Shown here piece by piece: positions 1 to 64,000 of a stretch of DNA of 64,000 nucleotides. The stretch lies in contig CT868041.1 of the NCBI GenBank assembly GCA_000165425.1, positions 62,001 through 126,000 on the forward strand, given 5' to 3'. The number at the start of each line of letters is the position of its first letter. Within the stretch, counting starts at the first letter, position 1. The notes below the pieces were generated by a model. That model was not told where the DNA came from and did not search any database. It worked only from the letters and a program-made list of their open reading frames with translations. The stretch comes from Paramecium tetraurelia. Taxonomy: Eukaryota. The translations under genes and the position numbers were made by a program.

Positions 1-3000
1 TGACATTATTATAACATGCAATTTAATTGGCATCTTTGACATGACATACATTTTCATAAGTTTCAAATGTAGCACATAGATTATCTTTAAATAAGCATTT
101 CTATCCTTTTTAAGAAATTAACTTGCATACTTTTTCGCTGACCTTACCTTTATCATTGAAATAGTTGCATTCCACTTCTTTTGGGGCTTATTAACATTTA
201 TCAGAGGCAAATGAAAAATAACATGGGCTCACTTTATTTTGAATACATGCTTTTATATTTAAATTTGCATCACAGGCTTCAATTTTATCAACCGAATAAT
301 TCATTATGGTTTCACATTTCAATTAATCAGAATTCCATTTGCAATAATTATTTCCTGTAAACCTCAAACAGAGATTTCTGTTTCCTAAAGCATCTTCACA
401 TTTGGCATAGGGAGTCTCTGACTCAGGAATTAAGATTTTACACCTTCGATTAACTTCATCAAATGTAAAGTATTTATCAACTAATGATTCTGCTTCAATG
501 GCAAAGCATGTGTATTTATTTGTTATTGTTGGTTCTTAAATAAGATCTTTGAGGGAAGATTACTCTTTAAGGTTGATATTGAAGCATGAATTTCCTAAGT
601 GCACACACCTTTAAGTAGTGCTCCATTCAATCATTGAACAAGAATTGATGTTCATTTAAGAACACTTGAATTATTTGAAATTGTAATAACTCTTTACTGC
701 TTCTGGATCTAGAACATTTGCTATGTCTGATGTTAATTCTTTGCATCTTCCTTCATCAAAATAGCAAAAAACTCCAGGGTCTTGAAATGAATATCTACTA
801 CAAGAATGCGCGTTTATCCCAATATCCTCAGCATCTGTGCAACATTTTGTTTTACAATTATCATTTTTTATCTAACAGGTGTTGAGATTGTAATTATATT
901 TGCAATATCCATAATTTAAAGTTAATGATTTGTCTTTAGATGCATCAATATTATAGTCTGGAAAGCTCATTTCAATCAGAGTGCATGTGTTCGCATTCAT
1001 TTAGTAACCTAAAGTAAGACAATTGCTGTTAAAAGGAATGCTAGCCTTAGCACATTTGCCACTACTAGTTTGCCAGATACAGTACTCTCCTTTCTTTGTT
1101 ATACTTAAACACATAGGCTTTGATGGTGAATTCTTATCGCATGATAGTTGTTCTGAAATGTTGGATGAAGGATCATTCAAGCACAAAGACAAATCCTCAT
1201 TAAAGTAGCAAAATCCTTCTGCTATCATGCAAGCATAACGATTTAAACCTATTTCTTCACATTTCATATGATCTTTGGCAGTAGTCACACATGAGAGTTC
1301 ATCCACATCATATCTACAAATTTCCTTTTAAAATTCAACATAGTTACAGGCTCTAGCATTTGCCCATTGAAGACTAAAGCAAGGTACAGCTGAAATCATA
1401 GCTTTCTTGTCAATAAATACACATTTATCTTATTTCCACATACATGCAACTCCATTTGTTGTTATTGATCCACAAGCTACTCTATTCAAACCTAAACTAG
1501 TGTTCTCACAGGAGATACTATTTAATAACTGAAGATCTAGCTTTTATTGTTCTTTTTAAGAATCATTTTGTAATTTTATTTGTAAAGTAACACATTTTTG
1601 TTAGATTTGATTATAATAGCACCCTCTAGAATTATTTTCAAAAACTTAAGAACAAGCCTAAGGATTTGCATATTATAATGATTCGCATGTAGTAAAATAT
1701 GGAATTACTTGAACAGAAATACATTGATAATTGATCCATTTACATGTTTTCTTATTTTTTACATTATTTATACTAATACAACCTTTTTGATTAATAAATG
1801 GTGTATCACAATCATCATCAGGTGTGCTATTGACACATAAATTTGTTTTTTAATCATATTTACATAGAACATTGGGTTTAGATATAGCTTAACATACATT
1901 CCCATTTACTTTTATTGATTGATCTTCAAACTATAATGGACAATCAAAATCTTGATTCATGAATAATCTTGCACATTAAAATCCATTCCATTTACAAAAT
2001 TAAAATTCTGTTTCTAAATTTATACATGCCATTTCATTCAAATCCATGTTACATGAATAAGTTTTTAAATCCTATTCACTTAATTCTTAGCATGTCCCTT
2101 GATAAAAAATGCAACTTTTATTCCTTACCTTTAAGCAACCTTCTTTAGATAATCCTAATGTATTGCAAGATATATCTTTGAAGTCATCAATTTCAATGCA
2201 TCTAGCATTTTCCCTATCATATCTATATAATCCTTTTATAGATTGACAGACACTGATGTTTACTTCCCTTAATTCATCTATATTGCTCTAATTTGATTAT
2301 CTATAAGCGTAACAAGAATTATCAATCCACTTACAAGAAATGTATGGATTTTTAATAGCTAAACATGCCTACCTGTTTAAATCCATCAGACAACTATTTA
2401 TTTCTGACTGTACCATACTTTGACACATCTAATCTATGAAGATACCTATTTGTTAATCATTAACTTTTACACTCCTCTCCTTCTGTTTAGATAGATACAC
2501 AAGCTTTCTTTGTCAAACCATGTTAAGTACACTACAAAGTCTCCAGTTATTCTTCCTAAACAGTGATGCAACCATATTCGCCTTTAAATCCAGAACTCAT
2601 ACCTTTAATTATTCTAACTTATTATACATAATAGATTTTGTAACTTAGAGCATGTTACATATGTAACAGAATTTTAATAAGATTCTTCACATGAGTTAGC
2701 GGTCTCTACTATTTCTTCCAAAGGCTAACACTGACTATTTTCCCACTAGCAATCTGCATTTACAACATTTAAGCACGCATATTTATTATAGGATGTTATG
2801 CAACCTTAAGTTTAAAGTAATGACTTCGACACTAGTTAGCACTACTTCTGGAAGGTGCCTTAACTTAAAATTCTTAATTACATTAGGCTTCTTCGCCATA
2901 TTCGTTAGTCAATTAATTAATGCAAGCATTCTAATTCAGAGTATCAAGGCAACCCTATGATGTCTTTTTCTCTACAATGCACTTACTTTCAAAATAATTA

Positions 3001-3152
3001 TAAATGCCTAAATTAGAAAAAATAATACATGAATATCCAGATGTTTTTTCTATGCAAGCTAATGGATTGTCTGAAAATAATTCGCAAGTTGATATGATTT
3101 AACAAAAATAGAGACGCAAAGAGACTAATAGAATAAATGATAAGTTTTGCAT
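1..3152 (-). CDS. Giant cysteine-repeat surface protein, copy 1 (5' part; runs off the window at position 1)
   Basis: Code-6 translation starts MQNLSFILLVSLRLYFCQIISTCELFSDNPLACIEK (signal peptide), then about 40-45 aa four-Cys units of the form C..LNxxAC..CxW/F..C. Tiny introns, e.g. 2446-2470. Colinear with the 5' ends of copies 2-4. One apparent +1 base near 2605. Confidence 0.85.
1577..2169. repeat. About 590-bp near-identical block shared by copy 1 and copy 2 (partner 12228-12820)
   Basis: Direct comparison: 'tatttgtaaagtaacacatttttg...taatcctaatgtattgcaag' occurs at both sites (offset about 10651); the flanks diverge. Confidence 0.9.
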
Positions 3153-3343
3153 AAACTATTTAAATAATAATCTAGATTAATTTCTTGATCATGTTTATAT
3201 ATATGAATCTATATTTAATATTTAATTATCAAATTAACTATGGAAGAAATCATCAATAAAGATTCATTTAAGAAAGTATTTATCTTAGAATCTATTAAAT
3301 AAAAAGAAAAAATGATATTATTAATATTTTCGATTTAATAAAT

Positions 3344-6300
3344 TCAATAGAATATCTATAAAAATAATGGAATGAGTATTGCCCCTGAAATTTCTAATAG
3401 TATATTATTATTATTATTTTTTGTATCTGTAGAATGTGATATTTATTCGCATGGTGGCGTTAAACTGTCATCCCAAGTACATAAATCTAATTATTAACAC
3501 TAAGTCTTTTAATATTAAAACTAGCATTGTGGAACACAAATCTAATAATTTATTATGATAATCTACTTGGTATTTTTCAGAAAAAAAGCAACGGTTAGTT
3601 TGGCAGTTCTATTAATTAAAGTTTTCACACGTTTAGGAAATACATTTATTATTTTCTGTGTCAAAACTACAATATCCAACTTTTTCCAAGCAATCATGGA
3701 TTTCTACAATTTACTCACATGAAAGGCAAAATAAATCTTTAGTCAAAATACAAACTGTTGATCCTACTTAGGTACCATGACATTCAATATTTTTAGAGAG
3801 ATAGCTACAACCATCTGATGAACAAAATTCTCTTTCAGAATTTTCACCTTATACTTTATTCCATGAACATTACTAACCTTTATATTAATTTTTATTGCAA
3901 TCTTTTTCTTATTCAATTTCAGAACATCTAATTTAATTAATACATTATTTATGGATCCAAGTACAATCATAATTAATACATTCATATTAATCTTTGATGT
4001 GATGACATAATTTAGTGACGCATGAGCTGAATAAGGCACACTGTTTACTATATTTTGCACATTGTATTCTACTTAAATTCTCACAATTCTAAAATTGGGT
4101 GCACCCACTATTTCCATCACTAACACATTATAAATTATTAAAATAGAATTAAGAGCAGTCTATAGAAGAACTTTTAATTTCTTCGCAGGAAGTAGCTTCC
4201 ATACATTTTCCATTCAAATTTAAAAAACAGATCTTTCCTTTATAAAGTTCATAGTTACACTTATTCATTCTATTGCAATGCCTTTCTTTGCAAGTATATT
4301 CATCTTCGTTAAAGATTGACTACTCAAAATAACATTTGCCAGAACTATTGCAACTTTGCTCATCTAAATTCTCTGAGCAAACTTTTTATTTCTCTAAATA
4401 TATCTTATGTAAGCATTATTCATTCTTCCATTAGCATTATTCAATTGAATTACATCCATTTATATTTATTCCTTGAGTGGAACAAGTATCTAAAATTGAC
4501 GACTGAATACATCCAATATCAACTAAATTAAGTTTACAACCACCATTTTTAATTTAAGCACAAACCAGTTCATTAGCATATTAGACATCTTAGCATGATA
4601 AGTTTAAATTAGGATCAAATAATTTGCAAGTCCCCTTCTAAAAGTAGCAATATTTCATTTACACGCATCCATAAACATTAATTCCTTCTACATTGCAATT
4701 TGTTAAATTCTTATCTGGCTTTTTACACTTCTTATTTTAAGAATCATAAGAGCAAGGATCAAATTCTTATACCATGCTACATAACAACGCATTAACACCC
4801 AAATACTGATTTTATTCTTCACAATTTCCTTCTGGTATCATCAATTCACAATGCTCAATATCATTATTCTTATTTTTAGTCCAGATACATGGTTAAGTCG
4901 TTATGTTCAAACATGCATATTTATTTAATCCTTTATGATCACATTTAGCTACTTTTACATCAATATAATCGCAAACTTCATCAATAATCCCACAAGGACC
5001 ATCTTCAGCCATTGTAGAACTCTATGAAGCAGAAGCGATTTATTGTTTTTGATTAATTTCATAAACATTTTTTCTCAAATATTTAGAAATTGGATCAATA
5101 CATTCTTACTTTTCAACATTCCAAGTACATAGTTTAGATTGAGTTTGATTATTAATGCATTTATACATTACTTCATCATAAATAAATTTGGCATCTGCAA
5201 ACAAATGACATGTTTATCTGTTAACATACAAAAGAGTGGGTAATTTTTCAAAATAAAGATCCTCATCCTAAATTTTCTAGCATATTCCTTTCTTCCACCA
5301 ACAATAACTATTTACTTTTGTAATAGCCAAACAAGATTAAAAACTTAAATTACTTTAACAATCGAATTTACTTTATTATTATTAATCAAATTTCTTGCAT
5401 ATTCCTACATAATTATATTCACTACTTGATACATCTAGATCCCAATAACATTGTGAATTAGTTTATTATAGACAAGCATTTTGATTAATATTATGAAGAC
5501 AATTATCAGTGTTTTAGATTTCTTGAAATAATAAACATTGATAATCATTAAAAATACACATTTATCCTGGTCTTTTAATTTAAATACAAGCTTAATGATT
5601 ACCTGAGTTTTGAGATATAAATTAACAAGTATCTGATAAATCTTATTATTTTAATTAACATTAATCTTAATTCCAATAACAAGGTATATTAGGTATTCTT
5701 TTACATTATTATGCACTTTAAACTGAATCACAAGTTAATGGTATAATTTATATACATTTAAAATTGAAATGATCAAAAATACAAAAGTTATCTAATAATG
5801 AATAACAAACATTTCTTGATGCATTTTAAATTGTATTACATTCTAATTTTTAATTTATTTATTAATCATAATAAGTACATTTATTATTATTATTCCATTA
5901 ACATTTGAATTTAGTTTAAAATAAACAAGATTATATAGTTAATGCTTTTTAACAACATTATTAATGATCATCATTATTACAATTTAATATATCTGAATTA
6001 AAACCATAACAATAATTAAAGAATTAACATTAATTAGTATTTGAATTTAATGGAATACATGCTAATTTATTTAATCCTCTTGGACATGTTAAATCTTATT
6101 ATTCTTATTTTGATTCTATACAAGAGTTATTTAATGGATCATATATACATCCTATATCTTGTGTTTATTCACAAAATACATAGTTATTAATCATTTTTAT
6201 ATCTTTACAATTCTTTACTTTATATTCTTAAATATTCTCATTTTAACATTTATTATCATAATATCTACAATATTATCCTTTTGTTTATAATTATTTACAA

Positions 6301-9300
6301 CCTACTTAATTTTCAATATCTGAACAATTTAATGTTTTTTATAATTCACTTGTTATTAATTGACATCTTTATTAACTATTTCTATAACATCCCTCCAATA
6401 ATACATTCCTACAATTCTCTATTTATTATGCCTATTAACAATAATATAAATTATTTTAAATCTTTTGTTGGCATTTTTGATCCATAAATATACAATTTTC
6501 ATTTAATTCGCAAGCTTCTTTGTTATAAAATTATTTTTCTCTCTCACTGCAATTCAAATCTGATGAATTTTCATTGAGAACTTTTTTGCATTAAAATGAT
6601 ATTGCATCATATTAACATGGTTTACTAGTATTTAGAGAACATATAATCCCATTATTTATATCGGTTATCATTTCACATATCGCTTCGTACCCTTAAGAAT
6701 AAGTTTCACATTTTTTATCTCGATATTAGCATAATTAAGATTAAGTCTTCACTTTTAAACATGATCCCTTATTAAGTTAATCATCACATTGCAATTAAGT
6801 AAGTATTTCATTTGTTGCTTATAAACAACCTCCCTACCAATACGTATTAATAGATTCTATCTGCTAACATGTAAGTTTATTAAATGAGCGATGATTTTCC
6901 CATTCAAAATTGGAATCAACAAATATTTTACAAATTTTTTTGGTTTAATCATAAAAACAGGGTTTATCAGTTGCCAATGAACAAGTAATCGCAGTAACTT
7001 CAGTTTCAGAGGAACAATTTGAAGTATTTAATATATTGGAATCTATTTCTTTGCATCCTTCGATTTCATGAAAATAGCAATATTAATCTTTTAGACCTAA
7101 ACATACATTTTTATTAAGTTTGTCTGTACATTTAGCTTTTTCAAAATCCATTTTGCATTCCTTTGATGAAAATTTACAATTTGCTTTAGATGTATTAAAG
7201 ACACAAGCTTTTTCATTTAATCCTAATGTCGAGCACCTTTCATTGTTAATTATAACCTCTATACAACCTTAGGTGTTACTATTATATTTGCAAGGTATAT
7301 CGCTAGTTTATGCACATGAAATTGGATTAACTCTAGCCCCATATAAACTTTGACATGAATCACCCTATAAAATAGGTTAGCATTTATAGTCCATAAATTT
7401 GCAATTCAAATTTTTATTAGAAAGACAAGCTACCCAATTGAAGGTATCCTTACATGATGTAATGTATTCATTTTTAATCTCCTAACATTTTGAATTTAAG
7501 TATTAACAAGAACCTAGTGTTTATGATAGGCAAGCATATTTATTAATACCATCAGATCCACAGTTAGGAACATTTGCATCTCGTTCTGTTATATCTATAC
7601 AAATTCCGAGGTTTTTAACATATATCAAACATTAAAAAAAATTCTAAGTGGAATCTTTTAACTTGCAATATTAGCTTGAATTCTTTAGCTTTTATTCTCT
7701 TTAATATTATTCACTTGAATATTATAACTTTTCTAATTGAGCATTCTCACATCCCTTTAAGCCATATTAACACATATTATCGTAATTCAAACAAGCTACT
7801 TCATTTAAGTATGTTTAACAACCTTGATTAGTATTTAAGAAGGAAGTGCACTTCTTATTAATAAAGGCACAAGCATCCTTGGTTTTTGATAGACAAGCCT
7901 TTTAGTTTAACCCTTAAGTTTCACAACCATAAAATTACGGTTCTAAAATTTGTCTACATTTGTGGTTGTTACCCAAAATGCAACTTTAATCACCTTCTAT
8001 TTATGTACAAGTTTAAGCATTCATATGTGACACATGACTTTAGTTTTCTAAAAATTAAGTACAATTCACTTGATTATTAGAGAATTAAGCTAATTCACAT
8101 CTTAATAAGTTATCGGACCACACACACGGTAATTATTAGAAATTCAAGCAACCATATTTATTTAATCCATCACATTTTTGTGGATTCGATTCAGTTTAAC
8201 ATATTTAACCATTCCATTTACATGATTCAACCATAGACAACATACATGTTGATTTATTTTTATAAAGTAAGCACTTCCCTTTTAATGGACTATATTTCTC
8301 GCATAATTTACTCTCAGGATTAAACCAGCATAAATTCATTTATTCTGTTGTTTCTTTTATACATCCATAATAATTTCGAAGTGAACACTCTGGTTCTTAT
8401 GATCCAATTAACTCTTTGCAATTTTTGTCTATCCAATAGCATTATATACTGGTGTTTCTAATACAAGCTAAATAATTCAAATTTTGACACTTATCAAATT
8501 ATTCACCTTCCTTTACTTTTTCACATTTTTTTTATTCCGTAATATATTTCATTGGTTCATCTTTGCATCTTAAACATGCGAATTCAGACACGGTAAAGTT
8601 AATTAAATCTTCACATTTTAGATGAGTAGCATCTTCACACGTATTTTATTTAAATCTACATGCTTATTCAACACTTCCACATATTTCTTAAATATTTTAA
8701 TCACCAAATAAATTAGCTTCTTAACAAAGGTAGTGCTAATTTGTTTTGTCTTCTCTCAATTAAGGAGGCTACCTCTATTTCTAGCAATATCCCAGATATT
8801 CAAAATTACATTTACAAAGCTCACACAATTCTTTACTATAACTTCTATCGCAAATACAAGGATCCTGAAAAGTACTTACACAAATATTGTCCTTAAATGT
8901 ACAATTACAACTCTTACAGTGGTCTTCAGTAGAATTTTTATTGCAAACACAATTATTCCGATTAATACATTTATTATTCTAAAATGTACAATTACAAAGG
9001 CCACACAATTCTTTACTATAACTTTGATCACAATTGCAAGGACCCTGCAAAGTACTAACACATTTAGTGCCATCAAATCTACATTTATCTAATGCCTGAG
9101 CACATAAACTTGGTTAAACGTCTTATTGACTTATAGAGAGACAATATTATTAAGCTTTGTAAATATTCAAATTGGAGCAGTACTTAATCGCAGGTAATGA
9201 ATAGCAATTTTATGGTTGCCCTACTTCTATAATTTGACAAATTGCCTTTTATGAAAAGCTTCCTTTGCATTCCCCTTAAATGGCAGAACAACTAGGCAAC

Positions 9301-12300
9301 TTATGTTCGTTGTCTTTAAATTATATGCAACCCCCTTGATTGAGATCAAAATAACATTTTTCTTAAACATCTTCCAAACAAATCGCTTTGGAATAAATAT
9401 TTTCACACTTTGGGATTTTCTTTTTTATAAGATAACATATTGGTTGTTTTTCATAAAATGTCATATTTTTACATACTTTTATTATAGTTAAGTCTCTTTT
9501 ACTGAATTTAAGTTCACCTTAATTACAATCAGTATTAATAGGACTGCAATATTTTATGCATCTATCATCATATATTGTTTAGTTATTAATAAAGTTATTT
9601 AGAGCTTCTAAAGAATTGTAATTTACATAATTTTCAGTATAGTTATAAAACTAAGGGCAATCAGTATCTTTGCTGCAAATTTCATTTGTATAAAAACATC
9701 TAGATTCAATTATTTAGTCTCTAATAACGCCATTATTATTAATAACCTATTATGAACAATTTTGATTTTAATCATCTACCCATTCTAATTAAGAAGTATT
9801 TTTTAAAACGTAAATCTATTTTTAAAACTCACGAACATGGTTTTTAATAAAAACGGATTCTAATGATAGAAAAACTTTGCAATTATAAGCGTTAATATCC
9901 CAAAAACATTTATTCTAGTAATTACACTATTAAGATCTTTCTGATTACAAATGACATTATTCTTCTCCAAATTCTTATAAATTATTTTGGTTAATAGAGG
10001 AACAAGCTAATTTATTGTAGTTTCTACTTTCCTTCTTATTTTCATTCATTTTTGATATTCCATCAGGGTAACTATCATCAGGTTTATCAAATTGTGATAT
10101 AAAAAGTGATTAACAAGTTGTAAGTTCATCCATGATAGCATTTACACATTTTAGAGAATTAATATCAAAATAACATTTTTTAGGTATATTCATACAGACT
10201 TCAATATTTATGTCAATGCCAGCATCACAAATATTTTAATTATCTACAAATTCTAAACATTTACCATCCTTAAAATAACATTTGAATCCTCTGGTCAAAT
10301 ATAAACAAGCATATTTATTCATTTTATAATCTGAGCATTTTAAATGATCCTCCGTTTTAATCCATACACATAGATTTTTATTTTGGTCGTGATAATAACC
10401 CTCTGAATTTATCAATAAACATGCTTCTTAATTATATAAGTTCTCTGAATTATAAGATAGGAATTATTGATGATTAACTTATTGAAATCTTTCACATTGA
10501 ATATTTGCATGATTCCAAACGCATGCTTCTTTTGTCACCTTTAAACAAAGTACTTTATTTAGATTATCCTGACATCCCAATGAGCTTATTTCATCTTAAT
10601 TCTAATAGCAAGTCAAGGCTTCTTAATTCCACCTACAATCTCCTTAGAAATTCTTATAACATCCTTTGCTGTTTACAATTAAATCAGATGTGCATCCAGT
10701 AACAATTGTGGTGAGGATATAACATTTTTTCTTATCTTTATTCGCAATATCCTAAGAATATTCACAAGGCTCTTTTTTCGATGATTTACATACAATCTCA
10801 TTAATCTCTTCTAAATCACCACATCTTATATCTGTAGGAGCCTTCATACAAACATCAGAATCGTAATTAAAATAGCAAGCCTGATATTTATTATTATTGC
10901 ATGCTTTGATATTGGTATTTAGATCACAACTCTTTATATCATATAATTCATCTTCATGAATTGTAATACATTTCAATTTATCAGTATCCCATTTACAATA
11001 ATGGTCTTCAGTAAATCTCAGGCAAGCATTTCTATTTCCATTTACATCCTCACAAGTTTTGAATGAAGTTTAAGTTAATATTTAGCATCTCCTTTTTTCT
11101 GCATCATAAGTGAAATACTTTACTTTATCGGATGATTTTGCCTACAAAGAAAGACACAAAAATTCATTTGTAATATGCCCCTCTTAAATTACAATAGATA
11201 GATTGTTGTAATGCTGTTGATCAAAATGAATACAGATTTTTCCATCATAAAAACATCTTTAGCTTTCTGACCAATCAATCATATGACAAGAATTCTTTGA
11301 TAATGATGGACACGGTAATCTCAATTCATTAAAATAATTTTTCACTTATTCAGGATCCGTAATATCTACCTCATTTTTTGTTAATTCTCGACATTTTCCA
11401 TCCTTAAAATAGCAATAGGTACCAGGATCTTTACTTGAATAAAGGCTGCATGCGTGAGAGTTAATTCCTATAACATCTGTACAACACTTTGTTGTTTCAT
11501 GATTTTCAATTTAACAATAATTATCATTTATTGTATTCTATCCTGTTTTATCTGTTTTGGGTCCTAAAGCTTCACACTACTTATTCTTATAATTATATTG
11601 ACAAACACCCCAATTAGGAGTCTCATTAGGATTATTTGGATCATAATGGGGGTTAGACATTATTATTTATGTGCAAACATTTATATTTACGTTTTTAAAT
11701 TCACTGCATGGGATATTAGGAGGAACCTCTAAATTAACACATCCATATCTTGTATCCCATTTACAAAATTGGCCTTCAGTTGTTATATCTTTACATAATT
11801 GTTCTGATGGTGAATTGGAGGTGCATTTTAAATTATTAGTAATAATTTAAATATTCTGACAAACATTATTCTCGAAGTAACAATTATTCTTGATAAATTT
11901 GCAGGCGTATTGATTTAATCCAGCCTAATTACAGGTCTCCATATCTTTAATATAATCAACACATTTTTGTTAACTTTTATTATATGAGCATTTTTATTTT
12001 TGATATTCGACAAAAGCACAAACTTGATCATTAGCATACTCTAGAGAATCACAAGGGACATTTCTTATTTCGTCTTCTTTCACTAAAATGCATTAGTCTT
12101 TATACCATCTGCATGGAGTTTATGTAGTTTTTATTGAAGTACATATAACTCTATTCAGTCCTAATAATGGATTGTTACAACTGATTGTTTCCAAAAACAA
12201 TTTTGTATTATTATCCATTTAATCATCTATTTGTAAAGTAACACATTTTTGCTAAATTTGATTATAATAGCACCCTCTGGAATTATTTTCAAAAACTTAA

Positions 12301-13793
12301 GAACAAGCCTAAGGATTTGCATATTATAATGATTCGCATGTAGTAAAATATGAAATTACTTGAACAGAAATACATTGATAATTGGTCCATTTACATGTTT
12401 TCTTATTTTTTACATTATTTATACTAATACAACCTTTTTGATTAATAAATGGTGTATCACAATCATCATCAGGTGTGCTATTGACACATAAATTTGTGTT
12501 TAAATCATATTTACATAGAACATTTAGTTTAGATATAGCTTAACATACATTCCCATTTACTTTTATTGGTTGATCTTCAAACTTTAAGGGACAATCCAAA
12601 TCTTGATTCATGAATAATCTTGCACATTAAAACCCATTCCATTTACAAAATTAAAATTCTGTTTTTAAATTTATACATGCCATTTCATTCAAATCCATGT
12701 TACATGAATAAGTTTTTAAATCCTATTCACTTAATTCTTAGCATGTCCCTTGATAGAAAATGCAATCTTCAATCTTTATTTTTAAACAACCTTCTTTAGA
12801 TAATCCTAATGTATTGCAAGGAATATTATAATTATTTTCTAATGGAATTCTTTCACATTAGTGTTTTTCTTTTACATATTTATAAGCCCCTTCAAGATTA
12901 TGACAAACATTTTAACTAACATCTGGTATGATTTCGGTCGGTTGGTTTGTGTATAAAAAATCTTAACAAATTTACTTACTCCATTGGCAGCCTAAACTAG
13001 AATTTTCTATCGAAAGACAGGCCAGCCTGTTGAGTTTTTAGTTGCAACTTACTATTTGATCAATTGAGACTGGTTGACAAATTTGATTCTAAAAAATACC
13101 TAATTTAAAAATTCTTTAATACATTTTTCTCCAATTGTTTATATTTTTAAGCAAGCCAACTCAGTTAACCCTAACTACGAGCATCTTAATGTTGAATAGT
13201 ACACTTATAATACTCCTATGCATTTATAATCTCCTTTTAATCCTGTATTTAGACCTTTTATTTTTAATAATTTGATACATTCTAAATTTTTTAGAGTTGA
13301 GCATGCCAGAGAACTAACTGGCATCTTCAATTATTCTTCACATGATAAATCCTCAATTTATTCTGTCGAGATTTCCTTACATTTAGAGTCCCAAGTGCAC
13401 TTATGATCATTTATATTAAGGCAAGCATATTTGCTTAATTTTTCAGAGCATCCAATCTTAGATAATAAATTTTTTGACACATTTTTGCATCTCGAATCGA
13501 AAACACCTAAAATAACAGTTTCAAATACATTGACTTTATTATCCTTATTTATTAAATAACTAGCTAATACAAGCTTTTTCATTCAAATCCAAGGCACACC
13601 CATAATTAGTGTCTGCCATAGGAACACACTAGTTCACTCTTTGGTCGAAGCCACCTAAATATTAGATCTTAATACATGGGAAGTTTTGAGTTTATTCTAA
13701 GCAATTAGTTATATTGGCTGGTTATACTGAGCATTATAGGACTTTAATCTATTACGATGAATAAGCAGAGATCAAATAGATTATAAAGATCAT
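3344..13793 (-). CDS. Giant cysteine-repeat surface protein, copy 2 (about 3400 aa), probably GPI-anchored
   Basis: Starts MIFIIYLISAYSSQQIKVLQCSVQPANITNC. Ends ...STDTKNNNNNILLEISGAILIPLFLQIFY-TGA (hydrophobic tail, no cytosolic segment). Periodic Cys units throughout; intron 13100-13122. Confidence 0.88.
7783..8346. repeat. About 560-bp near-identical block shared by copies 2, 3 and 4 (partners 18728-19287 and 30406-30969)
   Basis: Direct comparison. Also visible as three near-identical antisense 64-aa ORFs in the track (7886, 18831, 30509). Confidence 0.92.
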
Positions 13794-14048
13794 TTATTAT
13801 TAATTATTAATTTTCTTATATTTGGATATAACTATCAGATCATATATATAGTCTTAAAATTTTTAATTTGAAATGATGACATTATATATCTAAAGTCTTC
13901 TATTAGAATATGTTTCTATTAATGATTTTAACTCTCCTACACCTTCCAAATCTCTCAAGAATATAAAAGAAACTAAATTTTGAAATAATGCAATTAATTT
14001 AAAATTTTATATAAGCTTATAAATCTTATCAAAATACTATAAGTATTT

Positions 14049-17000
14049 TCACACAAAAATTAGACTTAAAATTATTAGGCCTGCGATTATTTCTCCATAA
14101 ATATAAATTTCAACTACAATATTAATATTTTATTTAATTTAGCAGTTTTATTTATATTAATCCCAAAAACACAGTTATACTTATGAACATTATTATTCTT
14201 CTTATATATTTGAACATTCTATTTGACATTTTTTTTTTGCTTCTATCCATTCACATTTATCTATTTATTGACATAATTCTTCTTTATATATAAATTCACA
14301 TGAAATTTAACATTTCTATGATATTAATTTTATGTACCTCATTCATAAATGTGCAATAAATTGGGGGGCATTCTTCTTAAGCTAAATAAGATTCACAGCT
14401 CTTAGAAATGCATTTATCTTTCACAATATCATAACTACAGTATTTAGACTATTGTAGACAATCACAAGAATCAGAAATCTCTTCGCATGATAAACAAACA
14501 GAATCGCTTATTTCAACACAAAATTCAGATCCAATACGAGTTCCAGAACATGATTGCGATTACTGTACACTACTGCATTTATATTAAGTACAAAATTATT
14601 TATTATTATGAACTACCCAATGGCATGGCTTGGATGTGTAATTCCAATTATTACATTGAATTTCTTCAAAATTATCAGAACAATCAATTTATTCCTAACA
14701 AATATTTTCCTGGTAATTCGGTTCACATCCATTTATAAGCACAATTTTCCATTAAATATTCATAGCATTATTTAGCTTAGCATGTCTAATTAAAATTACA
14801 AAACTGCTTATATTCTAAACATTGTTCCTATCCAAAATTTTAACAATTAAATTCTTCACACTTTCCAAAATTCTTATTCTCTTAACAAGGTTTATTATTA
14901 AATTTATATTTAGAACATTCATAGAAAAGGTTAGAGAATATCTTCACAATTTTAGGCTGGTAAACATTGATTAGAATGACTCCAATAACAAAATTGACTT
15001 TAATATAGATTTACCATCACATTAATCATAAAAATAATCCTAACACTTTTTTTGTTTGCACCAGTTAAATTTATGATATTTTATTAATATTGAACAATGC
15101 AATGATTTTATAATTTACATTTGTCAATATCTGTAATTTAAGTGCAATCATAAGTTTCAATAAACTTTCTGCATTTACATCCATCTGCCTAAAGTACACA
15201 ATTTGGTTAATTTAAACACCCTTAATCACTTAGTGATTCATCAGAACAACCTTCATTTTAAGCAACTTAACATCCATATTAAAATTCATAATACTTACAA
15301 GAATCAATAGCATTTTTGCAAATTAATTGATTAGCTATAGGAAATTCTTCACATAAATAATTGTGTTTATTTAAATGCTAACATTTTTAATCATAATAAC
15401 AATTTTCAATTTAAACACATCCAATAATATTTAATCCATTCAATTCACAACTTGTTTAATTCTTATTTGGAATTTCACATTTGAAATTCTATTCATTATA
15501 ATAACAAGCCCCTTCTCTTATAATAGAGCATACTTTTGGATTGACATTTGATGGTATTTAATCACAAGGAAGATAATAAGAATAATCCTCACATTGATAT
15601 TTTTCATCATTTTTTTTGGTCCAAATGCAAGGATAATTTTTAACATGAAGACATGCATATTGATTCAATCCCTCATGATTACATATTATTTAATCTAAGT
15701 CAACGAAATCACATCCATCTTTTATAAATCCACATGGTTAATCTAATTTCAATTATGAACATAAATAAGAGGATAAATTTTTAAATTGACAAGAATTTTA
15801 CTTATTATCAAGAGCAGGTTTTCCAAGTCTACATTTTCTTCTTGTAATATCCCAATAACAATTTTAAAATTTAATATTTAGACAAGCATCTTTATTTAAT
15901 CCTTCCGTAATACATGTTACAGATGAATGATCCTGAATTTGAATGCAGAAATTCATATTTTAATCATATTTTACAATATCTCCATTATTAACTAAACCAC
16001 ATGCATTTTGATTAACTTCTTTCAGATATGAAGGCTAAAAAATAATTACTTCATTATCATCAATAAGTTAACACTAATTATTTTACCATCTACAGAATAC
16101 TCCTTCCCTTATAATTTTTAAACAAGATGTATAGCTAAGTTTTGAATCGCAATCATTTAATACTTATTTATCATAATTATCAAATTTATCAAATTTTACA
16201 CAGCTTCCATAGTTTTATTCTGACTCAGTTCCCTCCAGAGTCTTCTTAACTTTAAATAATTTTACTTCCCAATAACAATCACTTACTTTTTACTATAAAC
16301 ATGAGTTAACATTAATATTATTTAAACAATTATTCTAGGTTTAGTCTTACACAAATGCATTACATTAATTATCTTAAAATATACACATTTACCCTTATTT
16401 TACAATATTCATGCAAGCCCTCTAACTTCCATTCTAAATTGTTATATCTTCACAATTCATTGAGGCTGAACTTCTCATTGAAATTAAACCATCTTTAACA
16501 TCTCTACTTTCAAGATACATGCAATATTGATCTTATTCATTCCAAATGCAAGGTAAAGTAATCATCCTGTTACATTAATTGGGTGATTACAATTAATCAC
16601 AAGATGTAGGTATGATAGAGTTGCATTTATGATTAATTGAATCATAAATGCAAAATTTATCCGTTATAGAAATACAAGCAAGTAAACTTGAGTTCTAGAT
16701 GTCATCGCATATAGAGTCTTAACTAACTGAATAACTCTAACATTGATTATTAATCCACTAACATTGATATAAATATTAATTGAGACAATTTTCTATTGAA
16801 CCTGCCTCTCTACAACATAAACTTTTATTTGGATTAGTACATTTTTAAATTCCATAATTAGGATCATAACAATAATCAATAAATTGGCAATTTAGTTGTT
16901 GAATTGTTTATGTTAAGCATGCTATCCTATTGATTCCTCTTTAACATATTATATCTTCTGTAAAAGGTACAATTTAACAAGATTATGTTTTAAAATCATA

Positions 17001-20000
17001 AATGCATCCCACATCTCGAGGAAATTCACAAAAAGAGTAGTGGTTGATATTTTTGATTTCTAGACATTCCATATATCTTATATCCATTAAATCACGGAAC
17101 AAACATTGATTATCCACATATTAGCAGTACTGTCCTTCCTTTTAAATATTAATACATCCTATCTTGTTAATAGCTGATTCACATGTCAACAAATAATAAT
17201 CAGATACTTAAATCTTCATACATTTATTCAATTAAAAAACACACCCTTCTATTTATACTTGTTAGCATTAAATTATATTTATAGCATCCTCACAAAATTG
17301 AATATTGACCTTGCTAATTTTATAACATTGTCCATTAAAAACACAATTGCTCTAATCTAAAATACAAGCTAGCTTATTATAACCTTTTTATTCAGGATTT
17401 TTCTCAACACATCCAATTTGTTGAATACTCGAAGAATCAAATTTTATGCTTTTGCAACTGTATTGATAAGGATCAAATTCACAAGCAACATCTGTGGTCA
17501 TAGCACATATAGCTCCTGAGTTTATATTTTAAATAGATTCGCAAGGTGTATTTATAAAATCTTTTAAATCAACATTTATGCATTTTTTATTTTTATATTA
17601 GCAGTATTAAAATTGAGTTTTGATACTTATGCATGCGTTTCTGTTTAGATTTTAATCGCAAGTTAAGTAGAACAATTATACACTCTATATTTATATGCAA
17701 GACTCCTTCCAAAAAATAAGAACATCCCTTATAATTGCTTGAGAGTCCTTCATCAATATTTCTTAATTAAATTGCTCACAAGTCATTTTGTTAAAGGAAT
17801 TTATGTTTGATAATGTATAGCTTTAAAAAATCGATTAATCATCAATATTATTGATTTTATCAAACGGCTTATATTCAGCACACAATTTTTTTCTTTTATC
17901 CTACAAGCAAGGAACATCTGAGCTTTAGGAACAAGTATAAGGATTCGTTTATATTGGATTTTAGCAAATTTTAATATCAATTGATTTATCTAGTTGTTGA
18001 CAACCATCAATTTCATTAAATTAACAGTATTGCCCCTTAGTTATAATGGCTAAACATTTGTTTTTATTTATTGAGTCTGTGCAAATTGAATATCCAAATG
18101 AACTTTCACACATCTTTTCGATTTCATTAAATTGGCAAACCAATTCTTATGAATTAAAAATACAAGCTTTCCTATTGAACTAACTGCATGTCAACTATTG
18201 TTTTGACTTTTCCTCTAATAATTCACATTATTTTGTTTTACTATTAAAGCTACATGGATTTTTTTTATCTGCATAACATATTTTTGGATTAGTCAAATAC
18301 TTAAACGATTATAAGGCACAATTAAAATCACTTGTCTCGTTGAATGTAGAACATTAATTATTTTAAAATTTGCATAATACATTATTCTATTGAGTGCATG
18401 CAAATGAATTTAATGTATTCAAGCAAAGATCAATATCTGAAGGGTTAATGTATTAACATTTATTTTCCTTATATTCACAAAACTATTCTACTCTGTTTAA
18501 GCATGTGTATTTGTTTACCAAATTGTGAGCAGTCAGTCAATTTTATTTTTAGGTTATCAAAAACTACACATCTCTTTTAGATGACACTATAAATTAAACC
18601 TATTTAATCATCAAAAACGTAGCAAACTTTTATTGAATAAGGGGCAAACCTAGTTTAAAGAATGTCAAAAACAGAAGTGAATTTGAAGTCTGAGCAAAAG
18701 CCTTGATTAAATTTGCATATTGCATCTTAATTCAAACAAGCTACTTCATTTAAATATGTTTAACAACCTTGATTAGTATTTGAGAAGGAAATGCATTTAT
18801 TATTAATAAAGGCACAAGAATTCTTGGTTTTTGATAGACAAGCGTTTTTGTTTAATCCTTAAGTTTCACAATCATAAAATTAAGGTTCTAAAATTTGTCT
18901 ACATTTGTGGTTGTTACCCAAAATGCAACTTTAATCACCTTCTATTTATGTACAAGTTTAAGCATTCATATGTGACACATCACTTTAGTTTTCTAAAAAT
19001 TAAGTACAATTCATTTGATTATTAGAGAATTAAGCTAATTCACATCTTAATAAATTATCAGACCATACACATGGTGATAATTAGAAATTCAAGCAACCAT
19101 ATTTATTTAATCCATTACATTATTGTGGATTTGATTCAGTTTAACATATTTAAACATTCCATTTACATGATTCAACCATAGACAACATACATGTTGATTT
19201 ATTTTTATAAAGTAAGCACTTCCCTTTCAATGGACTATATTTCTCACATAATTTACTCTCAGGATTAAACCAGCATAAATTCATTTAGTCTCTATTGCAA
19301 CTTTCATAATTTAACTTTGAACACTCTATTTAATCTGTTGTCGAAATAGCTGAAATGGTTTTACAAGTAAATTCATATTTCTTTTAATTGCATTTTAAAG
19401 ATAGAGATTTCTGCCATTAACAATAAATATTTGTGGAAAAAGAGAGGCAAGCTTCTTTATTAAGATTTTCACATTAACTTATATTTTAGGCTATAGGATA
19501 GCATTTTTAATCGATTGAATTATACTACATTGCTAAACCAGTGCATCTTGCACAAGCCTATTAAGATACGGTTAACCCAATTAATTCCTTACAAGTAGAA
19601 TGAGTGGCATCTTCGCATTTATCTGTGAATTTACATGCTTAATCAACTAAGCCACAAGCCTTTTACTTATTAGCTCTGGTAAATGTGTTGACTTCATAAC
19701 ATAAATAATATTTATTTGAACAATCCTAATTTAATTAAGGATACAACATGCTACTCTTTTTTTAACAATATCCTAAAAAAATATAATCGCAACCACATTA
19801 TTCGCATAAAACTTTACTATAACTTTTATCGCAATTACAAGGAATGGGCAAAATATTAGTGCATTTAATGCCATCAAATCTGCATTAATCTATAGCAAGT
19901 GCACATAAAATTGGCTAAGCATTAGATTCACTGATTTCATTACAAGAAAAACTAGATAATTAATTACTAGCGCTTTCACAGGTTTATTGATCTTCTTGGA

Positions 20001-23000
20001 TACTCAAACATGAAGGACCTGGTTATTTTATCAAAGGTCCATTTTAACAAATGGCATTCGAGCTTTAACTTATAAAACAATTATTTGAAATGCTTGCGCA
20101 ATTTGGTATCTTATGTTCATTGTTTTTTAATTAATTACAGCCTCCCTAATTTATATCAAAGAAGCATCCTACTTTATCTAATTACTAACATAGAGCTTAT
20201 GAAAAAGATTAATGACAAACTCTACTGATATTTTTTATTAACATGCACCAAGGAGTAAAGGCATAATTATCCTATTAAGTACAATTATCTGAAAGAATTT
20301 GATCATATGGAGGTTCAAATTGGGTATCACAAAAATTTAATGATGTATCTCTTAAATTTTCTAAAGATACCTAAGCAGCTGTGTTTACTTAATCATTTGA
20401 AAAATCAATATAGGTCTCAACAATTTCAAAAGGATCTTCACTAAAACAAAATTCTTATTAAGAATAAGCACAAATTTAAACTCTACATGTTTCTGAAGGA
20501 TTTTATATTGAGGTAAAGGTATATTCATAAATTGTAAATAAAATTTATTATCTGCAGGAATAGTTTTTTTATGCCCAAGAACTGTTCACAATAATATTTG
20601 GTTTATTCCTTTAATACAAATTTGAATTGGCCTAGAAGACTTCTGTAGGGCAAGTATTCACTTCTTCTACATTTGGACAAGTACTACTTTCTTAGGCTTT
20701 TGATCTCCCAGTCTCAAAATAATCAACTAATAGTTTATAAACCTAACATGTATATTCTTTCCAATAACAATATTTTTCAAATCTACATTTTTAAAAATTT
20801 TCCTTTTCTTGAGAACATTCTTTCTCCTCAAATACTTCTGTTAAATTAGGACTTATAGAAGCACATGAAATTTTGTTATGATGGATTTTATTTTTGGAAT
20901 AGTTGAATAATTATGTGCAAGTCATAGTTTGTTCTACATTGAATGGTTGACATTATAGAGTGCTTTCATTAAAAACACATGCAACTGGTATTTTCATACA
21001 GACTTCAATATTGATCAAATTAGAAGTATTACATTATGACTATTCATCTTCAAAAATCTTGCATAATTGATCATTTTAATCATAAAAGCAAGGAGTACCT
21101 CTTGTTAAATATAAACAAGCATATTAATTCAATTAATATTGATCACAACTAAGATTATTAATAGTTTCATCCATTTTCATACATTTTTTTGTTTCTTTGT
21201 TATAAAAATATCCAGCTCCTGAAATCAATAAACAAGCTTTTTGATTATAAAGATGATTTACATTATTATTTGAATTTTCAAATTCTTAAGATGTTTTTGG
21301 GATAAACACTTAACATTAATATTTAACATCATCCCACATACATGCCTCTTTTACTACTTGTACACATAGAATTTTGTTTAACTAATCACTACATTTGAGT
21401 TCTCCAATTTCTGTTTAATTTTCATAACATTTTAAAGCAGATGTATCCCATCTACAATTTCCATTTGTGTTATTATAACATACTCTGTTATTTGCATTCC
21501 TTGCTGAAACATCGCAACTATCAAATAAGGTTTCTGATTTTATGCAAGTTTTATCCTATTCAGAATATTCGCAAAGTTAACTAGGCCCGCTAATATATTT
21601 GCATACTGAATCGGAGACTAATCCTTTTTGATTAAAGTAATCACAATCAACATCTGAGGGTGCTTAAATACATAAATCTTCATCATAAGAAAAAAAACAG
21701 TTTAATTTTTTACTCTCCATGCAAGTCTTAATATTTAAATTATTATTACAGGTCTAAATTTCGCCTATTTCATCTTAAGATATTGTGGTACATTTTAAAT
21801 TAGCTAAGTCCCATTTACAAAAGTTGTTCCCGGTATATCTAGTGCATAAATTTTTATTTCCATAAGCATCTTCACATTCAGCAAATGGAAATTAAGAAGT
21901 AATAGTCAGTAATTTACATCTTTTTATATTCATATCATAAGAGAAATATTTTTATTTATTATAGATTGTTAACATCGCTTCTATTGCTAAGCAGGAATAT
22001 TCATTTAAAATTATAGGATACTAGGTCAGAATCATTAAATTTTTAATTTTGGAAAATTTAAGATTCAAGCAAGCATCTCCATTATAATAACAAAGTTAAG
22101 AAGTTGACCATTCAATCATATGGCAGGAATTAATATTCATTGATGTACAAGGTAACTTATTATCATTATAGAATTATTTAACCAAATTTGAATCAGAAAT
22201 ATCAACCTGTTAGAGAGTTAATTCTTAGCACTTAAGATCATAGAAATAACAATAATCACCTAAATTTTTACTTGAAAACCTACTACAAGAATTAGCATTT
22301 ATTCCAATTAATTTCTTATCAGTGCAACATTTGGTTGTACATGGTTCATTATAGAGTTTGCAGCTATTTTAAATAAAATCAAAGCTGCAATATTCTGGAG
22401 TTTCTAAATTTATTGATGCACAAACATTTGGATTAACAATTGTTTTTAAATACCCAAATTCTTAGCAATATTTATTATCGACAGAAATTTAAGTGCAAGA
22501 ATTGGTTGTAAAAGACCAAGCACATAATTATCCTTTAGTAATAATTGATGAGCATTCAATTTTTGTTATGAATTTAGTGTTGCATAGTTATGAAGAATTG
22601 TATATTATTTTTATTATTGAAGAATTAGCCTACTGATTATTAGAATTATCATTGATAATATCAATTTCTTATGCTTTAATACATTGTACTTTATCATAAT
22701 AACATTTATCAACAGATAATTCACAACCAAACTTGTTCAATCCCTTTGTATAGCATTTTGTGAATTTTTAAATATTATTAACACATCCTTTTAAATTTTC
22801 AAGATACCTGCATGGTTCATTTTGAAATGAAGCTAAAGCACAAGCCTAATAGTTTGAATACGATAGATGTAAACATGGTACATCTGCTATATCGCTTCTT
22901 TTAGATAAATATACACATTATTCTTGAAACCATCTGCATGGAGTTTATTCAGTAGTGATAGAACCGCACATTACTTTATTAAGCCCGAGAGAAAAAGTAT

Positions 23001-24642
23001 CACATTTGATTGTATTCAATAACTGTTTTATTAATTTATCATCAGAATTTACTAAGATAGATGTGCATTACTGTTTATTTTTATCAAAATAGCATCCTAT
23101 ATTATCATTTTCATAAATTTAGGAGCATGAATTTGGATTAGCATATCCTAAACTTTCACAAGTTGTTAATTACTATACTATAACTACGAATTGACATCCA
23201 TTAACAGTCCATTAACATGTTTCTTTAGAGTTTAAAATACTTACACATCCAAATTAATTAAGAAATGGAGTGTTACATTAATCATTAATTGAACTTTTAA
23301 TGCATACATTATTAATATGGTCATATTTACACAAAACATTTGGTTTTGAAATTGCTTAACAAACATTTCCATTCATTTTTATAGATGAATTTTTTACATA
23401 TAAAGGGCAATCAATATTTTAATTAATAAATAATTCTTAACAATTATTTCCATTCCATAGACAAAATTAAGAATTTGTCTTCAAATTAACACAAGCCTTT
23501 TCATTTAAATCCATATTACATTTATAATATGTAAGATCATCTTAATTTAATTATTAACAAATCCCATTTTAGAAAGAACAATTTTATGATGTTATTTTAA
23601 GGCATGCTTTCTTTGATAATCCAGGAGTATTGCATCCTAATCCATTTATTTCATGCATTTCAATACTTTTACATTTTTTTTATTTTTCATCAAACATACA
23701 AAGATACTATGATGATGCACAAACTAAACAATTGACTTCATTTTTTGTTTAGCATTTAAATTCATTTTATTTATATATTCTACATGATGAATCTATCCAT
23801 TCACATAATAATTATTGTTAATTATGCTTCATTGCAGATATACAAGCATTTTTATTTAATTAATTGCATGAAAAAACTTACTTTGGTTCAATTGATTTGC
23901 ATTGATCATCTAAAAAAACACCTAATTTTATGATAATGTGAAATATTACAATATTAATCCTCTGTTATTATAGAAAGACATGCTTAATCATTTAATCCTG
24001 GTTGATTACAAGTTATCGTTGATAATTGATCTATTCTTACTTCAACACATCTATAATCTCCTTCTAATCCTGAGTTCATGCCTTAATTACAAGATATTTT
24101 ACATAATCCAGATTTAAGTTATTAGCAAGTATACGGAGTGACAGCAATGTCATGATAATCGCATAATAGTGTATTTTTAATTGTACTTTCTTTTAGCAAT
24201 TCACATTTATTATTCCAAGAACATTTTTATTTTTATACACTCATACATGCTAATTTATTAACTCTATCTGAGCAACTTAACTTTTATATTTCATCGAAAT
24301 ATATGGTTTGGCAAATTCCAAAAAATGCACCTATTCTTAATGATGTTTCTTACAATAAATATATTCACCATAGTTGTTTGTCAATTAATTAATGCATGCT
24401 TCCTTATTTAAATATTTTGAACAACCCAAATTTTATTATATAGTCTCTAAGCATTTCCCTAGGTATAGTATATATTAACCTAAAATTGAGATTGATAAAA
24501 TACATTTAAAGGAGCTAGCCTTTGAAACACATTAGGTAGAGGAGTTTGGATAATAATTACAATTATTGTTTGCAGTGATCATTGGTAAATAGCAAATGAC
24601 ATAAAATAACGCTATAAGTTGACCATAAGAAATTTATCTCAT
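14049..24642 (-). CDS. Giant cysteine-repeat surface protein, copy 3 (about 3500 aa), probably GPI-anchored
   Basis: Starts MRQISYGQLIALFYVICYLPMITANNNCNYYPNSS. Ends ...EIYIYGEIIAGLIILSLIFV-TGA. Introns near 24459-24479, 24331-24353 and 23922-23949. Four extra single bases at 14920-15085 relative to copy 4. Confidence 0.88.
14372..16430. repeat. About 2-kb near-identical block shared by copies 3 and 4 (partner about 26050-28130)
   Basis: Direct comparison, with a short diverged island near 14600-14720. Confidence 0.9.
19331..20103. repeat. About 770-bp near-identical block shared by copies 3 and 4 (partner about 31010-31780)
   Basis: 'taatctgttgtcgaaatagctg...gaaatgcttgcgcaat' with few substitutions. 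Confidence 0.9.
20850..21570. repeat. About 720-bp near-identical block shared by copies 3 and 4 (partner about 32550-33270)
   Basis: 'ggacttatagaagcacatgaaatttt...tcctattcagaatattc' occurs at both sites. Confidence 0.9.
23075..24155. repeat. About 1.1-kb near-identical block shared by copies 3 and 4 (partner about 34785-35865), spanning an intron
   Basis: Direct comparison. The 28-nt intron at 23922-23949 differs from 35634-35661 at one base. Confidence 0.9.
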
Positions 24643-24921
24643 AATCAATACCTTTTTTTGATATAAAAATAATTAATGAACTTTATAAATAGAATTCACA
24701 TATCAGTTCATCCTAAAACCAATCATTTAATGTAAAGTTCATTTTAATTTAAATACAGAAATAAGGTTATTTTACTTATTTTTGTAAGTGCCTTTTTTTA
24801 TTAATTTTATATTTTTCTACATAAATATTTTTTAATTATTTTCTAATTAAAATCTGTGTTCCAATCAACTTAAATAAACCTTCAATTAAGAATTAAAATT
24901 TCTATTATTTTCTTAAAAATT

Positions 24922-25690
24922 ATGAGTTTTATAAAGAAAAAAGTAAATATTAATTTTTTATATTTGGAGCAGGGTTTATACGAAAGGTTTTTTAAAGCAA
25001 CTTTAGGAAATTATGTGAGAAGAAAATATTTTCTTATTACTTACCCTGAGTGATATTCCATGAATCCATCTTTTCATTATGCATTAAAAATGCTAATCCT
25101 TTTCTTTAATAAACACCTAAAAACAACTATTTACTTTTGTAATGCAATGCACTTTTCCATAACTATTTAAAATCTTTCGAAGAAGATTTTAATATTTTTT
25201 CAAACATTTGGCAAACGATAATTGTATTTTGATACTATAATCATTGCTAATTAATTTACTTTAAATTATATAGACAATTTATTTATGATAAAAATAATAA
25301 TAAATTTGTTGATTTAGATAACTATTTTAAATTCTTTTTTCGTTTTTGCAACTAATACAAAAATTGTTTTCGAATAAATAGGAAGAACTAATTAATGATA
25401 ATATTTCTACTCCACAAAATTTTGAAATATATTAAAATAATCAAAGTAGGCAAAAAAAAAGATCTATTTTTAGTGGCAAAAACTTTTATTGAGAAGGAAA
25501 GAAAGAAAATAAAAGATTATTCTAAGGTCGACTTAAAACAAAAACGGATCTGTTAGTCTCCAAATACATCTATAAGAATATATAAAACTGGAGCAAATAG
25601 CCCTAAAAAATCTAGTATTGATGAAAAATATCAGCTATTTAATGCCAAATAAACTATATAAATAAATTAAAAATCTTATATAAAATTAAA
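24922..25690 (+). pseudogene. Possible degenerate small gene between copies 3 and 4
   Basis: The spacer is unusually long and has coding-like stretches (…KDLFLVAKTFIEKERKKIKDYSKVDLKQKRICQSPNTS…) interrupted by TGA. No clean gene model. Confidence 0.2.
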
Positions 25691-25718
25691 TCATGCATTG
25701 AACCTTAATTAAGTATTT

Positions 25719-28700
25719 TCATACAAATATTAGGTTTAAAATTATTAGACTGGTAATTATTTCTCCCAAACTCTAAATTTCTCTAATAATTAGATCATCT
25801 TGTTTTTTTTTTTAGCACTTTTATTCATCTTAATCCCAAGAGCATAGATATACTAATAAACATTTTTGTTCTTCTTATATGTATGAACATTATTTTTAGC
25901 ATTAGTTATATTTTTCTACCCATTCACATTATTTTATCTATTGACATTAATCCTCCATTTATAAAAATTCGCAAGATGTTTAGCATTACTATAATTATTA
26001 ATTTTATGTACCTATTTTACAAATGTGCAAAAATTTGAAGGACATTCTTCTTAAGTTAAATAAGATTCACAGCTCTTAGAAATGCATTTATCTTTCACGA
26101 TATCATAACTACAATATTTAGACTATTGTAGACAATCACAAGAATCAGAAATCTCTTCACATGATAAACAAAGTGAATCGCTTATTTCAACACAATATTC
26201 AGATCCAATACGAGTTCCAGAACATGATTGCGATTATTGTAAACTACTGCATTTATATTAAGTACAAATTTATAGGCTATTATTAATTACCCAATGACAT
26301 GGCTTGGAGTTGTAGTATTAACCATTACATTGAACCCTTTCAACAAAGTTAGAACAATCAATTTATTCATAACAAACACTTAACTTTTTATTCCATTCAC
26401 ACCCATTTATAATACAATTTTCCATTAAATAATCAGAGCATTATTTAATTTAGCATGTCTTATTAAAGGTACAGAATTGTTGATATTCTAAACATTGTTC
26501 TTATCCAAAATTTTAACAATTAAATTCTTCACACTTTCCAAAATTCTTATTCTCTTAACAAGGTTTATTATTAAATTTATATTTAGAACATTCATAGAAA
26601 GGTTAGAGAATATCTTCACAATTTTAGGCTGGTAAACATTGATTAGAATGACTCCAATAACAAATTGACTTTAATATAGATTTACCATCACATTAATCAG
26701 AAAAATAATCCTAACACTTTTTTAGTGTGCATAGTTAAATTTATGATATTTGTTAATATTGAACAATGCAATGATTTTATAATTTACATTTGTCAATATC
26801 TGTAATTTAAGTGCAATCATAAGTTTCAATAAACTTTCTGCATTTACATCCATCTGCCTAAAGTACACAATTTGGTTAATTTAAACACCCTTAATCACTT
26901 AGTGATTCATCAGAACAACCTTCATTTTAAGCAACTTAACATCCATATTAAAATTCATAATACTTACAAGAATCAATAGCATTTTTGCAAATGAATTGAT
27001 TAGCTATAGGAAATTCTTCACATAAATAATTGTTTTTATTTAAATGCTAACATTTTTAATCATAATAACAATTTTCAATTTAAACACATCCAATAATATT
27101 TAATCCATTCAATTCACAACTTGTTTAATTCTTATTTGGAATTTCACATTTGAAATTCTATTCATTATAATAACAGGCCCCTTCTCTTATAATAGAGCAT
27201 ACTTTTGAATTGACATTTGATGGTATTTAATCACAAGGAAGATAATAAGAATAATCCTCACATTGATATTTTTCATCATTTTATTTGGTCCAAATGCAAG
27301 GATAATTTTTAACATGAAGGCATGCATATTGATTCAATCCCTCATGATTACATGTTATTTAATCTAAGTCAACGAAATCACATCCATCTTTTATAAATCC
27401 ACATGGTTAATCTAATTTCAATTATGAACATAAATAAGAAGATAAATTTTTAAATTGACAAGAATTTTACTTATTATCAAGAGCAGGTTTTCCAAGTCTA
27501 CATTTTCTTCTTGTAATATCCCAATAACAATTTTAAAATTTAATATTTAGACAAGCATCTTTATTTAATCCTTCCGTAACACATGTTACAGATGAATGAT
27601 CCTGAATTTGAATGCAGAAATTCATATTTTAATCATATTTTACAATATCTCCATTATTAACTAAACCACATGCATTGTGATTAACTTCTTTCAGAGATGA
27701 AGGCTAAAAAATAATTACTTCATTATCATCAATAAGTTAACACTAATTATTTTACCATCTACAGAATACTCCTTCCCTTATAATTTTTAAACAAGATGTA
27801 TAGCTAAGTTTTGAATCGCAATCATTTAATACTTATTTATCATAATTATCAAATTTATCAAATTTTACACAGCTTCCATAGTTTTATTCTGACTCAGTTC
27901 CCTCCAGAGTCTTCTTAACTTTAAATAATTTTACTTCCCAATAACAATCACTTACTTTTTACTATAAACATGAGTTAACATTAATATTATTTAAACAATT
28001 ATTCTAGGTTTAGTCTTACACAAATGCATTACATTAATTATCTTAAAATATACACATTTACCCTTATTTTACAATATTCATGCAAGCCCTCTAACTTCCA
28101 TTCTAAATTGTTATATCTTCACAATTCATTGAGCTTGAACTCATTTGACCAAATTGAGCCTCTTAAATTTCAAGATACATGCAATATTGTTCCATTTCAT
28201 TCCAAATGCAAGGTAAACTAATCATTCTGCTACATTAATTTCTTGATTACATTTCTTCACAAGTTGTGGGTTAGATAGTTTTGCAAATAAATTTTTTTGC
28301 ATCTATTGGGTCTTTTGAAAGATTACAATTTTCGATTTAATTACAAACAGCTACACTTGCATACTCTAAGTCATCACATTCTACTGATGTTGCATTAATT
28401 GAAGAACTTTAGCAAGTATTGTTCTACCACTAACATTTGCAATAACTTTAAAATAAACATGTTTCTATTGAATTTGCTCGTCTGCAAGCTTCATTTTAAG
28501 ACCCACATTACTCATCAATTTAGTTAGGTCCAAAACAATAATCAAGATATGAACAATTTTTTAAATCTTTATTTATTAATTTTAGACAAGCTTTTCGATT
28601 AATACCTTACGAACATGTTAGATTATATAAATCAGATACTTCTTTACAAGATTAATCTTAAAAATCATATGCACATTCCGTATCTTTTGGTTACTGACAA

Positions 28701-31700
28701 AATTCCAAATTATTGACATTATTAATCTCTTTACATTTTTTGGTTCTCATTTGTATTAACTTTTATTCGATACATTTATTCTCCAAATATTAACAATTTT
28801 ACCCAACTGTTTAAATATTTGTACAACCTATTTGATTTTGAGCTTAATCGCATTTTATTTCTTTATAATCTTGATTCGTGATTCTAACACATTTACCATT
28901 ATTTATCTTGCACCCTTCTAATTTCACATTAAGACAATCTTTTAGATCAATTGCATCGTAACAATATCGGTTTTGACTTATTTCTGTTTTCTTAAAACAT
29001 GATTCCTTGAAAATGCAATTAGGATTAGATTCACAAGCCTTTTGATTATAGCCTTTTTAGTTAGGATCATTATCATCACATTCAATAGTAGCGTTTTCTG
29101 GAACTTCTATGCAACTGAACGATTAAGAATCATATTAACATTTAACATCCGTTGTTTAGGCACAGAATGCACCATTGTTTATTAATTATATACTAGTGCA
29201 TTTTTGATTTGAATAAGTCCTATAATCAACTCCTTCACATTTGTTATCTTTAAAGTGGCAATATTAAAATTTTGTTTTAATAAGAACACATCCGTATAGG
29301 TTTAAAGTATTGTCACAACTCAACCTATTAATCTATTGAATTTCTTTTATTTCAACACATGCGCCTTTGAACCATTAAAGCTTCACTATCCTTTTGGAAA
29401 GTTTTCCAGAGTCTTATTTAAATAATATAAAATTAAAAAGTTCACAAGCTTTTTCATTCAAAGAATAGATATTTGATATCACATAGTTTAAATAAGATCT
29501 ATCATTACTATTATTAATTATATTATCTAGATTGTCTATATATTTATAAGGGCTATATTCTATGCAGGTTTAGCTGGCTTTATTGTAAAAGCAAGGTATA
29601 TCAGTGCTTTAAGAACAAGTAATAGGATTAGTTTAACGAGATGGATCGCATTTTTTGATTAAATCAAGATTAGTAATACTATTGCAACCTTTATTATCAT
29701 CAAATTCACAAAATTGTCCATTTGTTATAATGGCTAAACATTTCTATTTATTTACATAATCTGTGCATTTTGAATATCCAAATGAGCTTTGACATTTTTT
29801 TTCATTTTAATCAAATTCACAAAGCAGATTTGGTGTGTAAAATCGACAAGCCTATAAATTAAAGCCTTTGCAGGTAATTTATTCTGTTATATCAACTGAA
29901 CAAGTTTTGTTTTTACCGTCATATTAACATGGCATCTCTCCATCCATTTAACATACTTTTTTATTGACTATAGAAATTCCTGCAAAAGTTTTGCAGTTGT
30001 CACTTTTAGTAATCGGAACACATATCTTTTCGTTTATCAGAAATTTACATTTTATATTTTCAACCTAACTACAAGCATATTAATTTAAAAATTTTTAACA
30101 GTCCTTAATAGATGATGGATTTATATATCTACATTAACGATCCTTAATATTAACAATAATTTTCAACTTAGTTGATGCATGCATATTTGTTAATTCCAAA
30201 TTGTGTGCAGTCAGTCAACTTTTTTTTTAAGTTACTAACCATTAAACATAACTTCTATATTTCACTATAAATTAAGCCAATTTAATCATCGAAAATGCGA
30301 CACACATTCTTTGAAAATGGTGAAAACTTATTCTAAGTAACTTCATTAACAGAAGTGAATTTGAATTCGAAACAAAGGCCTTGATTAAATGTGCATATAG
30401 CATCTTAATTCAGACAAGCTAATTCATTTAAGTATGTTTAACAACCTTCATTGATATTTGAGAAGAAAATGCACTTATTATTAATGAAGGCACAAGAATT
30501 CTTGGTTTTTGATATACAAGCGTTTTTGTTTAATCCTTAAGTTCCACAATCATAAAATTACGGTTCTAAAATTTCTCTACATTTGTGGTTGTTACCCAAA
30601 ATGCAACTTTTATCACTTTTTATTTAAGTACAAGTTTAAGCATTCATATGTGACACATGACTTTAGTTTTCTAAAAATTAAGTACAATTCATTTGATTAT
30701 TAGAGAATTAAGCTAATTCACATCTTAATAAATTATCGGACCACACACACGGTAATTATTAGAAATTCAAGCAACCATATTTATTTAATCCATCACATTA
30801 TTATGCATTCGATTCAGTTTAACATATTTAACCATTCCATTTACATGATTCAACCATAGACTACATACATGTTGATTTATTTTTATAAAACAAGCACTTC
30901 CCTTTCAATGGACTATATTTCTCACATAATTTACTCTCAGGATTAAACCAACATAAATTCATTTATTCTTTGTAACAAGCAACCTAATTTAAAGTAGAAC
31001 AATCAATTTAATCTGTTGTCGAAATAGCTGAAATGGTTTTACAAGTAAATTCATATTTCTTTTAATTGCATTTTAAAGATAGAGATTTCTGCCATTAACA
31101 ATAAATATTTGTGGAAAAAGAGAGGCAAGCTTCTTTATTAAGATTTTCACATTAACTTATATTTTAGGCTATAGGATAGCATTTTTAATCGATTGAATTA
31201 TACTACATTGCTAAACCAGTGCATCTTACACAAGCCTATTAAGATACGGTTAACCCAATTAATTCCTTACAAGTAGAATGAGTGGCATCTTCGCATTTAT
31301 CTGTGAATTTACATGCTTAATCAACTAAGCCACAAGCCTTTTACTTATTAGCTCTGGTAAATGTGTTGACTTCATAACATAAATAATATTTATTTGAACA
31401 ATCCTAATTTAATTAAGGATACAACACGCTACTCTTTTTTTAACAATATCCTAAAAACATATAATCGCAACCACATTATTCGCATAAAACTTTACTATAA
31501 CTTTTATCGCAATTACAAGGAATGGGCAAAGTATTAGTGCATTTAATACCATAAAATCTGCATTAATCTATAGCAAGTGCACATAAAATTGGCTAAGCAT
31601 TAGATTCACTGATTTCATTACAAGAAAAACTAGATAATTAATTACTAGCGCTTTCACAGGTTTATTGATCTTCTTGGATACTCAAACATGAAGGACCTGG

Positions 31701-34700
31701 TTATTTTATCAAAGGTCCATTTTAACAAATGGCATTCGAGCTTTAACTTGTAAAGCAATTGTTTGAAATGCTTGCGCAATGTGGCAACTTATGCTCATTA
31801 TTTTGTAAATAGCGACAGCCTCCCTACTTTATATCATAATAACAGCTTTCAGAATTTAATTCTAAACAAAGAGCTTTTGAAAAAGAACTATCACAAGTTC
31901 TGATTTTATTATAAATGAGTTAACAAAAGGGACTTAGAATAGCATATACATCTCTATTACAGGTCTTGGAATAAAGTTGATCATATGGATAGTTAAATTG
32001 ATTCGGACAAACCTTAGTAACTTTATCATCATTGAAAGTGCTAATAACATGAATTTCCTTAGTTTCAGTCCCATCATCTCTCTTTTCATCTAATTTATTG
32101 ATCGTATCAGTGATTTAAAAATTCAGAATATTTTCTGCACATATGATTTATTCAGATTTTGTACATATGGTCATTTTGCAATCTTAAGAATGATCTTCAA
32201 CTTAATTATAGATATACATTCTAGTATATAATTGAGTATGATTGAAACATGTCTAATTTACCCAATTCATTTAACTTCTAAGCTGAATTAATCTCGATGG
32301 CACAAATAATTCTGATTTATATTTGTTCAAATCCTACTAACACCCTATTTCTTCATTTTCAGTATCCGGACATGTAATTCTTTCTTGTGCTTTTGATCTC
32401 CCAGTTTCAAGATAGTCAACTAATAGTTTATAAACCTAACATGAATATGTCCATTAATCCCAGAGACAATATTTTTCAAATTTACATTTTTATGTATGCT
32501 ATTTTTCTTGAGAGCAATCTTTTTCATCAATTGTTTATATTAAATTTGGACTTATAGAAGCACATGAAATTTTGTTATGATGGATTTTATTTTTGGAATA
32601 GTTGAATAATTATGTGCAAGTCATAGTTTGTTCTACATTGAATGGTTGACATTATAGAGTGCTTTCATTAAAAACACATGCAACTGGTATTTTCATACAG
32701 ACTTCGATATTGATCAAATTGGAAGTATTACATTATGACTATTCATCTTCAAAAATTTTGCATAATTGATCATTTTAATCATAAAAGCAAGGAGTACCTC
32801 TTGTTAAATATAAACAAGCATATTAATTCAATTAATATTGATCACAACTAAGATTATTTATAGTTTCATCCATTTTTATACATTTTTTTGTTTCTTTGTT
32901 ATAAAAATATCCAGCTCCTGAAATCAATAAACAAGCTTTTTGATTATAAAGATGATTTACATTATTATTTGAATTTTCAAATTCTTAAGATGTTTTTGGG
33001 ATAAACACTTAACATTAATATTTAACATCATCCCACATACATGCCTCTTTTACTACTTGTACACATAGAATTTTGTTTAACTAATCATTACATTTGAGTT
33101 CTCCAATTTCTGTTTAATTTTCATAACATTTTAAAGCAGATGTATCCCATCTACAATTTCCATTTGTGTTATTATAACATACTCTGTTATTTGCATTCCT
33201 TGCTGAAACATCGCAACTATCAAATAAGGTTTCTGATTTTATGCAAGTTTTATCCTATTCAGAATATTCACAAATTTGACCCTGTTTATTTATCACCTTG
33301 CATACTGATTAACTAATCTTTCCTCTTCCAACAAAGTAATTACATTCTACTTGTTCAGGAGCCTCTTAACAAAAATCTGTATCAAATGAAAAAAAACATG
33401 GTAATTTACTATTTTTACCTACAGAATCAATATTAATACATGCCTCACCGTTTAAATCAGAATTGCAACTTGTGAATTCTCGAAGTTCTTCAACCTTTAT
33501 ATCAACACATTATAGCTCATCTGAATCCCAAATACAGTAAACTTCCTAAGTTAATCCAGTACAAACATTTTTATTTCCATATGCGCTTTAGCACTCTTTG
33601 AAAGTGTCTAAAGGTACAAGTTTACATCTTTTATTCTCAGCATCATAACCAAAGTATTTTTCTTTGTTTGTATTTGTAATTTTTGCTTCAATAGATAAAC
33701 AGGCATATTCATTTAATATGAATTTATCTGAAGTTAAATCTAATAAGTTCTTGATTGAAGAAACATTGAGATTCGTGCAAACAAATCCATCATAATAACA
33801 ATGTTAAGATTTTGACCAGCTGATCATATGGCAACCCTTAAAATTCATGGATGTGCAAGGCAATTCAAGATTATTAAAGTATAATGCGACCTCCTTTTCA
33901 TCAGAAGTATTCACAATATCGCTTTATACCTCCGTGCATATACTTTTATAAAAATAACAATAAGTATATTAGTTCCCTTCTTCCTATCCTTTTTGACTTG
34001 TAAATTTACTACATGAATGAGCATTTATTCCTATCAGATCAATTTCAGTACAACAGGGAGTTGTACAACCTTCAGAAAATATCTTACAATTATTTTTATC
34101 TTTGTCATAGCCACAATAATCTGATTAATCAGTTAAAATTGATGCACAAACATTTGGATTAACAATAACATTTTTTCCCATATATTGAATACACCTAGTA
34201 TTATATTAAATAGAGATTTCTGTACAAGTAGCCAACATTTAGGACCATTAACATAGTTGTTCATTCGTAATTATTAATGCACAATCAGATTTTGGAAGCT
34301 GTGGAGTAGTGCATTTTAAAAAATTATAGGGATTATTTTTCGATTCTGGACTATCTTCTTTTTCAGGATCTTCATAAATTCTGCTAATACATTTGTATCT
34401 ATCAAATTAACACATACTAGGTTTAATTAATTCGCAACCAGCTTTATTTAATCCTAACAAATCACAACTGCTGTTATTTTATTCCATAGTATTAGTGCAT
34501 CCATTTATTTTTTGTGAATACCTGCATGGTTCATTTTGAAATGAAGCTAAAGCACAAGCCTAATAGTTTGAATTTTGTAGATGTAAACAGGGTATATTTG
34601 CAATATCACTTCTTTTAGAGAAATATACACATTAATCTTGAAACCATCTACATGGAGTTTATTCGGTAATGATAGAACCACAAATTATCTTATTAATCCC

Positions 34701-36357
34701 TAAAGACACATTATCACATTTAATTGTCTTCAAAAAATCTTTTATTAATTGATCATTGGAATTTAGTTCGATAGATTTGCATTATTTTTTATTTTTATCA
34801 AAATAGCATCCTATGTTATCATTTTCATAAACTTAGGAGCATGAATTTGGATTAGCATATCCTAAACTTTCACAAGTTGTTAATTACTATACTATAACTA
34901 CGAATTGACATCCATTAACAGTCCATTAACATGTTTCTTTAGAGTTTAAAATACTTACACATCCAAATTAATTAAGAAATGGAGTGTTACATTAATCATT
35001 AATTTAACTTTTAATGCATACATTATTAATATGGTCATATTTACACAAAACATTTGGTTTTGAAATTGCTTAACAAACATTTCCATTCATTTTTATAGAT
35101 GAATTTTTTACATATAAAGGGCAATCAATATTTTAATTAATAAATAATTCTTAACAATTATTTCCATTCCATAGACAAAATTAAGAATTTGTCTTCAAAT
35201 TAACACAAGCCTTTTCATTTAAATCCATATTACATTTATAATATGTAAGATCATCTTAATTTAATTATTAACAAATCCCATTTTAGAAAGAACAATTTTA
35301 TGATGTTATTTTAAGGCATGCTTTCTTTGATAATCCAGGAGTATTGCATCCTAATCCATTTATTTCATGCATTTCAATACTTTTACATTTTTTTTATTTT
35401 TCATCAAACATACAAAGATACTATGATGATGCACAAACTAAACAATTGACTTCATTTTTTGTTTAGCATTTAAATTCATTTTAATTGAATATTCTACATG
35501 AATGAATCTATCCATTCACATAATAATTATTGTGAATTAAGCATTATAGAGATACAAGCATTTTTATTTAATTAATTGCATGAAAAAACTTACTTTGGTT
35601 CAATTGATTTGCATTGATCATCTAAAAAAACACCTAATTTTATGATATTGTGAAATATTACAATATTAATCCTCTGTTATTATAGAAAGACATGCTTAAT
35701 CATTTAATCCTGGTTGATTACAAGTTATCGTTGATAATTGATCTATTCTTACTTCAACACATCTATAATCTCCTTCTAATCCTGAGTTCATGCCTTAATT
35801 AAAAGATATTTTACATAATCCAGATTTAAGTTATTAGCAAGTATAAGGAGTGACAGCAATCTCATGATAATTACATTGTTGATTATTTTTAATTGTATTT
35901 TCCCTTAGCAATTCACATTTATTATTCCAAGTGCATTTTTATTTTTATAAACTCATGCATGCAAATTTATTAATTCTATCTGAGCAACCTAAATTTTAGG
36001 CTTCGAAAAAATCTATAGTTTGACAAACTTCAAAAAACGCACCTATTTCTGAATGATATTTTCTTACAATAAACATTATCACCTTAGTTGTTTGTTGATT
36101 AATTGATGCATGCTTCTTTATTTAAATTTTGTTAACAACCTAGATTTTATAATCTAGTCTCTAAGCATTTCCCTATTTATATGTTATATTGACCTAAATT
36201 GAGATTCATAAAAAATACATCTAAAAGAGCTGGCCTTTGAAATACATTATAAAGAGGAGTTTGGATAATAATTACAATTATTATTTACTGTTATCGTTTG
36301 TAAATATCCAATCACCATTAACTAAAACGATACAATTGTTTGGAATAAAGTTTTCAT
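25719..36357 (-). CDS. Giant cysteine-repeat surface protein, copy 4 (about 3500 aa), probably GPI-anchored; closest paralog of copy 3
   Basis: Starts MKTLFQTIVSFQLMVIGYLQTITVNNNCNYYPNSS. Ends ...GEIITSLIILNLIFV-TGA. Same three 5' intron positions as copy 3. One apparent +1 base near 35500. Confidence 0.88.
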
Positions 36358-37258
36358 TTTATTATTAAAAACAATCTCTATTAAAATTTTCATTCTTATA
36401 TGGATAATTTGGATACAGCTTGTATATTCTGGCTTACTTCAGGTTACTGTCATACAAAGCAATGTTTCAGAATTTATTTAAGATTAAAATAGCAGCTCAA
36501 ATGCTTTTTTTCAATTCTGATGACCCTTTGATAATTATTTTTTTAAGTTACTCTATTTTTTAAGTACTAATTTCTTGCTTGTAATCATACTCAAATATGA
36601 AGCATTTAAAATTAATATTGAAATAAGATATAGTATTTATAATACGATAAAAATAATCAATAATCTGTAGAATTCAATTTATTTTTCCAAGAAACCTAAA
36701 TTGCATAGAAGATTTATCTAAATTCTGAATAGATATATTTATCGATTATGATTACTTTAATGGGCATTTTAAATCCTATAATTTGAATCGAAAATAGTTA
36801 AAATAAATGTTGCAATAAATAAGTAAAAATCAATATATAAACTTTTTATAGCCATTGATTTTAATTAGGTTTTTATATTTAAATACAAATATTCAATACA
36901 TCTAATGCTAAATAATTTTGGAAATCCATCAAATAAGACAACAATTTTTTCCAAAAAAATTAATTTTGAAATTTTATAATTAAATTTGAAGCATCTTCAA
37001 TTACTTTAATAGTTAATCATATTTATAAGATAGGAAAATAAACTAACATTTATTTTTATTATAATCTCTAATCTTAAATTTAGATCTTCCAAGACATAAA
37101 ATGAAAACGTGAAAATGATGTTATTATGATCTCATTAAGTGCTAGATTCGACAATTTCTAAATAAAGTGATATATGTTGCTTTATTCGTGAATGTTAATT
37201 ATTAAATTATTTAAATAATATCTTTAATATTTAATATTTATTTAAATTGCAAACGTGC

Positions 37259-39241
37259 ATGGCTGACAATTCAAAACAAAATTGGGGAGATTTATCTTCC
37301 GATGAAGAAAATGAGAAGCCTTAAGCTGATTCTCACAATCCTAAAACTCAAAATTAATAGGGAGGAAATAAACAAAGAAATAATTAATCACAATAAGGCT
37401 CATCTACAAGATAATAAAAATAAAGGCAAGAATAAACATAAGGAGAAGACCACTAGAACCCAGAAAATGAAAGAAATGATATCGATACCAATAACCCTGA
37501 CCACTCTAACTAATAGGGAAATTATAATTAGAGAAGTAATCAAAATAAAAAAAATTATGGGGATAACAAAGATAGGAGATACAAAGGAGATGGTAATTAA
37601 AGAGGCAATAGAGATCATTAAAAGAATTACAAAAATAGAGATTATAATTATAATTAAGAAGATAGATAAGATAGAGGTGATCGATAAGACAGAGGGGATA
37701 GATAAGACAGAGGTGATAGATAAGACAGAGGGGATAGATAAGATAGAGGTGATAGATAAGATAGAGGTGATAGATAAGATAAAAGAAAAAATTATGATAG
37801 GGATAACACTGGTATTTATATTAATAATCAATTTAGGATTTATCGAGTAAAAGAAGGAACAATTAAATAATTATAATGGAGATAGTATTAATATATTACT
37901 TCATTATAAAATTGATGAAAATTAATTGAAGGATGTGTTAAAAGATATTTAAATGAAGAATTTCAATTAGGGCGAGGATTAAACAAGATTTGATGTAGAT
38001 AAGGAGAATGCTTAAAAACTATTGGAAGTCTTTAAATTATAAATTGTATAGCATTTTGTTTTAATTTTGCTAGGAATTAGAAGGCAGAATCCATAAGCTT
38101 TATATGAGAATAGGTTCAGATAATCATGAGAAGAACAATTATGGAAACAGAGGAGGATATCAAAAACCGCATTATTAGTAAAGATAATAAAATAATGATG
38201 ATCAAAATTAATTTGGAAATAGAAATAGAGACAGAGATAGGGACAGAGATGCAAAATTCTAAAATAAAAGGAATAATTTTGAACCTCCCAAAATTACCAG
38301 AAATCAATCTTCAAAAGTTGAAGAAAATGTAATATTAGTTTTACCTTATTAGTTATAATAGACGGAATAACAATAATAGCCATAAAATGATGCTTAATAG
38401 AATGAATAAAGAGATATCAATCAATAAGAATAAAATTAGAAAATAGAGAGAGCAGATGAAAAGCCCACAAATTAAGAGGAAAACAATTAACAAAATGTAT
38501 AAAAGGAGCAGAATCAACCAAGAAACTACTACAAAGGTCATGATAATCAAAACAGGGGCTAAAAATATAATTATAAACAACACAATAATCACTATGATAG
38601 AGAATAAAATAATCAAAACTAAGATCAGACTGATTAGGGCAGGGATGAATAAAATTAATTTAGAAATAACAATAATAATTATAATAATAAATATAGAGGG
38701 AATAAAGATAGATAATACGATAGGAATTAGAATGATAATAAAGATTAGGAAGATTAAAATAACACAGAGGATAGAGATAATCAAAGAGGAGGCTATAGAA
38801 ACTATTAAAACAATAGAGGAAATTATAGAAATAACAACAACAGAAATAATAGAAACGATGATAAAAATAATGAAATTGATAATAACGATAAAGATAATTT
38901 TAATAGAAACAATAATGATGGAAATAATAATAGAAATTACAATAGAAACAATAATGATCAGGACAATAATAATAATAGAAATTATAACAAAGATCATTAT
39001 AGAAATAATAACAAAAATTATAATAATAATAGAGATAATCGAGGATATGAACCCAAGTAATAATAAGGTGATGAAGAGGGTTAAAAGAAATAGAATTTTA
39101 GAGGAAATACATAAGTAAATTAAATATTAAAATTAGAATGAATTAAAAGAGTTTCACTTTAATCCACATTTTGATAAGTAAAAGAAAGAGCCATAAAAAG
39201 CAGCAATAAAATCCGCCAATATGTTCGACATATTAAAGTGA
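37259..39241 (+). CDS. Low-complexity N/Q/R/D/G-rich putative RNA-binding protein with one folded island (degenerate RRM-like); eIF4B-like architecture
   Basis: MADNSKQNWGDLSSDEENEK...(DRQDRG)n...NILLHYKIDENQLKDVL...SANMFDILK-TGA. Introns near 37812-37836 and 38046-38072. The family assignment is inference. Confidence 0.7.
37661..37780 (+). repeat. Coding 18-bp tandem repeat (about 6.5 copies) encoding DRQDRG
   Basis: gatagataaga(c/t)agagg(t/g) repeated. Confidence 0.92.
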
Positions 39242-39323
39242 GAGTACATCATTAAATTAATGTTATATGTGTTTTTTGATACGATAACCTAACTAGTTAA
39301 ATCTTTTCTATAAAATATTAAAA

Positions 39324-40417
39324 TCAGAGTTTTTAGAATCTTATTTTACTGTCACTTCTTAATGCTTAGATTTCTCCAAGAGTAGAAATTTCTTTTCTCT
39401 CAGATGTAACATATGCCAGAGTATCTTATCGTTTTATAATATTAACATTTGGTAGTGCTAGGTGCTAAGGTTTAATTAACCCAGAATCAACTTTCGCTTT
39501 GATTTTGCTTAGATCATTTTTTTCTTTTTTGGGCTCCTACTTATAATTTCCTAGTCTAATAAGTTCGTCAGAGTTTTCGCTTACTTTTTTGGAAACCTAT
39601 TGTTTTAGCCTATTCATGGTGTTTTTCCCATATTGTAAGGCAGTCGATCTTCTCAAGTATTACCGTTCAGTAGGATCGGGATCTAGCTGGACTAAAATTT
39701 ATAGGAACGTAGAACTACCTTGTTTAGTGTCATGTCGATTTGCAAGCCAAGAAAATGCTACTCCAGCAGTGAATTTGGCTTATAGTTTTTCAATGATTTA
39801 ATCTTCAATCATAGTTTCTTATTGCTGTAGACTATGATCTTATTTTTCTTTGTTGTCTCTGGTTTGGTCTGTATTGGTTTTTGCTAAGTCTTCTGATGTC
39901 TTTTGGCGCATAATGACGGTTCCTTTCTTTGACTGATTGGGAGTGGCACTTCCTAATCGCTATTTTCTCAACTTCCTTCTAATAACGTTGAAGATGGGTT
40001 CTAATTTGACAGCTTTTAATTTTAATTATGCTACCATCATTTCATCTTTTCTCTCTAAGATTTTATCGATTAATTGAATTCTAAGTTATTACAAAAGTTC
40101 AACCTCTCATCAGCTGAATTCAGAGTTTTAAGAGATGCAATAATTTATTTTTTGTCATTAAAATCTGACAATGAGTTATAGGCATCCTGCACTCTTTATT
40201 TTTTAATGTTAATAGATTAAGATTTATTGGAATCATGTTTTTAATGTAAATTTTTTCTATAAGTGTCTATAAAATTTGATGGTCTATCTTTGTTTTCAGT
40301 TTTGTTCAAAGTAGGAGTTAGAACAAGTTCTAGAGGCCTGGCTGACGCAAATAATGGTGATAATATTTTTTTTGCAGTATAATTTGGTCGATTTAGCATC
40401 AGTTTATCGAAGCTCAT
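39324..40417 (-). CDS. Hypothetical protein
   Basis: MSFDKLMLNRPNYTAKKILSPLFASARPLE...EIQALRSDSKIRFQKL-TGA in code 6; probable intron near 40080-40105. Confidence 0.7.
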
Positions 40418-40449
40418 ATAAATTTGATAAATAAATTCATTAAAATTAA

Positions 40450-41070
40450 ATGTCACAGCAATCCCTAAGCTAGTTTTCATAACATAGTCAATAACAACAA
40501 TAAAATTAGTAGCCTGCTTAGAAAGTCGGCAGCTCAATAGAGGACATAACTTAGGATTTGGAGGAATTGTTTGAATCTCTTAAGAGTAATCATCATTAAA
40601 TAAATTTGCAGTCGAAAAACAAGGATAGCAAGTTGATTAGATAGAGAAATCAACCTTATTAGCATTACTTCTATATTTAAATATCGATAAATCCGAAGCA
40701 TAATTTTTCAATTATGTGGTTAGAACATTAGATCAGATGCAATAAGTAATTAATATCTTAACTACGATAGCCTACATTAACCAAAGACTAATTCAAAACC
40801 TTATTTTTGGATCCCCAAATAAATACAGAGAATTTGAAAAGTGAAGAGTTTGCACAAATATTTAGTGTTTTCGATTCGCAGAAAAAAGGATCCTTTAGTG
40901 CTGAAGATTTCTTAAGGTTGTATAAGGAAACCTCGGAATATTTAAATCTGAATGAGAATCAGAAAATATAGGTTGAGGCAAGAATAAAAAAGGACTTTGA
41001 AATTATCAGTCCTGAACACAAGGAAATCACTCCAATTGAATTTTTTAAGATAATTAACAATTAAGGCTGA
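40450..41070 (+). CDS. Small EF-hand protein (divergent calmodulin/centrin-like)
   Basis: MSQQSLSQFSQHSQQQQQ...EEFAQIFSVFDSQKKGSFSAEDFLRLY...EITPIEFFKIINNQG-TGA. Introns 40586-40611 and 40746-40770. Confidence 0.8.
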
Positions 41071-41143
41071 TTGCAATTTTTGAATTTACAATTAATTACA
41101 ATATATCATCATTATTTTATTTACATATATTAAATAGTATTAA

Positions 41144-44100
41144 ATGGATTAAGACCAAGAGATAAAAATGAAAATAAGGTCACATTCTGTAGAGAGAGGT
41201 ATGAATTTATCTTATTGTAGAGAAAACCGAAAGCTAATCATAGTTTACAGATGAAATCGAAGATGATAAAATCGTTATTATTGGAGTTTGCTGCATGGCT
41301 AAAAAGTCTCAATCAAAGGAAATGCAAGAAATTCTGAATCGCATAAATCCTGAGTTTTTCAAAATCGAGATATTTTCAGAGTAAATGATTCTGGAAGATC
41401 CAATAGAATCTTGGCCAATAGTTGAAACACTTATAAGCTTTTATTCAGACGGATTCCCTTTGAATAAGGCCATAGCCTATGTTGATTTGAGAAAGCCATT
41501 TATCATAAATGATCTTAAGAAATAACAACTTCTATGGGATAGGGAGAGAGTCTATACATTATTAAAGAAAAACAAAGTGCCAGTACCTAAACATTATTTC
41601 GTGTTTAAAAATCCGAATAAATATATTATTGATGATTATAATAGAAAAGAAATTGAAAAGAAGTGTAAGCCAAGAAAGAATGACTAGGAGATAATTGAGG
41701 AGGAAGACAATGTTGATAGTGTTATAAGTTTTTTATAGAATGAGGATTCCTCCTAACATTTAAAATCAGTCTAGACAGCCAAATAATTATCGGAATTACT
41801 ATTGCCTCCAAGATAGGACACTATGGAAGATAAAAATAAAAATAAGATGAAATAGGGAATGAGATCTTACGATGCTAGATCGTTATCAGCTGTAATTGAT
41901 ATCAAGAAGGATAATAAGGATCTCTAGATTACGAAGATTGAGGAATGTGATGATTATTTATTAATAAATGGACAGAAATTAGTTAAGCCTTTTGTGGAAA
42001 AGCCATTTGATGCTGAAGATCATAATATTTACATTTATTATAACTCAAGAGATGGAGGCGGATGTAAGAAGCTGTTTAGAAAGGTTGGTAATTAGAGTAG
42101 TATATTTGATCCAGCTTAGAATAGCATTAGGAATGATAATGAAAACTATATTTATGAAGTATTCTTGCCAACAAATGGTTTCGATATTAAAGTCTATACT
42201 GTAGGAGAGTTTTATGCACATGCAGAAGCTAGAAAAAGTCCAGTATTGGATGGTAAGGTTGTTAGATCATAAAATGGAAAGGAAATGAGATATCCTGTTT
42301 GTTTGACAATGGAAGAGAAGATGATGGCTATAAAGATTGTGAATATATTCGGATAAAATATATGTGGATTCGATTTATTGAGAAGTAATAATAAATCATA
42401 TGTGTGTGATGTGAATGGGTGGTCTTTTGTTAAAGGAAATGCAAAGTATTATTAAGATTGTGCCACCATTTTATAGAATATGATTTTGGCTAAGTTAAGA
42501 CCTACATTATTGTAGAAACAAATTTCTGATATCAATTTAGTTAAGGGATTCTACAAGAACTCTTTTCGACCAAGTTCAAAAGACATAGATAGCAAAGAAT
42601 AGAATTCTGAATTAAGATCTGTGGTGGCAGTATTTAGACATGGAGATAGAACACCTAAGTAAAAAATGAAGATGAGAACTTCCAATGTATTGTTTCTCTC
42701 TTTTTTTGATGAAGTAGTTGATCCATCTAAAGAAATTAAATTGAAGCATCCAAAATAACTATTAAAATTACTTAATTTAACTAGGGAATGTATTGCCAAG
42801 ACTTCTTGTAGAGATAATATTATTAAACTGCTCCAAATGAAGTCAGTTCTTGAATTAGGAGGACACTTTGAAGGCATCAATAGGAAAGTCTAAATTAAAC
42901 CACTAAAAACCTAAAAAATAGACAAGAATGGTTCGATTGTTGATTTCCCAGTTGAAGTCTTGTTAATTTTAAAGTGGGGTGGAGAATTGACCTAATTAGG
43001 TGAGGAACACGCTGCTAGATTAGGCAAAATATTTAGACATGACATGTATCCTACAGAGAAAGATGGGCTACTTAGATTGCATTCCACCTATAGACATGAC
43101 TTAAAGACATTCTCATCAGATGAAGGCAGATGCCAATACACTGCAGCAGCCTTTTTAAAAGGATTGCTAGGTTATGAAGGAGAGGTGACTCCTATCTTAG
43201 CTACTATGGTTTAGAAGAATGAGGTTGCCCAAGACTTGTTAGATTGCAATAATTTAGAAATAGAGGAAGAAGCAGAAATCAAAAACATTCTCTAAAAGAT
43301 GTTAACAAGTGATGAGGATATGTTGACATAGATTTACTAGCACTTTCCGGATTGTATTATGACTTCAACATAACATGATCTAATCAGTAAGTTTAAAAGT
43401 CCGAAGTCAATGCTTATATAATTACACACTTACATTAAGTAACTAACCAAAAATATAAGGTAAATTTAGAATAAAATAATTAGACATCACATCCATTTGG
43501 ATAAAAACTATTATATAACTCCTAGTGATATGGAACAAGGAGCTTAAACTATGTTTGAATCAGAAAATCTAACTTTATTCTTCAAAAGATGGTACAAATT
43601 AGAATATGATTTCTTGCAAAAGGATAAATTCAACATTTCCAAAATCCCAGATATTTATGACAGTGTCAAATATGATATGCTTCACAATTAGGATAAATTA
43701 TAGTTTTATGAAAACTCAAAGGAATTTTATTGCTTAGCTGAATTGCTTAGCCATTTTATGGTTCCATTCGAATATGGAATCACTACTAAATAGAAGCTAT
43801 CCATAGCCAAACGTGTTGTTGGTCCTTTGTGTAATAAAATTAAATAAGATCTCTTATGGTGGAATAAACCGGAATCAAAAAACCAACAACAAGAAGAAGA
43901 TTATTGGAAGTTCAGATAAACTGATGAAAGTGATTTGAATAGTCCATGGAGACATGTGAGAACTAGATTATATTTCACATCTGCTTCTCATTTGTACTCT
44001 TTGTTTAACATCCTATATTATGGATTAGGTCATTACTTAATAGAAGATGAATTCAAGTAAAAACAATTGTAACAAATATTAATGCTGTAATATCTGTCAA

Positions 44101-44333
44101 ATATTGTTATAAAACTCTATGAAGATTTGTCTTCTGAGAAAGGAGATCCTAATAGATTTAGAATAGAATTAAGTGTTTCTGATGGAATTCAAATGTCTTT
44201 TCCAATCGACAAAAATATGCCGTCCAAAAGTGACAATATTCACATCAACTAATCATTAAGATTGGATTAATTGGAGGATTTCCTTAATCAAATCATTGAC
44301 TGCGCTTTTGGGGATGATGTTCAATCTTAATGA
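41144..44333 (+). CDS. VIP1: Inositol hexakisphosphate / diphosphoinositol-pentakisphosphate kinase (PPIP5K): ATP-grasp kinase plus histidine-phosphatase-like domain
   Basis: [121 protein letters not shown]. Confidence 0.95.
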
Positions 44334-44377
44334 TATGATCTATATATATATCAAATTAGATTAAAATAAATTAAATA

Positions 44378-45689
44378 ATGATCAATAAATTTATGGGGTA
44401 TTTTAAAAACAGGCCACCCTTTCAAAAGAGAGTGGCAAACTCATCCCTCTTAAGCTAATCTGATGAGATATTGTTGGATGATCTATTGTTCCTAATTTCT
44501 TGCTTTGAGAACAACCATTCAGAATTTATAACTAAAGCACCCTCATATTACATAGAGCAATACTTTACTTTAACGAGTGAACAGTAATGTGTAATTCATA
44601 ATTGTTTAGGGAATTTGCGAATTCTTATATCATTAGAAACAAAGTGCTATTAACGTGTCATTTGATGCTTCATGAATTTTAATTGGGTATTGACTTTGCT
44701 GACCATTTCCTAAATTAGAAATTTAATGCTTTGTTGAATAAAAAATCACCTCCTCTCGTGAAAACAAATACATAAAAGGAAGAATGGCTCTCCTCCAATA
44801 TTTAATTAAGTTACTTTTAATATCTGCAAAAACTTGCTGTGAACATCCAAGTTTTCCATGCCTGCAAAGTACAACAATATCCATTGTTTTAAGAAGGATA
44901 AAAGTTTATTGACATCCAAACTAAATTGCTATGGTTATTCAAGATTAGTAATTTGGTATTTGTTAAATTTAAAATTGAAGGTTAATAGCGGATTGGGCTA
45001 GATGGAAATTTTAAAATAAGCATTGCAAATGGTTCCTGATGATATGCTTTTGAAGGAGATAGTCTTAGTGTACTGGTCTGATATAATAGTATTCTACAAT
45101 TTTCTTAGTAAAGAAGTATTTCAAAATGCATAACAAATAGATCTTACAACTATTAGACTATTATAGACATTTAGCCACTCACATTTGTCTTTAATTCTAT
45201 GAACTCTACTTACAATTGTTTCAAATCAGGAACTCAATCTCAGATCTTTATAAATATCGCAAGCATTTCGACAGAGACAATGTCATTAAGCAACCAAAAT
45301 GGTTCGATGTGAATAAACCAGTGCATAAACAAATAGAAGAATTTATGTTGAAACAAAAATTAAACATGGGCAATCATACAGACAGAGGTGCCTTAAAACC
45401 TCAAATATCAAGTAGAGGATCCAAATCTCAAATCGCTTTTGACACTAGAATAGACTTAAGTAAATTACCAAGAAAAGATAACACCATTAAAACCCATAGA
45501 GCAGGAAGATAGGGGGATAGTGAAGGTGACGACGAAGATTTTGAACAACTAAAATAAATCTTGTAAAACTAAAATATCTAAACTAAATTAACAATGAAAA
45601 AATAATAATAATAATAAAAACAAGATTCTTAAGTTTCCTTTTAAAAATAATCTCAAGAAGAAGGAACAGATGTACCAAAAGGAGATTGA
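44378..45689 (+). CDS. Putative ANTH/ENTH-like domain protein
   Basis: MINKFMGYFKNRPPFQKRVA...IRNKVLLTCHLMLHE resembles the ANTH KxLxxxHxLL helix; helical N-terminus, disordered C-terminus; several tiny introns. Confidence 0.55.
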
Positions 45690-45801
45690 ATCAACTTATA
45701 TATATATATAATGTTATATAATTATTTATTATGAGCACCTTAATAATTTAAAATATGAGTTTTATAGACAATTTAATATGATTATTAAACGATAAAATTT
45801 A

Positions 45802-47272
45802 TCAAAGTTTTCCAAAATCCACTCTTAACTTTTTAGGAATTACTTCCAACTCATTGTTACCATTAAAAGTTAAAATTGCATATTGTTATGCTGGTTAAAA
45901 GAATTGAGGATTAATAAAAACAGTTTAATCAATTAATTTAGCTGATTGTGTAAAATGAGATGGAGTAATAATGACATCTGGACATTGATCAAAATCTAGA
46001 AATTCTTATTTGGTCAAATCACAAGGGAACTTGGTAGGATTGATAGGCACAAAACTTCTTTATTCAATGATTTATTTTAATGCAGCTTCGATTTTATTTA
46101 ACTTCTGAACACCAATCTTTTCTGAAGCAGAATTTATCTCAGACACCACCTCTTCATTTATAATTCCAATTGTCATATCTTCAACTTATAAAATGCATGG
46201 ATTTCCAACAAACATTAGGTTATCTACTTAAACTTTCTTTTTCTACTATTCTACTTTGATATTTATAGGTGGTTGAGGTACTGGATGAAAACTAGTAATT
46301 TCTTTCGTAGAGTTCACTACTATCACTTGGACTCTTGGGATTTCCTCCATAATCGCTTACAGGATTATTTCGAAAAATTCTTCATACTCACAAATACAAA
46401 TAAAACATTACCTCATAATTGTACTTATCCAAGTTCTCCTAATTCTTGATATCCAAAATAGGTCCCAATAACATAAGTATATCACATGAAATTTATTTTT
46501 TCTTAATTTTTTCAACTAGAGCGAATAAACCTTTGTATCCAAATTTGTCTTCTTTTTCAAATGGACCAGCTGCTATAACCATAACAATAGAATCGGATCT
46601 TTGCTATGCCTAGTAGTTCTTAAAATTTGAGGGTTCTTCTTAAATGGCCTAATCGTCAGGGTAGATAGATAGGAATCTTCTCACTTCTAATTCTTAATCA
46701 GTGGATTGAGAGATTACTACTCCTACTATTTTACCGGGGTATAAGTATGCTCCTTCATTTTCAATAGATTGCAAATTTAATGATTTTGGTTTTTGATCAT
46801 CTTTGAAATCTAAGAAAAATGATTTATCAGATTTTAATAATTTTTGAGTGCTTTAAGTGTCACTTTAGGTTTGGTCTGTTGGGACTTCGATTTTAAGAAT
46901 TCTACCAAAACAGATGTTGGGTTCTGGCTCTCTTTAATTGAGTCTTTCCCATTATTTATAATCTGCTTCTAATTTTTATATTCTTTAGGTAATGCTTTCT
47001 CTCTTTTTTTCAAAAGTCGAACAAAACAATTCCTTCAATTAATTAATATCGTATTCATATTTTATGGCAATTTTTCTAGGATACGAATACTAACTATGTG
47101 TGAAATCAGGCCACTATTTATTGAACCCATCTCCCAAATAAATGAAATCATCATCATTTTCAACATCCATGTGGTTTGTATTCTCTTAAGCCTATATCTC
47201 TTAAAGTCTTGTTAAGAATATATTTTTCTTAACTGAACTAAATGCGAATATTTCTTCAAAGGCATCACCCAT
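45802..47272 (-). CDS. POLA2: DNA polymerase alpha-primase B subunit
   Basis: AYLYPGKIVGVVISNP, VMVIAAGPF, LMLLGPILDI, PVPQPP, VGNPCIL and PDVIITPS match the Pol alpha/epsilon B-subunit family. Confidence 0.8.
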
Positions 47273-47454
47273 GTTTAGATATTCAAAAAATACTTAATTA
47301 ATTTATGGCGCAATTTTTGTAAATTATCAATTAATCAAATAGCATTATTTGGGAAGGCCAAAATTAAATAGAAAACCCTTAAAATCTCAAGAAATCAATA
47401 ATAGGATTAATATACAAATAATATATTATTTGTTTATTTTTAATATTTTTAATT

Positions 47455-48294
47455 ATGTAAAAGACCTCTTTAGTCAATTTCTTACACAATGGATCGAATT
47501 TTCATCCTTTCGGAGACAAACCTGAAAAACTGAATTCTACTGAAGGGAGATTCGTACCATTTATATTTGAAAGAAATCAAGTTGGGAAATTAGCTAATGC
47601 TGAACTTTATCATCTGAATTCAAACCAAAAGAGAATTAAACAAACAACAAGCGAGCAAACACACTCATTGATTGCAGACACTATTATCAAATCTAAATTG
47701 CACACCGAATAGGATTCACCGAAATATGATCCAGTAACCAAGTATATGACATTAATACCAACACATCATTAAATCGACGATCTACAAAAGACTATAGACA
47801 TCAAATCCTATACTCTGAATCATACGTCTGTTGAAAGAGGATAGCAAATGAGAAAACAACCTAAAGGCTTAAATCACAAGCATTAATTAATCGGTAGAAG
47901 CACTAAGACTCTTACATCTCAAATACCTGCAATAGGAATTTATGATCCATTACCTCTTAATAGACATCTACCAAACATTCAAATTAAGTCAAAATCTATT
48001 CAAAAACTACCTGAAGTTTGGGAACGCAATACTTAAGTTACAACACCCAAAATTAATATTAAAAATAGTGAGTCAGAAATGATGTTTGCTAAATAAATTG
48101 CCCAAATCAATAGAGAAATTGACTCATAAATGAAAAGAAATCCAAATCAGAAATTCTCATAATTGCAATTCGATATCCACGAAAACATGAATTTAGAAGA
48201 GGCTGAACAAATGAGAAATAGAATGAAGCAATATTTCCAAAGTGTTAAGGATAGTCTAGCCAAAATCAAGAACCTTATTAATGTTAAGCGTTGA
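47455..48294 (+). CDS. Hypothetical protein, possibly with SHIPPO-type (PGPGxY-like) ciliary repeats
   Basis: Open code-6 frame MQKTSLVNFLHNGSNFHPFGDKP...SPKYDP...PAIGIYDP...NLINVKR-TGA. Confidence 0.65.
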
Positions 48295-48360
48295 ACAACT
48301 ACATTTTTTTATAGATTTTATCTCCATACTCTATAAATATTATTTATTCTATTTTTTAAT

Positions 48361-49712
48361 ATGTCTTCTGCAAAAGTTCCAAACTTATCAAGAATTAAAA
48401 GTAATCTAGAAAAAAAGTTTATTGATGTCTATGGGAATAATCCCTAAAACCAAGAAATACTTGATTACATAATAAGAGAGTTAAAAGGGGAAACAGCATA
48501 AAGTGAAAAGAAAACTAAATCATCATAACAGATATATTCTGAAGATAAGGCAGTCTAATCAATACCCTAAACTGCCCCTTAATTAACCGAAAAAATCATT
48601 GATAAAACCAAAGAACCATCAAATAAAAACTCTAAGGAATCTCAAAAACTATCTAGTCATGTAAGAATACATGTAAAACTAGCATGGTAGATCAGTATAT
48701 GAAATTGATTCATTAAAATGGGGTTAATATGCAAAAGAATAAGATTTCAAGTAAAAATAAGAGGATGAAGAAAAATAGAAAAAATTAGCACAATAATAAG
48801 AAGATCTCAGGAAGTAGTTATGTGAAATCAAGTTAAGGAAACTCAAAGAGAAAGAGGATGAAAAGAATTCAGACATTAGATTTGCAGAGTAACAAAAATA
48901 ATAGATCAAAAAACAAGAGGAACTTTCTAGATAGAATAAAGAATTAAAAGCTTAGTAAAAAAAAGAAGAACTTTAATAAGTCAATACTTACTTAGATAAT
49001 TTAAAGAAAATGGAAAGAAAAAAACAAAAAATTAGAATTGCAGAAGAGCAATAAGAAATTGCTTAAGGTATTAGTATTAATTAAATTCTTAGTTTTAAGA
49101 TAGATGCATTTAGAAGATGAAATTAATAAAAAAAAAAAATTAGAAAAGTAGTTAGAAATGTAGAAGGTCCTAAAATAATATGATGAGGATTAAGAGAAAT
49201 AAAAGAAAGCTATTGAAAAAGAAAAAGAGGAGGATAGAAAATTAATGAAATAAAATAGTGAAATTATAAAAAAAAGGGATGAATAGAGAGAAAAAGAAAA
49301 AAATGATAGATTAAATAAAATAGAAGGAATAGCCAATAGATTTTAATAAACTGTTGATAGGGAATTACAAGAAAGAATAAAAGAGGAAGAGAGAAAATGT
49401 TAAAAGCATATGAAGGCTTAGGAAGAAAAAGAAAGAAAAGAAGAAGAAAGAAAGAAAAAGTCTTTGGAGAGAAAAACTAAGGAAATGACTGATGAATTAA
49501 AAAGACAAAAGTAATAAAGAGAAGATGTAAAAAAACGAGAAATAGAAGAAGATAAATAATTAGCAAAAGAAATTAAAGACAAAATCTTGAGAGATGAAAA
49601 ATTGTCATTAATAAAGAAAGAAAAGTATAATGAAAAAATCTTAGAAACAAATTAGATAATTAAAGATTAAATGGTAATTGAAGAGAAGAGGAAAAAGAAA
49701 AAAAATATATGA
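48361..49712 (+). CDS. E/K/Q/R-rich coiled-coil protein (trichohyalin-plectin-homology-like)
   Basis: MSSAKVPNLSRIKSNLEKKF...; long charged heptad region; introns near 48661-48690 and 49068-49092. Confidence 0.7.
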
Positions 49713-49724
49713 TAATATATTTTA

Positions 49725-50253
49725 GTTACTTTAATTGAAAATCAAAGTATAAATTTAGAATTGATTAACTATTAAGCCTAACTAGTTCAATTTTTTACAT
49801 CTAAAATGAGATATATTAACCTCATTATCTTAGAAATAATCATTTTCTAATTGTGAACTTACAACTATCTTAGTTGTTTATCATTTTTAGCTGATGTTCA
49901 AACTCATTAACCTTTAAATCTAAATTATACTGTGCGATTAATTACACTATTTCTTGATTTAAAATATTGCGTAATTAATCTATCATTTTATGATTCTCTT
50001 AAAATAAACTATAATACTTTTTAATTTCTACTGATAAAATTACATAAGAGAATTCTTAATTAAATAAATAGTTTTCTAAAGTTCCTTTAGCTGAGTTTGA
50101 TAATAATAAATAATTTTTTATAATTCGAGTAAAGTTCAAATCAGAAATTGATAACTAACAATAAATTCTTTATATTGATTATTATATCCCTGTTTGTCTT
50201 GACTATTTAGATGCGAAAAGAATAGCAACTTTTAATTAATTATAATTAATCAT
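49725..50253 (-). pseudogene. Possible divergent or degenerate small gene (weak longin/R-SNARE-like appearance)
   Basis: About 135 open codons from MINYNQLKVAILFASKQ to ...LRNILNQEIVQLIAQYNLDLKVNEFEHQLK, but the ATG sits only 4 bp from the PDE stop and the 3' splicing is unclear. Confidence 0.25.
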
Positions 50254-50257
50254 AATT

Positions 50258-52242
50258 TCATTTAGGTTGAATGGAAGCTAACTATTGTTTATAAAATTCG
50301 ATAAGTTCTTGCCACTTAGCTTTATTTTTATCCAAGTTTTAAAAGAAAGGTTCATAAGCTGGAAGGAATCCTAAGACACATGCAAATGTAGGTTTCACAA
50401 CATAATCAATAAATCTGATAAACAAGAAATAGAATACCCCACTTATGCTTCTGCTGTGTTGGTTGTATATCGATTACATAGATATGAGATAGGTAAGCCA
50501 AGGTCTCTCTCTTTGTCTCCCTACAGCCAAAATTCAGATAAGACTTTTTCTGTCCATTATTTATAGATTTCAAAGCTTTTGGTAGGATTGGATACATCTG
50601 AGGAATGTACAATCAAGTCCATCAATCTTTGTTTATCTTTGCCATTGGGTTCAAAATCGGCTATTTTTGCATATATAAATAATAAATACGAGCAGCAACT
50701 CTACTATTGGTGATGGCAAGTTCTGAAGCATGATGAGCCATATCTGTAGAAAGAACCATTAAGATAATTGATTCTCTGATGCGTCTGTATTTATGAAATT
50801 ATAGATTTTCAAAAATATTGACTTTTTGATTTCCCCAGGCAATTTTAAAGCATTAGGAGGGATGATACATTTCTAAAACACTCTGATCATTGTATGTTAG
50901 AGCCAACTCATTTCTACTATTGATTAGGAATGCATTAGTAAGTCCTGGGTGTCCATAATCATGAATAGCTCCAGCAATCAACACACAGGCAATGTCTTAT
51001 TCATCTAATTAACCTATTTCTATGAATTTGCATTTGCTTAATAAGAAATTGCAAGTTTAAGCAACATCTTAAGCATGGACCTTATTGTGATATGGATTAT
51101 CAAGGTATCCTTTCATTACTTCTTCAAAGTATCCTCTTACCACTTTAGGTTTGATTAGGAACACATCAAACAGATTATAATTTTCAAAGAAAAACAACAT
51201 CAAATTCACCAATCCTTCGCCTCCAGATAGTTTGTCACACTCAAATGGATCAATATATAGATCATCATGTTATTTATATAATATATCCAGTAACTATTTA
51301 ATATTATTTTAAACTTACTCTTTTTGGAATATTCAGTTTTTAAAAATTAGCAATTACTTTCTTTTGTTATTGTTATTATTAATCATTAGTTAATATTCGC
51401 TTGACTTCAGTTCTGCCTTATTAACTTTGATTTAACCAAGCCATAGCCTATTTATTTGAAATATTGACTTACTTCAGCATTGTCTTCATCCAATTTGCCC
51501 ATTTAATACAACTGATTATTTCCTATCTTGTCAATACAATAATCAATATCTAACTTCATATTTTCATCTTCCAACACTTCCTTCAACTCAGCCAGGAACC
51601 TTACTATTTTTTCGGCTGGTGTGGAAATAGTGGAAATCGTTGCCAATCTCCTAAATGTCTGGGCCTTTCTAATTAAGAGAAAGATTCTCAAGAATCGAAA
51701 GACTGCCTAGATTACTTTGATTACATTGGATGTTTTTTGATCAGCCAATTCAAATATCACAAAAAAGAGTGACAGTAAGATAATTAGAGTGTCTAAAATC
51801 AACCATTTGTCTTTATAATATTTCTATACATTATGTATTAAAATTACCTTGATGCCCCAAGCATACAATCCAACAAATATTTCTATAATGAATACTATCA
51901 GTATTCCAAGTTCAATCCAACTCAGAATTGACGAGACATTATTGAATTAAGTTTCATCTAGCAATTCTTCAAGGGCCACAATGATAAATATCAATATTGC
52001 ATAAGCTCCCACCAATGCTATAATACTAATAGTAACAAGCTTCGAATTCACAATATCTTGAAACTTTTGTTCGGATTAAGTATACAATCTAACTATTCAC
52101 TGAATTCAATTTACCTCATATTCAGCTTCTTTCGAGGAACCTCTATCATCTTGTCATTTCTCTTTGTAGAATCCACTCTCATGGTCTATTTGTCAGGGTT
52201 TTCAAGACTTCTCTATTAGGAATCAGATCCCGAGGGCAACAT
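50258..52242 (-). CDS. Class I 3',5'-cyclic-nucleotide phosphodiesterase with an N-terminal four-helix voltage-sensor-like (S1-S4) domain
   Basis: Catalytic motifs NPYHNKVHAQDV, AIHDYGHPGLTNAFL, YNDQSVLEMYH, VLSTDMAHH, HSSDVSNPTK, EFWLQGDKE, AQVGFIDYVVKP. N-terminal helices ...WIELGILIVFIIEI...KDKWLILDTLIILLSL...AVFRFLRIFLLIRK. Introns include 52089-52114 and 51824-51847. Confidence 0.92.
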
Positions 52243-52436
52243 TTGTATAAATTCAATTAATTAAAAAAACTTATTCACTGCATTTCTAATAACAAAAATT
52301 GTATAATATTTTGAGTGTTGACATCAATGTGAATTTGGTTCACATGTCTACACCCCTTCATTCACACTCTGATCTTCCCACATTCATAATAATTATTAGC
52401 CTTTATCACCAAATATCTGTTACGTTAATTTATTAA

Positions 52437-53381
52437 ATGAAATTATCACCCATATGTTAAACATTGATGCATTCCAAATCCAATCCCTTATCTCCAGTCA
52501 TCCAGAACATGAAGAAGCACAGTATTCACAGTATTGAAAATGAAAAAAAGGAGAACCAGTATAAACATTAATGATCTTTAGCAATCAGTTAGAATTAAGG
52601 ATCAATCAATTGGTGGAAGAAAACAAAAAGGTTAATCTCTAATTGAATGATAAAATTAAAGAAAATGAATAATTAAGAGGCCAAATTATGGAATAAGAAA
52701 TTCAAATCAATAAATTAAAAGGAATAGAACATGAACTCTTTTTGGTTAAAGAAATGTCTGATATTCGATTTCAAGATGTAATATTAACTTAGTAACACTA
52801 GTACCAAAAATCCAAATAATAGGCCGAACAATTATATTAAGAATTAACAGACATACAAGCTGTCTTCTAAGATTCCTCTACTAAACTAATAAATCAAGCA
52901 GAAGAAATTCAGACGTGGAAGATTAGATACGCTGAGTTAGATTCAGCAAGACTATAATAATTGTAAGGTAAAATTATCAATCTATTCCTAGAATTAAAAC
53001 AATAAATTCTATAAGAAATAGGAAGATGATGATTAAAAATAATCGTATCTAAAGGCAATAACAGATTTGGAAAGAACCATCTAATCTCTACAAAATTAAC
53101 TGCAGGAGAAGGAGGATTCATTAAGATTAGCTAATGAAGATATAAATTAGTGGAAGATTAAGTTTTCTAAAGTATAAATATAACAGAAGTAAGTGGTCAA
53201 TGATAAAGAGAAAGATTAAAAAATATAGATGTTAATAGATGAAATTGAAAGATTAAATGATTTATTGGGTTAAAGAAATGATGAAATTTATACACTAAAG
53301 AGATTGGCTGAAAAAACTGCTTAACTTATTTCGATCAGTTAAAGAGCATAAAGATCGGCTAGCGGTCAAAAATATAAATGA
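52437..53381 (+). CDS. Coiled-coil hypothetical protein (alternative in-frame ATG at 52344)
   Basis: MKLSPICQTLMHSKSNPLSP...NQLELRINQLVEENKKVN...IDEIERLNDLL...SGQKYK-TGA, with tiny introns. Confidence 0.7.
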
Positions 53382-53470
53382 AATTTTTAATTTATTCTAG
53401 ATTTATTACTTACGTGTATATTCAATTAAGTTGATTAAAAGAAAAAAATTATATTTTCATTTACTTAATT

Positions 53471-55076
53471 ATGAAACCTGAATAAGAAAATGAATCCACA
53501 GACGAACTTTCTTAGTTGAGGGAAGAAAAGGCAAGGCGTAGATAAAAGAAAGAATATGAATTATAACTAATGGGGAAATGCATTGTATGGCTAATATATG
53601 CATATGTAGCAGGATTAATAATAACCACTATTAATTACATATTGGTATTCTAAAATTTCAGCATATAAAGTTGGAAAAAGAGTTTCAATATGAGGGCATT
53701 ATCGAGGATAACTGTTAAGATTTGAAAATACTCAAAAACATTAATGATTAAATATTCCCACTATTGGATGAATTGACTGTAATAAATTATTCCTTAAGCT
53801 TAAAAGTTCAAAAAGTATTTCAAAATCTTTCGAGTAAATTTGGAGAACGATTGTCCTTTTGGAATTGGTGAATATATTTGCACAAGTAAAAAATGTGTTA
53901 TTTGTACATGCAATTAATCTGAAGTATTCATCATTTAGTAATTTAATTAGATTCCATCAAATTGGTTATCTCCTTAATCTTGGCCTATTAATAACCCAAA
54001 GGACGATTTTGCCTTTTGGGATTCAGAGAGATTTTTATGTAATTTTAAAATAAATCCTTTATAGAACCTTCTGAATGGATATGGCACGTTGAAGATATCG
54101 AAAACGATAAGGGAGTCTACGTAGATCTCAAATTAAATCCAGAAGCATATACAGGATATTAGGGACAACACATATGGGATGTGATTTATAGAGAGAATTG
54201 CTATTAGGGTATTTTATTATAACTCAATTTGAATAATAGGTTCTTTGGATTAAATGTGCAAAGAGAAAAGAGCATTAAATAAGTTAGTTTCCAGGTCTAC
54301 ATGCATCAATTATCAACTTAATTAAGTGAATTTTACGTGGATCTTAAAACGAATAGAACATATCCTAATTATTCTTCGTATTTTAAAAGAGTGGGAAATC
54401 ATCCAGAAAGAATCAAAAATCTTTTCTTTTTATATTCTGTATTTGTTTCGTAGCAATAATTTTGGCTACTCCTGGAATCCAATAATATGATATCAACTCT
54501 TTATCCTTTGAGGATGATTTGAGATCTAAATAATTATTAAATCAAATTTTATCTCTAAGCAACTCATAATGCTCAAGACCTTTCGATGAATAATAATTTT
54601 TTAAATAAATCACATTTGTAATAATTTATATTTACATTTTAGGAGTAAAAGAAGGATTATTAAAGATACATTCACAATATCAGTAGAATAATGGATTGTG
54701 TGGAATGCTAAAAATGTAAGGTATTTGGAAAAATGCAAACTTATGGATTAGGAACTGCCCTCAAGATATTATTTTCAGAATCTCCTAGTGAGTTTTCTGG
54801 TAGATTGAAAAGAAATGAACTAGTTGCATTAATCAATACTTTTTGGAAAGGTATCAAGTTCTGTGAATTCTATTGATCTGATGTATGATAGACGAACTAA
54901 ATACCATTTTAACTTAATTTTGACAATTGGGGATTATTGGGGGTGTGATAATATTGTTTATGAATGTGATGCGCTTTTTGTATAGGGAAATGGATAAGAA
55001 AATATAAAAAATGTTTTTGGGAATGCCTACAGAAGATAATCGTAAGGATGTTGGTTCTAAGAAGAAGCGTGATTGA
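53471..55076 (+). CDS. ERO1: Endoplasmic reticulum oxidoreductin 1 (several apparent single-base insertions)
   Basis: [89 protein letters not shown] (CxxCxxC), [12 protein letters not shown]. Confidence 0.92.
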
Positions 55077-55118
55077 AATGAACCATTTATATATATTGTA
55101 CGATTGTATGTATCAATT

Positions 55119-55577
55119 TCATTGTTATGCTGTTTCTGTTTATTCTTCAGCTCTTCTTGGTCCTCTGTTTCCTCCTCTGCCGAATGGTTTGTTACCTCTT
55201 GGACCCCTTCTTTCAGGGACGTCATCTTCGAACTTTTTGTCAGCCTTCTTGAAAGTAGCTGGGATAACATCTTCGACAATGCCTTATTGTTAGATGATGA
55301 TTTCATACCCAACTTATCTCTTACATATTTAACACCTTCAGCCTTGAGATAATAGTAGTAGTATTGCCATGAGAACACCAAATCAACAAGCTTCTTATCT
55401 CTCAAACTTCTCAAGAGCATCCAAACTTCCAAATTTTTTACTCCTGTTTCAGCATGAAGTGGGAGAGCCATGTCCTTATGAATTCCTATGAAAATGTACC
55501 TTCTTGATAACAATAACACCTTCCAACAACAAATATTCATAGACCTTTCTTCTGTCTTATCTCTTGACTTGAACCAT
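55119..55577 (-). CDS. RPS10: 40S ribosomal protein S10 (eS10)
   Basis: MVQVKRQDRRKVYEYLLLEGVIVIKKD...NLEVWMLLRSLRDKKLVDLVFSWQYYYYYLKAEGVKYVRDKLGI..VIPATFKK; two introns. Confidence 0.95.
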
Positions 55578-56667
55578 GCAAAATAATGGATTTGATTTAT
55601 TTTAAATTTTAAAATAAAAATAAGCAAATACACTATTAATGCATTTTCGATATCTTTTTTCCTTGATCAACTCCAAATAATTTGGAATAAATTCCTATTG
55701 AAGGAGATCTGCATTTGCAAATTCAGTAAATTACTTTCAACTTTGAACTCATTTACAAATTGAGTTCTTTATAATAATTGATTGAGCAACTTAAAATAAT
55801 CAAATAGTATTTAAATATAAACTCAAATAATTTCAATTTTTCATAATTAGAATACAAATAAAGCCCCATTTATTTATAAAGACTATGATTTATTCAATGC
55901 AAAACTGTGCAGAATCATTGAAGCATTAATATATATAAATAATAGTGAAGTAAATATCAATAATTATATTAGTTATGGAAATCTGAATCTACAAACTTGA
56001 ATGGATATCTTTAATAATAAATCTCTCTTTTGATATTTAATTTAAGAACTTCAGAATGTAATCAAATACTGTAAAGAGTATATTAATGGATCTTTAATAT
56101 TTAAGGTTCTAATCAATCTTTAATCTTAATTACTAATTATTTAGTGAATATCTATTTGTTTGAATCAAATAAATTTCTCAATTGCAAAGTTTTCTATTAG
56201 AAGTTACATTCCAAATTTCTTGATTTAAAGAGATAGAGTAAAGAAATCATTTAAATTCAAAATAATTGCATTCTAAAATATAGTATAATTATATAGAGTA
56301 GATAGAATTATTGAAACCTTATTTGATTTTACTGAGTATGGATAGAAACTATGACAAAAATAAGTATAATGTGATTCATATTGTTAGGGTAATTGAATTG
56401 GTGGTATATAAGTAAAGGTGAGAGTTTCGGAAATTGAAAAATTCAAAAATAATTAGGAATTAGAATTGATACTAATAATAATCATTTGAGAGTTACAAAT
56501 GAAAATAAAGGGTTATTAGGAAGAAAGGAGATATTTGTGGTGGGAGTAAGGAGTTTATTTAGAGAGGGAAATGTCGAAAGAATATGAAATGATTGGTCCA
56601 TAAGAATATATACATATTAAGTGATATAATAATAAATTTAATATATTAAGATATCTAACAACCTACA

Positions 56668-58607
56668 ATGGATGATAACAATAATCAAGATGGGTATTAT
56701 GTGAATTAAATTAAGTGAACAAATAATAATATTTGAGGAGAAGATTACTAAGGTGAATGGAGAGGTGGCAATTAAACGTTATCAAAGAGGCAAGTTTTTA
56801 GGGAAGGGAGGATTTGCTAAGTGTTATGAGGCCACCAATTTAGAGAATAAGAAGGTGATGGCTGCAAAAATCATTGCTAAATCATCTCTGACTAGAAACA
56901 GAGCCCGTTAGAAGGTATATATATAAGTAATTGGGTTAGTTGGTGTCAGAAATCAAAATACACAAAAGTTTGTAGAATTCAAATGTTGTCTAATTTGAGC
57001 ATGTCTTTGAGGATCATGAAAATGTGTACATTTTATTGGAACTCTGTTGCAATCAAACACTGAATGAATTAATCAAAAGAAGAAAGAGATTGACTGAAAT
57101 TGAAGTTTAGTGTTATGTTGCATAGATGATAAATGCATTGAAATATCTCCATAACAATAATGTGATTCATCGAGAGTATTTTTTATAATCGAAATTAGTT
57201 TAAAATTGGGTAATTTGTTCTTGAATAAGAACATGGAATTAAAATTGGGAGACTTTGGTTTGGCAACAAAATTGGAGTTCGAAGGCGAGAAAAAGAGAAC
57301 TATTTGTGGAACTCCAAATTATATTGCCCCTGAGGTCTTGGATGGCAAAGTGGGACATTCATTTGAAGTAGATGTATGGTCACTTGGAGTTATAATTTAT
57401 GCAATGTTAATTGGTAAACCACCCTTTGAAACTCCTGATGTCAAATCCACCTACAAAAAAATCAAAATGAATCAATATTCCTTCCCAGATCAAGTCCAAA
57501 TATCAGACAATGCTAAATAACTCATCCAAAAGATCTTGGTTCTCGAACCTAATAAAAGACCTTCATTGGATGAAATCATGGCACATTCCTTCATGAATTC
57601 AGGTGGCACCATTCCCAAGTAAATTACTCACTTAACATCCCTAGAGTTCTACCTCTATCCACCTTGGCATGTCCACCCTCAATTTAATATAACAAATAGT
57701 TTCAACAACCCAGTCGAGCCTCAGAAACTGCCTAGTCTAATCCTAAGATGGCCACTGTGAGACCCAACATATCATCTGAAAGACGTACTTGACTATTCCA
57801 ATTTATTAGAAGATCAATTTGGAGCAACCTCCGGATTAAATACTGGCTACAATGGAGGGTACAATAGTAGTCAAAGACCCTCTTCTTAAAAACCTCAGGA
57901 TTTCAAATCATCTGTCAGCACCAAATCCCTCAACCAATTTTATACTAGTGGCACTATATAAAATCCATAGAGTAGCAAACAAAAAAACGAAATCTTTGTC
58001 AGAAGATGGGTTGATTACAGCAGTAAATATGGACTTGGGTATCTTCTCAGTAATGGTGCTACTGGAGTCTTTTTTAATGATTCAACCAAAATCATCTTAG
58101 ATCACAGAACTCAGGAATTTGAATACTTAGAAAGAAAAGGCACTGATAAATAGGATGCCATCGAAAAATTTTCTATCAATAGTTATCCGAAGGAATTACA
58201 GAAAAAAGTAACTCTCCTCCAACATTTTAAATCTTATTTGGATGCTGACTCTAAAACAATTACTTCCTCTGACACCAATGACTATGATCCATTCCAATCA
58301 GTCTATGTGAAGAAATGGATGAAAACAAGACATGCCATCATGTTCAGACTTTCCAATAAGATAGTTCAAGTATTCTGTTCTTCTCTCTCTTTAGGTAAAC
58401 TTCACTGATAAAACTGAAATCATCTTGTCTTCAGAGAACAAACTAGTCACCTACGTTAATAAGTTAGGAGAAAGGAGTCATTATCCGTTAGCCACGGCCC
58501 TTGATAGTTAAAATCAGGAAATGGCCAAGAGATTAAAATACACAAAAGAGATCCTAACACACATGCTTAATGGAAATACAAATGTTGACATAAAGAATCC
58601 AGAATGA
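56668..58607 (+). CDS. PLK1: Polo-like kinase
   Basis: [33 protein letters not shown]; polo boxes [32 protein letters not shown] and [32 protein letters not shown]. Confidence 0.96.
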
Positions 58608-58671
58608 TCACTATATATTTGAAAGTGAGATGATATAAATCATATAATATTTAAATTAATATATTTCAGAT

Positions 58672-60208
58672 ATGGAAAGTAGAAGCAGTAGTGAAGACAA
58701 GAAGGAGAAGAAGAGAAAGCGAAGCAGATCAGAAAAGAAAGACAAAAAAAAAATAAAAAAGTAAAAAATCTAAGGAAAGAAAGTCTAAGGAGAGAAAAAA
58801 GTCAGAGAAAAAGAAATCAAATAAGAAATCGGAAAAGAAGAAAAAAAAAGACAAAGAGAGAGAAAAAGAAAAAGAAAAGGATAAAGAAAAGGAGAAAGAT
58901 AAGGAAAAAGAGAAAGATAAGGATAATAATAAGGCTGATGCATAAAAATAAGGGGAGGAGGTAGAAACCAAAGAAGTAATCAAAATTTATATTCCACTTT
59001 AGCAAAGAATTGCGAGATTGAAATAGGAAAGAAGAAAAAGATCCAGATCCAATTCTGCTGTCAAACATTATCAAAAGTAAATTTTAGCCAATAATCCTGT
59101 TGCGAAATCAAGTAATCTAAGTGTCTCTTATCTTAATTAGATGCTCTTGGCTATGATAAATAGGATTGCTTTTGGGATGGGTTTACTTGGGTACCTAAAA
59201 CTAATTTGCACGATAAAGTGAGGGAAGATAAAGAAAAAGTAATGTCATTGACTAGTAGAATGAGGAGAATTTAAATCTGCAATATACCGACAGGTTTAAC
59301 TAATCGAGATCTCTATGCTGAATTGAGTAGATTTATGAATAGAAATTACTTAAATGACGTTGGCAATGCTAAGCCGATTCTATATTGTCATTTAAACGAA
59401 AAAGATCGAACATGCACTCTAGAATTATCATCTGTTGAAGAATCGAATAGAATGCTCAAATTAGAAGAAATCAAGTTACTGGATGAGTCATTGTAAAATT
59501 TTACGATTAGGTGACAGTCTCTATGGTATATCATATATACATATTTTATACAGGCTAATCGGTTAATCAATCCTAATTAGTTTAATAAGCTCATAATATG
59601 GCCTAAGCATAAGCAGCCGCATATCTTGCTTTAAAATCCCTAGGCTATGCCAGAGGATAGAGGGAAGAAGATGAAATTCTGGCTTAGGCAGGTATCCCAT
59701 CCAGGATTATAAAGGTTGGAAATTTCTTAAATGTTGCTATGGCAATAAATCTAAATAAAAATGAATGGAATGAAATGCGAGAAGATTTAATTGAAGGCTT
59801 TTCATAATGTGGTCATATAGAAGATGATTTCTTTGTTAAACCTTATTAAGCAGGTCTTGGAGGTAATTGTGTCTCTTAACCACTTTAGCCGAAGCAGGTT
59901 CTCTTTTTCTAGTTTATACAACTATTGAGGATGCTTAACGTACGGTTATATCGATGTATGGTAGAACATATAATTAGAGAGCACTCAAAATTATATTTAT
60001 TAACGAATAAACCTATATTAGAAGTTACATCCCATTAAAATTAAAGTAATAACCTGAAATTGAAGAACCACAGATAAATCAAGAGAATGACAATTATGAT
60101 AATGAACCATTTGAAGATTAAGAAGACTATTTGGATTAGATGGATAATGGAGTATTAGAGAATAATAATAATAAAGATAAAGATAATAAAGATAATAAAG
60201 ATAATTGA
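58672..60208 (+). CDS. U2AF large-subunit (U2AF65)-like splicing factor: K/E/R/S-rich N-terminus, one RRM, C-terminal UHM
   Basis: RRIQICNIPTGLTNRDLYAELSRFMN...PILYCHLNEKDRTCTLELSSVEE (RRM1-like); SRIIKVGNFL...EWNEMREDLIEGFSQCG...GSLFLVYTTIEDAQRTVISMYGRTYNQR (UHM-like). Apparent +1 base near 59491. Confidence 0.7.
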
Positions 60209-60263
60209 TAAAAATTTATATATTTAATATTTTGTGGGGGAACAGATGAATAAAATTATATTG

Positions 60264-63200
60264 TCAATTAAGTTTTCGTTTACTTTTAATTATTGGTTCT
60301 GCAAGTTCATCTACAATCTCTTAATTGTCAGCAATGTCAATAAATCTCAATTTTTTTAATTTTTTATCTTCTCTAGGGATCTCTTCATCTTCTTAAAATA
60401 CATCATTTTATTGTTATTCTATATCAATTTGATCGTCAATTTTCAAATCCAAGTCATTTGCATCCAACTCTTTGCCATCTTGCAAAAAATCTGATTCTGA
60501 ATCAAAATAAACAACATTCTTTTTTCTCTCTCTTTACCCTCGTCCATACTCCTTTACTTCCTATACTTCATTCTATTTTGAAGTAATCCATTCAGGTACT
60601 TCATCATCTTGAATTAATCTATAGTTAAAATATTGATCATCTCTATTTTGATTGAAGTTCTTGTAGATTAATTTCTCCTCCTCATATCGTTATCTATCTA
60701 ATTCATTAAAAGTCTCAAATTCCTCTTCGCTTCTTGCTATCCATTCATTAATTTAAGTGTCATCTGGTATATCTTCAGCCTCAAAAAGATCAACCTTATT
60801 TTTCTATCTAAAGAAATCTTACAATCTTTCTCTTCTTTCCTAATCTGTAGATCTCTGATTATATAAACCAGCCTATATAATAATTGCATCCAAACCCATC
60901 TTATGTTCTGCCTTGCTTAGAATATTACCCTCTATTTAAGTCGCAGTTATCAATCTTAGGACTCTAACTTCGTTTTTTTATCCGATTCTATATGCTCTAT
61001 CTTAGGCCTATAGATCCATCATTGGATTCCAATCACTATCAAACAATACGACAGTGTCAGCTGATTATAAATTTAATCCTAATCCACCTGCCCTGGTACT
61101 CAAAAGAAAGATGTTATATATTGAATTTTCTTAATTGAATAACTTAATTCTAGTTTCCCTATCCTCTGATTTTGTTGATCCATCCAATCGTAAATATCTC
61201 CAACCTCTGTATTCAAAGTATGCCTCCATTATATCCATCAATTATGTCATTTAACTGAAAATCAATAATCTATGTTTAAAGTACAATAATTTAGGAATTA
61301 TCCTATCTAATAATTCAAACTTGCCACTTGATCTCCATATTTCATCTGTAATTCTGTTCATATCCAGATTCAACATGAATAAATAAGGATGATTGCATAT
61401 TTTTCTCAATTACATCATTAAATTTTGTAAAGCTTATGATCCACTTTTTCCAGATTATTAATCAAAAGTCATTACTCCTCTTTAATTGATTTAGTCATAA
61501 ATCTTCTTTTACCAAGCTGATAGTTTTATCTTAATAACATACTCTGTCTTTCGTGGTAACTCTTTCTCCACATCCTTTTTAACTCTTCTCAATAGAAAAG
61601 GTCGAAGTACTTAATGTAATCTGTTGATGATCAACAATTATTCTTCTTCATCCAATTAACAATCCTTCTCATTAACTCCCATCTTACTTAAAGGCATCTA
61701 AAACCACTTCTCAAAATCATCGCATGATGAAAACACTTTTGGTAATAAGAAATTCAACAAAGCCCATAATTCTGCTATATTGTTCTATAAAGGTGTTCCT
61801 GTTAATAGCAATCTCCTCTCACTTTGATATTACTAACCTAAAATCATAGCAAATTTGCTTCTGGAATTTTTCATCCTGTGTCCTTCATCCACTATAATGT
61901 ACTTCCATTCATATTTTGCCAAGGCTAATCTATCTTTTAATACATATTCGTATGTGGTAAGACAAATGTTCCATATCGTTGTTCTCATTTGCTTAGATAT
62001 CTCCTTTCTAACTTAAGGTGAACCTTTATAGATTACTTTCTTAATAGAGGGAGCCCATTTTTCAAACTCATTAGCCCAATTACTTAAAGTTGACAATGGG
62101 ACTATGATAAAGAAAGGACCAAAGTTTTTCTTGGTCTCTATCAAATAACATAACAAAGAGATTGTTTAAATGGTCTTACCCAAACCCATTTCATCTGCTA
62201 GTATGCCGTTTAAACTATTATTGTATAAACTCACTAGCCAATCCAATCCCTAAACTTAATACTGTTTCAACTATCCTCCTTCCAATAACATAGGCTATTT
62301 AGTCACAACTTCTTTAATACGATGAGTAATATTGTAATATACTTTGTTTGCTTAATTGAGTTCATAACCCAAATTATTACTAGCATTGTTGTTATCTACA
62401 ACTTCATCCTCTTCATTTTTCTCTTCCCCTTTCTATATCTTGACCTTGGCTCCTATATCTTTTAAAAATTGATCTGTTTATCTTAAAATAGATACAACTC
62501 TTTCCTTTTTTGCTTCATCAAGTTTTTCCAATTTTTAGATATAAGTCACCATATCACCTTATTTGATGTCCTTCATTCTCATTTACTTATCAATCTGCTA
62601 TTGTTTTTGATCCTTCTACTCCAAAACAACCTTAAATTAAACACTACGCTTTCTAGCATGTTTATATTTCTTTCTATGGAACTCCATAAATTCAATTTGA
62701 TGTGCAAATATTGCTTGCATAAATTCCTTTTATTTGATCTTCTTCCTTCTTGCTTGTTCATGTTTTATCATGCTTAATTCAAATTTGTCAGATAGTTTAT
62801 TTTCTGGCCTTCTTGACGGTTTATCCCTTTTAAAATAATTTCTATCAAGTAACAACCTCTCTAACATTCTAGATTGCAGAACAGTCTGGTTTTCCTCTTG
62901 TAGAAGTGGATTAATAATGGCCTCTTTCATTTTGAGATAAAATTCCTTAGAATTGATAAAGAGCAACTCAATTTTTAAGGTCAAATATTTAGGGTCATTT
63001 TAGTGAGTTTTCTTTAGCTCCTACTCTATGTCCTACTTCCTCTTCTCCACATATCCTTACATTCGATCACTAAATATAGTTGTATCCTTATTATGTATAG
63101 GGAATTATGCTTACATCTTAATTCAGATCCAATTTAAGTTTTGGATAGCGGTCTCTGAATATGGATTTCAGTTCCTCATTTTTATCAATTTTATCATGAA

Positions 63201-63434
63201 AATAGCGAATGGAATTTTAGAATATCTTTTCCCTTTCTACTTCCCACTACTCTTTAGGGTAAGGGAACATTTATTTTTCATTTTCAATCTGGTTATTTCT
63301 AAAGAGTCACTATCAATCTTACCTTTAAACTTGCTTGTAGCAAATCATTTGCTACCTCAACAGGTATACTTATTTTTCATCTTAATTCTAAATAAATATA
63401 AATGAATATTTACATAATCTGCTTCTTATTACAT
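60264..63434 (-). CDS. SNF2: SWI/SNF chromatin-remodelling ATPase (Snf2/BRG1 subfamily), no bromodomain
   Basis: QLQ-like [23 protein letters not shown]-like helix; [60 protein letters not shown]; SnAC-like [18 protein letters not shown]...EVPEWI...YGRGQRERK. Confidence 0.93.
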
Positions 63435-63847
63435 TTTAAATGATTTCTTAATCTAATGCTAAAATTTATATATTTTATGTATAAATGATCATCATTAAAT
63501 ACTAACAAATTTAAATCTCGAGTCCAAAAAAAGTACTTCAAAACTTTTCCCCATTATATTTATATATAGAATCAGTGGTATAGAAGATAAAATTATTTTA
63601 ATTGTCATATTTGCAATTTAAGAGGCATTTTAAATTATATTACTTTAAGACTAATAATTAGAATTGAGAATAGAAAACTGAAATTAATGAAGATATCGAT
63701 GTAATATCACACTTTAATGTAAATTTAAATTAATTTTTTGATATAAATAAAAAAAATAAAATCTAGACCGAATAATTTAATATTCTTCTATTCTTCTCAA
63801 ATATATGAATACAAAATTATATATATGATATATTTATTTTTGATAAA

Positions 63848-64000
63848 TCAAATCTCAATCTTCTTAACTTTCTCACCAAGGTCTGGGACTTCTTATGCTA
63901 TAACTTTGAGTTTGTCTTTATTTTAAAGCAATTCAGCTGTGTTCATTTTATTTGTTTTCTTTTTAATCTTACCTTACTTCTCCTCAATCTGACTTTTCAA
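63848..64000 (-). CDS. 3' end of a coiled-coil protein (truncated by the window)
   Basis: LKSQIEEKQGKIKKKTNKMNTAELLQNKDKLKVIAQEVPDLGEKVKKIEI-TGA. Confidence 0.6.

What the first reader, a model, noticed from the sequence alone, without database searches (positions are those of the whole stretch)
50258..52242. Candidate voltage-sensing phosphodiesterase: S1-S4 domain fused to a class I PDE, with no pore
Seen after splicing: S1 SKLVTISIIALVGAYAILIFIIVALEE; S2 SILSWIELGILIVFIIEIFVGLYAWG (FxxE charge-transfer-centre pattern); S2-S3 KKYYKDKWLILDTLIILLSLFFVIFE (WxxxD); S4 VIKVIQAVFRFLRIFLLIRKAQTFRRL (Arg at 0, +3, +9, +15). A helical linker follows, then a complete PDE catalytic domain (YHN..H, HDxxHPG, TDM, D..N, invariant Gln). 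There is no S5-P-S6. Known: pore-less voltage sensors gate an enzyme in voltage-sensing phosphatases (Ci-VSP/TPTE) and form Hv1; Paramecium couples membrane potential to cAMP through a channel-fused adenylyl cyclase, and cyclic nucleotides control ciliary beat. Inference: membrane potential could directly control cAMP/cGMP breakdown. I know of no characterised VSD-PDE, though the domain pair may already appear in automated annotations.
Basis: partly seen in the sequence, partly recalled or inferred. Interest (0 to 1): 0.9.

Follow-up and report, generated by a model that had tools for sequence, protein, structure and literature searches.

The report
Voltage-sensor-fused phosphodiesterase of Paramecium
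This Paramecium gene joins a channel-type voltage sensor that has no ion pore to an enzyme that destroys cyclic AMP or GMP; the fusion is conserved across ciliates and dinoflagellates and untested at the bench, so it could let membrane voltage control a second messenger directly.

Summary
On the minus strand, 50258-52242, seven exons read with the ciliate code give a 610-aa protein. It is letter for letter the database protein P0011 (P. tetraurelia GSPATT00006250001, UniProt A0C4N4, auto-named 'Phosphodiesterase').

- **Voltage sensor:** residues ~45-187 match only the S1-S4 half of Pfam Ion_trans (E 5e-12). They fold like solved voltage sensors; the best match is Ci-VSP (Z 14.9).
- **No pore:** no S5-P-S6 follows.
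- **PDE domain:** residues ~286-610 are a complete PDE4-like catalytic domain.
- **Family:** of the 28 long proteins nearest the sensor, 20 are sensor-PDE fusions. Named ones come from Tetrahymena, Ichthyophthirius, Protocruzia, Oxyrrhis and another dinoflagellate.
- **Conservation:** the S2/S3 counter-charges, two S4 arginines and the catalytic residues are invariant in 28 of 28 aligned fusions. A family-specific post-S4 linker is also conserved.
- **Literature:** ten full-text searches found no paper on such an enzyme.

Voltage control of the enzyme is inferred, not shown. This copy's S4 lacks the extra outer basic residue that 20 of 28 relatives carry. I rate it a new variant of a known kind, the voltage-sensor-coupled enzymes.

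The parts
50258..52242 (-). Whole coding region of the VSD-PDE gene: 7 exons, 610 aa plus TGA stop, identical to P0011 (P. tetraurelia GSPATT00006250001 / A0C4N4)
   Evidence: spliced translation equals P0011; names; oligo-dT RNA reads on one strand across 50224-52295
52115..52242 (-). Exon 1: ATG and cytoplasmic N-terminal tail (aa 1-43), no Pfam family, low model confidence
52089..52114 (-). Intron 1, 26 nt, GTA..TAG
   Evidence: the splice restores the frame and gives the database protein
51962..52042 (-). S1 helix (aa 59-85), preceded by a short amphipathic helix (aa 47-56)
   Evidence: Model secondary structure; hydropathy
51857..51955 (-). S2 helix (aa 88-120) with outer acid E102, charge-transfer Phe F109 and inner acid E112
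   Evidence: acidic 102 in 28/28, F109 in 27/28, E112 in 28/28
51824..51847 (-). Intron 2, 24 nt, in frame and without a stop; it lies in the S2-S3 turn
   Evidence: All 14 annotated aurelia proteins lack these 8 codons. RNA contig pieces stop at 51825 and depth is low there, which fits splicing but does not prove it
51743..51808 (-). S3 helix (aa 129-150) with invariant D134; 100% identical in all 14 aurelia proteins
51632..51727 (-). S4 helix and its cytoplasmic extension (aa 156-187): K159, R166, R169, R175, K176, R181, R182
   Evidence: R166 and R169 invariant in 28/28, R175 in 26/28, basic 176 in 28/28
51488..51631 (-). Linker A (aa 188-235): family-specific conserved helical hairpin (P192, E194, I223, L228, Y229)
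   Evidence: as conserved as the sensor (36% mean identity); no Pfam family
51288..51487 (-). Linker B (aa 236-285) including introns 3 (51448-51472) and 4 (51294-51318): W244, then a variable Gln-rich helix
   Evidence: (pLDDT under 50 at 230-267)
50261..51287 (-). Class I, PDE4-like catalytic domain (aa 286-610), including introns 5 (50661-50689) and 6 (50415-50437)
   Evidence: Intron 5 splice is seen in RNA reads: loose ends at 50690 continue with the sequence that ends at 50660

Best explanation
This is one gene for a 610-aa membrane enzyme. It has a short cytoplasmic tail, a four-helix voltage-sensor domain with no pore, and a conserved helical linker found only in this family. A variable Gln-rich helix and a PDE4-like class I cyclic-nucleotide phosphodiesterase domain follow; the enzyme probably pairs through its catalytic domains. 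Shown here: the gene model, the two domains, the absence of a pore, transcription, the predicted fold, and conservation of the fusion and its key residues across ciliates and dinoflagellates. Inferred mechanism: membrane potential moves S4 (R166, R169, then R175/K176) past the F109/E112/D134 charge-transfer centre. The long S4 helix carries this movement into the cytoplasm, and the conserved linker hairpin passes it to the catalytic domain and switches hydrolysis. My guess is that the substrate is cAMP, because the pocket residues look PDE4-like. By analogy with Ci-VSP I also guess that depolarisation switches the enzyme on. Hyperpolarisation would then spare cAMP and add to the known hyperpolarisation-linked cAMP rise in Paramecium.
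For: Gene and transcript. The spliced model equals P0011. Oligo-dT RNA-seq reads (108 and 180 laid) cover 27 and 28 of 30 bins, almost all in one orientation, over both halves, and intron 5 is visibly spliced. Relatives assembled from transcripts carry both domains on one ORF.

Sensor. Ion_trans matches at E 5.2e-12 on profile positions 13-121 only. The VSD model has pLDDT above 90 over about residues 50-170. All of Foldseek's top 50 are voltage-gated channels or Ci-VSP. VIA's best hit is the Ci-VSP sensor 4g7y_S (Z 14.9, rmsd 2.5 A, 126 of 131 residues), and 420 of 584 chains reach Z 8 or more.

Conservation in 28 full-length fusions. Acidic 102, E112, D134, R166 and R169 are in 28/28, F109 in 27/28, R175 in 26/28 and a basic 176 in 28/28. 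Buried charges are costly to keep in a mere anchor. Linker A is as conserved as the sensor.

Enzyme. H352, H356, D359, H398, D467, H471 and D506 are in 28/28, and Q557 in 25/28. The closest solved enzymes are PDE4 and PDE1B (E 6e-58 to 1e-54). The modelled domain fits PDE4 at TM about 0.9 and rmsd about 2 A.

Family. Of 128 sensor hits, 21 carry PDEase_I. Of the 28 hits of 560 aa or more, 20 are fusions, 6 are multi-repeat channels and 2 are other. In none of the 20 fusions with a Pfam Ion_trans hit does the match pass profile position 127 of 241.

Dimer. Complex prediction scored 0.81 against a best control of 0.02. That mark was reached by 21 of 30 proteins solved as pairs and 0 of 23 solved as single chains. 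The runs agree in at least 38% of contacts and partner pLDDT is at least 83. The interface is residues 410-464 of the catalytic domain. Solved PDE4 dimers exist, so the pass may be from memory.
Against: No measurement of any kind exists; voltage dependence, its polarity and the substrate are inference. This copy's S4 is charge-poor: it has Q162/A163 where 20 of 28 relatives have a basic residue, which leaves two regularly spaced arginines plus R175/K176. The models are uncertain exactly where coupling must happen, with pLDDT under 50 at 182-190 and 230-267, and the dimer interface does not include the linker. The 58-nt reads cannot prove a single transcript, and no splice joints passed the tool's listing threshold. 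One P. tetraurelia duplicate copy (ohnolog) is annotated as two separate genes, P0005 for the sensor and P0008 for the PDE. A review passage states that cAMP injected under voltage clamp does not change beat frequency (PMC8208649, passages), so the link from cAMP to ciliary beat is itself disputed. The cAMP preference rests on PDE4 residue roles that I recalled and did not test.
Confidence: 0.5

Rival explanations
1. The S1-S4 bundle is only a membrane anchor or a targeting module, for instance to the ciliary membrane, or a relic of a sensor. The PDE is constitutive or regulated by something else such as phosphorylation or Ca2+.
For: This copy lacks the outer basic residue at 162/163 that 20 of 28 relatives have. 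Coupling geometry is not predicted with confidence. From my own knowledge, not tested here, many protist PDEs carry N-terminal membrane helices that are treated as anchors.
Against: An anchor need not keep buried charges. Yet acidic 102, E112, D134, R166 and R169 are in 28/28 and F109 in 27/28 from ciliates to dinoflagellates. S3 is 100% and S4 97% identical among 14 aurelia proteins, more than the PDE domain at 93%. The post-S4 linker is conserved too.
Confidence: 0.27
2. The bundle is a working sensor, but of something other than voltage, such as a lipid, pH or a small ligand held in the S1-S4 cavity, as in the voltage-sensor-like domains of TRP-type channels.
For: Nothing specific. It is allowed only because no electrophysiology exists and S4 is charge-poor in this copy.
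Against: The conserved set is exactly the voltage-sensing set: an S4 arginine ladder, the Phe cap, and two S2 acids plus one S3 acid. The nearest sequences and folds are true voltage sensors of Cav and Nav channels and of VSP, not TRP-type domains.
Confidence: 0.1
3. The pore-less sensor itself conducts protons or ions, like Hv1 or an omega pore, and the PDE domain modulates that conductance or reads it out.
For: Hv1 shows that a lone S1-S4 domain can conduct (own knowledge). The fold matches lone-sensor proteins.
Against: S1 has no acidic residue in mid-membrane; its acids E83/E84 sit at the outer end. S4 lacks the Trp-containing Hv1-type motif; the Hv1 hallmarks are recalled. No Hv1 chain appears among the 50 VIA rows shown, which is weak evidence.
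Confidence: 0.05
4. The fusion is a gene-model artefact: two neighbouring genes, a sensor-only protein and a soluble PDE, are wrongly joined.
For: One P. tetraurelia duplicate copy is annotated as two genes (P0005 of 303 aa and P0008 of 268 aa). A Euplotes genome paper describes PDEase_I and Ion_trans as always-adjacent genes (PMC8670190, one passage).
Against: There are no in-frame stops after removal of six canonical tiny introns. The linker exons are conserved. RNA depth is continuous on one strand. Twenty long relatives, several from transcript assemblies, carry both domains in one ORF. P0005 and P0008 together omit about 40 residues that all other copies have, which looks like a prediction error.
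Confidence: 0.03

Closest known systems
Voltage-sensing phosphatases (Ci-VSP, TPTE/TPTE2)
   Same: A pore-less S1-S4 sensor is followed through a short basic post-S4 stretch by a cytoplasmic enzyme. The best structural match of the sensor is Ci-VSP (4g7y_S, Z 14.9). TPTE2 is among the best PDB sequence hits (9c49, E 9e-4).
   Different: The effector is a class I cyclic-nucleotide phosphodiesterase, not a PTEN-like lipid phosphatase. The linker is about 100 residues of conserved helices rather than a short lipid-binding motif. The nearest sensor sequences are Cav-type repeats, so the fusion is probably independent. The family is alveolate, not metazoan.
Rhodopsin-phosphodiesterase (Rh-PDE) of choanoflagellates
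   Same: A membrane sensor domain sits N-terminal to a class I PDE, joined by a helical linker, and the enzyme is dimeric. This is known to me from the literature; the reference is listed in PMC8584932.
   Different: There the sensor is a light-driven retinal protein with eight helices; here it is a four-helix voltage-sensor fold. No sequence relation of the membrane parts was seen in any search here.
Ion-channel-like adenylyl cyclases of Paramecium, Tetrahymena and Plasmodium
   Same: They come from the same organisms and are membrane-potential-linked cyclic-nucleotide enzymes with an Ion_trans-type N-terminal module. Review passages say every P. tetraurelia cyclase has this build and that hyperpolarisation raises cAMP (PMC4588038, passages).
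   Different: They make cAMP rather than destroy it, and they are described as carrying a K+ channel domain with a conductance. The PDE fusion stops after S4.
PDE4 long forms (catalytic domain plus UCR1/UCR2 regulatory helices)
   Same: This is the closest catalytic domain by sequence and fold: E about 1e-54, 33-36% identity, TM about 0.9. Helices lie upstream of the catalytic domain, and the predicted dimer runs through catalytic-domain residues 410-464.
   Different: No UCR sequence match was found. The long-form PDE4B entries align over the upstream helices only with rmsd 14-15 A. PDE4 has no membrane sensor.
Hv1 proton channel and the SLC9C1 sperm Na+/H+ exchanger
   Same: In both, voltage sensors work without a classical pore domain. 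SLC9C1 chains appear among the sensor's fold matches (8pd2, Z 13.5).
   Different: Hv1 conducts through the sensor itself, and SLC9C1 gates a transporter. Neither controls a soluble-type enzyme domain, and the Hv1-type S1 acid is absent here.

Membership tests
Voltage-sensor domain (S1-S4 half of Pfam Ion_trans PF00520) | Significant match to the S1-S4 part of the family profile | tested here: met
   E 5.2e-12, 45.9 bits (cut-off 25), profile positions 13-121 of 241
Voltage-sensor domain (S1-S4 half of Pfam Ion_trans PF00520) | Four-helix membrane bundle with the fold of solved sensors | tested here: met
   This is a predicted model, not a structure. Helices are at 59-85, 88-120, 129-150 and 156-187 with pLDDT above 90. 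Ci-VSP matches at Z 14.9, rmsd 2.5 A, 126/131; all 50 rows shown are sensors of channels, VSP, TPC, CatSper or SLC9C1.
Voltage-sensor domain (S1-S4 half of Pfam Ion_trans PF00520) | S4 with basic residues spaced about every third position | tested here: met
   R166 and R169 (+3) are invariant in 28/28, followed by R175/K176; K159 lies further out. One position is hydrophobic (L172), and the outer Arg of relatives is Q162/A163 here, so charge is reduced.
Voltage-sensor domain (S1-S4 half of Pfam Ion_trans PF00520) | Charge-transfer centre: a Phe and an acid in S2 plus an Asp in S3, with an outer S2 acid | tested here: met
   F109 in 27/28, E112 in 28/28, D134 in 28/28, E/D102 in 28/28. The assignment of roles follows the Shaker/Kv literature as I recall it.
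Voltage-sensor domain (S1-S4 half of Pfam Ion_trans PF00520) | Voltage-driven charge movement (gating current) | not testable with these tools
   Needs electrophysiology of the expressed protein
Voltage-gated ion channel (full Ion_trans, S1-S6) | Pore module S5-P-S6 after S4 | tested here: not met
   The Ion_trans match ends at profile position 121 of 241. There is no hydrophobic segment between residue 175 and the PDE domain. In the 20 relatives with a Pfam Ion_trans hit the match never passes position 127.
Class I cyclic-nucleotide phosphodiesterase (Pfam PDEase_I PF00233) | Full-length match to the catalytic-domain profile | tested here: met
   Exon 5 matches at E 5e-42 (profile 1-129) and exon 6 at E 2.3e-20 (141-210). 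PDB hits to PDE4 and PDE1B at E 6e-58 to 1e-54 cover residues 293-597.
Class I cyclic-nucleotide phosphodiesterase (Pfam PDEase_I PF00233) | Metal-binding and catalytic His/Asp set and the purine-clamping Gln/Phe | tested here: met
   H352, H356, H394-D395, H398, D467, H471, D506, Q557 and F560 are present. In the family they are 28/28 for H352, H356, H398, D467, H471 and D506; 26/28 for H394/D395; 25/28 for Q557; 27/28 for F560. Residue roles are recalled from PDE4 structures.
Class I cyclic-nucleotide phosphodiesterase (Pfam PDEase_I PF00233) | Hydrolysis of cAMP or cGMP, and which one | not testable with these tools
   Only a lean to cAMP from PDE4-like pocket residues (N509, Y517, Q557); the roles are recalled
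Voltage-sensing phosphatase (VSP/TPTE) | PTEN-like phosphatase and C2 domains after the sensor | tested here: not met
   Pfam finds only PDEase_I after the sensor. It resembles a VSP in build but is not a member.
Hv1 voltage-gated proton channel | Mid-S1 acidic selectivity residue and a Trp-containing S4 motif, then a short coiled coil and no enzyme | tested here: not met
   S1 (59-85) has acids only at its outer end (E83, E84), and S4 has no Trp. A PDE domain follows. The Hv1 hallmarks are recalled.

The most novel reading that the evidence does not exclude
The sensor-linker-PDE protein is a true voltage-gated cAMP phosphodiesterase. Together with the channel-like adenylyl cyclases it would form a push-pull pair that turns membrane potential directly into cyclic-nucleotide level in ciliates and dinoflagellates. 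The sensor plus its conserved linker would be a portable alveolate cassette that can drive different effectors, since it also occurs before a degenerate PDE plus RING finger in Chromera and in a Colponema protein that has no PDE domain. That would make it a second, independently evolved class of voltage-controlled enzyme after the voltage-sensing phosphatases.
Probability: 0.4. Interest if true: 0.9.

Novelty: new variant of a known kind. Interest (0 to 1): 0.75.

Why it matters
To my knowledge the voltage-sensing phosphatases are the only enzyme class shown to be driven directly by a voltage sensor. A sensor-driven phosphodiesterase would be a second class, and the first to link membrane potential in one step to cAMP or cGMP. 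The organisms are ones whose swimming is run by action potentials and cyclic nucleotides. How hyperpolarisation raises cAMP there is still called unclear (PMC4588038, passages). The family is large and old, spanning ciliates and dinoflagellates, so it offers natural variants with two to three outer S4 arginines for structure-function work. A compact voltage-to-cAMP module could also serve as a tool. The claim can be tested directly with standard oocyte or HEK methods.

Tried and rejected
- **Word-indexed homologue searches** found only the two aurelia clusters, one unnamed fusion (P0153) and animal T-type channels. The exhaustive phmmer search was needed to see the family.
- **Own genome:** none is held, so paralogues in this genome could not be counted.
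- **Earlier notes of this scan:** nothing on this place or sequence. A word look-up returned three notes on sensor-cyclase or sensor-CRMP fusions in other genomes; they did not bear on this gene and I did not use them.
- **ESM Atlas**: one lead at 0.75, a sensor-only cluster with Perkinsozoa the commonest taxon. That is below the tool's trust level, so I did not use it.
- **Literature:** 'voltage-sensing phosphodiesterase' gave 0 papers. Five combinations of voltage sensor or ion-transport terms with phosphodiesterase and taxon names gave 0, 0, 0, 2 and 2 papers; I read passages of only one of the three distinct papers in the last two searches (PMC8584932), and it names only the phosphoinositide phosphatase as a sensor-coupled enzyme. 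A looser search gave 23 papers, none relevant by title or abstract. The four gene identifiers gave 0 papers. The voltage-controlled-enzyme review PMC3440755 has 0 occurrences of phosphodiesterase, cyclase or Paramecium. Subscription journals and supplementary tables were not searched.
- **RNA reads:** no splice joints were listed, because reads are 58 nt and depth is low. Run X3 laid nothing.
- **Dimer:** I expected the post-S4 helices to form the dimer contact. The confident interface lies only in the catalytic domain, so an Hv1-like coiled-coil coupling has no support from that run.
- **Sensor tree:** I did not build a tree of sensors. The bit-score gap is 61-141 bits for the PDE-family sensors and their sensor-linker relatives (100-141 for complete fusions) against 16-56 for channel repeats. 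It comes from a profile built on the family itself, so it is partly circular.
Full report
**What is in the sequence**

The window is AT-rich, 23-32% G+C. Frames stay open only if TAA and TAG are read as Gln. On the minus strand an ATG at 52242 opens a frame that six tiny GTA..YAG introns interrupt: 26, 24, 25, 25, 29 and 23 nt. Removing them gives 1833 nt, 610 codons plus TGA at 50258-50260, with no internal stop.

The translation is identical, residue for residue, to database protein P0011. The sources name it as P. tetraurelia GSPATT00006250001, UniProt A0C4N4, 'Phosphodiesterase'. The gene is already in public annotation under a generic name, with Pfam PF00233 and PF00520 attached to its cluster.

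**Transcription**

Two oligo-dT RNA-seq runs kept as raw 58-nt reads laid 108 and 180 reads. They cover 27 and 28 of 30 bins between 50224 and 52295, almost all in one orientation, over both the sensor half and the PDE half.

Reads ending at 50690 continue with the letters that end at 50660, which shows intron 5 spliced. RNA contig pieces stop at 51472 and at 51825, next to introns 3 and 2. No joints reached the listing threshold, and such short reads cannot prove one transcript.

About two dozen 'other letters' fit cross-mapping from duplicate copies of the gene (ohnologs), but I did not check this.

**The two domains**

Residues 31-151 of the exon 2-3 piece match Pfam Ion_trans at E 5.2e-12. 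The match covers profile positions 13-121 of 241 only, which is S1-S4. Exons 5 and 6 match PDEase_I at E 5e-42 and 2.3e-20. Hydropathy finds membrane segments only between residues 54 and 175, plus one buried helix of the PDE fold, so there is no S5-P-S6.

By sequence against solved structures, the best sensor matches are:
- Cav3.2 repeat IV, E 1e-4
- Cav1.3, E 8e-4
- the voltage-sensing phosphatase TPTE2, E 9e-4

An AlphaFold2 model was made from the 96%-identical N-terminal 303 residues of a duplicate copy (P0005) with 40 family sequences. It has pLDDT above 90 over about residues 50-170 and these helices:

| Helix | Residues |
|---|---|
| S1 | 59-85 |
| S2 | 88-120 |
| S3 | 129-150 |
| S4, extended | 156-187 |

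Every one of Foldseek's top 50 chains is a voltage-gated channel or Ci-VSP. The second-look aligner ranks the Ci-VSP sensor first (4g7y_S, Z 14.9, rmsd 2.5 A, 126 of 131 residues). Cav1.2, Nav1.x, CatSper, TPC1 and SLC9C1 sensors follow, and 420 of 584 chains reach Z 8 or more.

The PDE half is closest to Schistosoma PDE4 (E 6e-58), PDE1B (4e-57) and human PDE4B/D (about 1e-54). In the full-length model it superposes on PDE4 at TM about 0.9 and rmsd about 2 A.

**A conserved family, not a one-off**

Word-indexed searches found only two clusters of P. aurelia-complex proteins, with 13 and 6 members from six species. Among 14 of them S3 is 100% identical and S4 97%, against 93% for the PDE domain.

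An exhaustive phmmer search of the sensor piece against 1.84 billion representatives gave 128 hits at E 1e-3 or better. I ran Pfam on all 128:
- 21 carry PDEase_I.
- 20 of those also have an Ion_trans match, which never passes profile position 127 of 241.
- The 21st is Tetrahymena P0030. Its sensor shows with a family HMM at 104 bits.

Of the 28 hits of 560 aa or longer, 20 are sensor-PDE fusions, 6 are multi-repeat Cav/Nav-like channels and 2 are other. The remaining hits are mostly short fragments with the S1-S4 match only.

Named fusion proteins come from Tetrahymena thermophila, Ichthyophthirius, a second Paramecium paralogue family, Protocruzia, Oxyrrhis marina and another dinoflagellate. 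Others come from unnamed transcript or metagenome assemblies.

**What is conserved**

Counts are from 28 full-length fusions, with 21-39% identity to this protein outside the aurelia group.

| Feature | Residues | Conserved in |
|---|---|---|
| Outer S2 acid | E/D102 | 28/28 |
| Charge-transfer Phe | F109 | 27/28 |
| Inner S2 acid | E112 | 28/28 |
| S3 acid | D134 | 28/28 |
| S4 arginines | R166, R169 | 28/28 |
| S4 inner basic | R175 | 26/28 |
| S4 inner basic | basic 176 | 28/28 |
| PDE catalytic set | H352, H356, D359, H398, D467, H471, D506 | 28/28 |
| PDE metal pair | H394/D395 | 26/28 |
| Purine-clamp Gln | Q557 | 25/28 |
| Purine-clamp Phe | F560 | 27/28 |

The S4 ladder varies at its outer end. 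Ten relatives have Arg and one has Lys at position 162. Eight, including the named dinoflagellate members, have Arg and one has Lys at 163, giving a regular R-x-x-R-x-x-R. Eight, including this gene, have neither. This copy therefore has a reduced S4 charge.

After S4 comes a stretch with no Pfam family that is as conserved as the sensor itself, at 36% mean identity. It holds P192, E194, I223, L228 and Y229, and then W244, which is invariant. The models make it two short helices, 192-206 and 210-224.

The same sensor-plus-linker cassette occurs in a Chromera velia protein. There it is followed by the first part of a PDE domain with the catalytic His replaced, and then a RING finger. It also occurs in a Colponema protein without a PDE domain.

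**How it probably works**

*Shown:* the architecture, the fold prediction, and purifying selection on exactly the residues that a voltage sensor and a PDE need.

*Inferred:* S4 moves with membrane potential through the F109/E112/D134 centre. Its cytoplasmic extension and the conserved hairpin pass the movement to the catalytic domain.

The enzyme is probably a dimer. Two copies of residues 185-610 scored 0.81 against a best control of 0.02. That mark was reached by 21 of 30 proteins solved as pairs and 0 of 23 solved as single chains. The runs agree in at least 38% of contacts, and partner pLDDT is at least 83. The confident interface is residues 410-464 of the catalytic domain. Solved PDE4 dimers exist, so the pass may reflect likeness to them, and the linker is not part of that interface.

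The substrate is probably cAMP. This lean rests on PDE4-like pocket residues (N509, Y517, Q557), whose roles I recall rather than tested.

The polarity, with depolarisation switching the enzyme on as in Ci-VSP, is a guess. It would fit the old observation that hyperpolarisation raises cAMP in Paramecium. The review I read in passages ascribes that rise to the channel-like cyclase and says the communication between its domains is unclear (PMC4588038).

Against a simple behavioural role, another review states that cAMP injected under voltage clamp does not change beat frequency (PMC8208649, passages).

The models are least certain at residues 182-190 and 230-267. That is where coupling would occur.

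**Rivals**

- *Anchor or relic sensor (0.27).* This is the main rival. It fits the charge-poor S4 of this copy, but not the invariance of buried charges over so wide a range of organisms.
- *Sensor of something other than voltage (0.10).* Nothing specific supports it.
- *Hv1-like conduction (0.05).* S1 has no mid-membrane acid and S4 has no Trp, which argues against it.
- *Gene-model artefact (0.03).* The evidence against it is the exact match to independent annotation, the RNA coverage, and single-ORF relatives from transcript assemblies. However, one P. tetraurelia duplicate copy is annotated as two genes. Together they omit about 40 residues that all other copies have, which looks like a prediction error.

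**Comparison with what is known, and novelty**

In build it works like a voltage-sensing phosphatase, a pore-less sensor followed by an enzyme, but it is not a member of that family because the effector is a PDE. It also parallels rhodopsin-PDE, another membrane sensor placed before a class I PDE, and the channel-like adenylyl cyclases of the same organisms.

Ten full-text searches found no paper that describes a sensor-PDE fusion. The voltage-controlled-enzyme review PMC3440755 mentions neither phosphodiesterase, cyclase nor Paramecium.

The nearest statement in print is one passage in a Euplotes genome paper. It says that PDEase_I and Ion_trans genes 'were always adjacent' and reads them as two functionally linked genes (PMC8670190). 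That may be this same fusion split by gene prediction.

Subscription journals and supplementary tables were not searched. I therefore rate it a new variant of a known kind, the voltage-sensor-coupled enzymes. It is present in databases but uncharacterised.

**Surroundings**

The neighbours are unrelated housekeeping genes:
- a PPIP5K-type inositol pyrophosphate kinase, 41205-44333, plus strand
- a DNA polymerase B-subunit, 45805-47326, minus strand
- a Lys/Glu-rich ORF, 48603-49709, plus strand
- ribosomal protein S10, 54857-55666, minus strand

The context gives no hint about function.

Noticed in passing
P0124 (Chromera velia, UniRef A0A0G4IBZ8), whole protein: The same sensor plus conserved linker is followed by the first part of a PDE domain whose catalytic His is replaced (Y-R-N in place of Y-H-N). 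A long low-complexity stretch and a RING finger come after that. This looks like a sensor cassette re-used with another effector.
   Followed up: partly
P0085 (Colponema vietnamica), residues 387-509 and after: A 734-aa protein has about 390 residues, including extra hydrophobic stretches, before the sensor and linker. No PDE domain was detected.
   Followed up: partly
P0005 and P0008 (P. tetraurelia GSPATT00009583001 and GSPATT00009582001): A duplicate copy of this gene is annotated as two genes, a 303-aa sensor-linker and a 268-aa PDE. They are 96% and 98% identical to P0011 and together omit about 40 residues. This is probably a gene-prediction error, but a real split or decay was not excluded.
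   Followed up: partly
window 51824-51847 (-): Intron 2 is 24 nt, a multiple of three with no in-frame stop, so retaining it would insert 8 residues in the S2-S3 turn. Relative P0020 (54% identical) has an insertion at this very place, possibly a retained intron in its gene model.
   Followed up: no
P0089, P0096, P0148, P0123, P0165, P0137: These longer relatives, of which only P0148 (Oxyrrhis marina) is named, carry 200-410 extra residues before the sensor, with no Pfam family at E 1e-5.
   Followed up: no
PMC8670190, section on Euplotes subgroups: The paper reports PDEase_I and Ion_trans genes as always adjacent in Euplotes and reads them as two linked genes. This may be the same fusion split by gene prediction (one passage read).
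   Followed up: no
window 41205-44333 (+): A 1042-aa open frame has PPIP5K N-terminal, ATP-grasp and histidine-phosphatase domains, so it is a diphosphoinositol-pentakisphosphate kinase gene.
   Followed up: no
window 50324-51728: RNA reads show 24 recurrent single-base differences, each in part of the reads. This fits cross-mapping from the near-identical duplicate copies rather than editing.
   Followed up: no
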